43,323 nt of DNA from Thiotrichales bacterium (GCA_012961935.1 DTYI01000133.1:1-43323); one strand, 5' to 3'; counted from the stretch's first letter, positions 1 through 43,323 are shown. The notes: generated by a model not told the origin, from the letters alone. Translations and numbers: made by a program.

Positions 1-72
1 AAATCATTCCTGATGATTTTGTCGCGCATTTTTAAGTGTGTACTTCTTTTTAACAACATCGCAGATGCGCAA

Positions 73-296
73 GTCCGTTTTTTGTGACGCGACAAGAAAG
101 AGACGAAAAAAACGCACCCGTCATTCGCCTTAATCCGTTGCTGCAAGCGTCAATCGGGGTCGTGCTGCAGGCGCTCCCGGTGCCGGCATCACTCAATCGC
201 CCATCCGAGTAGCAGTCTGGTGCAGAACAGGAATCAAGCCGTGTGCGGGGTGTCTTTTCTTTTGGTTCGTTTTCTTTGGACAAGAAAAGAAAATGA
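73..296. repeat. Non-coding palindromic repeat element (REP/MITE-like) with imperfect terminal inverted repeats
   Basis: The hairpin TCGTTTTCTTT-GGACAAGA-AAAGAAAATGA lies at 267-296. The 5' part (ACAAGAAAGAGACGAAAAAAACGCACCCG, ~92-120) is an imperfect reverse complement of CGGGGTGTCTTTTCTTTTGGTTCGTTTTCTTTGG (246-279). No convincing ORF. Confidence 0.4.
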
Positions 297-401
297 TCTC
301 GTAGCCTTTCGACTAAGCAGAAAAAGAAATGCAAACTTAATAGGCTACGAAATATACCCATGAATTTTCTTATAGAAAAGATAAATTCGTTACGAAACGA
401 T

Positions 402-1559
402 TCATGTCGCTGTTCGTCTACCATAAAAAAACAAAGCCAGCCCAAATAGGCCAGTCGCCAACAATAAAAGCTTCCCAATTTCTGGTAGAATATTTTCCAG
501 CGTACCCTGCCGTAATAAGATATCCAGATAACCCTCCAGCCCCCAGTTCATGGGTGAGAATTTTGCGACGCTTTGCATGAAGTCGGGCATGATAAATATG
601 GGCACCATGATGCCGCCGATTGCGGCCAGTAGCAGGTTGCTGATGCCGCCGATTGTGGTTGCCTGTTCGGTTGTTTTGACTAGCGTGGCAACCAGTAAGG
701 CAAAGCTGATGGCGGTGACGCTGATTGCCATTGAGATGGGGATGAGTAGCCACGGGTTTTCTGGTAATTGCAGCGCATCGCCGCCGAGCAGTGGCACAAG
801 GTAAATGCCGACTAAAAACATCAGCAGGGTTTGAATTAGATTGATGCCCAGGTAAGGGATTAATTTTCCGATTAATAAAAAACTACCGGGGATGGGGTAG
901 GTCTTTAGACGTTGTAAAGTGCCTTGCTGTTTTTCAATCAGGAAGGTGGTTGCGATCGGGATCACGACAAAGAACATGGAAAATATTAACCAGGCTGGTA
1001 CGCTTTGCTGGACTGAGGTTGGTTGTTTCGTTTTGCCTTTGCTTTTGAATAATTCGTGAACGGATATTAGTTCAGATAATTTTGTGTCTTGAGTGTCTTC
1101 AGGATTTCTGGTTTGCGGAACCTTTTTCAGAAGCTGCTGCAGTTTTTCTGCGGTTAGAACCTGGCTGATTGATGCAAGAATAAGTTGCCGCAGTTGGGGA
1201 GGTGTAGAAGGTGCGTAATAAATTTCCAGTTGTGGTTGTTCAGCAGAGTTTATGTTTTTTGGAATCAGTATTGCCGCGTTGATCTCATCATTTTTTGCAG
1301 ATTCTTTTATGGTTTCAATTTCTTGAAAAGAAGCAACCTGAAAACCTTTTATATTCTCAAGTTTGCTTTTTAATTGGTGGCCACTGTCTTCCAGCCATAA
1401 ACCAATTTCAGGTTTGTTATCGGTTTCCTGCTCCATCGTATTTTTCAGGCTGAGTGACATAATCAGGATGAAGGTCATCGGCATGATGAAAAGCACAGCA
1501 AGTGCGTGGATGTCGCGAGTGACCAGTAAGAGTTCTTTTTTCAGGATGGCCGCAAACAT
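402..1559 (-). CDS. ABC-2 type transporter permease
   Basis: Starts MFAAILKKELLLVTRD, with one N-terminal TM helix, a periplasmic loop and a C-terminal multi-TM ABC2_membrane region (EKQQGTL.RL; GG..VP..MP). Start moved to ATG 1559, 1 nt after the ATPase stop. Confidence 0.88.
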   Translation of the reverse strand: MFAAILKKELLLVTRDIHALAVLFIMPMTFILIMSLSLKNTMEQETDNKPEIGLWLEDSGHQLKSKLENIKGFQVASFQEIETIKESAKNDEINAAILIPKNINSAEQPQLEIYYAPSTPPQLRQLILASISQVLTAEKLQQLLKKVPQTRNPEDTQDTKLSELISVHELFKSKGKTKQPTSVQQSVPAWLIFSMFFVVIPIATTFLIEKQQGTLQRLKTYPIPGSFLLIGKLIPYLGINLIQTLLMFLVGIYLVPLLGGDALQLPENPWLLIPISMAISVTAISFALLVATLVKTTEQATTIGGISNLLLAAIGGIMVPIFIMPDFMQSVAKFSPMNWGLEGYLDILLRQGTLENILPEIGKLLLLATGLFGLALFFYGRRTAT

Positions 1560-1560
1560 G

Positions 1561-2475
1561 TTAGTCCCTGAGTGTTGTGCGTGTGAGTTTAAAAAATAAT
1601 GATTCCAATGTCTGGCTGCCAAATTCTATGTGCGTGATGTTGAGCCCATTTGCCTGTAGTTTTTGTATGAGTTCAGGCAGTTTTTGCGTGTCTTTTAAAA
1701 TGGCTTCAAACTGGTTGCCCTGTTGTTTAAAACTGTCCTGCGCAAAAAATGGCATGAGTGTTGCGCTTTTTGCGTTGATCTCCCGGTCGGTCTGAATGCT
1801 GATATGTGTTTTCTGTTTTAGTAAATCATTTATTTTTCCAGTCATTAAAATATTTCCATGATCCATAATGGCGATGTTGTCGCAAAGTTGTTCAACCTCC
1901 TCCATATAATGGCTGGTGTAGAGAATGGTCGTGCCTTTTTCATTCAGTGACTTTATGGCCTGCAAAATAAAATGACGGGACTGTGGGTCGATGCCGACAG
2001 TGGGTTCGTCTAGAATGAGTAATTCTGGATTGTTGAGCAAGCCAATTGCCAGATTAAGGCGACGTTTGAGTCCGCCTGAAAAGTGTTTAGCTACTCTGTT
2101 TTTATGAGAGTCGAGACCAGTTGTTTCGACAGCTTTTTCTATGCTGTATTTTCTGTTTTTGTTGGGAGATAGTGCAGCAAAGAAAGAAAGATTTTCAGAA
2201 ACAGTTAGCTGAGGATAAAAAGCATAATCCTGGGGTACGACTGAAAGTTGTTGCAGGATGCGTGAACGATGCCGGTCATAGTTCATGCCACTGATTTCGA
2301 GGCTACCTTTTTGTGGTTTGTTTAATCCGGTGATGAGCGAGATCAATGTCGTTTTGCCTGCACCGTTCGGGCCCAGTAATCCAAATATTGCGCCTCTTCG
2401 AATCTCAAGGTTAACAGCGTTGAGTACCCGTGTTTCAGTGTCGTATGAGAAATCTATGTCGCGGGCTTTTATCAC
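1561..2475 (-). CDS. ABC transporter ATP-binding protein (DrrA/CcmA-like)
   Basis: Walker A GPNGAGKTT, signature FSGGLKRR, Walker B LILDEPT, H-loop TSHY. Confidence 0.93.
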   Translation of the reverse strand: MIKARDIDFSYDTETRVLNAVNLEIRRGAIFGLLGPNGAGKTTLISLITGLNKPQKGSLEISGMNYDRHRSRILQQLSVVPQDYAFYPQLTVSENLSFFAALSPNKNRKYSIEKAVETTGLDSHKNRVAKHFSGGLKRRLNLAIGLLNNPELLILDEPTVGIDPQSRHFILQAIKSLNEKGTTILYTSHYMEEVEQLCDNIAIMDHGNILMTGKINDLLKQKTHISIQTDREINAKSATLMPFFAQDSFKQQGNQFEAILKDTQKLPELIQKLQANGLNITHIEFGSQTLESLFFKLTRTTLRD

Positions 2476-2598
2476 GGTAAATGGTTGAATCTTTGAAACA
2501 GCGCATTATGCCGGATGGACTAAAAAAATGTAATGACTTCTATATCGTGTGAAAATAGCAGAGAATGATAGATTCTTCCCTAAATATAACGGTCTGGT

Positions 2599-3174
2599 TT
2601 GAGTAAGCTCGCTTTTAAAAACAAGCTTTTATTTCTGTTGATGTGTTTCGCAGTGGCGCAGCACGCTGCATTCGCAGAATCAATCGATGCAAAATTTTCG
2701 ATTAGCGATATCAGGAGTGAATTAAAAGAGGGTGTTTATCATTTAAATGCCAGACTGGATTTGCAGTTGGGTGATGAAATGCGCGAAGCACTGCGCAACG
2801 GCGTGCCGCTGGTTTTTGTGCTGGAGCTGGAAATTCTTGAGCCCAGATTTAAATGGCTGAATCGTGAAGTTGCGCATGTCGAGCAGCGTTATGAGCTGCG
2901 TTATCATGCGCTCAGTCAACAGTATTTGCTGACTAATTTAAATACGGGGATTCAGTCGGCCTTCCATAACCTTACCTTTGCTTTGAGTAAATTAAGTTAT
3001 ATTGAAAATTTACCGCTACTGGATGCGGATGTTATTGAAGGTCGGGATGATGTGCTTGCCCGGCTGCGGATTCGGCTTGATGTGGGCAAGTTGCCATTGC
3101 CGCTTAAAATTCGTGCCTACACCAGTCAGAACTGGTATACAACAAGCACCTGGGTGCGGTGGGCATTGCAATGA
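2599..3174 (+). CDS. DUF4390 domain periplasmic protein
   Basis: Signal peptide; ALRNGVPL, LRYHALSQQY and LDVGKLPLPL motifs; sits in its usual position just upstream of an NtrY-like kinase, with an ATGA overlap. Confidence 0.8.
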   Translation: MSKLAFKNKLLFLLMCFAVAQHAAFAESIDAKFSISDIRSELKEGVYHLNARLDLQLGDEMREALRNGVPLVFVLELEILEPRFKWLNREVAHVEQRYELRYHALSQQYLLTNLNTGIQSAFHNLTFALSKLSYIENLPLLDADVIEGRDDVLARLRIRLDVGKLPLPLKIRAYTSQNWYTTSTWVRWALQ

Positions 3175-5369
3175 GGCGCTGGCGCTGGATCATCCGTTCT
3201 CTGCCGATGCTGGTGTTGTTTGTCCTGATTCTGGTGTCGCTCAATTTCATGAGTCTTGCGGCGAGCGACTCGGATCGGTTTGATCAACTTTATATCGGCC
3301 TGCTGTTATTTAATGGCGCGATGCTGCTATTGCTGACGGTTATTATCATTGTCCGTCTGTTTGTTCTCATCCGACAACTTTATAAGCGAGACTCTGGCGC
3401 TCGCCTGACCTGGCGTCTGGTATTGATGTTTATCGTTGTTGCGCTGGTGCCCGTGCTGATGGTGTATGGCTTTTCAGTTCGTTTTCTCGGCAGCGGTATT
3501 GATAGCTGGTTTGACGTGAAAATTGAGCAATCACTTGAAGATGCGCTGGAACTCAGTCGGTTGTCGCTTGAATATCGCATGCAGGAAGACCTCAACCAGG
3601 TCGAGCAAGCCGCGGAGGAACTGGCGAATATTCCTGAGGTACTGGCTGGTTTGAGCTTGAACGATATCCGTCGCCGCGCGGGTGCAGTGGAGATGGCGCT
3701 GTTGGGAAATAATAATCGGATTATCGCAACCAGCAGTGAGCAGTATGAGCTTGCAGTTCCCAAATTCCCGACGGAAGATATCATGTTGTTATTAGGCCAG
3801 GGGCAAAACTATATCGGTCTGGAACCCGCCGGAGAAGATGGCTTGCGTATCCGTGCGGTGGTGCGAATCAAGCCGGATGGGCGTATTTCCGAGTCCAAAG
3901 TGCTTGTGGCATTATTTCCGGTTTCACAACGTATCAGCGCACTGGCCGATAGTGTCCAGGCGGCTTATGGTGAATACAAAGGGCTGGTTTTCCTGCGCAA
4001 GCCATTGAAGCGCAGCTTTAAACTGACGCTGGCGCTGGTCTTGCTACTGAGTACCCTGTTTGCGATCTGGGCTGCATTTGCCATGGCGCGAAGGTTGCTC
4101 TCGCCGATTGTTGAACTGGCTGAAGCAACCAGGGCTGTCGCCGCGGGTGACTATGAACAAAAATTACCCGTGTTGCAGTCTGATGAGATGGGTTTTCTGG
4201 TTAAATCTTTTAATGAAATGACAGCACGCATGGATCAGGCGAGAATGGCCGCCGAGTTGAGTCAACGTGTGGCGGAAAGTCAGCGCAGCTATTTACAGGC
4301 TGTTCTGGGGCATTTAACGACCGGCGTATTGACCATTGATGCGGGGAATAACCTGCGTACCGCCAATGATGCGGCCAACGCTATCCTGGAAACCCGAATG
4401 CTGTTGCAGCAATATATCGGCAGGCCGTTTGCTGAAGTCTGCAAAGGTTCGCCGTTACTGGAAGATTTCTGCAAGAAGATTGGCCCTGAGCTAAGGAGTA
4501 GAACACCAGAATGGCAGCGGGAGGTGCATCTGTTCGGCGCGACCGGGCGGAAAGTTTTACTATGCCGGGGTGTGGAATTACCGGCAACTGCCAGTAAAGG
4601 GAGTGGACAAATTATTGTCTTTGATGACGTTACTAATATGATCAAAGTTCAACGAGATGCTGCCTGGGGTGAAGTGGCAAGGCGCCTTGCGCACGAAATC
4701 AAAAACCCGCTGACGCCGATACAGCTTTCAGCGGAACGTTTGCAGCATAAGCTGGGAAAGGATTTGTCGGCGAAGCAACAGGAAGTTTTGCAGCGCGCCA
4801 CCCATACCATCATTCAACAGGTGGACGCGATGAAAGAAATGGTCAACGAGTTCAGGGATTATGCCAGCACACCGGAGCCAGTGCTGGAGAAATGTGATTT
4901 GAATGCGCTGGTTAAAGAGGTTGCTGATTTGTATACCGATTTTCGTCCGGGAGTTCAGGTGCAGTTAGATCTGGATAAACGTTTGCCGGAAGTCATTGTG
5001 GATGCTGGACGGATTCGCCAGGTGCTACATAATCTGATTAAAAATGGCTTTGAAGCCCTCAAGGCTGAAACGCAAGGTGAACTGAATATCGCCACCCAGA
5101 AGTTTTCATCAGCCCAGGGTGATTATGTTGAGTTACGCGTCAGTGATAGCGGACATGGTATCTCAGAGGATATGATAGATACCCTGTTCGAACCTTATGC
5201 GACCAACAAGACTAAAGGTACTGGACTGGGGCTTGCGATTGTAAAGAAGATTGCTGAAGAGCATGGTGGTATTGTGATCGCCAGAAACCAGCCGCAGGGT
5301 GGCGCACAAATTGTTATTCGCCTGCCGAGTCGTCGGCGGCTGAATACTGTACAGGAGAAAACTGCATGA
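3171..5369 (+). CDS. ntrY: NtrY-type sensor histidine kinase (TM-HAMP-PAS-HisKA-HATPase)
   Basis: IDSWFD..IEQSLEDALEL, HAMP, H-box WGEVARRLAHEIKNPLTPIQLSAERL, and N/G1/F/G2 boxes (NLIKN, DSGHG, LFEPY, GTGLGL). ATG 3171 overlaps the upstream TGA. Confidence 0.85.
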   Translation: MRRWRWIIRSLPMLVLFVLILVSLNFMSLAASDSDRFDQLYIGLLLFNGAMLLLLTVIIIVRLFVLIRQLYKRDSGARLTWRLVLMFIVVALVPVLMVYGFSVRFLGSGIDSWFDVKIEQSLEDALELSRLSLEYRMQEDLNQVEQAAEELANIPEVLAGLSLNDIRRRAGAVEMALLGNNNRIIATSSEQYELAVPKFPTEDIMLLLGQGQNYIGLEPAGEDGLRIRAVVRIKPDGRISESKVLVALFPVSQRISALADSVQAAYGEYKGLVFLRKPLKRSFKLTLALVLLLSTLFAIWAAFAMARRLLSPIVELAEATRAVAAGDYEQKLPVLQSDEMGFLVKSFNEMTARMDQARMAAELSQRVAESQRSYLQAVLGHLTTGVLTIDAGNNLRTANDAANAILETRMLLQQYIGRPFAEVCKGSPLLEDFCKKIGPELRSRTPEWQREVHLFGATGRKVLLCRGVELPATASKGSGQIIVFDDVTNMIKVQRDAAWGEVARRLAHEIKNPLTPIQLSAERLQHKLGKDLSAKQQEVLQRATHTIIQQVDAMKEMVNEFRDYASTPEPVLEKCDLNALVKEVADLYTDFRPGVQVQLDLDKRLPEVIVDAGRIRQVLHNLIKNGFEALKAETQGELNIATQKFSSAQGDYVELRVSDSGHGISEDMIDTLFEPYATNKTKGTGLGLAIVKKIAEEHGGIVIARNQPQGGAQIVIRLPSRRRLNTVQEKTA

Positions 5370-6718
5370 CAGCACAACGTATATTAGTGGTGGATGACGA
5401 GCCTGAAATCCGCAACGCAGTAAAGGACATTCTTGAAGACGAAGGCTTCGATGTCAGCCTGGCTGAAAGCGCGGCCCAGGCCAGAGAGCAACGTAAACAG
5501 CAACAGCCTGATCTGGTGCTGCTGGATATATGGATGCCGGATGAAGATGGCGTCAGCCTGCTCAAAGACTGGAAGCAGAATGAAGACATGCAGACCCCTA
5601 TCGTGATGATGTCGGGTCACGGTACGGTGGAAACAGCCGTTGAAGCAACTCGACACGGCGCTTTTGATTTTATTGAGAAGCCGCTTTCTCTAGCCAAGTT
5701 GTTGCGCGTAACAACTCAGGCGCTTGAATCCGCCAATCAAGCCAGGCCTGCTACAGCTCCTAAAATCGAAGTGATAGAGCCAGTGGGAACCAGCCCGCAA
5801 ATGCAGCATCTGCGTGAGCAGCTTCAGCGTGCAGCACAGCATGACACCTGGGTGATGCTGACAGGTGAAGCCGGTTCCGGCAAATCCATGGTGGCGCGTT
5901 ACATTCACGCCAACAGCGCCAGGGCTAAAAAGCCATTTATTGAGCTGACCACGATGGGGCTGGATGCCGAAGAAATCACGGCACAGCTGTTTGGTCGTGA
6001 CGGGCAGGCTGGGTTGCTGGAGCAGGCCAGCGGCGGCACGTTATACATCAACGAGGTCGCGAATCTTGATTTACAGGCTCAGGCATTATTGGTCAATGCG
6101 CTGGAACAAAAAGGCATCACGCGGAAAAGCGATGGACAAAAAATTGCGCTGGATATGCGGATTATGGCGTCTACCCAGCACGACCTGAATCAGCGCGTGG
6201 CGGATAAAGCCTTCCGCGAAGACCTGTACTACCATTTGAATGTTCTTCCTTTGCGGCTGCCTGCTCTGCGTGAGCATGCAGAAGATATTCCAGAGCTGTT
6301 GGCTTTTTATGTCGATTACTTCAACACTTATGAAGGATTGGCGTTTCGACATTTCACCCTGGCGGCGCAAAACTATCTGCGCTATTACAGTTGGCCGGGT
6401 AATGTCCGGCAATTACGTAACCTGGTGCAGCGATTGCTGGTCATGGGAGATGGTACTGAAATCAGTCAGGATGAAGCAGAAGAAGCGTTGCTCAGTGATC
6501 GCGTGGCTCAGGTGCAGGAAGGCGCGTCCGACATTCTGGGTGAGGCGATGGAGCTACCGTTACGTGAAGCACGAGAAGTTTTCGAACGCGAATACCTGAT
6601 TCGTCAGCTGGAAAAATGTCATGGCAATGTCAGCCGTCTGGCCGAACGGGTAGGGATGGAGCGGACCCACCTTTATCGTAAAATGCGCGCGCTGGGTGTG
6701 AATCCAAAAAGAAACTGA
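5366..6718 (+). CDS. ntrX: NtrX-type response regulator (REC-AAA+-Fis HTH)
   Basis: Receiver (VVDDE, LLDIWMP, MSGHG, FIEKP), Walker A GEAGSGKS, FREDLYY, WPGNVRQL and C-terminal HTH GMERTHLYRK. Lacks GAFTGA. Confidence 0.85.
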   Translation: MTAQRILVVDDEPEIRNAVKDILEDEGFDVSLAESAAQAREQRKQQQPDLVLLDIWMPDEDGVSLLKDWKQNEDMQTPIVMMSGHGTVETAVEATRHGAFDFIEKPLSLAKLLRVTTQALESANQARPATAPKIEVIEPVGTSPQMQHLREQLQRAAQHDTWVMLTGEAGSGKSMVARYIHANSARAKKPFIELTTMGLDAEEITAQLFGRDGQAGLLEQASGGTLYINEVANLDLQAQALLVNALEQKGITRKSDGQKIALDMRIMASTQHDLNQRVADKAFREDLYYHLNVLPLRLPALREHAEDIPELLAFYVDYFNTYEGLAFRHFTLAAQNYLRYYSWPGNVRQLRNLVQRLLVMGDGTEISQDEAEEALLSDRVAQVQEGASDILGEAMELPLREAREVFEREYLIRQLEKCHGNVSRLAERVGMERTHLYRKMRALGVNPKRN

Positions 6719-6731
6719 GAACACTCGACAA

Positions 6732-8105
6732 ATGAAAATAATAATACTGGGCGCTGGGCAGGTTGGTTCCTCACTGGCCCAGCATCTGGCCAGCGAGGCA
6801 AATGACATCACAGTTGTTGATACCAATCGTGAGGTGCTTCGTGAGTTGCAGGATCGTCTTGATCTGCGCACGGTCGGTGGTCACTGTGCGCATCCAGATG
6901 TGCTGGAGCAGGCCAACGTCGAAGACGCTGATATGGTGATTGCCGTCACCGACAGCGATGAAACCAATATGGTCGCCTGCCAGATTGCCTACACGCTTTA
7001 TCACACGCCAACCAAAATCGCCCGGGTTCGAGAAGGGAGTTATCTGCAGCATCCAGAGCTTTTTGTGCAGGAGGCCTTGCCTGTTGATGTGCTGATCAGC
7101 CCGGAGCAACTGGTGACCGATCATGTCGTCCGCCTGATTCGTCACCCTGGTGCCTTGCAGGTGCTTGATTTTGCCGATGGCCGGGTACAACTGGTTGCCG
7201 TGCGAGCCTACTATGGTGGCCCATTGGTCGGACATGAACTGCGTGAACTCTCTGAGCATATGCCGGGTATTCAGACACGGGTGACCGCTATCTTCCGAGG
7301 TGGGCAGCCGATCAAAGTTGATGGCCATACCGTGATCGAAGCGGATGATGAGGTATTTTTTATCGCGGCCCCCAAACATATTCGCGCCATTATCAGTGAA
7401 TTACGGCAGGTCGATAAACCATACAAACGGATCATGATTGCAGGTGGCGGAAATATTGGTCGACGGCTGGCGCAGGCGCTGGAGTCACGCTATCAGGTCA
7501 AGATAATCGAGCGTGATGCCGAACGCTGCCGTTTCCTGGCTGAAGCCCTCAACGATACGATTGTGCTGCGCGCTGACGCGGCGGATGAAAGTGTGCTGGT
7601 CGAGGAGAATATCGAAAGCATGGACGTTTTTGTCGCGCTAACCAGTGACGATGAAGCCAATATTCTTTCAGCTATGCTGGCCAGACGTCTGGGTGCACGC
7701 AAGGTGATGTCGCTGATTAACCGACCCAGTTATGTTCAGCTCGTTGAAAGTGGTGTGGTGGATGTTGCTATTTCGCCACAGCAGATTACCATCGGCGCAC
7801 TGCTGACCCATATCCGCCGAGGCGATATGGTGTCCGTGCATTCACTGCGCCATGGTGCGGCCGAAGCGATTGAGGTCATCGCCCATGGTGATGCAAAAAC
7901 TTCCAAAGTTGTGGGTAGTCGGATTGATGAATTAAACCTGCCGGAAGGTACGCATATCGCAACATTGGTGCGTGAGGATCAGGTCATCATGGCGCACCAT
8001 GACGCCGTGATCGAAGCCGAAGATCACATCATTTTATTTGTCTCTGATAAACGGCGTATTACAGAAGTGGAGCAGATGTTCCAGGTTGGCGTGACTTTTA
8101 TCTAG
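6732..8105 (+). CDS. trkA: Trk system potassium uptake NAD-binding subunit
   Basis: MKIIILGAGQVG and a second GGGNIG Rossmann motif; two RCK N/C pairs; 457 aa. Confidence 0.96.
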   Translation: MKIIILGAGQVGSSLAQHLASEANDITVVDTNREVLRELQDRLDLRTVGGHCAHPDVLEQANVEDADMVIAVTDSDETNMVACQIAYTLYHTPTKIARVREGSYLQHPELFVQEALPVDVLISPEQLVTDHVVRLIRHPGALQVLDFADGRVQLVAVRAYYGGPLVGHELRELSEHMPGIQTRVTAIFRGGQPIKVDGHTVIEADDEVFFIAAPKHIRAIISELRQVDKPYKRIMIAGGGNIGRRLAQALESRYQVKIIERDAERCRFLAEALNDTIVLRADAADESVLVEENIESMDVFVALTSDDEANILSAMLARRLGARKVMSLINRPSYVQLVESGVVDVAISPQQITIGALLTHIRRGDMVSVHSLRHGAAEAIEVIAHGDAKTSKVVGSRIDELNLPEGTHIATLVREDQVIMAHHDAVIEAEDHIILFVSDKRRITEVEQMFQVGVTFI

Positions 8106-8125
8106 AGTCTGGAGCCATTAAAAAA

Positions 8126-9574
8126 ATGCAAATCCGGGTCGTACAAAGAATTTTGGGGTTACTGCTGATGATCTTCAGTCTCAGCATGCTGCCCTCTGCG
8201 ATTGTCGGTATGGTCGATGGTGGCCGAAGTGTTGCGCCATTCTTTGAAGGTTTTCTGCTTGTGCTGCTGGCTGGACTCGTATCATGGCTCCCGGCGCGGA
8301 ATGAAAAACGAGAATTACGTCTGCGTGATGGATTTTTAGTAGTTGTTCTCTTCTGGACAGTGCTTGGCCTGGCAGGTTCGGTACCTTTTATGCTTTCTGA
8401 GGCGCCCCATCTTTCTATCGCAGATGCAGTATTTGAATCGGTATCGGCGCTGACGACAACGGGTGCGACCGTCATTACCGGGCTGGATGATTTGCCCAAA
8501 AGTATTCTTTTTTACCGTCAGCAATTACAGTGGATGGGTGGCATGGGTATTATTGTGCTGGCGGTCGCCATCCTGCCCATGTTGGGTATCGGTGGCATGC
8601 AGCTTTACCGCGCGGAAACACCTGGGCCAGTCAAGGACAGCAAGCTCACCCCACGAATCACCGAAACAGCCAAGGCGCTCTGGTATATTTACCTGACCTT
8701 AACGGTTGCTTGTGGAGTGGCTTACTGGGCTGCCGGTATGGGCGTTTTTGATGCGGTTGTACACAGTTTTTCTACCGTGGCAATTGGTGGTTTTTCAACG
8801 CATGATGCCAGCATTGGTTATTTTAATAATGTAGCAATAGAATCCATCGCAATTGTGTTTATGCTGATATCGGGTGTAAATTATGCGCTGCATTTTACCG
8901 TCTGGAGAAATCATAATCCGATTACCTACTGGCATGATTCGGAATTCAAAACCTATATTATTCTGATTGGCCTCTCTGCCATGATTGTGATCGGATATCT
9001 TTTCCTTTCCACCAATACCCATCCTGTAGATGCTGTTCGGCAAGGTCTGTTTCAAACTGTCTCAATTGCCACCACGACCGGATTTTCCACAGCTGATTTC
9101 AGTGTCTGGCCTGCATTTCTGCCAGTATTATTGTTGTTTCTCAGTTTTTCTGGCGGTTGTGCAGGATCAACTGGTGGCGGCATGAAAGTGATTCGAGTGC
9201 TGTTGCTGCTCAAGCAGGGCAGTCGGGAATTGAAACGACTGATTCATCCCAATGCGCAGTTTGTCGTCAAGGTGGGGAACAAGCCTACGTCAGATACCGT
9301 GATTGAAGCGGTGTGGGGGTTTTTCTCTGCTTATATTTTGGTCTTCGTCATATTAATGTTACTGGTGATGGGTTCAGGGCTGGATCAGGTGACGGCTTTT
9401 TCTGCAGTTGCCGCCTCTATGAATAACCTGGGCCCGGGTCTGGGAAAAGTCGCCTCGAATTATCAGGGCATCAGTGATTTTGCCAAGTGGGTGTTGAGTT
9501 TTGCCATGATTATGGGGCGTCTGGAAATTTTTACGTTACTGGTGTTGCTGACCCCGGCTTTCTGGCGGCGTTAG
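8126..9574 (+). CDS. trkH: Trk system potassium uptake membrane subunit
   Basis: Four filter motifs (TTTGA, AIGGF, TTTGF, NNLGP), GGCAGSTGGG and C-terminal GRLEI...FWRR. Confidence 0.96.
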   Translation: MQIRVVQRILGLLLMIFSLSMLPSAIVGMVDGGRSVAPFFEGFLLVLLAGLVSWLPARNEKRELRLRDGFLVVVLFWTVLGLAGSVPFMLSEAPHLSIADAVFESVSALTTTGATVITGLDDLPKSILFYRQQLQWMGGMGIIVLAVAILPMLGIGGMQLYRAETPGPVKDSKLTPRITETAKALWYIYLTLTVACGVAYWAAGMGVFDAVVHSFSTVAIGGFSTHDASIGYFNNVAIESIAIVFMLISGVNYALHFTVWRNHNPITYWHDSEFKTYIILIGLSAMIVIGYLFLSTNTHPVDAVRQGLFQTVSIATTTGFSTADFSVWPAFLPVLLLFLSFSGGCAGSTGGGMKVIRVLLLLKQGSRELKRLIHPNAQFVVKVGNKPTSDTVIEAVWGFFSAYILVFVILMLLVMGSGLDQVTAFSAVAASMNNLGPGLGKVASNYQGISDFAKWVLSFAMIMGRLEIFTLLVLLTPAFWRR

Positions 9575-9591
9575 AGACGTTTGGTTTTGGT

Positions 9592-10206
9592 ATGAATCAA
9601 AATGAAAAATGGAATCAGCGCTATTCAGAAATGGCTGAGGCTGGTGAACCTGCGAAAGTATTAACGGACTTCTCCCATCTTCTGCCCGCTGAGGGTATTG
9701 CGCTCGATCTGGCTTGTGGCCTGGGCGCGAATGCCCTGTTTCTTGCGCGTCAAGGACTGACAGTGCAGGCCTGGGATACAAGCCAGGTCGCGCTAACAAA
9801 GTTGCAGGCCAGTGCTGCCTGCCAGCGGTTAAAGATTCAGACACGACAGCGAGACTGTGAACAACATCCACCCGAGCCTGAAACACTGGATGTGCTGGTA
9901 GTGAGCCATTTTCTCTATCGTCCCATCCTGAATGCGCTTGTTGAAAGCTTGCGACCAGGTGGGTTGATTTATTATGAAACGCATACTCTGGAACGGCCTG
10001 GCCATGTAACCGGGCCATCAAATCCGGACTACTTGCTAAAACCGGGTGAGTTACTTGATGTATTTGGCCAGCTTCAGGTTCATACCTATCGTGAAGACGG
10101 GATGGTCGGTGATTTGCAGAAAGGGTGGCGAGGGAAGGCGAGTATTGTTGCCAGCAAGGCGGGCTCTAGCCCGCATTTCTCACAGGTTATCACGAATCTC
10201 GCTTGA
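9592..10206 (+). CDS. Class I SAM-dependent methyltransferase (TehB-like)
   Basis: KWNQRY start, ALDLACGLGANA motif I, LRPGGLIYY, NPDYLLKPGEL. Start moved to ATG 9592. Confidence 0.82.
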   Translation: MNQNEKWNQRYSEMAEAGEPAKVLTDFSHLLPAEGIALDLACGLGANALFLARQGLTVQAWDTSQVALTKLQASAACQRLKIQTRQRDCEQHPPEPETLDVLVVSHFLYRPILNALVESLRPGGLIYYETHTLERPGHVTGPSNPDYLLKPGELLDVFGQLQVHTYREDGMVGDLQKGWRGKASIVASKAGSSPHFSQVITNLA

Positions 10207-10336
10207 TCTTTAATTCCACAAGGGATTTGTCTGAACTCGGAAATACACTCTGGTATTCCGCTCCTTCAGACAAACCCCTTGTGAAATCAAATCTGCAGCG
10301 CGATATTCGCAACACCCTGTGAGAAATGTGGGCTAG

Positions 10337-10350
10337 TTGATAACGGTCAA
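10337..10350. promoter_or_regulatory. FNR/CRP-family binding box
   Basis: TTGAT-AACG-GTCAA is 1 mismatch from TTGAT-N4-ATCAA. A -10-like TATTGT at 10373-10378 fits class II (-41.5) geometry. Confidence 0.6.
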
Positions 10351-10356
10351 TGTTAG

Positions 10357-10392
10357 TTATTAACCCGACATATATTGTTGCCGGGTTAATAA
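10357..10392. promoter_or_regulatory. Perfect 11-bp inverted repeat overlapping the predicted cytochrome promoter
   Basis: TTATTAACCCG-N14-CGGGTTAATAA. Confidence 0.5.
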
Positions 10393-10473
10393 ATGTGGTT
10401 GAATTATCCTCACGCATTTGATCGAACAGCATGTTAGAATATTTAGATATACATTATTAAGGTGGAAATACGG

Positions 10474-10890
10474 ATGAAAAAATTGCTAACTGCAACACTT
10501 ATCATTGGCGGCGCTATGCTGGTAGCGCATGGTTGCACTAAAAAAGAAGAACCAGTTGTTAAGACGGTCAGCTTTTCTAAAGATATCGCACCGATATTGA
10601 CAGCAAACTGTCTGGAGTGTCACAAACCAGCGGGTACCGGGCATATCGCCAGTGGTTTGATGCTTTCATCCGAATCTGCGCCTGATGTGCTTTCCTACGA
10701 GGGGCTAATGAAGGGCACCAAGTATGGCCCGATTGTGATCGCCGGCAATTCTCTGGGTAGCGCCCTGAATATGCTGGTCGAAGGCAGGGCTGACCCTTCA
10801 ATCAGGATGCCGCATGGCAAAGATCCGTTGACAGATGCGGAGCTGGAACTGCTGAAACTCTGGGTAGATCAGGGTGCAAAAAACAATTAA
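10474..10890 (+). CDS. Monohaem c-type cytochrome lipoprotein (planctomycete cytochrome c-like domain)
   Basis: Probable lipoprotein signal (MKKLL...LVAHGC), VSFSKDIAPIL..NCLECH, distal RMP methionine and terminal WVDQGA, typical of PSCyt1-like domains. Confidence 0.8.
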   Translation: MKKLLTATLIIGGAMLVAHGCTKKEEPVVKTVSFSKDIAPILTANCLECHKPAGTGHIASGLMLSSESAPDVLSYEGLMKGTKYGPIVIAGNSLGSALNMLVEGRADPSIRMPHGKDPLTDAELELLKLWVDQGAKNN

Positions 10891-10908
10891 AGCAACAATT
10901 TCACTGAT

Positions 10909-10938
10909 AAAAAAGGCTGTCATCTGACAGCCTTTTTT
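10909..10938. terminator. Bidirectional intrinsic terminator
   Basis: AAAAAAGGCTGTCA-TC-TGACAGCCTTTTTT between convergent genes. Confidence 0.9.
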
Positions 10939-10946
10939 GTTGGTGC

Positions 10947-12131
10947 TTATCGTTTGGAATAATAATTTGCTATGTCCTGAATTTCAGATTCCATCAGGGG
11001 CAAAGACATTTTGTGCATGGTGCTCATGTCGCGGCCATCACCCTGATAAGCATGCAGTGCCCTGACAGTATAGTCAGCGCGCTGGTTGGCCAGGCGGGGA
11101 TATCCCGGACGTTCGCTCTTGCCATCCTCGCCGTGACAGCGATTACATTTCTCAGCCCAGGCTTCTGCGCTGAGAGCCTCGCGCGTGACTTCAGCCTCAC
11201 CACCTGCACCGGGGGCGTGTCGCGTATTGGATGCGTAGAAGGTGGCAATATTTTCAAGATCGGCGTCACTTAATGCAGCGACCATGCCGGGCATGACAGC
11301 GTTATCACGGCTTCCGTCCTTGTAGCTTTTCATGGCCTTGGCCAGATAAGTCGCATCCTGACCAGCCAGGCTTGGATTTGCGTTTGGGCTGCCGCTATTG
11401 CCGTCGGCTCCATGACAGCCTGCGCAGGTTGCGGCGGCGGCTTCGCCTGCAGTTGCATCGCCGCTGGCAGGCGTGGATGGATTTTCCAGTGGTTGTTCTG
11501 CATAAAATGTCGCGATGGCCTCAATATCCGCATCGCTCAACGCGGCAACCATGCCCGCCATAACGGGATCTTTGCGTTCCTGAGTTTTATAGGCCTTTGT
11601 TGCAGCCACCAGATAGTCTTTACTCAATGCCGCCAGGCTGGGTGTGCCGGGTAATGCACTGACGCCAGTTGCACCGTGACAGCCTGCACAGGCTGCCGCC
11701 GCTGCAGGTGCAGCAGCCTGTTCTGCTTCTGCTTGCTCAGGTTCTTCAGCCACTTTTACAGGCTCGGGATTGGTGTTGATGTCAGGCCCGGGCAGGCTGG
11801 CATAATAACCGGCGATATTGGCGATATCCTGCGCGTTGAGTTCTGCAAGGGCAGTTGCCATTACTTCATCCTTGCGTGTTTTGTCCTGATAGGCCTGCAT
11901 GGCGCTACGTAAATACTCAGCATGCTGACCCGCCAGGTGTGGCGTTTCAGCAGTGGAACTGATGCCATTTGAGTTATGGCAACCTGCACAGGCCTTGGCA
12001 GCGGCTTCACCTGCGGCGATATCAATTTTTATTTTGGGGGTCTCAGGTTGCGTCTCGGTCTGTTTTTCAGGCTCATTGCCACAGGCCGTCAGTAAAAATG
12101 CCAGTGATATGACGGGGAAAATAATTTTCAT
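10947..12131 (-). CDS. Tetrahaem cytochrome c4/c553-like lipoprotein
   Basis: Lipobox LTAC; CAGCH three times plus CNRCH, each followed by a P.LA.(Q/L)...Y segment and a distal Met; Ala/Pro/Glu linkers. Confidence 0.9.
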   Translation of the reverse strand: MKIIFPVISLAFLLTACGNEPEKQTETQPETPKIKIDIAAGEAAAKACAGCHNSNGISSTAETPHLAGQHAEYLRSAMQAYQDKTRKDEVMATALAELNAQDIANIAGYYASLPGPDINTNPEPVKVAEEPEQAEAEQAAAPAAAAACAGCHGATGVSALPGTPSLAALSKDYLVAATKAYKTQERKDPVMAGMVAALSDADIEAIATFYAEQPLENPSTPASGDATAGEAAAATCAGCHGADGNSGSPNANPSLAGQDATYLAKAMKSYKDGSRDNAVMPGMVAALSDADLENIATFYASNTRHAPGAGGEAEVTREALSAEAWAEKCNRCHGEDGKSERPGYPRLANQRADYTVRALHAYQGDGRDMSTMHKMSLPLMESEIQDIANYYSKR

Positions 12132-12232
12132 GGTTCAGTCCCAATATGTTTTCAATTAAGTTAAGAATCCCTGCAAGCTCGGTATAATCACTTCTACAGG
12201 GTGTATTTCACCTTATTCAGACGATGATGTTC

Positions 12233-12246
12233 TTGATTCACGTCAA
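12233..12246. promoter_or_regulatory. FNR/CRP-family binding box in the divergent promoter region
   Basis: TTGAT-TCAC-GTCAA has the same mismatch and similar 3' flank (TGYTA) as the box at 10337. AT-rich -10-like sequence at ~12268. Confidence 0.6.
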
Positions 12247-12389
12247 TGCTAAAGATGATGTATAGTATATAAATATGTTCTAATATAAAAGCTGGTGTCG
12301 GGAATGTGGTTTGGGGGCGTTCTTTTATCGAAATAAACGCTACGTGAATTGCATTCAGATCTGAAACAAAAAAATCCGGGATTATTTCA

Positions 12390-13154
12390 ATGACTCGAAC
12401 AAATCATCATCATTTTCTTGCCTTGCCTCTAAGTTTGCGGATGGTCTATACCATGACGCTGGTGGTGCTGGGCCTGGGCTATCTATTTGCCATGATCCAT
12501 ATTTTTTCATCACACGCAGGGCGTGATGGTAAAGCAAGCCTGTCAGTGCAGGATATCATGATCGCTTATAGCGGTAGTGAAAGCGATACGAAGCTCGAGT
12601 CCGCGCTTAAAGGACCGATGCAAAGTATGCTGCCACCAGCAGAATCCCATGAGATTATTGCATGGGTGCGTGCAGGTGCGGATCAGGCTGCTTACGAAAA
12701 AGATGTTGCGGGTATTGTAAAGAACCGCTGTCTGTCTTGCCACGATGGTAGCAATCCGCATATCCCCAATTTATCTGATATCTCCGGGGTGATGCCGCTG
12801 GTTGAGAAAGATACTGGAATGGATATTTTCACTCTGGTCAGGGTGTCGCACATCCACCTGTTTGGTATTACATTTATTTTCTTTATCACCAGTATCATTT
12901 ATACGCATGCTCATGTGCGCCCGCTGTGGTTTAAATGTATCGTAATTGTTGTACCTTTTCTGACGATTATTTTTGATATTTTGTCGTGGTACCTAACAAA
13001 AATGTGGACACCTTTTGCCTGGGTGGTGTTAATTAGTGGCGCCTTCATGGGACTGTCATTTGCGATTCAGGCTTTCACCTCGCTCTATCAGATGTGGCTA
13101 TATAAAATGCCACCAGACCTTGAAGAAAGCGGTGGGCAGTTACCTGTCTTGTAA
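12390..13154 (+). CDS. Integral membrane protein with one CxxCH haem-c site and a TM HxH motif
   Basis: N-terminal TM helix, soluble domain with CLSCH, then three hydrophobic helices, the first beginning VSHIHLFG. Confidence 0.75.
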   Translation: MTRTNHHHFLALPLSLRMVYTMTLVVLGLGYLFAMIHIFSSHAGRDGKASLSVQDIMIAYSGSESDTKLESALKGPMQSMLPPAESHEIIAWVRAGADQAAYEKDVAGIVKNRCLSCHDGSNPHIPNLSDISGVMPLVEKDTGMDIFTLVRVSHIHLFGITFIFFITSIIYTHAHVRPLWFKCIVIVVPFLTIIFDILSWYLTKMWTPFAWVVLISGAFMGLSFAIQAFTSLYQMWLYKMPPDLEESGGQLPVL

Positions 13155-13172
13155 AGAGAGAAACCCTCTCAC

Positions 13173-13202
13173 AAAAAAGGCGTCCTGGTGACGCCTTTTT
13201 TT
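13173..13202. terminator. Bidirectional intrinsic terminator
   Basis: AAAAAAGGCGTC-CTGGT-GACGCCTTTTTTT between convergent genes. Confidence 0.9.
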
Positions 13203-13577
13203 TTATTTTTTATGTGTGACACTGCAGGTTCGGTTTGCTGAATCACGGATTTCTTTACCCAGGGTGAAGGTATAAATCCAGAACAGAAACGGAGTGAGCA
13301 GAATCAGAAACAGGATAATCTTGCTGATGCCGGGAACCAATGCGGGCAGTGCCAGCGCAAACAACCAGGCTATCACTAATATCGATAGATACAGCACACA
13401 GTAGCCGGTTTTATAACAGGGGTTGACCTTTTTACTCCACAAAATATGAATAAAAGGAACGACCTGCGCGAGCAGAATCAGAACACTGATGAGTATGGGG
13501 TTGATATCCTCACTAGCCGCCGCACTTGCAGGGACAAGAAAGAGAACACCAGCGACTGACAGTAAAATACGCAACAT
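13203..13577 (-). CDS. Hypothetical membrane protein
   Basis: Signal-like N-terminus and three hydrophobic helices; AGG upstream of ATG; family not recognised. Confidence 0.55.
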   Translation of the reverse strand: MLRILLSVAGVLFLVPASAAASEDINPILISVLILLAQVVPFIHILWSKKVNPCYKTGYCVLYLSILVIAWLFALALPALVPGISKIILFLILLTPFLFWIYTFTLGKEIRDSANRTCSVTHKK

Positions 13578-13621
13578 CCTAAAAACTATAGATCATTCCT
13601 GGCCCTGTGAAAAATAAGTAT

Positions 13622-13697
13622 TTAAGGATACTCTGAATAGATCTGGTTGAATTTCAGCCAGCGTAAATCAATCACGACCTATTCAGAGTATCCTTAA
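13622..13697. mobile_element. 76-bp MITE-like element with perfect 19-bp terminal inverted repeats
   Basis: TTAAGGATACTCTGAATAG (13622-13640) and CTATTCAGAGTATCCTTAA (13679-13697), TTAA at both ends, plus an internal hairpin CTGGTTGAA-T-TTCAGCCAG. Confidence 0.55.
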
Positions 13698-13704
13698 TTA
13701 ATAA

Positions 13705-14652
13705 CTACTTTTTCCCTTGTAATATTTCCCGGTAGCTGTGTTCGGCAAACATGGAATCAGACAGATACACGCTGGGTACGCGAATACAATTATTGAAAAC
13801 TTTCGGCCCGTGGATAAAAAGAATTTCGGGTTTGACGTGCACATGCGGCATACCACTTTGCGCCGCAGCCAGCGATTCAAATTCAACCATCACCAGATAT
13901 TGAGCGGGCAGGGTATAACCTTCCCAGACTTCAGCGGTGCGTTTGAGTTTACTGCCGGAACTGTCCTGCATGTCTTCCATGATCGATTCCACTGTGGCGT
14001 GCGCGCTGCCTAATGTGGACAGGCCAATCCGTTTCAGAATCTGGTAGCCGATGACGCCGCTGGTTTCTTTTAGCATATCCATTACCTGCACTTCGGCTTT
14101 TTCGAATTCTTCTTCCTTGCCGTGCTTGATAATGTGTTGCGCCATGACCGTCACCGTTTCGCCAGAATTCAGCGCATAACCGGATGTATCGCCGTTGTTT
14201 TCAAAGCCCATTTTCAGCATCTGATTTTTAGAAATAAGTTTGGGCAGGTCGCTTTTGACGATTCGGTAAACGGGTTCTTCCGGCCCGTCGAGTAGAACGT
14301 CGCCGCATTTTGCGCAGGTATCGACGACCACGTCCTCAAACGTCTCGTGGAAATTTTCGTGCGCTTCCCAACTGTCCCAATAGGTAATCTGGTCAATCCA
14401 GATGTGTGATAACGCCTGACGCATGTCTGAACTGGCGCCCCAGCGCATGCCCATGGGGCAGGCGCCCACCTGTTTCATTAAATCAAAGCCGCTAAAGCCT
14501 GGCGTCAAAGCAGTCGCCAGACACATTTTTGAACTGGCCTGTTTCATCATCTGCATCAGGTTCGGATCGTTCTCGACAAAAACCCGGTTGATGGCAACGT
14601 AAAGGGGAGATTTGGGTTCGCTGTCGAAGAGCTTCTTGAGTACATTAGGCAT
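13705..14652 (-). CDS. sor: Sulfur oxygenase reductase (SOR) family protein, divergent
   Basis: Aligns by eye with Acidianus SOR: YVAIN, KMC(44)..TA..PGF.GF, H98-x3-H102-x23-E126 (GPEEP) iron triad, C113-x2-C116, second-domain H....GKE..FE and QY.V.VE, and C-terminal YREIL. 315 aa. Confidence 0.85.
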   Translation of the reverse strand: MPNVLKKLFDSEPKSPLYVAINRVFVENDPNLMQMMKQASSKMCLATALTPGFSGFDLMKQVGACPMGMRWGASSDMRQALSHIWIDQITYWDSWEAHENFHETFEDVVVDTCAKCGDVLLDGPEEPVYRIVKSDLPKLISKNQMLKMGFENNGDTSGYALNSGETVTVMAQHIIKHGKEEEFEKAEVQVMDMLKETSGVIGYQILKRIGLSTLGSAHATVESIMEDMQDSSGSKLKRTAEVWEGYTLPAQYLVMVEFESLAAAQSGMPHVHVKPEILFIHGPKVFNNCIRVPSVYLSDSMFAEHSYREILQGKK

Positions 14653-14699
14653 GGGTTAATTTTCCTTATTGTTGATCAGGTTGGTGGTTCTATTCTAGC

Positions 14700-14741
14700 C
14701 CGCAAACTGCATAAAGACCCATGTTTTTATGCTGGTTGCGG
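14700..14741. promoter_or_regulatory. Imperfect 19-bp inverted repeat between amrS and sor (operator or terminator hairpin)
   Basis: CCGCAAACTGCATAAAGAC-CCAT-GTTTTTATGCTGGTTGCGG (16/19 paired). A minus-strand TAGAAT at 14692-14697 and an AAGGA RBS precede sor. Confidence 0.45.
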
Positions 14742-14743
14742 AT

Positions 14744-15847
14744 TTAGGCCATTTCACGGTGGATTCTGACCGGCATCCGTTTCGCGCCCCAATGACCCGG
14801 CTCGGCTTCGAATACGCCTGCGCAAGCCGTACCACATTCCGGGCAGCAGCCGTTTTCATCCAGATTCCAGGCGGTGATTGTGTACCAGTCGCGGCCGATC
14901 AGCTTATGGTTGCATTGATGACAATAAGTGCTTTCACCATCCTCATCGTGTACGTTGCCGGTATAGGCGTAGCGGACACCGTTTTTAATTGCAATCTCTC
15001 TTGCGCGTGTCAGTGTTTGCGGTGGTGTGGCTGGCGTATCCATCATTTTCCAGTCCGGGTGAAAGGCTGAAAAATGCATCGGCACATCCGGGCCGAGATT
15101 TTCAACCACCCACTTTGTCATGGCATCCAGTTCCTCGTCAGAATCGTTGTGTCCAGGAATAAGCAGGGTCGTTGTTTCCAGCCAGCAATCTGTTTCATGC
15201 TTGATATATTTTAAGGTATTCAGTACGGGCTCAAGGTGGCTGCCGGTGATTGACCAGTAGAAGTCTTCGGTAAATGCTTTTAGATCGACGTTCGCAGCAT
15301 CCATATATTTAAAAAATTCTGCCCGCGGTTCGGGGGAGATATAACCCGCCGTTACTGCAACTGATTTAATATTGCGCTCGTGGCAGGCAATGGCTGTATC
15401 AATCGCATACTCCATGAAAATAACCGGATCATTGTAAGTGAAAGCGATGCTTCGACAACCTAACTCCTGTGCTGTTTCTGCGAGTTTTTCTGGTGATGCC
15501 TGATCCATCAGCGTGTCCATTTCGCGGGACTTGCTCATATCCCAGTTCTGGCAAAACTTGCAGGCGAGGTTACAGCCCGCGGTGCCAAAGGAAAGCACGG
15601 ACGAACCCGGCAGAAAATGGTTGAGCGGTTTTTTTTCAATCGGATCAACGCAAAACCCACTGGAGCGCCCGTAGGACGTCAGAACAATTTCACCATTCTG
15701 GTTCGCGCGCACAAAACACAGGCCGCGTTGGCCTTCTTTTAACTTGCACTCGCGTGGACAAACATCGCATTGAACCCGGCCATCATCCAGCTTATGCCAG
15801 TATCGCGTTGGGTGTGTGTTTTCCAGCAGAATTTTTTCTGTATGCAT
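14744..15847 (-). CDS. amrS: AmmeMemoRadiSam system radical SAM enzyme
   Basis: N-terminal C..CPR.C...G.CFVR, DPIEKKPLNHF.PG, radical SAM CNLACKFC, TYNDP, NVDLK, HFSAFHP and C-terminal CxxC pairs. Confidence 0.93.
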   Translation of the reverse strand: MHTEKILLENTHPTRYWHKLDDGRVQCDVCPRECKLKEGQRGLCFVRANQNGEIVLTSYGRSSGFCVDPIEKKPLNHFLPGSSVLSFGTAGCNLACKFCQNWDMSKSREMDTLMDQASPEKLAETAQELGCRSIAFTYNDPVIFMEYAIDTAIACHERNIKSVAVTAGYISPEPRAEFFKYMDAANVDLKAFTEDFYWSITGSHLEPVLNTLKYIKHETDCWLETTTLLIPGHNDSDEELDAMTKWVVENLGPDVPMHFSAFHPDWKMMDTPATPPQTLTRAREIAIKNGVRYAYTGNVHDEDGESTYCHQCNHKLIGRDWYTITAWNLDENGCCPECGTACAGVFEAEPGHWGAKRMPVRIHREMA

Positions 15848-15918
15848 ACTTTAAATATATGCGTTATCGAGCAAATATCAATGCTTGAAAAAAAATTAAT
15901 ACAAGCCATAGTTAAGAT

Positions 15919-16710
15919 ATGGAAAATAGAATACGACAAGCGGCGGTGGCCGGGCTATTTTACCCGGCTGATCCCACCGCACTGTCCTCACAAATTGATG
16001 CGTTTTTAAATGCGGCCGAATGCAAAGAATCATCGCCCAAAGCAATGATTGTTCCGCACGCGGGTACGATTTATTCCGGCCCAGTCGCCGCAAGCGCTTA
16101 CGCGCAGCTAAAAAACATCGGCCATAAAATTAAGCGAGTTATTTTGCTTGGGCCAGCGCATCGAGTTGGTTTTCGTGGGCTGGCTGCACCCAGTCATCAA
16201 TATTTTGAAACGCCATTGGGGCAGATTGAAATCGATCTTGAAGCAGTAAAAAAAATTACAGAGAAATTCCCGCAGGTAATTCTGGATGATCGGCCGCATG
16301 CAGAAGAACATAGCCTGGAAGTTCAATTGCCTTTTTTACAGAAAACACTGGGAAATTTTAAACTGCTGCCACTGGTTGTCGGTCAGGCAACGGCAGATGA
16401 AGTCGCGGAAGTGATTCGTGAATACTGGGGCGGGCCGGAAACATTGGTTGTGATCAGTTCAGACCTGAGCCATTTTCATGATTATGCAACCGCAATAAAA
16501 CGGGATAGTAAAACTTCCGCAGCGATTGAAACGTTGCATGGTGAAATGATTGGCCCGGAAGACGCCTGCGGATTTTTACCCGTCCGTGGCCTGTTGAAAA
16601 TAGCGGAAGAAAAGAATTTAAAAGTGGAAACAATTGACCAGCGAAACTCAGGTGACACCGCTGGCGATAAAAATCGGGTCGTAGGTTATGGCGCTTATTT
16701 ATTTAACTGA
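15919..16710 (+). CDS. amrB: AmmeMemoRadiSam system protein B (MEMO1 family)
   Basis: RQAAVAGLFYP, PHAG..YSG, GPAH, EHSLEVQLPFLQ, SSDLSH, ACG, SGD, VVGY. Confidence 0.95.
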   Translation: MENRIRQAAVAGLFYPADPTALSSQIDAFLNAAECKESSPKAMIVPHAGTIYSGPVAASAYAQLKNIGHKIKRVILLGPAHRVGFRGLAAPSHQYFETPLGQIEIDLEAVKKITEKFPQVILDDRPHAEEHSLEVQLPFLQKTLGNFKLLPLVVGQATADEVAEVIREYWGGPETLVVISSDLSHFHDYATAIKRDSKTSAAIETLHGEMIGPEDACGFLPVRGLLKIAEEKNLKVETIDQRNSGDTAGDKNRVVGYGAYLFN

Positions 16711-17260
16711 CGAACAGCGCAGCCAGTTATTGCAGGTCGCACGAAAATCTATCCACGAGGGCTGTGAGAAAAACGCGCCTTTACCTGTTGATGTGAAAAA
16801 GTTTGAGGCGGCTTTACAAAACAAAGGCGCATCTTTCGTAACCTTGAAAATAGAAGAGGCATTGCGTGGTTGCATCGGCACACTGGAAGCCAGTCGGCCA
16901 TTAGTTCAGGACGTGTCGAGTCATGCTTTTGCCGCAGCTTTTACTGACCCAAGATTTTCGCCCGTCACCCGTGATGAACTGGAATTAATCACCATCAGCA
17001 TCTCCGTTCTGACACCCGCGGAAAAAATTGAATTCAAAGATGAGCTGGATTTGCTGGAAAAAATAAATCCCGGCGTCGATGGTTTGATTCTAGAAGCAGG
17101 CAGGTATCGAGGAACCTTCCTGCCAGCAGTCTGGAAATCGCTACCAGAAAAAATTGACTTTTTACAACAGCTAAAACGCAAAGCCGGGTTGCCGGAAAAT
17201 TATTGGTCAGAAGAGATTAGTGTTTCCCGATATCATACGGTCGAGTTTGCGGAATCATAA
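16688..17260 (+). CDS. amrA: AmmeMemoRadiSam system protein A (AMMECR1 family)
   Basis: FVTL, LRGCIG, AAF.DPRF, ISVL, TFLP.VW, KAG. Confidence 0.95.
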   Translation: MALIYLTDEQRSQLLQVARKSIHEGCEKNAPLPVDVKKFEAALQNKGASFVTLKIEEALRGCIGTLEASRPLVQDVSSHAFAAAFTDPRFSPVTRDELELITISISVLTPAEKIEFKDELDLLEKINPGVDGLILEAGRYRGTFLPAVWKSLPEKIDFLQQLKRKAGLPENYWSEEISVSRYHTVEFAES

Positions 17261-17584
17261 CTCTGGCTCTCGCAACCATACAGGTATATCACGCTGATTG
17301 TGAAGCATGCGCCAAACGTCAATATGGTCGTCACGCTCTACGTAAAACAGTAGGTAGGGATACTTTTTGATATGCCAAAATCGAAGATCGGGCAACCCAA
17401 GTTCACCTGCATAGCGAGGTGATCCAGATGCGGGGTGACGGCTAATGTGTCTGATGGCTTTCTCCAAAGCCGTGATGAAACCGTCGGCTGCATCAGGCGC
17501 ACCTTGCTCGAGATAGTAAGCTATTGCATCTGCAACGTCCTCTTGCGCTTGAGCACGCCGAAGGACAGGTTTTCCTGTTGTCAC
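17255..17584 (-). CDS. Type II toxin, RelE/ParE family
   Basis: AQEDV..AIAYY, HP.SGSPRY, YPYLLFY, VWRMLH..RDIP; GTGA overlap with the antitoxin. Confidence 0.88.
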   Translation of the reverse strand: MTTGKPVLRRAQAQEDVADAIAYYLEQGAPDAADGFITALEKAIRHISRHPASGSPRYAGELGLPDLRFWHIKKYPYLLFYVERDDHIDVWRMLHNQRDIPVWLREPEL

Positions 17585-17814
17585 GCTTTTTGTTGGGCAG
17601 ACTTGCGCAGCCTTTTGAAATAATCTGCATCGAAGTGTCCAACAGCTTCAGAGCCTGCCCCGGCAAGCAGCATCTCACGCAAGGCCGTACGATCCTGATC
17701 CTTCCGGATCAGCTCCCGCATGTACTCACTGCTGGTACTAAAACCACGCCGGTTAACCTGTTCATCCACAAAGGATTTTAGTGAATCTGGTAGAGAAATA
17801 TTCATTGTACTCAT
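17581..17814 (-). CDS. Type II antitoxin, ParD/CopG ribbon-helix-helix family
   Basis: MSTMNISLPDSLKSFVDEQV...SSEYMRELIRKDQDR. Confidence 0.9.
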   Translation of the reverse strand: MSTMNISLPDSLKSFVDEQVNRRGFSTSSEYMRELIRKDQDRTALREMLLAGAGSEAVGHFDADYFKRLRKSAQQKA

Positions 17815-17829
17815 ACCATGATACTAGCT

Positions 17830-17852
17830 GTTTTGACAAAAATTGGCAAAAC
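17830..17852. promoter_or_regulatory. Probable toxin-antitoxin autoregulatory operator
   Basis: GTTTTGACAA-AAA-TTGGCAAAAC palindrome (1 mismatch) just upstream of the antitoxin start. Confidence 0.6.
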
Positions 17853-17931
17853 TAACAGATTTTCGTCCCTACGCATCGGGGCAGTAAGCCCGTAAGTTGA
17901 ATAACGCAGGAACTATTGCCTGGAGTCCTGA

Positions 17932-19176
17932 TCAGGCTGCCTTCCTGCTGGCAAACTCGACCAGTTTTTTGATCGTTAACCCCTGGATCACGATTGACAG
18001 GACGACAATGATATAAGTAATCGTGACAATGATGTCGCGTTCCTGGCTGGGGGGTAATGATAATGCGAGCGCGACTGAGATACCGCCGCGCAGACCGCCC
18101 CAGGTGAGTATTTTGACGACATGCGGGTGAAAGTCTTTACGCAGCCGCATTAAATTAATCGGGATGCCGACGCTGATAAAACGCGCCAGCAAAACAACCA
18201 GTGCGAGGATTAATCCCGCGATAATATGGTTTCCGGAAAAACTCAGTACGATCACTTCAAGTCCGATTAAAACAAATAAAACCGCATTCAGTATTTCGTC
18301 GAGTAATTCCCAGAAAGTATCCAGGTGTTCGCGGGTGGTTTCACTCATCGCCATGTGACGACCGTGGTTGCCAATAAACAAGCCAGCAACGACAATCGCG
18401 ATGGGGCCGGATACGTGTATTTGGCTGGCGAGTGCGTAACCGCCTGCAACCAGCGCCAGCGATAATAATACTTCGACCTGATAATTATCGACGCTTTTCA
18501 ACATGCGATAAGTAATCCAGCCGATGGCAAATCCAAACACTGCGCCGCCCAGTGCTTCTTCGGCAAATAGCAATGCAATTTCGCTGGCGTTTGCATCTTG
18601 ACCACTGGTTGCAATGCCGAGTAGCACGAGAAAAACAACCACTGCTACGCCGTCATTAAATAATGATTCTCCGGCGATTTTTGTTTCCAGACTTTTTGTC
18701 GCGCCAGCCGTTTTTAAAATACCCATTACTGCAACCGGGTCTGTCGGTGCAATCAGTGACCCAAATAATAAGCAGTAAATTAATGGTATATCAATTCCCA
18801 GCCAGCCAAAAATATAGTAACTGGTGAAGCCGACGATAAAGGTTGTGGTGACGACGCCGATGGTTGCTAAAATACCGACGATCCATTTCTTTTCCAGCAA
18901 GGCTTCCAGGTTGATGTGCAGTGCGCCTGCAAATAACAGGAAGCTGAGCATGCCATGCATAAGCGTTTCGTTGAAGTCTATATTGTTTAGAATTTGTTCG
19001 GCATATTGCTCGCCGAAGCCAATACCAAAATGACTTAGAACAACCAGGATGAGCGAGAACACCAGTGCAATCAGCATAATCCCGATGGTGGTGGGGAGTT
19101 TAATGAATTTGTAATTCAGGTATGCGAAAACGGCAGCGATGGATAGCAGTAAGCTGGCTGTATCAAAAATGCTCAT
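17932..19176 (-). CDS. nhaP: Na+/H+ antiporter, CPA1/NhaP family
   Basis: LLFAGALH, PTDPVAV, GESLFNDG, GGLRGGISVALAL; about 12 TM helices. Confidence 0.9.
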   Translation of the reverse strand: MSIFDTASLLLSIAAVFAYLNYKFIKLPTTIGIMLIALVFSLILVVLSHFGIGFGEQYAEQILNNIDFNETLMHGMLSFLLFAGALHINLEALLEKKWIVGILATIGVVTTTFIVGFTSYYIFGWLGIDIPLIYCLLFGSLIAPTDPVAVMGILKTAGATKSLETKIAGESLFNDGVAVVVFLVLLGIATSGQDANASEIALLFAEEALGGAVFGFAIGWITYRMLKSVDNYQVEVLLSLALVAGGYALASQIHVSGPIAIVVAGLFIGNHGRHMAMSETTREHLDTFWELLDEILNAVLFVLIGLEVIVLSFSGNHIIAGLILALVVLLARFISVGIPINLMRLRKDFHPHVVKILTWGGLRGGISVALALSLPPSQERDIIVTITYIIVVLSIVIQGLTIKKLVEFASRKAA

Positions 19177-19241
19177 TCGTAAACTTCATAAAATTTTGTG
19201 AATCGCCAGCATACCCGTAGAGGGCAAAATGTAAAGATAAA

Positions 19242-19255
19242 TTGATCTAGATTAA
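19242..19255. promoter_or_regulatory. FNR-like box upstream of ppk2
   Basis: TTGAT-CTAG-ATTAA (1 mismatch); GATAAT at 19278-19283 fits class II spacing. Confidence 0.45.
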
Positions 19256-19326
19256 AGCTAGTAATTGTTTTGAATGAGATAATTTAAAGTTCGGTAGTAT
19301 TGATAGTAAGCGAGGCATTGAAATCA

Positions 19327-20268
19327 ATGGGCAAGAAAAACAAAGAACTTAAGCTTAAGGAAAATAAAAGCAAAGGCACTTTGAAGTTGGCCAGGCCAGG
19401 CAAGAAAAATAAAAAGAAAATGCATGGCCGTCTTTCGCGTAAAGCTATTTTCAAGCATGGAAACTATCCGTACAAAGAAAAAATAAAAACAGCCGAGTAT
19501 GAAGCGCGAAAATCCGAGTTGCAGATTGAATTACTGAAAATGCAAAACTGGGTCAAGGAGACTGGTCAGCGGATAGTGATTTTATTTGAGGGCCGGGATG
19601 CGGCAGGCAAGGGTGGCACCATCAAGCGTTTTATGGAACACATGAACCCGCGGGGTGCCAGAGTGATTGCGCTGGAAAAACCGACTGAACGGGAAAAAGG
19701 CCAGTGGTATTTTCAGCGCTATATAAATCATTTGCCGACCGCGGGTGAAATCGTCATGTTCGACCGTTCCTGGTACAACCGTGCAGGCGTGGAAAAAGTG
19801 ATGGGGTTTTGCTCTGCTTCTGAATATCTTGAATTCATGCGTCAGGCGCCGGAGTTTGAAAGAATGTTGGTGCGCGACGGGATTTACTTTTTCAAACTTT
19901 GGTTTTCAGTCAGCCGTGAAGAACAGTTTCGTCGCTTCAGAAAGCGTAAAAAAGACCCATTAAAACAGTGGAAGTTAAGCCCTGTTGACATGGCGTCTCT
20001 GGATAAATGGGATGACTATACTGAGGCTAAAGAAGCCATGTTTTTTTACACAGACACCGCCGATGCACCCTGGACGGTGGTTAAGTCAGACGACAAAAAG
20101 CGTGCTCGGATTAATGCCATGCGCCATGTGCTCGCCAGCTTGCCTTATCCGAATAAAAATTCGGATATCGTGATACCACCTGATCATTTAATCGTCGGGC
20201 CAGCTTCGGTTATTTATGAAGAAGGTGAAGAAGTGTCTGATTCACCCGTTTCCATCATCAGAACGTAA
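19327..20268 (+). CDS. ppk2: Polyphosphate kinase 2
   Basis: FEGRDAAGKGG, QWYFQRY, FDRSWYNRAGVE, PLKQWKLSP.D, SDDKKRAR. Start taken as ATG 19327 (uncertain). Confidence 0.95.
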   Translation: MGKKNKELKLKENKSKGTLKLARPGKKNKKKMHGRLSRKAIFKHGNYPYKEKIKTAEYEARKSELQIELLKMQNWVKETGQRIVILFEGRDAAGKGGTIKRFMEHMNPRGARVIALEKPTEREKGQWYFQRYINHLPTAGEIVMFDRSWYNRAGVEKVMGFCSASEYLEFMRQAPEFERMLVRDGIYFFKLWFSVSREEQFRRFRKRKKDPLKQWKLSPVDMASLDKWDDYTEAKEAMFFYTDTADAPWTVVKSDDKKRARINAMRHVLASLPYPNKNSDIVIPPDHLIVGPASVIYEEGEEVSDSPVSIIRT

Positions 20269-20301
20269 CTCATTCTTTCTTAGATCCCTGGGTTTAAAAT
20301 T

Positions 20302-20532
20302 ATGACTGAACAGCAAACTGCACACGCAACCAAAGTCGTTAATCGTTTTCGCGCCATGATCGGAGATACCTGCTCGCAGCTGCTGGATGAAGAGCATTGG
20401 GAAGAGTTGGTGTTGCTGGTTGAATCGGCTATGGATGCCGTCGTGCTCGACGCCGAAGAAAAAATATGCGACCAACTGGAAGATATGGTTAAGAAGATCC
20501 GATCGGATGCAGAGCATTTTGATCGCCCCTGA
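20302..20532 (+). CDS. Small acidic helical hypothetical protein
   Basis: 76-aa ORF 33 nt after ppk2 on the same strand, with protein-like amphipathic composition. Confidence 0.65.
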   Translation: MTEQQTAHATKVVNRFRAMIGDTCSQLLDEEHWEELVLLVESAMDAVVLDAEEKICDQLEDMVKKIRSDAEHFDRP

Positions 20533-20841
20533 TCGGAATTAATAATTCAGATCTGCCAGCCATATAGTTATCGATTTGACCAGCCGTTTTACAGTAAGCG
20601 ATTTCTGCTGAAAAAGTCATACGGGCAGGACCATTGGGAATGGTTGCCACTCATCGCAGTAAAATAACCACTGAAGCTTTTCATAAACATTTTCTTGAGC
20701 CTTATCACGACGTGATTTTTTACAAATAGTTATAAAGGTAGCAGCCAGTTTTGTTTGAGCTGGCATGTTGTCACACACATTTTTGCAGAATATTCTGAAG
20801 ATCAGGATGCTGTCAGATTTAATTAAGTAAAGGGAAAAGAA

Positions 20842-21906
20842 ATGATGAATCGCAATTTGATCAGCTCGCTTGCTGGCGTGATCCTGTTAATTACCATGCT
20901 TGTTTCATCACCAGTCTTTGCAGAATCACCACCACGTGAATTAGTGCTGCTGAACTGGTCTGAATATCTGGATCCTGAATTAGTTGAGAAGTTCGAGCAG
21001 CTACACAATGTCAAAGTACGTGAGGTTTATTTCGAGAATGATGACCTGCGCGACGAGCTGTTACTTGATACAGATGGCATGGGTTATGACCTTGCAGTCG
21101 TGAACGGGATTATGGTTGATACTTATCGCAAGCGGGGCTGGCTGGCCGTTGCAACCGAAAACAAAATCTCGAACCTGAAGCATGTTGACGAGTATTGGCT
21201 CAAGTCATTCGACGGTGCTGAGGGTTATGCGGTTCCCTACTTTTGGGGAACGCTCGGAATTGCCTATCGTGCGGATCTTGTGCAGACACCTCCAGGGAGC
21301 TGGATGGATCTGTACAAACCCAATGAGCAACTACGTGGGAAGATTGCGATGGTCGAGTCACAACGGGATGCCCTGGGGATGGCGCTGAAAGCACTCGGCT
21401 ACTCAGCCAACAGCATCGACAGCCGCCAGATCCGCGAGGCCATGGAGCTTCTGTTGACCCAAAAGCCCTACGTCAAGAGCTACGGTTATCTTGTGCTGGA
21501 TGAGAATTCCGCTCTTGTCAGCGGTGACGTTGTCATGGGCATGATATTTAGCGGCGATGCACTCATGCTAAAGGAACACCATGATGAGATACAGTACGTT
21601 GTTCCGAGAGAAGGCGGCAACATCTGGGTTGATTACCTGGTGGTATTACAGGGCTCAAAGAACAAGGATCTTGCCTATGCCTTTATCAATTTTCTGAACG
21701 AGCCCAGCCACGCAGCGCAACTCGCTGAGTTTGTGTATTACGCAAGCCCTAACAAAGCAGCTGAAAAGCTGCTACCCGCCGACTTTCTGGAAGACCCTGT
21801 CATTTATCCGAGTGAGGAGGTCTTGTCTAGATCTGAGGCATACACGCCTCTGCCGTTTCGTGCAACAAAAACGCGTAATACGAATTTTGCGCGCCTGAAT
21901 CAGTGA
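20842..21906 (+). CDS. PotD/PotF-family polyamine-binding periplasmic protein (NspS-like)
   Basis: Signal peptide, NWSEYLDP, PYFWGTLGI, LKALGYS.N, P.EG..IWVD, A..FINFL. No adjacent ABC permease or ATPase. Confidence 0.85.
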   Translation: MMNRNLISSLAGVILLITMLVSSPVFAESPPRELVLLNWSEYLDPELVEKFEQLHNVKVREVYFENDDLRDELLLDTDGMGYDLAVVNGIMVDTYRKRGWLAVATENKISNLKHVDEYWLKSFDGAEGYAVPYFWGTLGIAYRADLVQTPPGSWMDLYKPNEQLRGKIAMVESQRDALGMALKALGYSANSIDSRQIREAMELLLTQKPYVKSYGYLVLDENSALVSGDVVMGMIFSGDALMLKEHHDEIQYVVPREGGNIWVDYLVVLQGSKNKDLAYAFINFLNEPSHAAQLAEFVYYASPNKAAEKLLPADFLEDPVIYPSEEVLSRSEAYTPLPFRATKTRNTNFARLNQ

Positions 21907-21940
21907 TCCATGCAGCCGCTACAGTATTTGGAATTAGCCT

Positions 21941-24403
21941 GTGAAACTTCGAACCAAGATTCCGTTTCTACTCGTTCCGCTCATCGTCCTGTCTCTTCTG
22001 GTGCTTGGATGGTTTGCCTACATGCAACTGCGAGAGGCATCCGAGCAGCGCATGTTTGCAGAGATGAGCGCATCGCTCAGCCATCTCAGAGCACATATAG
22101 AAACGGAAGTCGAGACTGCGCGCGGTAATATAAAGCTTCTCTCTAACCAGGTACTGATCAAGAAATATATCCTGACTGAAGACGAAGAGGAGCGGTATAC
22201 CCTGCTTCAGCCTGTCTTGTTGCGATTGTTCTCGTCCTATCAGGAAGCCTTCCCGGAATATTACGAGATTCGCATTTTCCTGCCAGATGGTTATGAGGAT
22301 GCTCGCCAGACGCGGCCTTACATTGACAATCTCACCGATGAAGAAGGCGGCAGCGCTTTTTTCAAGGCCCTGCAAGCTTCAGGAGATGATATTTTAACAA
22401 CAATATATCTAAATCCTGACAACAAGAGGATGTCCCTGTTTATTGGGAATCCCCTGATTCTTGTTGACCGGGCTGTCGATCCCGTCGGTATTGCTCCAAA
22501 ACTACGTGGTTATGTTGGTCTGACTGTTGACCTCAGTGAGCTGGAGACCCAAATCCGCGATGAGATTATCAGTGATAGCGGCTACCTGTTTGCAACCGAT
22601 GCCGCAGGGAATGTTATTTTTGAGTCTTCCAAAAGACCGGTGGATGATTCCATACCCACAGCATTTGCCGAATCGGTTCTGGAATCAGAAGCGGGTGAGC
22701 CCATGTTGGCGACTTTCAATGGAGAAAGTGCATTTCTCTCAGCAACGCGTCTGCATGATGATCTCAATCTATTTGCAGTCTTGCCAGAAAGTGAGTTACG
22801 CATGGTCAGCTATAAGCTTGCCCTCGTGGTAGCGGCCATCACACTGGTGACCATTCTGGTTACGACACTGTTCATGGTGATGGCGATGGAGTACCTGGTT
22901 ATCCGTCCGATACACCGTCTTCGCAGGATCGCAAAGGAAATTGGTAGTGGCAGCTGGTCTGCCGAAGTTGGAGGTGTGACTGCCAGTGATGAAATTGGTG
23001 ATCTCGCTATGGCGTTTAGGGAAATGGCTATAAATCTGCAGCAATCCGATGAGCAAGTGCGCATTCTTGCTTATCACGACAGCCTGACAGGCCTGCCCAA
23101 TCGTACCATGTTCCAGGAATATCTTGACCAGTCGATCTTGCATGCAAAGAGAAACCAGCAATCCCTTGCAGTGATGTTTCTCGATCTCGACAACTTTAAA
23201 CAGGTCAACGATAGTCTGGGACACTATGCGGGTGATGCTCTGCTGCAGAAAGTTGCACAGCGCGTCACAAAGGTTTTACGCGGAGGTGATTACCTTGCCA
23301 GGGGGAGTTCCCAGAATAGCGGCGAAAAAATTCTGGCGCGGCTTGGCGGGGATGAATTTATTATCCTGTTGCCTGATATCCCGGATTCTCTTGCCGCAGG
23401 TGTGGTGGCCCAGCGGCTTGTCGAGGCGCTCGCCAAACCGGTTATTGTCAGCGGGGAGGCGTGTTATGTGAGTGCCAGTATCGGCATTACCCTCTACCCG
23501 GATGATGGCAGCAATACCAATGAGCTGATTAAGAACGCGGATATAGCCATGTACCATGCCAAGGAGAAGGGTAAGAATAACTACCAGTTTTTTGAGAACC
23601 TCATGAATGTCGCAGCCAGGGAGCGGATGAAGCTCGAAACCAAACTGCGTAGCGCACTGGAGCGCGGCCATCTGGAGCTGCACTACCAACCTCAAATCGA
23701 TAGCCTGACTCACAAGGTGGTTGGCCTTGAGGCCTTGCTGCGCTGGCGGGATCCGGAGGATGGTCTGATTTTGCCGAATGATTTCATTCCAGTCGCTGAA
23801 ACATCCGGTCTGATTCTGCCGATCGGTGAATGGGTTCTACACGAGGCGTGCCGGCAGGCTCGCGCCTGGCAAAATGCAGGCTACCCGCTGCCGTTAATGT
23901 CTGTCAATGTTTCGAACGTCCAGTTCGCAAGGCAGGATGTTGCCTCGATTGTAGAAGCGGCCCTCGGCAGCAGTGGACTGGATCCGCGTTGTCTCGAGAT
24001 CGAGATTACCGAGAGCACCATGATGAGTGATCCGGAAATTGCTGCGCAGGTTCTTGATGATGTAAAGGGGCTTGGGGTTGGTATTGCGCTGGACGATTTT
24101 GGTACAGGCTATTCCTCGCTCGGTTACCTGCGGAGGTTCCCGATCGACACACTCAAGATTGACCGGGGTTTTATCAGTGAGATCGATGAAAAGCAGGCAG
24201 ATGCAGAAATTGTCGGGGCTATTGTCGCCATGGCGCATACGTTACACCTGCGCGTCGTTGTCGAGGGAGTCGAAACGCAGAGTCAGTTGGATATCGTAAC
24301 TGAGCGGCAGTGTGATGTGATTCAAGGCTTCCTGTTCAGCCGCCCGTTGCCGGCTGATGAAATCGTTCGGCTACTGGCTGAGCCCAGTCTAAGAATTGCG
24401 TGA
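21941..24403 (+). CDS. Membrane c-di-GMP enzyme TM-periplasmic(Cache-like)-HAMP-GGDEF-EAL (MbaA-like)
   Basis: Two TM helices, HAMP (DEIGDLA..F..M), HDSLTGLPNR, DLDNFK.VND, ARLGGDEF, EALLRW, DDFGTGYSSL, EGVE, QGF. Confidence 0.9.
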   Translation: MKLRTKIPFLLVPLIVLSLLVLGWFAYMQLREASEQRMFAEMSASLSHLRAHIETEVETARGNIKLLSNQVLIKKYILTEDEEERYTLLQPVLLRLFSSYQEAFPEYYEIRIFLPDGYEDARQTRPYIDNLTDEEGGSAFFKALQASGDDILTTIYLNPDNKRMSLFIGNPLILVDRAVDPVGIAPKLRGYVGLTVDLSELETQIRDEIISDSGYLFATDAAGNVIFESSKRPVDDSIPTAFAESVLESEAGEPMLATFNGESAFLSATRLHDDLNLFAVLPESELRMVSYKLALVVAAITLVTILVTTLFMVMAMEYLVIRPIHRLRRIAKEIGSGSWSAEVGGVTASDEIGDLAMAFREMAINLQQSDEQVRILAYHDSLTGLPNRTMFQEYLDQSILHAKRNQQSLAVMFLDLDNFKQVNDSLGHYAGDALLQKVAQRVTKVLRGGDYLARGSSQNSGEKILARLGGDEFIILLPDIPDSLAAGVVAQRLVEALAKPVIVSGEACYVSASIGITLYPDDGSNTNELIKNADIAMYHAKEKGKNNYQFFENLMNVAARERMKLETKLRSALERGHLELHYQPQIDSLTHKVVGLEALLRWRDPEDGLILPNDFIPVAETSGLILPIGEWVLHEACRQARAWQNAGYPLPLMSVNVSNVQFARQDVASIVEAALGSSGLDPRCLEIEITESTMMSDPEIAAQVLDDVKGLGVGIALDDFGTGYSSLGYLRRFPIDTLKIDRGFISEIDEKQADAEIVGAIVAMAHTLHLRVVVEGVETQSQLDIVTERQCDVIQGFLFSRPLPADEIVRLLAEPSLRIA

Positions 24404-24445
24404 AGTGAAAATAAACAGGGCATGACAGCTATTAGTTTAATTGCT

Positions 24446-24460
24446 ATAGTGTGAAACTAT
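24446..24460. promoter_or_regulatory. OxyR-type half site upstream of oxyR (autoregulation)
   Basis: ATAG-TGTGAAA-CTAT matches ATAG-N7-CTAT exactly. Confidence 0.6.
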
Positions 24461-24485
24461 CTATATCTGCTAATAGATAGCATTC

Positions 24486-25412
24486 ATGACATTAACTGAT
24501 CTTCGCTACATCATCGTGCTTGCGCGTGAACGTCATTTCGGGCGTGCGGCTGAAGCCTGTTTCGTCAGTCAGCCGACTTTGAGCGTTGCCGTAAAAAAGC
24601 TGGAAGATGAGTTGGGCGTCACGTTGTTTGAACGCAGTCACTCAGATGTTAGTTTAACGCCAGTTGGTGAGCAGGTGATTGATGCTGCACAGCGCACACT
24701 AGAGGCGGCAGAAAGCGTCAAACAAGTTGCCAGTGCAGGCCAGGATCAGTTAACTGCGCCACTTAAACTGGGCGCGATTTATACGGTTGGGCCGTATATT
24801 TTTCCTGAGTTAATTCCGCACCTGAAAGAAATCGCCCCGCAGATGCCTTTGATTGTTGAGGAGGGCTATACCGCCGATTTAACCGAGCAGCTTAAACAGG
24901 GTGAGCTGGATGTGATCCTGATTTCCCTGCCTTTTGAAGAACCCAATATCCTGACGCTGCCTTTGTACGAGGAACCATTTGTGGTGTTGCTGCCTGCGGC
25001 ACATCCTTTAACTGCAAGAAAAACACTTTCATCGAAACAGTTAGAGAAGGAATCAATGTTGTTGTTGGGTGCGGGTCATTGTTTTCGTGATCAGGTGCTG
25101 GAAGCCTGCCCGGGCTGCTTGCCGAAATCGGTGCAGGGTGAACATGCCGCAATGGTTGTTGAAGGTAGCTCAATTGAAACGATTCGGCACATGGTGGTAT
25201 CAGGCATGGGGTTAACTGTTCTGCCCTGTACGGCTGCCGGAACTGATCGTTATTCGCAAAGATTACTGGCGATCAGGCGCTTTGTGCGGCCGATACCAAA
25301 ACGAACTATTGCGCTGGCATGGCGAGTCAGTTTTCCGCGACCACAGGTTATCGATGTGATGCGTGAAGCGGTTGCAGCTTGCCAGTTCAGTTGTGTAAAG
25401 CACTTGGTTTAA
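24486..25412 (+). CDS. oxyR: H2O2-inducible genes activator, LysR family
   Basis: HFGRAA..CFVSQPTLS HTH; redox motif GHCFRDQVLEAC (C199/C208 equivalents); GSSIETIRHMV. Confidence 0.92.
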   Translation: MTLTDLRYIIVLARERHFGRAAEACFVSQPTLSVAVKKLEDELGVTLFERSHSDVSLTPVGEQVIDAAQRTLEAAESVKQVASAGQDQLTAPLKLGAIYTVGPYIFPELIPHLKEIAPQMPLIVEEGYTADLTEQLKQGELDVILISLPFEEPNILTLPLYEEPFVVLLPAAHPLTARKTLSSKQLEKESMLLLGAGHCFRDQVLEACPGCLPKSVQGEHAAMVVEGSSIETIRHMVVSGMGLTVLPCTAAGTDRYSQRLLAIRRFVRPIPKRTIALAWRVSFPRPQVIDVMREAVAACQFSCVKHLV

Positions 25413-25424
25413 CCAATCCAGTCT

Positions 25425-25461
25425 ATAGTATTTTACTATCGAAATAATTTATAATATCAAT
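25425..25461 (+). promoter_or_regulatory. OxyR binding site of the peroxiredoxin promoter
   Basis: ATAG-N7-CTAT-N7-ATTT-N7-CAAT, running into a -35-like TTGTAT at 25461. Confidence 0.72.
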
Positions 25462-25548
25462 TGTATTAATTAATCAGTATTCTCTAATATGTACTCCATG
25501 GCAGGCGAATCTGCTGGCCACAATTTTTTAATTAACTGGAGAAATACG

Positions 25549-26205
25549 ATGCAAGAAAATACTGTAACCGAGATGACTGTCGGCATGCCGCGTTTGAATG
25601 AGCCTGCGCCGGCGTTTGAAGCAAAGACCACGCATGGCGTGAAAAAGCTTTCTGACTACAAAGGAAAATGGCTGGTGCTGTTTTCACACCCGGCAGATTT
25701 CACGCCGGTCTGCACTACGGAGTTTATGGCATTCGCGAAGTATCATGAAGAATTCCAGGCTGCGGGTGCAGAACTGCTGGGCCTGTCCATCGACAGCTAC
25801 TTTAGCCACATTGCCTGGGTGCGGAATATCAAGGAAAACTTTGGTGTCGAGATTAATTTCCCGATTATCGAAGACCTGTCAATGACAGTAGCCAAAGCTT
25901 ACGGAATGATCCACCCGGGTGCGGCGGATACTTCTGCGGTACGTGCTACCTTCATTATCGATCCGGAAGGTATTCTGCGCGCCATGGTTTACTACCCGAT
26001 GACCAATGGTCGTTCGATCCCGGAATTTCTGCGCATCATCAAGGCGCTGCAAGCTTCTGACGAGCATAAGATAGCGACCCCAGAAGGTTGGCAACCGGGT
26101 GACAAGGTCATTGTGCCTCCACCCCAGGATGCTACAGCGGCCGAAGCGCGCATGAACGAAGGCTATGAATGTACTGACTGGTATTTCTGTAAAAAAGAAA
26201 TCTAA
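25549..26205 (+). CDS. Peroxiredoxin, Prx6 subfamily with C-terminal Cys pair
   Basis: FSHPADFTPVCTTE, GLSIDS, C-terminal CTDWYFC; GGAG RBS before ATG 25549. Confidence 0.93.
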   Translation: MQENTVTEMTVGMPRLNEPAPAFEAKTTHGVKKLSDYKGKWLVLFSHPADFTPVCTTEFMAFAKYHEEFQAAGAELLGLSIDSYFSHIAWVRNIKENFGVEINFPIIEDLSMTVAKAYGMIHPGAADTSAVRATFIIDPEGILRAMVYYPMTNGRSIPEFLRIIKALQASDEHKIATPEGWQPGDKVIVPPPQDATAAEARMNEGYECTDWYFCKKEI

Positions 26206-26230
26206 TCTGCATTTTTCATAAAAACCGTTT

Positions 26231-26265
26231 TGGCCAGAACTGTTTTCGGTTCTGGCCATTTTTTT
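26231..26265 (+). terminator. Intrinsic terminator of the peroxiredoxin gene
   Basis: TGGCCAGAAC-TGTTTTCG-GTTCTGGCCA followed by T7. Confidence 0.85.
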
Positions 26266-26361
26266 GCGTATACTTGGAGGCATGCAAAACCTCGACGATA
26301 TACAGTAGTGGTAAAAAGGGGGCGGTAAGGGTAAAGAGGTCTGTATGATTCAGTCAGCAGC

Positions 26362-26436
26362 TTGATGATTTAAAAAAAGCCTGCCAACCAGGGCAGGCAT
26401 TTGATGAGAATGAGATGAAACGCAATGGACAAAATG
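26362..26436 (+). repeat. ~75-bp direct repeat, copy 1
   Basis: TTGATGATTTAAAA..AGC.TGCCAACCAGGGCAGGCATTTGATGA.AA.GAGATGAAACGC.ATGGACAAAATG, nearly identical to 26661-26734. Confidence 0.9.
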
Positions 26437-26444
26437 TGTTTAAG

Positions 26445-26538
26445 GGTACTGACCCCTTTTGCCCCTTTTGCCCGCTCCTTTTGCCCGCCTTTTGCCCGGC
26501 TCCTTTTACCAGGGAAAAGGGGAAAAGGGGTCAGTACC
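26445..26538. repeat. Palindromic element with 16-bp terminal IRs enclosing CCTTTTGCCC tandem units
   Basis: GGTACTGACCCCTTTT (26445-26460) and AAAAGGGGTCAGTACC (26523-26538), with 4-5 imperfect CCTTTTGCCC copies inside. Confidence 0.8.
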
Positions 26539-26660
26539 TTTTAATGCCCCATGGACGTAGGTAGAGCAATGCAGGCGCTATTGCCGAGCGACAGCGTGTC
26601 GAGAGGGTTAATCCCCCTCATTCCCCCTTTTAAAAAGGGGGAGGTGTAGTGATTGTAAGG

Positions 26661-26734
26661 TTGATGATTTAAAACAGCTTGCCAACCAGGGCAGGCATTT
26701 GATGAAAACGAGATGAAACGCTATGGACAAAATG
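26661..26734 (+). repeat. ~74-bp direct repeat, copy 2 (contains the start of the downstream pseudogene)
   Basis: Near-identical to 26362-26436. Confidence 0.9.
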
Positions 26735-27057
26735 GGAAACAATAAAACAACCGTCATGGGCTTGTGGCTGTTGTTGCTGAGTTGGCTGCTGACAGGTGCT
26801 GTGCACGCCGAGCCGGTTTGCACTGAAGTCAAGATCGAGATCAAACAGGAGCTGACGCTGGAGCGTCAGGCGTTTGATGCGAATATGAAAATCACGAATG
26901 ACCTCGACAGCATCCCGCTACAGGATGTGACGATCAACGTCAATTTCAAGGATGAGGATGACAACCCGGTGCTGGCGACTTCCGACCCGAATGCGACAGG
27001 CGCGAAGTTTTTATCCGCATCGATTCCATGACGGGGGTGGATTCGGTTGTTGTCTAA
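26723..27057 (+). pseudogene. Truncated, frameshifted N-terminus of a large secreted protein
   Basis: Signal peptide (..GAVHA) then C.EVKIEIKQELTLERQAFDA.M.I.N, recalled from large extracellular Ig-rich proteins. Adding one T to the T5 run at 27008-27012 gives AKFFIRIDSMTGVDSVVV then a stop at 27055-27057. Confidence 0.6.
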
Positions 27058-27168
27058 AACAAGTTGGATTGTTTTCTGACCTGTTACGTTGATGCAGATG
27101 GTTCGGTGACCACGGATATTGAGGTTTCCGAAGGGGTGTATAATATGTAAAAGTAAAGTAAGGAGGAG

Positions 27169-28290
27169 ATGATGAAGCATGTCCTGTTGATATGTGCTGT
27201 TGTACTGCTGTCTGCGTGTAACCCGTCTGAAAAAAATGAAGCAAATAAAAAGGAGGTGGCAGCAGCAACCGAAAATGAATTCAGCCGTGAAGAAGTTGAT
27301 CATGCGTTTGGTACGAAAGCAGGGAAAACGGTTTACCCGGAAACCGCAATCGACACCACGGCAACACCAAATATTGTCATTGACGAAAAGTCCAGCTCAG
27401 ACGAGCCGCTAAAGTTTTATGAAATTTCAAAAAATACCTTTATGTTTTTTGGAAACATTGCGGAGGTGGATGAGGTTAATCGGGGCAGCAATGGTAATGC
27501 TGGTTTTGTGATCACGGATGAAGGTGTCGTGGTGATTGATTCCCTGGGTTCCCCAAAACTTGGGAAACAAATCATCGCGAGTGTTAAGGAAAAAACTGAC
27601 AAACCAATTCGTTATTTAATTATTACCCACAACCATCCCGACCACGCATACGGCGCGCCTGTTTTTCGAATGCTAAAAGACGTAACAGTCATTGGTCATG
27701 AAGGCACGCTAAAATATTTAAACTCTGATCGCATCGATCATTCAGTCGCTTATCGCAAAACATTTATCGCTGCGGATATGGAAGGTTTTGAGGCCGTTGA
27801 GCCCGATGTGCTTGTTGGCGGTGAACGTTTTTCAAAACACAGTTTTACGCTGGGTGGAAAGACGTTTGATATCTACAACACGGGCGCACATCATTCTTAT
27901 GGTGATCTGGTTGTGCATCAGGTTGAAGATAATATCGTCTGGATTTCCGACCTGGCATTTAATCAGCGCGTGACCTTTATGGCGGATGGCGGTTCGCAGA
28001 CGGCGATAGAAGGCCAGAACTGGTTGCTGGAAAAATTCGCTGATGCAAAGTTAATGGTGCCGGGGCATGGCAGTGCTCAGACACCACCATTCGAAATGGT
28101 CAGTAAAACACGTAGCTATATGCAGCGTTTGCGTGAGGTGATGACTAAAGCAGTTGAAGAAGATGTTGAGTTACAGGACGCAGTCGAATCGAATGAATTT
28201 GAAGACTGGAAAGATGTTCGTCTGTATAAATTAAATCACCGAAAGAACCTGGAGTTTGTTTACAGGGAAATGGAACAGGAATTATTTTGA
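27169..28290 (+). CDS. MBL-fold metallo-hydrolase lipoprotein, SoxH-like
   Basis: Lipobox LSAC, N.GFVIT.EGVVVIDS, THNHPDH, H-S-Y-G-D, SDL, VPGHG; strong AGGAGG RBS. Confidence 0.8.
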   Translation: MMKHVLLICAVVLLSACNPSEKNEANKKEVAAATENEFSREEVDHAFGTKAGKTVYPETAIDTTATPNIVIDEKSSSDEPLKFYEISKNTFMFFGNIAEVDEVNRGSNGNAGFVITDEGVVVIDSLGSPKLGKQIIASVKEKTDKPIRYLIITHNHPDHAYGAPVFRMLKDVTVIGHEGTLKYLNSDRIDHSVAYRKTFIAADMEGFEAVEPDVLVGGERFSKHSFTLGGKTFDIYNTGAHHSYGDLVVHQVEDNIVWISDLAFNQRVTFMADGGSQTAIEGQNWLLEKFADAKLMVPGHGSAQTPPFEMVSKTRSYMQRLREVMTKAVEEDVELQDAVESNEFEDWKDVRLYKLNHRKNLEFVYREMEQELF

Positions 28291-28296
28291 TAAAAT

Positions 28297-29271
28297 TTAA
28301 ACAGCTGTTGCTGTAAGAATTGCACGCAAAGGTGCTGGGTGTCCTTCAATTGTTTTATTTGGATCGTGCGGGTCAAGAAAGTCTGCCAGTGATTCAAATT
28401 CCATCCAGTCTGTTTGTCGTTGTTCTTCAGTTGTTGTTGGCGTGATATCGACAACTTTTATTTCATCAAACCCGCTGCGCTTAAGCCATGTAATTAGGGT
28501 TGGTGTGTCAGGAATAAACCAGACGTTACGCATTTTTGCATAGCGGCCTTCCGGCATGAAAACTTTTCCAACATTGCCGTCAATGATTAGTGTTTCCAGA
28601 ATTAATTCGCCACCAGGCCGCAGGCAGTCATGTAATTTGAATAAATGGCCCATGGGGGAACGGCGGTGGTAAAGTACGCCCATCGAGAAAACGCTGTCAA
28701 AGGCCTGTAAATTATTCGTCATATCTTCCAGCGTTTGTGGCAATACATCGATCAATAAATTATCCGTAAAATGTTTGATTGCGTGAAACTGCATCACATA
28801 GAGCATGGTGGGTTCAATGCCGATAACCTGTTTTGCCCCGGCACCCAATATCCGCCAGCAGTGGTAACCACTACCACAGCCAACGTCCAGAACCTGCCGC
28901 CCGGTTAACGGCTGAATGTGGTCTTTCAGGCGATCCCATTTCCAGTCTGAATGCCATTCTGTTTCGATGTGGATGCCAAAAATATCGAATGGCCCTTTGC
29001 GCCAGGGGTGTAGTTTGCGTAGTGTGTTTTCAAGCTGATTATGTTGTGAGTGACTCAGCTCTTCTTGTGCGCCTATTTTGACAAATGACTGGTCTAAAGC
29101 GATATCCGTTGTTTTAATCTTCGGTAACTCTGCAAGTATTTCCAGCCACTCGTTCAGGCGGCCATGTTTTTTGCTGGTCAGTTCATTATTTATTTTATCT
29201 GGCAGCGTTTCCAGCCAGGGCGCGAGCGATGATTCTGAAAGCCGCTCGTAAAGGTGTTTGTAATTAATCAT
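28297..29271 (-). CDS. cmoB: tRNA U34 carboxymethyltransferase
   Basis: PWRKGPF, TEW.SDWKW.R, LDVGCGSGYH, SMGVLYHRRSP, RYAKMRNVWF.P, EQR.T.WM, TIEG.PAP.RA. Confidence 0.96.
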   Translation of the reverse strand: MINYKHLYERLSESSLAPWLETLPDKINNELTSKKHGRLNEWLEILAELPKIKTTDIALDQSFVKIGAQEELSHSQHNQLENTLRKLHPWRKGPFDIFGIHIETEWHSDWKWDRLKDHIQPLTGRQVLDVGCGSGYHCWRILGAGAKQVIGIEPTMLYVMQFHAIKHFTDNLLIDVLPQTLEDMTNNLQAFDSVFSMGVLYHRRSPMGHLFKLHDCLRPGGELILETLIIDGNVGKVFMPEGRYAKMRNVWFIPDTPTLITWLKRSGFDEIKVVDITPTTTEEQRQTDWMEFESLADFLDPHDPNKTIEGHPAPLRAILTATAV

Positions 29272-29331
29272 TAACAGGGGTGAATACTGTGGTGAAATAT
29301 TGCGCCCATGATAATGAATAAAAATTAAATA

Positions 29332-29760
29332 ATGAACTGGAAACGCTGGCTATTGCCGTTACTTTTGAGTGCGACTGCGCTGGCTTTTCAATATCTCCCT
29401 GAGAGTGGTGTTTTAAACATCACCACGCACAGTGCGGGCGAGGTGCTAGAGGCCTATGAAAATCAGCGGTCTGGTCTTTGGGTCGGCGTGTCAGGAGAGG
29501 TGGTCAGGATTATGAAGGATGACAATTTGGGTTCACGTCATCAGCGATTCATCTTGCGTCTCGAGAATGGACATACCGTTTTAGTCTCACACAATATTGA
29601 TCTGGCGCCGCGACTGCCTTTGCAGGAAGGTGATCAACCTGAGTTGAGAGGGCGTTATGAATGGAATCATAAAGGTGGCGTTATCCATTGGACGCACCAT
29701 GACCCGAAAGGCCAGTTGCCAGGCGGGTGGATTACGCTAAAAGGTAGAAAATATCAATAG
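29332..29760 (+). CDS. DUF3465 domain protein
   Basis: DD..GSRHQRFIL, HNIDLAPR, G.YEWN.KGGVIHWTH.DP.G...GGW. Confidence 0.85.
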   Translation: MNWKRWLLPLLLSATALAFQYLPESGVLNITTHSAGEVLEAYENQRSGLWVGVSGEVVRIMKDDNLGSRHQRFILRLENGHTVLVSHNIDLAPRLPLQEGDQPELRGRYEWNHKGGVIHWTHHDPKGQLPGGWITLKGRKYQ

Positions 29761-29822
29761 GCAGATTTACAAAGTGTGACTCGCGCCACCTTCTGGAAAT
29801 ATACTATACTTGAGGTACAAGC

Positions 29823-30041
29823 ATGGAGAACAGAATGCAGATGAGCACAATAGACAGGACGCCGACGGCAGGGTGTAGAAGGGCAGTAATGGATCGTAGG
29901 GTGAATGAGAAACTGGCAAAGTTTCCGTTGATTGATTCTAATGGTATCTATGTCGTCAGCGACAGGCGCAGGCTCCCGGACAGGCGAGTGAATGGTATCG
30001 TTGTTTCCTGGGGGGTTAATATCGATATAGATTCAGATTAA
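29823..30041 (+). CDS. Small hypothetical protein with repeated RRxxxDRR motifs
   Basis: GAGG RBS; RRAVMDRR and DRRRLPDRR flank FPLIDSNG. Confidence 0.6.
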   Translation: MENRMQMSTIDRTPTAGCRRAVMDRRVNEKLAKFPLIDSNGIYVVSDRRRLPDRRVNGIVVSWGVNIDIDSD

Positions 30042-30072
30042 CCTTTTTGGGTTGATCAAGGGCTTATGTGGC

Positions 30073-30564
30073 CTATTTTTCCTGTTCGAGTTCCTGAAGT
30101 TCGGCGTCCCTTATACCGTTGATGGTGGCTTCAATGTGAAGCGTTTTGCCTGCCAAGGGGTGGTTAAGATCGATAAGTACTTCGTTTCCCTCAACACTCA
30201 GAACGGTTACGAGCTGTACGCCACTTCCGGTTGGAATTTCAAACAGCATGCCGGCTGTAATGTCATGGGTTGTTTCGAATAATGCAGCCTCCAGGGTCGT
30301 GGTTTTTTCTGCATCATGCTCTCCATAAGCTTGTTCTGGAAGTAGCGTGACTTTTGCGGTATCACCGGCTGATTTCCCTTCGAGCGCCTCTTGTAATTCA
30401 CTGAATAATTTTTTCCCCCCGTGCACATAGCTTAGCGGGGCGGAATCACTGGTTGAGTCAAGCAGGTCGCCATTGTCGTCCTTGATGGTATAGTCAATTT
30501 CTATGACTTTGCCTGATGCTACGACAGACTCCTTTTCTACGTTTTTTCCAAATTTCATCTGCAT
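30073..30564 (-). CDS. slyD: FKBP-type peptidyl-prolyl isomerase, SlyD-like
   Basis: IDYT, PL.Y.HG, PEQAYG, D.NHPLAGK.L, IRDA...EL; no His-rich tail. Confidence 0.85.
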   Translation of the reverse strand: MQMKFGKNVEKESVVASGKVIEIDYTIKDDNGDLLDSTSDSAPLSYVHGGKKLFSELQEALEGKSAGDTAKVTLLPEQAYGEHDAEKTTTLEAALFETTHDITAGMLFEIPTGSGVQLVTVLSVEGNEVLIDLNHPLAGKTLHIEATINGIRDAELQELEQEK

Positions 30565-30677
30565 AATCCTCTAACACGCTTTACAGCCATATTACCTAAC
30601 TGTCTGGTCAGGAACCAGTACCGGGAACTCTGGAATAGAACAGGTATGTATTTTTGTGACCTGTTTGGAGCATCAGT

Positions 30678-31160
30678 TCACCTTGTCAATAAATGCGGTG
30701 TGTGCTTTTTCAGCCACGTCCTGGCTTCTTCGGCATCCTGCTCGAACCATGCCTGAGTACTACCCAGCCTGAAACTGTAGCCCCAGGTATCCATATCTTC
30801 CATACAGGTAGCTGCGCTATAACCTTGAATCTGATCAGCCAGCAGGATCTGTAAGTAACAGACCGCATTTTCCTCATCATAATCACCACCCGCATCGGTA
30901 TGCAGATTTACTCTTCGTGCATCAGGCATACAAATATAATGACAGGCTTCGTGCAGGAGAGAATGTATCGGGGTATCGGCACGAACATAGAGCTGGTTGC
31001 TGATCAGCCCGGCTTCGGGGTTTCCCCAGAATGAGCCTGGTATATCGTTGTTTAGCGGGACGTGGTGAATTGTCAGGCCATGGTTGGCCAGAAGTGCAGC
31101 AATGTCATTTTTATTTAAGTCATTGAAATAAATCATATTTGTCTGGGTTCTAGTCGTCAT
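30678..31160 (-). CDS. Hypothetical protein with HExxH (zincin-like) motif
   Basis: IPGSFWG..EAGL, LLHEACH, EENAVCYLQ, DMD.WGYSFRLGS. Confidence 0.7.
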   Translation of the reverse strand: MTTRTQTNMIYFNDLNKNDIAALLANHGLTIHHVPLNNDIPGSFWGNPEAGLISNQLYVRADTPIHSLLHEACHYICMPDARRVNLHTDAGGDYDEENAVCYLQILLADQIQGYSAATCMEDMDTWGYSFRLGSTQAWFEQDAEEARTWLKKHTPHLLTR

Positions 31161-31301
31161 TTCTACAAATTACCAAATGGATCACATAAACCCTGGAACC
31201 CTTTTGTAAGAATGATTGTCTACTTTTTACAACAGTGTTATTTTAAAACATCAGTTTAGCTGACAGATTACAGGAAACCTGATTGTTCAGGGCGGGTTTT
31301 T

Positions 31302-31943
31302 ATGAAAGGGCAAACATCAAAATCGATAATCCGACATGCACAGCAAGGCATTTTGATATGTCTGTTTTTTGGCGTGGTGATTCCGGCTTTCGCTGGTCCT
31401 TATGTCGATTATGGTGTTTCTAACCTGCTTGAAAATTCTCAGGCGACCCGGCAGTTTAATCAGCGTTTTGGTTTCAGTTCCAGCCTGTATCATGATGACA
31501 TCATCGCTTCCTCATTTTTTGAGCTACAGCGGGAAATTGATACGGTTTCGCTACTTTCTGACTGGTACCCGAGGCATGGCTTGTTCCGTCTGAGTGCTGG
31601 CGTTCTTTACCAGCCTGAAGATATAAAACAAAAACAACATAAGCAACCGTTTCAGCTTCCGTTGCTGCTCCCCAATATCGAGACGGGTTTTTCTGGTCTG
31701 TCAACAGATGGCGTATCGCCTTATGTCGGGCTTGGCTGGGGGAACAATCAGTGGCAAGGATCAAAGCTGGGTTTCAATGTTGATATGGGTGTGCTTTATC
31801 AGCCTGATGAAAGGCTACTGGATAATAAAGCTGTTGACGCCTACAGGGAAAATACCAAACCCTCCGCGAATAACTTTCTTCGCAGCCTGGAAGACCTTGA
31901 ACTCTCACCTGTCTTTTCGCTGGGTGTTTCCTATAACTTTTAG
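31302..31943 (+). CDS. Outer-membrane beta-barrel protein
   Basis: Signal peptide; amphipathic strands DWYP..FRLSAG, PYVGLGWG, D.GVLYQ; C-terminal LGVSYNF BAM signal. Confidence 0.75.
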   Translation: MKGQTSKSIIRHAQQGILICLFFGVVIPAFAGPYVDYGVSNLLENSQATRQFNQRFGFSSSLYHDDIIASSFFELQREIDTVSLLSDWYPRHGLFRLSAGVLYQPEDIKQKQHKQPFQLPLLLPNIETGFSGLSTDGVSPYVGLGWGNNQWQGSKLGFNVDMGVLYQPDERLLDNKAVDAYRENTKPSANNFLRSLEDLELSPVFSLGVSYNF

Positions 31944-32040
31944 TCATACCCGCGCGCAAAAAAACTGGCCTGATTGCAAACAGGTGTAATTCTGCTATCT
32001 TTGCGATTGTCATGAAAATATAAACAGAAAGGAACAAGCA

Positions 32041-32853
32041 ATGACCGAGAATCCTTACCAACCACCTAAAGTGACTGTGTCAGACCCAGTTGATATGAGT
32101 GAGAGTGGGCTAGTCGAACCCAAAAAACTATCAGCAGGCAGAGGCTGGGGCTGGATTCAGGATGCCTTTAAATATTTTATGAGCAGTCCAGCCATCTGGA
32201 TTGTAAACGTGATTATTCTGCTTGTGATCATGATGGTACTGGCCTTTATTCCACTTATCGGCAGCCTGGCGGCTAATATTCTTGCGCCCATCTTCACGGG
32301 TGGTCTGATGCTAGGTTGTGCAGCACAGGATCGGGGCGAACAACTGACTGTCGGGCATTTATTTGAGGGGTTCCAGAAAAACACCGGTAACCTTGCGATG
32401 GTCGGTGTGTTGTATATGGTCGCTATGATTGTGGTTGTTGTCATTATAACTTTGCTGATGATGGTGATGGGAGGGGGATCTGGATTGTTTCCCATGATGG
32501 CCGGAATAGACTCTGACGCAGGCCCTTCACCTGATCAAGTTCAGTCGCTATTTGCGGTGGGTGGTATTGCAATATTAATTGGCCTGGCTTTGATTGTTCC
32601 GGTGGTAATGGCCTATTTTTTCGCGCCAGCTTTAGTTGTCCACCACGATCTGGGTGCGATTGAAGCGATGAAATTAAGCTTTAAAGGTTGCCTGAAAAAT
32701 ATTATCCCGTTTCTGATTTATGGCGTCATCGCTGTCGTGTTGGCAATTGTTGCCAGTGTCCCTTTCTTTTTAGGCTGGCTGGTTTTAGCGCCAGTACTGA
32801 CAGCCGCAATTTATGTGGCTTATAAAGAAATTTTCACTGAAAAAATCGAATAA
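32041..32853 (+). CDS. BPSS1780-family membrane protein
   Basis: NPYQPP N-terminus, G.GW.W, FAPALV, AMK.SF.GC.KN..PFL.YG; multi-TM. Confidence 0.8.
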   Translation: MTENPYQPPKVTVSDPVDMSESGLVEPKKLSAGRGWGWIQDAFKYFMSSPAIWIVNVIILLVIMMVLAFIPLIGSLAANILAPIFTGGLMLGCAAQDRGEQLTVGHLFEGFQKNTGNLAMVGVLYMVAMIVVVVIITLLMMVMGGGSGLFPMMAGIDSDAGPSPDQVQSLFAVGGIAILIGLALIVPVVMAYFFAPALVVHHDLGAIEAMKLSFKGCLKNIIPFLIYGVIAVVLAIVASVPFFLGWLVLAPVLTAAIYVAYKEIFTEKIE

Positions 32854-32897
32854 TTCAGCGTTAAAAACATCCCTTTAGTTGGAGTGCTTTCACTGGT

Positions 32898-33959
32898 TTA
32901 TTCTTCCAGCAACTTTAGTTGAGTATCCTTTGAAGCGGTATCAAACTGCATGCCGATACCGACCAGCCGAACGGGTTGTTGACATTTCCCCCATGCTTCA
33001 AGCAATAGCTTTTTATACAGGGATTGCCTGGATTTTAATGCAGGTATCTGATGAGTCGTCACTCTAAAGTCATAATACTTCAGCTTAATGAAAATGGTCT
33101 TGACAGGTCCCGGAGGTTTTTGCTGGATATTTTCATAGCGGTGTTGTAATTCTGTAAAAAGGTCGGGCAGGGTGTCTAGCAATTCTTTTTCGTTGCGCAG
33201 ATTTTTTTCAAAAGTCCGTTCAACACTAAGCGATTTTCTGATGCGTTTTGTTTTAACGGGACGCTCATCAACTCCGCGCGCATAGCCGTAGAGACTTTCA
33301 CCTAATTTCCCAAACTGTTGCAATAGTTTTTCAGCCGACCATTGTTGCAAGTCAGCACAAGTTTCTACATGTAAAAGTTTTAATTTCTTTTCGGTGACAG
33401 GCCCCACTCCGGGAATTTTACCAACGGGCAGGGCGCTGACAAAATCATAGACTTCATCGGGGGTAATGACAAATTGTCCATTCGGTTTGTTCCAGTCGCT
33501 AGCAACTTTGGCCAGGAATTTATTCGGTGCGATGCCTGCTGACGCGGTTAATTTTTGCTGTGAAAAAATATCTTTTCGAATTGCTTTTGCAATTAAGGTG
33601 GCGCTGCCCTGATGCAAGTCTACTTCGCTCACATCCAGAAAAGCTTCATCCAGAGACAGGGGTTCGATAAGCTGCGTATAGCGTTGAAAAATTTTATGAA
33701 TTTCAGCGGAGGCTTTTTTATATTTATCCATGTGTACCGGCAGCAGCACAACTTTGGGGCAAAGTTTCAAAGCCTGCGCGGAAGGCATGGCAGAATGCAG
33801 GCCGTATTTTCGGGCAATATAATTACAGGTGGTCAGCACGCCGCGCCCGTCTGGACGGCCGCCGACAGCAACGGGTTTGTTGGCCAGATCAGGCCGGTCA
33901 CGAATTTCAATCGCCGCGTAAAAGCAATCCATATCGACATGGATTATTTTTCGCTGCAC
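32898..33959 (-). CDS. dinB: DNA polymerase IV
   Basis: RKIIHVDMDCFYAA, NY.AR.YG, SLDEAFLD, KFLAKVASDWNKPNG, RKSLSVERT. Confidence 0.96.
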   Translation of the reverse strand: MQRKIIHVDMDCFYAAIEIRDRPDLANKPVAVGGRPDGRGVLTTCNYIARKYGLHSAMPSAQALKLCPKVVLLPVHMDKYKKASAEIHKIFQRYTQLIEPLSLDEAFLDVSEVDLHQGSATLIAKAIRKDIFSQQKLTASAGIAPNKFLAKVASDWNKPNGQFVITPDEVYDFVSALPVGKIPGVGPVTEKKLKLLHVETCADLQQWSAEKLLQQFGKLGESLYGYARGVDERPVKTKRIRKSLSVERTFEKNLRNEKELLDTLPDLFTELQHRYENIQQKPPGPVKTIFIKLKYYDFRVTTHQIPALKSRQSLYKKLLLEAWGKCQQPVRLVGIGMQFDTASKDTQLKLLEE

Positions 33960-33962
33960 GAG

Positions 33963-34205
33963 TTAACCTTGTTGCTCAGCCCACTCCTCAGGCGTGTAGG
34001 CTTTAATGGTCAGCGCATGAATTGCACCGCTGGCAATATGCTCGTTCAGTAGCTTGTAGACAAGCTGGTGTTCTTTGACCATGCTGAGTCCTTCAAAAGC
34101 CGAGCTGATGACAGTGGCTTCAAATTTGCTGCCGTCGCCTGTGACAATGGCCTGACTGTCAGCAAGGCTGGATTCAATAATTTTCTGGATGTCGTCCGGG
34201 TTCAT
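33963..34205 (-). CDS. BolA family protein (IbaG-like)
   Basis: GDGSKF, FEGLS.VK.HQ.VY, IHAL.IKA.TP.EW. Confidence 0.9.
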   Translation of the reverse strand: MNPDDIQKIIESSLADSQAIVTGDGSKFEATVISSAFEGLSMVKEHQLVYKLLNEHIASGAIHALTIKAYTPEEWAEQQG

Positions 34206-34224
34206 AATAATGGTATCGATATTG

Positions 34225-35559
34225 TTAGCGGTGAAATTTTAAACGATGACCGGGCTGAGAAGAAATAAAATTCCCGTCGTGATAAACCAGTTCACCCGAG
34301 ACCATCGTGCTGTGAATACGTGAGCGAAAACGGTAACCATCAAAAGGTGTCCAGCCGCACTTTGACAGTGCCGTGTCATGACTTGCCAGCGTTGGCTGAT
34401 TCAAGTCGATCAGCACCAGATCAGCCCAGTAACCTTCGCGTATGTAACCGCGTTCATGAATATTAAAACATTCTGCAACAGCATGGCTGGTTTTGTGCGC
34501 AATAAAAGGCAGAGTAAACTCACCATCATGATAATGTTCCAGCACAACCAGCAGCGCATGTTGCACCAGTGGCAAGCCGGAGGGTGCCTGAAAATAATTG
34601 CCCTGTTTTTCCTCCCAGCTGTGTGGTGCGTGGTCGGTGGCAATCAGATCGAGACGATTTTCATGCAAGGCCTGAATAATGGCAGCTTTATCTGCTGCTG
34701 TTTTAATCGCGGGGTTACATTTTATTAACGCGCCTTTTTCAGCGTAGTCTTCGTCGCTGAAATGCAGGAAGTGTACGCAGGCTTCAGCCGTGATTTTTTT
34801 ATTTGTCAGTGGTTCGGCGTCAAAACCTAGTGCTTCTTCTGCTGTTGTGATGTGTAAAACATGCAGGCGTGAATCAAAACGTTTCGCCAGCTCAATGGCG
34901 AGTTGGGATGATTTAATACAGGCTTCGCGTGAACGAATTTCCGGGTGCAGTTCAATCGGGATATCGTCGCCATATTTTTCGCGCATTTTGGCTTCGTTGG
35001 CGAGAATGGTTGGCGTGTCTTCGCAATGCGTCGCGATCAGTGTCGGCGCATGCTCGAAAATGCCTTCTAGTGTCGCCGGATCATCGACCAGCATATTGCC
35101 GGTCGATGCGCCCATGAAAACTTTTATGCCACAGGCTGCTTTGGGGTCGAGGCGTTTAATGTTTTCCAGATTATTGTTGGCCGCGCCGAAATAGAACGAA
35201 TAATTAGCTAACGATTTTTGACTGGCGAGGCTGTATTTTTCTTCGAGTATTTCCGAGGTTAAAGTATTTGGAATCGTGTTCGGCATGTCCATGAAGCTGG
35301 TGATGCCGCCGGCAACCGCCGCTCGAGATTCGGTTGCCAGCTCACCCTTGTGCGTCAGGCCGGGTTCGCGAAAATGTACCTGGCTGTCGATCATGCCTGG
35401 AAATAAAGCCATGCCTTTGGCGTCTATGGTGGTGTCTGCATCGTAGCTGGACAAATCACCAGCGATTTTTTCAAAACGGCCATTTTTAATCAGCACATCG
35501 CCTTCGGTGATGTCGCCTTCGTTGACAATTTTTGCATTCAGAATCAAATATGTGCTCAT
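34225..35559 (-). CDS. pyrC: Dihydroorotase (type I/amidohydrolase)
   Basis: QVHFREPG, MPNT, K.FMG.STG, HCED, HVLH, KCNP, ATDHAPH. Start probably ATG 35559. Confidence 0.9.
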   Translation of the reverse strand: MSTYLILNAKIVNEGDITEGDVLIKNGRFEKIAGDLSSYDADTTIDAKGMALFPGMIDSQVHFREPGLTHKGELATESRAAVAGGITSFMDMPNTIPNTLTSEILEEKYSLASQKSLANYSFYFGAANNNLENIKRLDPKAACGIKVFMGASTGNMLVDDPATLEGIFEHAPTLIATHCEDTPTILANEAKMREKYGDDIPIELHPEIRSREACIKSSQLAIELAKRFDSRLHVLHITTAEEALGFDAEPLTNKKITAEACVHFLHFSDEDYAEKGALIKCNPAIKTAADKAAIIQALHENRLDLIATDHAPHSWEEKQGNYFQAPSGLPLVQHALLVVLEHYHDGEFTLPFIAHKTSHAVAECFNIHERGYIREGYWADLVLIDLNQPTLASHDTALSKCGWTPFDGYRFRSRIHSTMVSGELVYHDGNFISSQPGHRLKFHR

Positions 35560-35586
35560 ATTCTCTAGCATACCTGAATTAGTGGC

Positions 35587-36195
35587 TTATAAGAACGAAG
35601 AGCCGGGTTGGGTGAGGAATTCTATTTCTTCAGCTGTGGACTTTCGTCCAAGTATGGCGTTGAGATCGGGAAAACGACCAAAGCGGTCGATAACTTCCTT
35701 GTGTCGGATGGCGAAGTTCAGGGTTGAGGCATATTCATGGCGGATAGCTTCCGGCAGGCTGTCAATCAGTGCGGTAAAAGCGGCCACGCTTTGTATTTGT
35801 ACTTCGCGGTCTTCTGCATGCTCAAGCGGCAAGTAATAGAAAACACGCTGGGCCGGCAGCAATTTTTTATCATAACCTTTTTTAATGCCTTCAAATACAA
35901 GCTGCTGCGCCTGTTTATCCTGTGCAAATGCGCGCGCAGTCTCACGATAAATATGACGTGAAAACTGATCCAGTAAAATAACCAGGGCCAGTGAAGTCAG
36001 CGGTTGTTGCTGCCAGTGGTTCAGTTTGTTTTCGTAAGTTTGCTGGTGCAGTTTTCCAAAACGCTGGGTGATGATTTTGTCGTAAGCTTTGCCATTGCGA
36101 AACCAAATTTCCGATTGTGTTTTGGGGTAGTGCAATCCCAGTTCTTTTTCTCCAAACCAGAATTCCAGGATTTCTTTAGCTGCGTCTGTGTTCAA
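35587..36195 (-). CDS. DUF924 family protein
   Basis: IL.FWF, ILLDQFSR.IYR, F.YLP.EH.E, H...I.RFGRFP..N..LGR.ST.EE..FL. Confidence 0.9.
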   Translation of the reverse strand: MNTDAAKEILEFWFGEKELGLHYPKTQSEIWFRNGKAYDKIITQRFGKLHQQTYENKLNHWQQQPLTSLALVILLDQFSRHIYRETARAFAQDKQAQQLVFEGIKKGYDKKLLPAQRVFYYLPLEHAEDREVQIQSVAAFTALIDSLPEAIRHEYASTLNFAIRHKEVIDRFGRFPDLNAILGRKSTAEEIEFLTQPGSSFL

Positions 36196-36673
36196 TGACT
36201 TTGAGCTTGGGGCCGTCTAATGCGTATGCTTTAGCAAAACCTTGTACATAATTTCCGCTGAGCACTTCAAAACGGATCAGGTGAAAATCGGGCAGGCTTT
36301 TTAGTAGTTCGATGGTGTTGCCGAAGCGGGCTTCCATTTGATCAAGCATTGCAGGCCAGTCAGGGTTTTCGCGTGGTATGAAGGTGGCTTGTGTTTCAAG
36401 GGTGAGGCGTTGTCGGGCGAAGATGTTTTTGCTGTCTGTTTCAGCAGCGGTAAACATCAGGCTGGCGCGCGGATTGGTTAACAGGTTTTTTGTATGCTGA
36501 GCCAGTTCACTGACGAAGACGTATAAGTGCCCTTGCTCGTCTCGCAGAAAAGGAGCATAACTGCAATCGGGCTGGCCATCTTTTGATACAGTGGCCAGCA
36601 GCAGCGTTTTGAATTGCTCAAGAAAAGCATTGGCTTCCGCTTGCAGGGCTTGACTGCTTGATAGTGTTGGCAT
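36176..36673 (-). CDS. HugZ/HutZ-like PNPOx-fold (haem/FMN-binding) protein
   Basis: LAT...G.P..SYAPF, S.LA.HT.NL, FAR.RL, L..LPDF.L, GF.KAY. Start moved to ATG 36673. Confidence 0.82.
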   Translation of the reverse strand: MPTLSSSQALQAEANAFLEQFKTLLLATVSKDGQPDCSYAPFLRDEQGHLYVFVSELAQHTKNLLTNPRASLMFTAAETDSKNIFARQRLTLETQATFIPRENPDWPAMLDQMEARFGNTIELLKSLPDFHLIRFEVLSGNYVQGFAKAYALDGPKLKVIEHRRS

Positions 36674-36734
36674 TAGAAAAAAGCAAAACCATGTGCAGGG
36701 ATTGCACCTGCACATGATCGATTAAGCGCTGTAG

Positions 36735-37178
36735 TCAGGCCGTCATATTTTCTTTGGGTATGCGTATGACCTGACCGGGATAAATCAGATCAGGATCTTT
36801 TATGACCTCCCGGTTAGCCTCGAACAGTTTGGGATAATCCATCGCGTTGCCGTAGAAGTTTTTGGCGATTTTCGAAAGGCTGTCACCCTTCTGGATGGTG
36901 TAATACTCGACTTCTACAACAGCTGCAGGTGCATTGATTGCGCTGATATCGACCTGCTCGACGCCATCAACGTTACCCGCCATTAAAATGGCCTTTTCCA
37001 TGGCCTCGGCTGACTGCGCATTGCCGCTGAGGACGACCTTGCCCTCCTCATAAACAACCTGCAGGCCATCCATGCCCGGATTGTCTTCTTCGATATGCGC
37101 TTTGATTTTTTCGGCAGGATCATCGTTCTTGCCGAACAGTTTTTTACCAATATTTTTGGCGAATGCAAAAAGCCCCAT
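36735..37178 (-). CDS. kbp: BON-LysM protein (Kbp/YgaU potassium-binding protein family)
   Basis: MGLF.F.K..GKKLFG, EKA.L.AGNV.GV, LysM YT...GDSLSKIAK..YG....Y..LFEAN......PD.IYPGQ..RIP. Confidence 0.85.
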   Translation of the reverse strand: MGLFAFAKNIGKKLFGKNDDPAEKIKAHIEEDNPGMDGLQVVYEEGKVVLSGNAQSAEAMEKAILMAGNVDGVEQVDISAINAPAAVVEVEYYTIQKGDSLSKIAKNFYGNAMDYPKLFEANREVIKDPDLIYPGQVIRIPKENMTA

Positions 37179-37223
37179 GGTGTGCTCCTCTGGTTATAAA
37201 AATCTTGATTAGTTGATATTGCT

Positions 37224-37784
37224 TTAGCGTAAAAACTTTGCGGCCATCCCCATTACATCATCAATGACTGAGCCATCGTTATCGGCATCCAGAAACGAAG
37301 AGAGCAAGCTGGAGGCGCCAGATGACTGGTTTCCGCCGCCAAGTAACTGGCTCAGTGCCCCACCTTTGGAGTGAGTTTGTTTGCTTAGTGCACCCATTGC
37401 CATGGTCGCCACAATTGGCAACATTTTCTTCAATATGCTATCGCTGATACCGGTTTCTTTTTGTACCTGACCAGCCAGAGATCGGCTCGCGTCTTTACTG
37501 CCCAGAATATGTCCAAGAATTTTATTGCCATCCTGCAATGCTGATGGTGTAAAAGCTTCCTGTGAATTTTCCAGGTAGCGTTGATGATTGCCTTTCTGAA
37601 TTGCACCCATTAGTGCTTCAAGCCCACTTGGCTGTGCCGTTCTTGTCTGAACGCCTTTGTTCAGGCCGCCGAGCAATTTTGCCAGTGCAGCAACAGTATT
37701 GTTTGTGTCTAGCCCGGTATTGTTGGCAAGTTGTTTTACAACAGCGCCGCCCTGGGCTTCAATGATGGTTTGTAATAGCCCCAT
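37224..37784 (-). CDS. DUF937 domain protein
   Basis: G..ILGHILG, TG........LP..A...MG.L, terminal LD.D.DGS..DD..G. Confidence 0.8.
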   Translation of the reverse strand: MGLLQTIIEAQGGAVVKQLANNTGLDTNNTVAALAKLLGGLNKGVQTRTAQPSGLEALMGAIQKGNHQRYLENSQEAFTPSALQDGNKILGHILGSKDASRSLAGQVQKETGISDSILKKMLPIVATMAMGALSKQTHSKGGALSQLLGGGNQSSGASSLLSSFLDADNDGSVIDDVMGMAAKFLR

Positions 37785-37982
37785 TTTCAGGTCTCCTTAG
37801 AGTGTTTATATGTAACTTTAATCGTGTTTTGTTCGGATAGTTTATACGCAGGAACATGACTGCTTCTGGCATATGAAATTGGTACCCAATGAAAAGAGTA
37901 TATAGCGCTATTGTGCAGAAGCAAAAATATTTTACAAATGTAGAAAATTAGAGCTTCAGATCAGGCTTTGATCTGGGTTTGC

Positions 37983-40205
37983 TCAGTCTGATTTGTCGTT
38001 TTTGTCGTTTCGATCTTCCTTGTCAGCTGCGATACGCCGAGCTTCTTCTTCGAGAATTTCTGTTTCCAGGTCGAAAGGCAAATCCAGCCCTTCTTCTGTT
38101 AAATCTTCGGCAATGTAATTAATGTCATCAGATGCCTGTTTGTATTCAGGTATTGTAAGATCCTGATCCTGATCCTCAACCGAGATGGTGTCCTGGTCAA
38201 AATTAGTTGGTAGGTCATCCGGTCCGAGCAAGGCAGGGTCGGTATCAGAGAAAGTCGCGTCAGAGAGAAAGTCTGTCATATCCTCATTGAGTACAGTCTC
38301 ACTGGTGATGAGTTCAGGGTGGGTCGGGTCGTCGAGCGGGTTCATGACTTCTGTTTCACCCGTTGCAGACAAAATACTCGTGACGGCAGTTTCAGCGCCA
38401 GGAGTCGACGCAGTAAATGCCTTGTCGCAGATTGCCTGAATCTTTCGATGGGTTTCTTCGTTACGATCCGGGAATTCACGGAATAATTCAACCGAAAGCG
38501 ATTGCATCTCGTCCATTTTTCCCGTTTCAGCCAGTAAGCGAAGTTTTAGTAATCTGTAATGTGTGTTCTCAGGATCTTCTTCCAGAAGCCTGTTAATGCT
38601 CTTCTCGGCCAGGGAATACTGATGGTAGGCGAGATAAATTTCTGCCTCCTGGGCTGAGTCCATTTCGGCTGTCGTTTCGGATTCAACTTTGATTTCATTT
38701 TCAGTTAATTCAGTTGAAGTGCCAATCTGGGTAGGGCTGTCTTCATCAAGCGTTTGGATACCGTGAATAGTCTGGTTGCCGATGACCGTTGGGTCATCTT
38801 CAAGCAGGCTTTGCGCCGTCGCTGGCTTTGTGCCGGGCAGGGCAGTATCAGGATGGTCGATCTCTGCTTCTGCCATATTGGCGACTTCTCGCGGTACAGG
38901 TGAGGTGTACTGGCCAGCGGTTGCGAGGGCTGGTTGTTTCTTACGTCTGAGGCCAAATACTGCCAATAGCGCTAAAAGCAGACCACCTAATATCCACGGC
39001 AACCCGTCAAGCCAGCCAGCCAGCGATTTTGTAGAAGTTGTTCCGAGCGTATTTTTTTGCTGCATTTCTGCCAGCGCCTTGATTTCCATGCGCAGTTTTT
39101 CCATTGCCTCATGCGTGGCTGACAGCTCTGCCCGGGTGTCACCAAGTGCTTCTTGCAGAGAACTGTTTTCGCCCTGCAACTCGGCGAGTTGGGTTTGCAT
39201 TTCAAGCACAGCAGCTTCAGCTATCTTTGTGCTTTCGGCAGTGCTTGTCGTTTCAACTGCGGTGGCCGTTGCGTCTGTTCCCGTATCGGTTGTTGGTTGT
39301 TGCAGTGTTGGGTCAGGCGGCAGAATCTCAAGCCTGGGCTCTACTGGTTCAACGGCAACGGTTTCAGTCTGTTTAGGTGGTTCGGGTGTGGGCTCAGGTG
39401 TAGGTGCAGGTTTGGGTTCCTGAGTGACGGCTACGGGAGGTGCTGTCACTTCAGTCAGATTTGGAATAACCAGATCTACATTTGCCTTGAGCCGATCCAT
39501 GGAACCCATAAATGCATCAGGATTTGCTGCATAAATGGCCTCCATATATTCGCGCATGCTCAGGTCCGTGCCACGACGGGCAGCCTGGGCGATTAGTGAT
39601 AATGAATCACCTCGACTGACCGTGTATTTATCACCGCTGATTTGAATGGGTTTGCGGGTTTTGCGTCGAGGCTTTCGAGATTTTGCCGCTGGTGCCGGAC
39701 GGGACACAGTGGTTTGTGCCTGTGCCGGAGTGGTTAGATGCTCACGAATAACCGGGCCTGGTTCAGGTCGTGCAGCAGCCAGGTAATTAGGAGGATCCAG
39801 TAGAACGGATACTTCTTTAACCAGGTGTCCTTTTTCCCAACTGACATCAATCAGAAAATTAAGCAGGGGTTCGTAAAGAGAACGTTGGGAGATAATGTTG
39901 AGTTGGAGCTTTCCACCAGGAGAGCGGGTTATGTTAAAACGTAAATCGCGCAAAATATTCGCGTAGGGCAGGCCGGCACGATTATGCGCAGCAGGATTGG
40001 CCAGTCCGGCAATGATTTCTTCAGCCGAAACTTTTTCTCCACGCGCAAGATAAATGGGGATGCTGGCTGAGAGGGGTTCGTTCAGGGCGGAATTGATGTT
40101 TAATTCACCCAGACCCAGTGCTGAAGCTGACTGTAAAGCACACAGCAGAGGCAGTGACAATGCGATTTGCTGTTGCAGTTTGCTGACTGTTCTCTTCGGT
40201 TTCAT
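37983..40205 (-). CDS. FimV-like protein (FimV N-domain, LysM, coiled coil, TM, acidic cytoplasmic tail)
   Basis: ALGLGE...NSALNEPL.A.I, EP.L.F...V.W..G...KE..VLLDPP, LysM Y.V..GDSLS.IA, ANPDAF, TM, and TPR EAEIYLAY. Confidence 0.85.
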   Translation of the reverse strand: MKPKRTVSKLQQQIALSLPLLCALQSASALGLGELNINSALNEPLSASIPIYLARGEKVSAEEIIAGLANPAAHNRAGLPYANILRDLRFNITRSPGGKLQLNIISQRSLYEPLLNFLIDVSWEKGHLVKEVSVLLDPPNYLAAARPEPGPVIREHLTTPAQAQTTVSRPAPAAKSRKPRRKTRKPIQISGDKYTVSRGDSLSLIAQAARRGTDLSMREYMEAIYAANPDAFMGSMDRLKANVDLVIPNLTEVTAPPVAVTQEPKPAPTPEPTPEPPKQTETVAVEPVEPRLEILPPDPTLQQPTTDTGTDATATAVETTSTAESTKIAEAAVLEMQTQLAELQGENSSLQEALGDTRAELSATHEAMEKLRMEIKALAEMQQKNTLGTTSTKSLAGWLDGLPWILGGLLLALLAVFGLRRKKQPALATAGQYTSPVPREVANMAEAEIDHPDTALPGTKPATAQSLLEDDPTVIGNQTIHGIQTLDEDSPTQIGTSTELTENEIKVESETTAEMDSAQEAEIYLAYHQYSLAEKSINRLLEEDPENTHYRLLKLRLLAETGKMDEMQSLSVELFREFPDRNEETHRKIQAICDKAFTASTPGAETAVTSILSATGETEVMNPLDDPTHPELITSETVLNEDMTDFLSDATFSDTDPALLGPDDLPTNFDQDTISVEDQDQDLTIPEYKQASDDINYIAEDLTEEGLDLPFDLETEILEEEARRIAADKEDRNDKNDKSD

Positions 40206-40321
40206 GATCCTGGTCTGAATGTAAGGCGCGTTCTATGGCGTCCCTGTTAGCGATTCTGCTTCATTATGGCTCTGAATTGTAATCAATCAGGACGCATTCT
40301 GCGAGCGATGATGCTGATTTA

Positions 40322-40359
40322 GCGGTAGATTCTGATATTTTACGGTCAGAATCTACCGC
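40322..40359. repeat. Perfect 14-bp inverted repeat (hairpin without a U-tract)
   Basis: GCGGTAGATTCTGA-TATTTTACGG-TCAGAATCTACCGC between the OmpA-domain gene and the fimV-like gene. Confidence 0.75.
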
Positions 40360-40412
40360 AGGTGGCCGATTCTGTGATCAAGATCGCGCTAGTTGGGACG
40401 CATGCGCGAGCA

Positions 40413-42377
40413 TTATTTTCGGCGCAGCTCCACACGCCGGTTTTGCGCGCGCCCTGCTGCACTGGCGTTGCTCGCAACAGGTTGGTCCGGGCCATATCCA
40501 TAAGCGCTCAGGCGTTCGGCCGCGATGCCCTGCCCAATCAGATAATCTTTTACGGCATTCGCACGAGTTGCAGAAAGAGCAATATTGAGTTCCCTTGAGC
40601 CTGTGTTGTCAGTATGGCCTGCGACCTCAATGTTTAGATTATCATTTTGTTTGAGAATCGTAGCCACGCGATCCAGCACTACCAGTGACTCGGCAGTAAA
40701 ATCGGCTGAACCGCTCTGGAAGTTAACGCCTTCCAGTGTAATGGTTGCCTCGGCGTGACAGCCGACCTCGTCCGCCTGTTTCCCGTCGGGTGTGCCTGGG
40801 CATAAATCAAGCCGATCCACGATGCCATCCAGATCCGTATCCGGCTCACAACCTTTTGCATTGACGCTGACTCCAGAACTGGTGTCAGGACAAATATCCA
40901 TTGCATCAGCCACACCATCCCCATCGCTATCGGTTGTCATTTTCTCCAGTTTGCTTTGTGCTTGTTGAGCTTTTTCCATTTCAGCTTTCAGTGTCTGGTT
41001 TTCATTTTCCAGACTGATGATCCGCTGATTCAGCGCTTCACTATTTCCCTGGCAGGTTTTGAGCTCATCCTTTAAATCAGACAGTTGTTGGAGTTGCTGT
41101 TCAAGTTGCTGGATTTTTGCATTGGCCGCTGCCAGTGATTCAGTTCGGGCCTGCAATTCACTCTCATTCTTTTGCAGTGATGCGGTTAATTCCTGGGTCG
41201 CCTGTTGCGAATGTTTGCTGGCTTCAAGCTGCGCAGTGAGTTGTGCCTGTTCGGTCTCCTTTGCCTGTAGCGCATTTTGTAGTTGCGCAATTTCCGCATC
41301 TTTGGTTTCAATCATGGCCTTGAGGTCGCCTGACTGTTTCTGGGCGACAGCCAGTTGCTCCTGCATGGCTTTGTAGTCTGTGCTCATGCTGGCGAGCCTG
41401 TCACGCGCATCCCGGCTGGCCGCTTTTAGCCCGGTCATCATGGATTCAATATTATTAAAACGCATCTTCATAGCGCCGATTTCGTCTTCGCGATCAGCCA
41501 CAGCCTTTTTCAGTCTGCTGATTTCTTCTGATTGTGTTTGTGCTTCTGTGATAGTGGCCTGAGCTGTTTCGAGATTGCCCTGTTGTTGGTGATGGCTTTG
41601 TCTGAGTTGATCCAGCTCTTGTTGCAAGGAAGTCATTTGGTTTTGTAACTGATCACGCTCAGCTTCCAGTTGGGAAAATGCTGCTTGTTGTTGCTGATTT
41701 TGCTCTGAGAGATTTTTTTCGGCTGAAGCCTGGTTTGTCTTCAGGACATTCAATTCGTCAAGCAAGGTCTGGTGCGCGGCCAACGCCTGATCCCGTTCTG
41801 CCGATAACGCCCCGAGCTGATCTTGTAATTGGTCGCGCTCTGCGGTTAATGCAGCCATGCTGGCTTCAATCAGGCTTAACTGTACAAGATTATCCTGCCG
41901 GGGTTGTGGCTGTTGAATACCCTGCAGGCTGTTTCTCAGATGCATGTTTTCTGTTTCCAGAGCCTGTAATCGTCGATTCAGATGCTGTAACTGCTGCTCC
42001 AGCATCTGACTGCGAGCATTTGGTTGGGGGGTGGATGGGTGCATGGGCGGCGGCACACGCGGGTCAGGAAAAACAGGCTCCGGTGGGTGTGCAGGAAAAA
42101 AGTCTGACCAGGGAGGAATGGGCATAGGCCGGGGTGGAGGGGCGAAACTCCCGCGTGGTCCTGGGCCAAAGTGGTATCGTGGTTCGTCTAATGCTTCCCA
42201 GGGTGGTTCCGGTAAAAATGGTGGCTCGAATGCCGGGCCTGCAGAAAATCTGTCTGGGAATGGTTCCGGAAAGAAAGGCTCAGGAAAGCTACTATCATTC
42301 TGCTCGCCGGAATGAGCCAATGTGGTTGTTAGCGGTACCAGTATAAGAGCCAGTATCAGTGGTGTGACTTTTAACAT
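40413..42377 (-). CDS. OmpA-domain protein with Pro-rich N-terminus, long coiled coil and TSP3-like repeats
   Basis: Signal peptide, Pro/Phe-rich segment, Gln/Glu/Leu heptads, DSDGDGV.D..D.CP.T twice, and OmpA C-domain GHTD..G....N..LS..RA, GYG...P, NRRVE. Confidence 0.88.
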   Translation of the reverse strand: MLKVTPLILALILVPLTTTLAHSGEQNDSSFPEPFFPEPFPDRFSAGPAFEPPFLPEPPWEALDEPRYHFGPGPRGSFAPPPRPMPIPPWSDFFPAHPPEPVFPDPRVPPPMHPSTPQPNARSQMLEQQLQHLNRRLQALETENMHLRNSLQGIQQPQPRQDNLVQLSLIEASMAALTAERDQLQDQLGALSAERDQALAAHQTLLDELNVLKTNQASAEKNLSEQNQQQQAAFSQLEAERDQLQNQMTSLQQELDQLRQSHHQQQGNLETAQATITEAQTQSEEISRLKKAVADREDEIGAMKMRFNNIESMMTGLKAASRDARDRLASMSTDYKAMQEQLAVAQKQSGDLKAMIETKDAEIAQLQNALQAKETEQAQLTAQLEASKHSQQATQELTASLQKNESELQARTESLAAANAKIQQLEQQLQQLSDLKDELKTCQGNSEALNQRIISLENENQTLKAEMEKAQQAQSKLEKMTTDSDGDGVADAMDICPDTSSGVSVNAKGCEPDTDLDGIVDRLDLCPGTPDGKQADEVGCHAEATITLEGVNFQSGSADFTAESLVVLDRVATILKQNDNLNIEVAGHTDNTGSRELNIALSATRANAVKDYLIGQGIAAERLSAYGYGPDQPVASNASAAGRAQNRRVELRRK

Positions 42378-42671
42378 TGAGGGCCTCCCGGTTATTTTGT
42401 TTGCCGGGATTATATGGGATATGGATTCGTTTGACGAATAGCATATAGCATTGTGAACTACTTAACGGTATGGCGATGTCTACTGCTGTACTCTACCAAC
42501 GCATAACCATTTGACTGGAATTTCATACAAGAAATCAACTGGATAGAGTGTTGTGTTCATTATCTATGCTAGACTTTGGCCGAACTTCCGGGAAGCGGCA
42601 GTAAAACGATAACCAGAAGTACAGTGAAATTTGGTTCATCAGCCACGAATAAATAAGAGAGTAACAGGAAC

Positions 42672-43184
42672 ATGAGAAAATTTTTAAAGCCTATTGCCCC
42701 AATTTTAGCAAGCGTTATGCTTTTGCAGGGTTGTCAAGGAGACGGTGATGCAGCGCCTGTAGGCAGCACATTAACGATTGCTCCGTCAGAAGTAACCTGG
42801 ACTATCTCAAATCCTGGTGCCTGTGACCCAAACGTCTATGCTGATAGATTGTTTGTCATAACTGCGAGTGATCCAACGGGTGCACCGCTGGGTGAGACAG
42901 ACTTACTCATGACGCTGCAATTAGCAGGCAACACATCAAATAGCCCCGTCATGACTTTAATTTCAGATACAGGCAGCGAGCCTGGTGTGGTTGATGCGGG
43001 TGATGAAGTTGTTAGCGATGTGGGTGATGGTGGCTACACTACGAAAACGAATGATGAAGGTATCGCAAAGATCATTGTACGAATGACACTTTCCTGTACT
43101 TACAAAGGAAGTCTGGATGTTTTTGGTTCGGGTGGTTTATTGTTTAATTCCGTTAGTCTTGCTGTGGAAGAAGACGAAGGTTGA
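42672..43184 (+). CDS. Hypothetical lipoprotein, beta-rich (Ig/Big-like)
   Basis: Lipobox LQGC; D.TG.PL and TN.EG.A motifs typical of bacterial Ig-like folds; two further Cys; AGGA RBS. Confidence 0.65.
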   Translation: MRKFLKPIAPILASVMLLQGCQGDGDAAPVGSTLTIAPSEVTWTISNPGACDPNVYADRLFVITASDPTGAPLGETDLLMTLQLAGNTSNSPVMTLISDTGSEPGVVDAGDEVVSDVGDGGYTTKTNDEGIAKIIVRMTLSCTYKGSLDVFGSGGLLFNSVSLAVEEDEG

Positions 43185-43323
43185 TTGAATAAAAGCATTT
43201 ACCCACATTATCGAGCCTGTAAATAATTCTGTGTAACTGCTCGTTATATTATCTCCGCATTTCCACCCACTATCTTCTGCTTGTCACCTATCATTCCTAC
43301 TATTGCCAAACCAACTAAATCTT

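Follow-up and report, generated by a model that had tools for sequence, protein, structure and literature searches.

A predicted sulfur oxygenase reductase of the Thioalkalivibrio-type clade encoded by a stand-alone gene in a vent-type Thiotrichales bacterium

Introduction

The sulfur oxygenase reductases (SORs) closest to the one analyzed here are the PDB entry 9RDN and the enzyme of Thioalkalivibrio paradoxus (TpSOR; primary paper Ruhl et al. 2017). According to sections of PMC6382920, TpSOR acts as an oxygenase, its reductase activity is atypically low and its role in vivo is undetermined, and an excerpt of PMC6060420 gives 80 °C for both its optimum and its melting point. Metaproteomics of a biofilm at a marine gas vent detected a gammaproteobacterial Sor protein that was classified as Thioalkalivibrio spp. 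(section of PMC8056087), and a free-living relative of a ciliate symbiont was reported with sor (passage in PMC10952691). The SOR reaction scheme is outlined in the introduction of PMC7398979, and parts of the same paper cover the roles of channel, Zn-site and pore residues in the S. tokodaii enzyme (StSOR).

Here we describe a sor gene on a stretch of 43,323 nucleotides from a Thiotrichales bacterium (GCA_012961935.1, DTYI01000133.1:1-43323), called the window in the following. An initial annotation, made from the sequence alone, had read this gene as a divergent SOR whose catalytic core is intact while its periphery departs from that of the archaeal enzymes, belonging to a poorly characterized clade in which the ratio of oxygenase to reductase activity or the substrate access is possibly altered.

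Results

The sor gene and its flanking signals

From the ORF list and its translation, we delineated a sor reading frame with an ATG start on the minus strand of the window. Its features and flanking signals are as follows.

13705..14652, minus strand: sor coding sequence, stop included, for the 315-aa sulfur oxygenase reductase P0001 (ORF list, PF07682, PDB sequence matches, AlphaFold2 model)
14613..14652, minus strand: codons 1-13, N-terminal extension typical of the clade, in which a short helix is predicted for residues 4-10 (model)
14275..14523, minus strand: codons of the catalytic core, read from the DNA, with residue pairing from HMMER alignments
14523-14521, minus strand: codon of C44, which pairs with Cys31
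14460-14458, minus strand: codon of C65, the clade-wide extra Cys
14361-14359, minus strand: codon of H98, which pairs with His86
14349-14347, minus strand: codon of H102, which pairs with His90
14316-14314, minus strand: codon of C113, which pairs with Cys101
14307-14305, minus strand: codon of C116, which pairs with Cys104
14277-14275, minus strand: codon of E126, which pairs with Glu114
14200..14241, minus strand: codons 138-151, shortened chimney (tetramer-channel) helix-loop segment (alignment to the S. tokodaii and A. ambivalens SORs, and model)
14663..14667, minus strand: AAGGA, Shine-Dalgarno-like motif 10 nt 5′ of the sor ATG, read from the sequence
13619..13700, minus strand: long hairpin followed by a T-rich run directly 3′ of the stop codon, probable intrinsic terminator of sor

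The hairpin is an inverted repeat with 36-nt arms that are 81% complementary. Its RNA fold reaches −38.3 kcal/mol (z −6.6), a value that none of 200 shuffles matched, and within the window its 19-nt core is present solely as the two arms; the element is probably the intrinsic terminator of sor. When scanned against a promoter consensus, the 91 nt preceding sor gave no promoter-like site; over 3.1 kb the scan returned five sites, with 4.0 expected. The N-terminus of the translated protein carries neither a hydrophobic nor a twin-arginine signal, and the protein is therefore likely cytoplasmic.

Family membership and catalytic residues

The protein matches the Pfam SOR family PF07682 with 216.6 bits (cut-off 25; E 4.4e-64), residues 17-307 covering profile positions 2-299 of 300. 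A whole-genome scan gave the same PF07682 result and a single SOR copy in the genome. We paired residues through HMMER alignments to solved archaeal SOR chains, 6qne_A (a mutant of the A. ambivalens enzyme) and 6m35_A (the S. tokodaii enzyme). In these alignments C44 pairs with Cys31, H98, H102 and E126 with His86, His90 and Glu114, and C113 and C116 with Cys101 and Cys104. By sequence, H98, H102 and E126 match the H-x3-H-x23-E pattern of a 2-His-1-carboxylate iron site. The translation further contains C65, D111 and the motif G123-P124-E125-E126-P127, and the aligned differences from the archaeal chains are D111 for Arg99, GACPMG for GILPFG and GPEEP for GPWEP. Residue 17 of the query pairs with residue 4 of the archaeal chain, which amounts to an N-terminal extension of 13 aa.

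All of these features had been named in the initial annotation: the three conserved cysteines and the iron triad at archaeal spacing, an extension of about 13 aa, Cys65, Asp for Arg99 and GPEEP for GPWEP. Each was recovered, and with the significant, full-length Pfam match the reading of a SOR with an intact core and an unusual periphery stands. The chimney, said to have no clear match to the Phe-lined archaeal segment, fared differently. The segment does align, with L146 opposite Val137 and F150 opposite Phe141 of StSOR (HMMER), and it forms a helix at residues 142-151 in the model described below; what held of the claim is the loss of the StSOR Phe133 position through a three-residue deletion.

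For conservation we used an alignment of 57 sequences (A1), composed of the query, 45 of the 119 other listed matches spread over the identity range, the translations of two Thioalkalivibrio sor genes, the 50%-identity representative of the clade and eight distant representatives of at least 284 aa, with fragments excluded. Counts for the clade refer to 49 of these sequences. The eight distant representatives comprise five classical SORs, a label that rests on their Pfam and NCBIfam scores, and three with a long N-terminus. Invariant in all 57 sequences were H98, H102, C116, G123, P124 and E126. C44 is retained by all 49 clade members and by the seven distant representatives that cover the position, C113 in 48 and C116 in 49 of the 49 clade members, and distant representatives that cover the C44, C113 and C116 positions all have Cys there. 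Position 150 in the chimney is less uniform within the clade (F in 31, A in 11, another residue or a gap in 7).

The NCBIfam equivalog NF047630 (SulOxRed) has a cut-off of 400 bits, which the window protein, scoring 177.4 bits, did not reach. The same cut-off was missed by the homologues from Thioalkalivibrio (179.2 bits) and Cocleimonas (181.7 bits), and by three of the four classical representatives scanned (187-249 bits), the fourth reaching 566.6 bits. The model is therefore narrow: it describes the classical branch, in which the window protein is not filed, and the miss has no weight against function.

On these alignments, 13705..14652 encodes a genuine and intact sulfur oxygenase reductase, with a match far beyond chance. 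Readings as a pseudogene or as a protein other than a SOR were ruled out by the intact frame and the retained invariant residues.

Predicted structure

An AlphaFold2 model built on alignment A1 reached a mean pLDDT of 91.0 and a pTM of 0.91, with one helix at residues 4-10 in the N-terminal extension in addition to the chimney helix. In a Foldseek search of the PDB, the ten best matches were all SOR chains, which belong to the enzymes of A. ambivalens, S. tokodaii, A. tengchongensis and H. neapolitanus, with TM scores of 0.83-0.88, rmsd values of 2.8-3.7 Å and 28-29% identity; against 2cb2 and 6qne the TM score was 0.86-0.88. The next match after the SORs was 3gn6 (TM 0.60-0.64), and ferredoxin-like-repeat and small monooxygenase-like proteins scored 0.6 or less. 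The PDB copy used by Foldseek held entries to 2026-04-08, and 9RDN, discussed below, is not in it. In the model the SOR subunit fold, a beta-barrel with surrounding helices, is present.

A large proteobacterial clade that includes the Thioalkalivibrio enzymes

A homologue search gave 418 matches, and the matches listed represent at least 120 public protein clusters, all at 73% identity or more. The named homologues among the matches listed are sulfur oxygenase reductases (or family proteins) from Gammaproteobacteria, Chromatiales, Thiotrichales and Cocleimonas. Relatives with 70-90% identity are encoded at 30 loci of species-representative genomes, including those of Thioalkalivibrio, Thiotrichaceae, Ectothiorhodospiraceae and Chromatiaceae, three MAGs of Alphaproteobacteria and one MAG that bears the label delta proteobacterium. 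Across 1.84 billion cluster representatives, an exhaustive HMMER scan yielded a total of 63 clusters at 50% identity (E up to 0.001), mostly fragments of the proteobacterial clade together with a handful of full-length sequences at 27-35% identity. Set against this total, the 120 or more clusters at 73% identity and above indicate that the proteobacterial branch dominates SOR sequence space.

To place the protein, we computed a quick maximum-likelihood tree of 38 sequences: the query, the sequences of all loci except the partial matches L022, L026 and L029 (27 of 30), two further proteins (P0102 and P0114) and the eight distant representatives. The window protein lies inside a tight proteobacterial clade with internal branches of at most 0.24, together with three Thioalkalivibrio sequences. 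It stands beside the protein of locus L001 (90% identity, SH-aLRT 83), followed by the three Alphaproteobacteria sequences (SH-aLRT 92). The proteobacterial side and the three long-N-terminus representatives split from the five classical ones with an SH-aLRT of 100. The deep nodes involve long branches, one of which separates the proteobacterial clade from the five classical representatives, and only the shallow placement is relied on here.

Among PDB sequences, the window protein matched 9rdn_A, an entry entitled "Sulfur oxygenase reductase" (313 aa, 8 chains), with 510 bits (E 1.6e-152), compared with 131-151 bits for the classical SORs; the archaeal SORs gave E-values of 1e-37 to 5e-43. The HMMER alignment to 9rdn_A spans residues 5-312 with one gap of a single residue, and 217 of 308 positions are identical (about 70%, counted by hand). 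We also derived SOR protein sequences from two loci in Thioalkalivibrio MAGs and used one of them as a PDB query; it matched 9rdn with 638 bits and 275 of 307 identical positions (about 90%, counted by hand). By this identity, 9RDN is a Thioalkalivibrio-type SOR, and it very probably represents TpSOR itself or a closely related enzyme. A full-text literature search found no paper naming 9RDN and no structural paper on a Thioalkalivibrio SOR from 2023 on.

The window protein itself is 72% identical to the Thioalkalivibrio MAG SORs P0121 and P0122 (221 of 307 positions). The poorly characterized clade of the initial annotation is thus not supported, and the T. paradoxus enzyme, which had been treated there as a separate case, shares it with the window protein. 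With 9RDN at about 70% identity, the proposed novelty has largely gone.

Signatures of the clade and what they may mean for activity

From alignment A1 rather than from a publication, we defined a set of signatures. The N-terminal extension, Cys65, an Asp or Glu at position 111, the GPEEP motif and the shorter chimney segment are each common to 46-49 of the 49 clade members, which also begin at the same N-terminal position as the window protein. Position 65 is Cys in all 49 and in the three long-N-terminus representatives, and Ile, Leu or His in the five classical ones. Position 111 is acidic in 46 of 49 (Asp in 36, Glu in 10); among the classical representatives, one has Arg and the other four have Glu. 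Glu occupies position 125 in 46 of 49 clade members, and Trp or Tyr in seven of the eight distant representatives. Cys289 is found in 46 of 49 and in two of the eight distant sequences. H173 and H281, which correspond to the StSOR Zn-site residues His166 and His277, are each present in 49 of 49, with His in four of the eight distant representatives at each position. M301 and F302, opposite the active-site-pore residues Met296 and Met297, are kept in 47 and 49 of the 49. On this alignment the peripheral peculiarities are clade-wide signatures, and none is private to the window gene.

These residues may bear on the balance of the two activities. The protein could be a fully bifunctional SOR that disproportionates sulfur with an H2S-forming reductase activity comparable to its oxygenase activity, like the enzymes of Acidianus and Halothiobacillus. 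It has the same fold and every residue known as essential in classical SORs, and the authors of the vent and symbiont studies read such genes in this way in the relevant parts of PMC8056087 and PMC10952691. Against this stand the atypically low reductase activity given in sections of PMC6382920 for the sole biochemically studied member of the clade, and the differences of the clade itself, namely Glu125 beside the iron ligand for Trp or Tyr and the extra invariant Cys65. We consider full disproportionation unlikely.

By analogy with T. paradoxus SOR, we instead favor, with some confidence, an oxygenase-dominant behavior of the window protein with little H2S formed. An altered oxygenase/reductase ratio, as proposed in the initial annotation, is a reasonable expectation; an identity of about 70% does not ensure that the ratio is that of the T. 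paradoxus enzyme.

A third SOR-like branch, outside the window, was seen among the distant sequences P0128, P0130 and P0131, which are 32-35% identical and have long N-terminal extensions. Before the aligned region these comprise about 47 aa in P0128 and a cysteine-rich stretch of about 165 aa in P0130, with no Pfam domain. In this branch the three iron ligands are conserved, as are the three cysteines and Cys65; both Zn-site His positions are occupied by Phe, and the chimney segment is longer.

Genomic context, host and distribution

We searched ten neighboring window proteins against the 30 related sor loci by tblastn and found none of the ten in any locus, while the SOR was found in 30 of 30. 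Clustering of 860 ORFs of at least 80 aa from the 30 loci and the 6-kb flanks in the window likewise gave no neighbor family in more than four loci (L005, L006, L023, L025). The larger clusters were the SOR itself and overlapping ORFs in other frames, and several loci are short, which weakens the negative result there. A conserved sor operon was ruled out by these searches; sor stands alone.

A complete AmmeMemoRadiSam trio lies at 14744-17260. It consists of a radical SAM enzyme (TIGR04337, 673 bits) on the minus strand and divergent genes for protein B/Memo (270 bits) and protein A/AMMECR1 (209 bits). The radical SAM gene and sor share a strand, and 91 nt separate the end of the former from the start of the latter, a pairing seen in none of the 30 related loci. 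Downstream of sor lies a gene for an uncharacterized small membrane protein. Further along, 10947-12131 (minus strand) encodes a protein of 394 aa that has four CxxCH haem c motifs and an N-terminus resembling that of lipoproteins; its partial PdsA-like match (113 bits) is below the cut-off. Divergent to it, 12390-13154 (plus strand) encodes a membrane protein of 254 aa that contains a single CxxCH and matches no family in Pfam or NCBIfam. Neither of these two was found beside sor in the 30 related loci. A genomic island was considered and rejected: the window contains no tRNA and no GC anomaly (0.46-0.51), and no integrase or transposase family occurs among its 37 ORFs.

The genome comprises 2.75 Mb in 301 contigs and is 95.8% complete. 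Its contigs C300, C221, C171 and C62 carry SoxB (700 bits summed), DsrA (607 bits) and the RuBisCO large subunit (389 bits), all above cut-off, and an adjacent DsrB-like match accompanies DsrA. At this completeness of 95.8%, no AprA match exceeded the cut-off, and sulfite would therefore have to be oxidized by another route. Public sequencing runs containing the stretch are labelled hydrothermal vent metagenomes, and no RNA run is among those listed. One independent study, with possible source samples excluded, contains 0.84 of the sampled words of the stretch.

SOR was present in one of 40 related genomes and in none of three of the same family, which are 71-88% complete. Synteny with the same-family genomes was minimal, with 175 bases of an 8-kb query matched at 73-77% identity, and no insertion site was definable. 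Three loci (L002, L003, L004) in Hyphomicrobiaceae and other Alphaproteobacteria MAGs encode SORs 80% identical to that of the window, and a 73%-identical SOR is encoded in the MAG labelled delta proteobacterium (L018). These copies, together with the occurrence in one of 40 genomes, suggest that sor was transferred as a single gene.

Such a history raises the question of whether the gene is silent or decaying after horizontal acquisition and without present function. Its patchy distribution, the lack of a conserved context and the near relatives at 80% identity in Alphaproteobacteria MAGs would fit. The evidence in the gene itself argues strongly the other way: the frame is intact and full length with all invariant residues kept, the end branch in the tree is short (0.062), the GC content of 0.46-0.51 is like that of the surroundings, and both a Shine-Dalgarno-like motif and a terminator-like hairpin are present. 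We regard a silent gene as highly improbable.

The sporadic occurrence also touches on the substrate. The SOR fold and iron site might be kept while the donor in vivo is another sulfane-sulfur compound, such as protein or thiol persulfides or the polysulfide of sulfur globules, with Cys65 and Cys289 involved; instead of oxidizing sulfur in bulk, the enzyme would then serve in detoxification or in the trafficking of sulfur. In line with this, Cys65 and Cys289 are retained in 49 and 46 of the 49 clade members and Cys65 is missing from the five classical representatives, the genome already has Sox and rDsr routes, the gene is found in one of 40 related genomes and none of three from the same family, and sections of PMC6382920 leave the in vivo role in Thioalkalivibrio undetermined. 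The neighborhood speaks against it, as no conserved sulfur-transferase or carrier gene accompanies sor (ten neighbors in 0 of 30 loci, no shared cluster in more than four). Both this donor and the role tied to it are improbable in our view.

Discussion

The gene most probably encodes a functional cytoplasmic SOR (EC 1.13.11.55 family) of the proteobacterial, Thioalkalivibrio-type clade, as judged from its sequence. By homology, the subunits would assemble as the hollow 24-mer sphere typical of SORs, and zero-valent sulfur or polysulfide would enter via the shortened four-fold channel. The sulfur would be bound as a persulfide on Cys44 and then oxygenated with O2 to sulfite at the mononuclear non-haem iron presumably held by His98, His102 and Glu126, with Cys113 and Cys116 assisting. 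Thiosulfate would arise non-enzymatically from sulfite and sulfur. In a vent-type chemolithoautotroph, the enzyme would provide an accessory route that conserves no energy and turns stored or imported sulfur into sulfite when O2 is available.

One might go further and suppose that Cys65, along with Cys289, has a function in an altered route of sulfur handling, which would account for a branch that oxygenates sulfur with hardly any reduction. This idea is speculative and we hold it to be doubtful. If true, the widespread proteobacterial enzymes would form a "sulfur oxygenase" subclass with a mechanism of its own, passed on as a single gene between sulfur oxidizers of marine and vent habitats. 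The signatures, Cys65 foremost, are easy targets for mutagenesis to explain the low reductase activity of the branch.

The value of the locus is modest and ecological, as a vent-type autotroph that carries Sox and rDsr would have an extra O2-dependent sulfur oxygenase from which no energy is conserved. Public records already carry annotations for the branch, one of its members has been studied biochemically and a structure is solved, and the window gene adds one sequence to it.

Comparison with known sulfur oxygenase reductases

The SORs of A. ambivalens (2CB2) and S. tokodaii (6M35) resemble the window protein in fold (TM 0.85-0.88), in the iron triad and in the three cysteines, and their Zn-site residues His166 and His277 and pore residue Met296 have equivalents in it. 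They differ in sharing 28-29% identity and in having no 13-aa N-terminal extension. They have Ile or Val where the window protein has Cys65, Arg99 for its Asp111 and Trp or Tyr for its Glu125; their chimney residue Phe133 lies opposite its three-residue deletion, and their Met297 pairs with its Phe302.

The SOR of Halothiobacillus neapolitanus (6QPA) is likewise bacterial, from a mesophile, and has the same fold (TM 0.83-0.85). By sequence, however, it belongs to the classical branch, with 29% identity and 136.8 bits compared with 510 bits for 9RDN.

9RDN is by far the most similar. It shares the N-terminal extension (the alignment runs from residue 5 to residue 5), Cys65 in G-x-CPMG, GPEEP, the shortened chimney and the catalytic Cys/His/Glu set. 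About 30% of positions differ, mostly within residues 133-200 (59 of 102 identical in that alignment block, counted by hand), and residue 111 is Thr in 9RDN and Asp in the window protein. The hosts differ as well, the Thioalkalivibrio type being a soda-lake haloalkaliphile and the window host a hydrothermal-vent-type organism. The window protein is a new sequence, and an ordinary one, in a large and already studied bacterial SOR branch with a solved structure.
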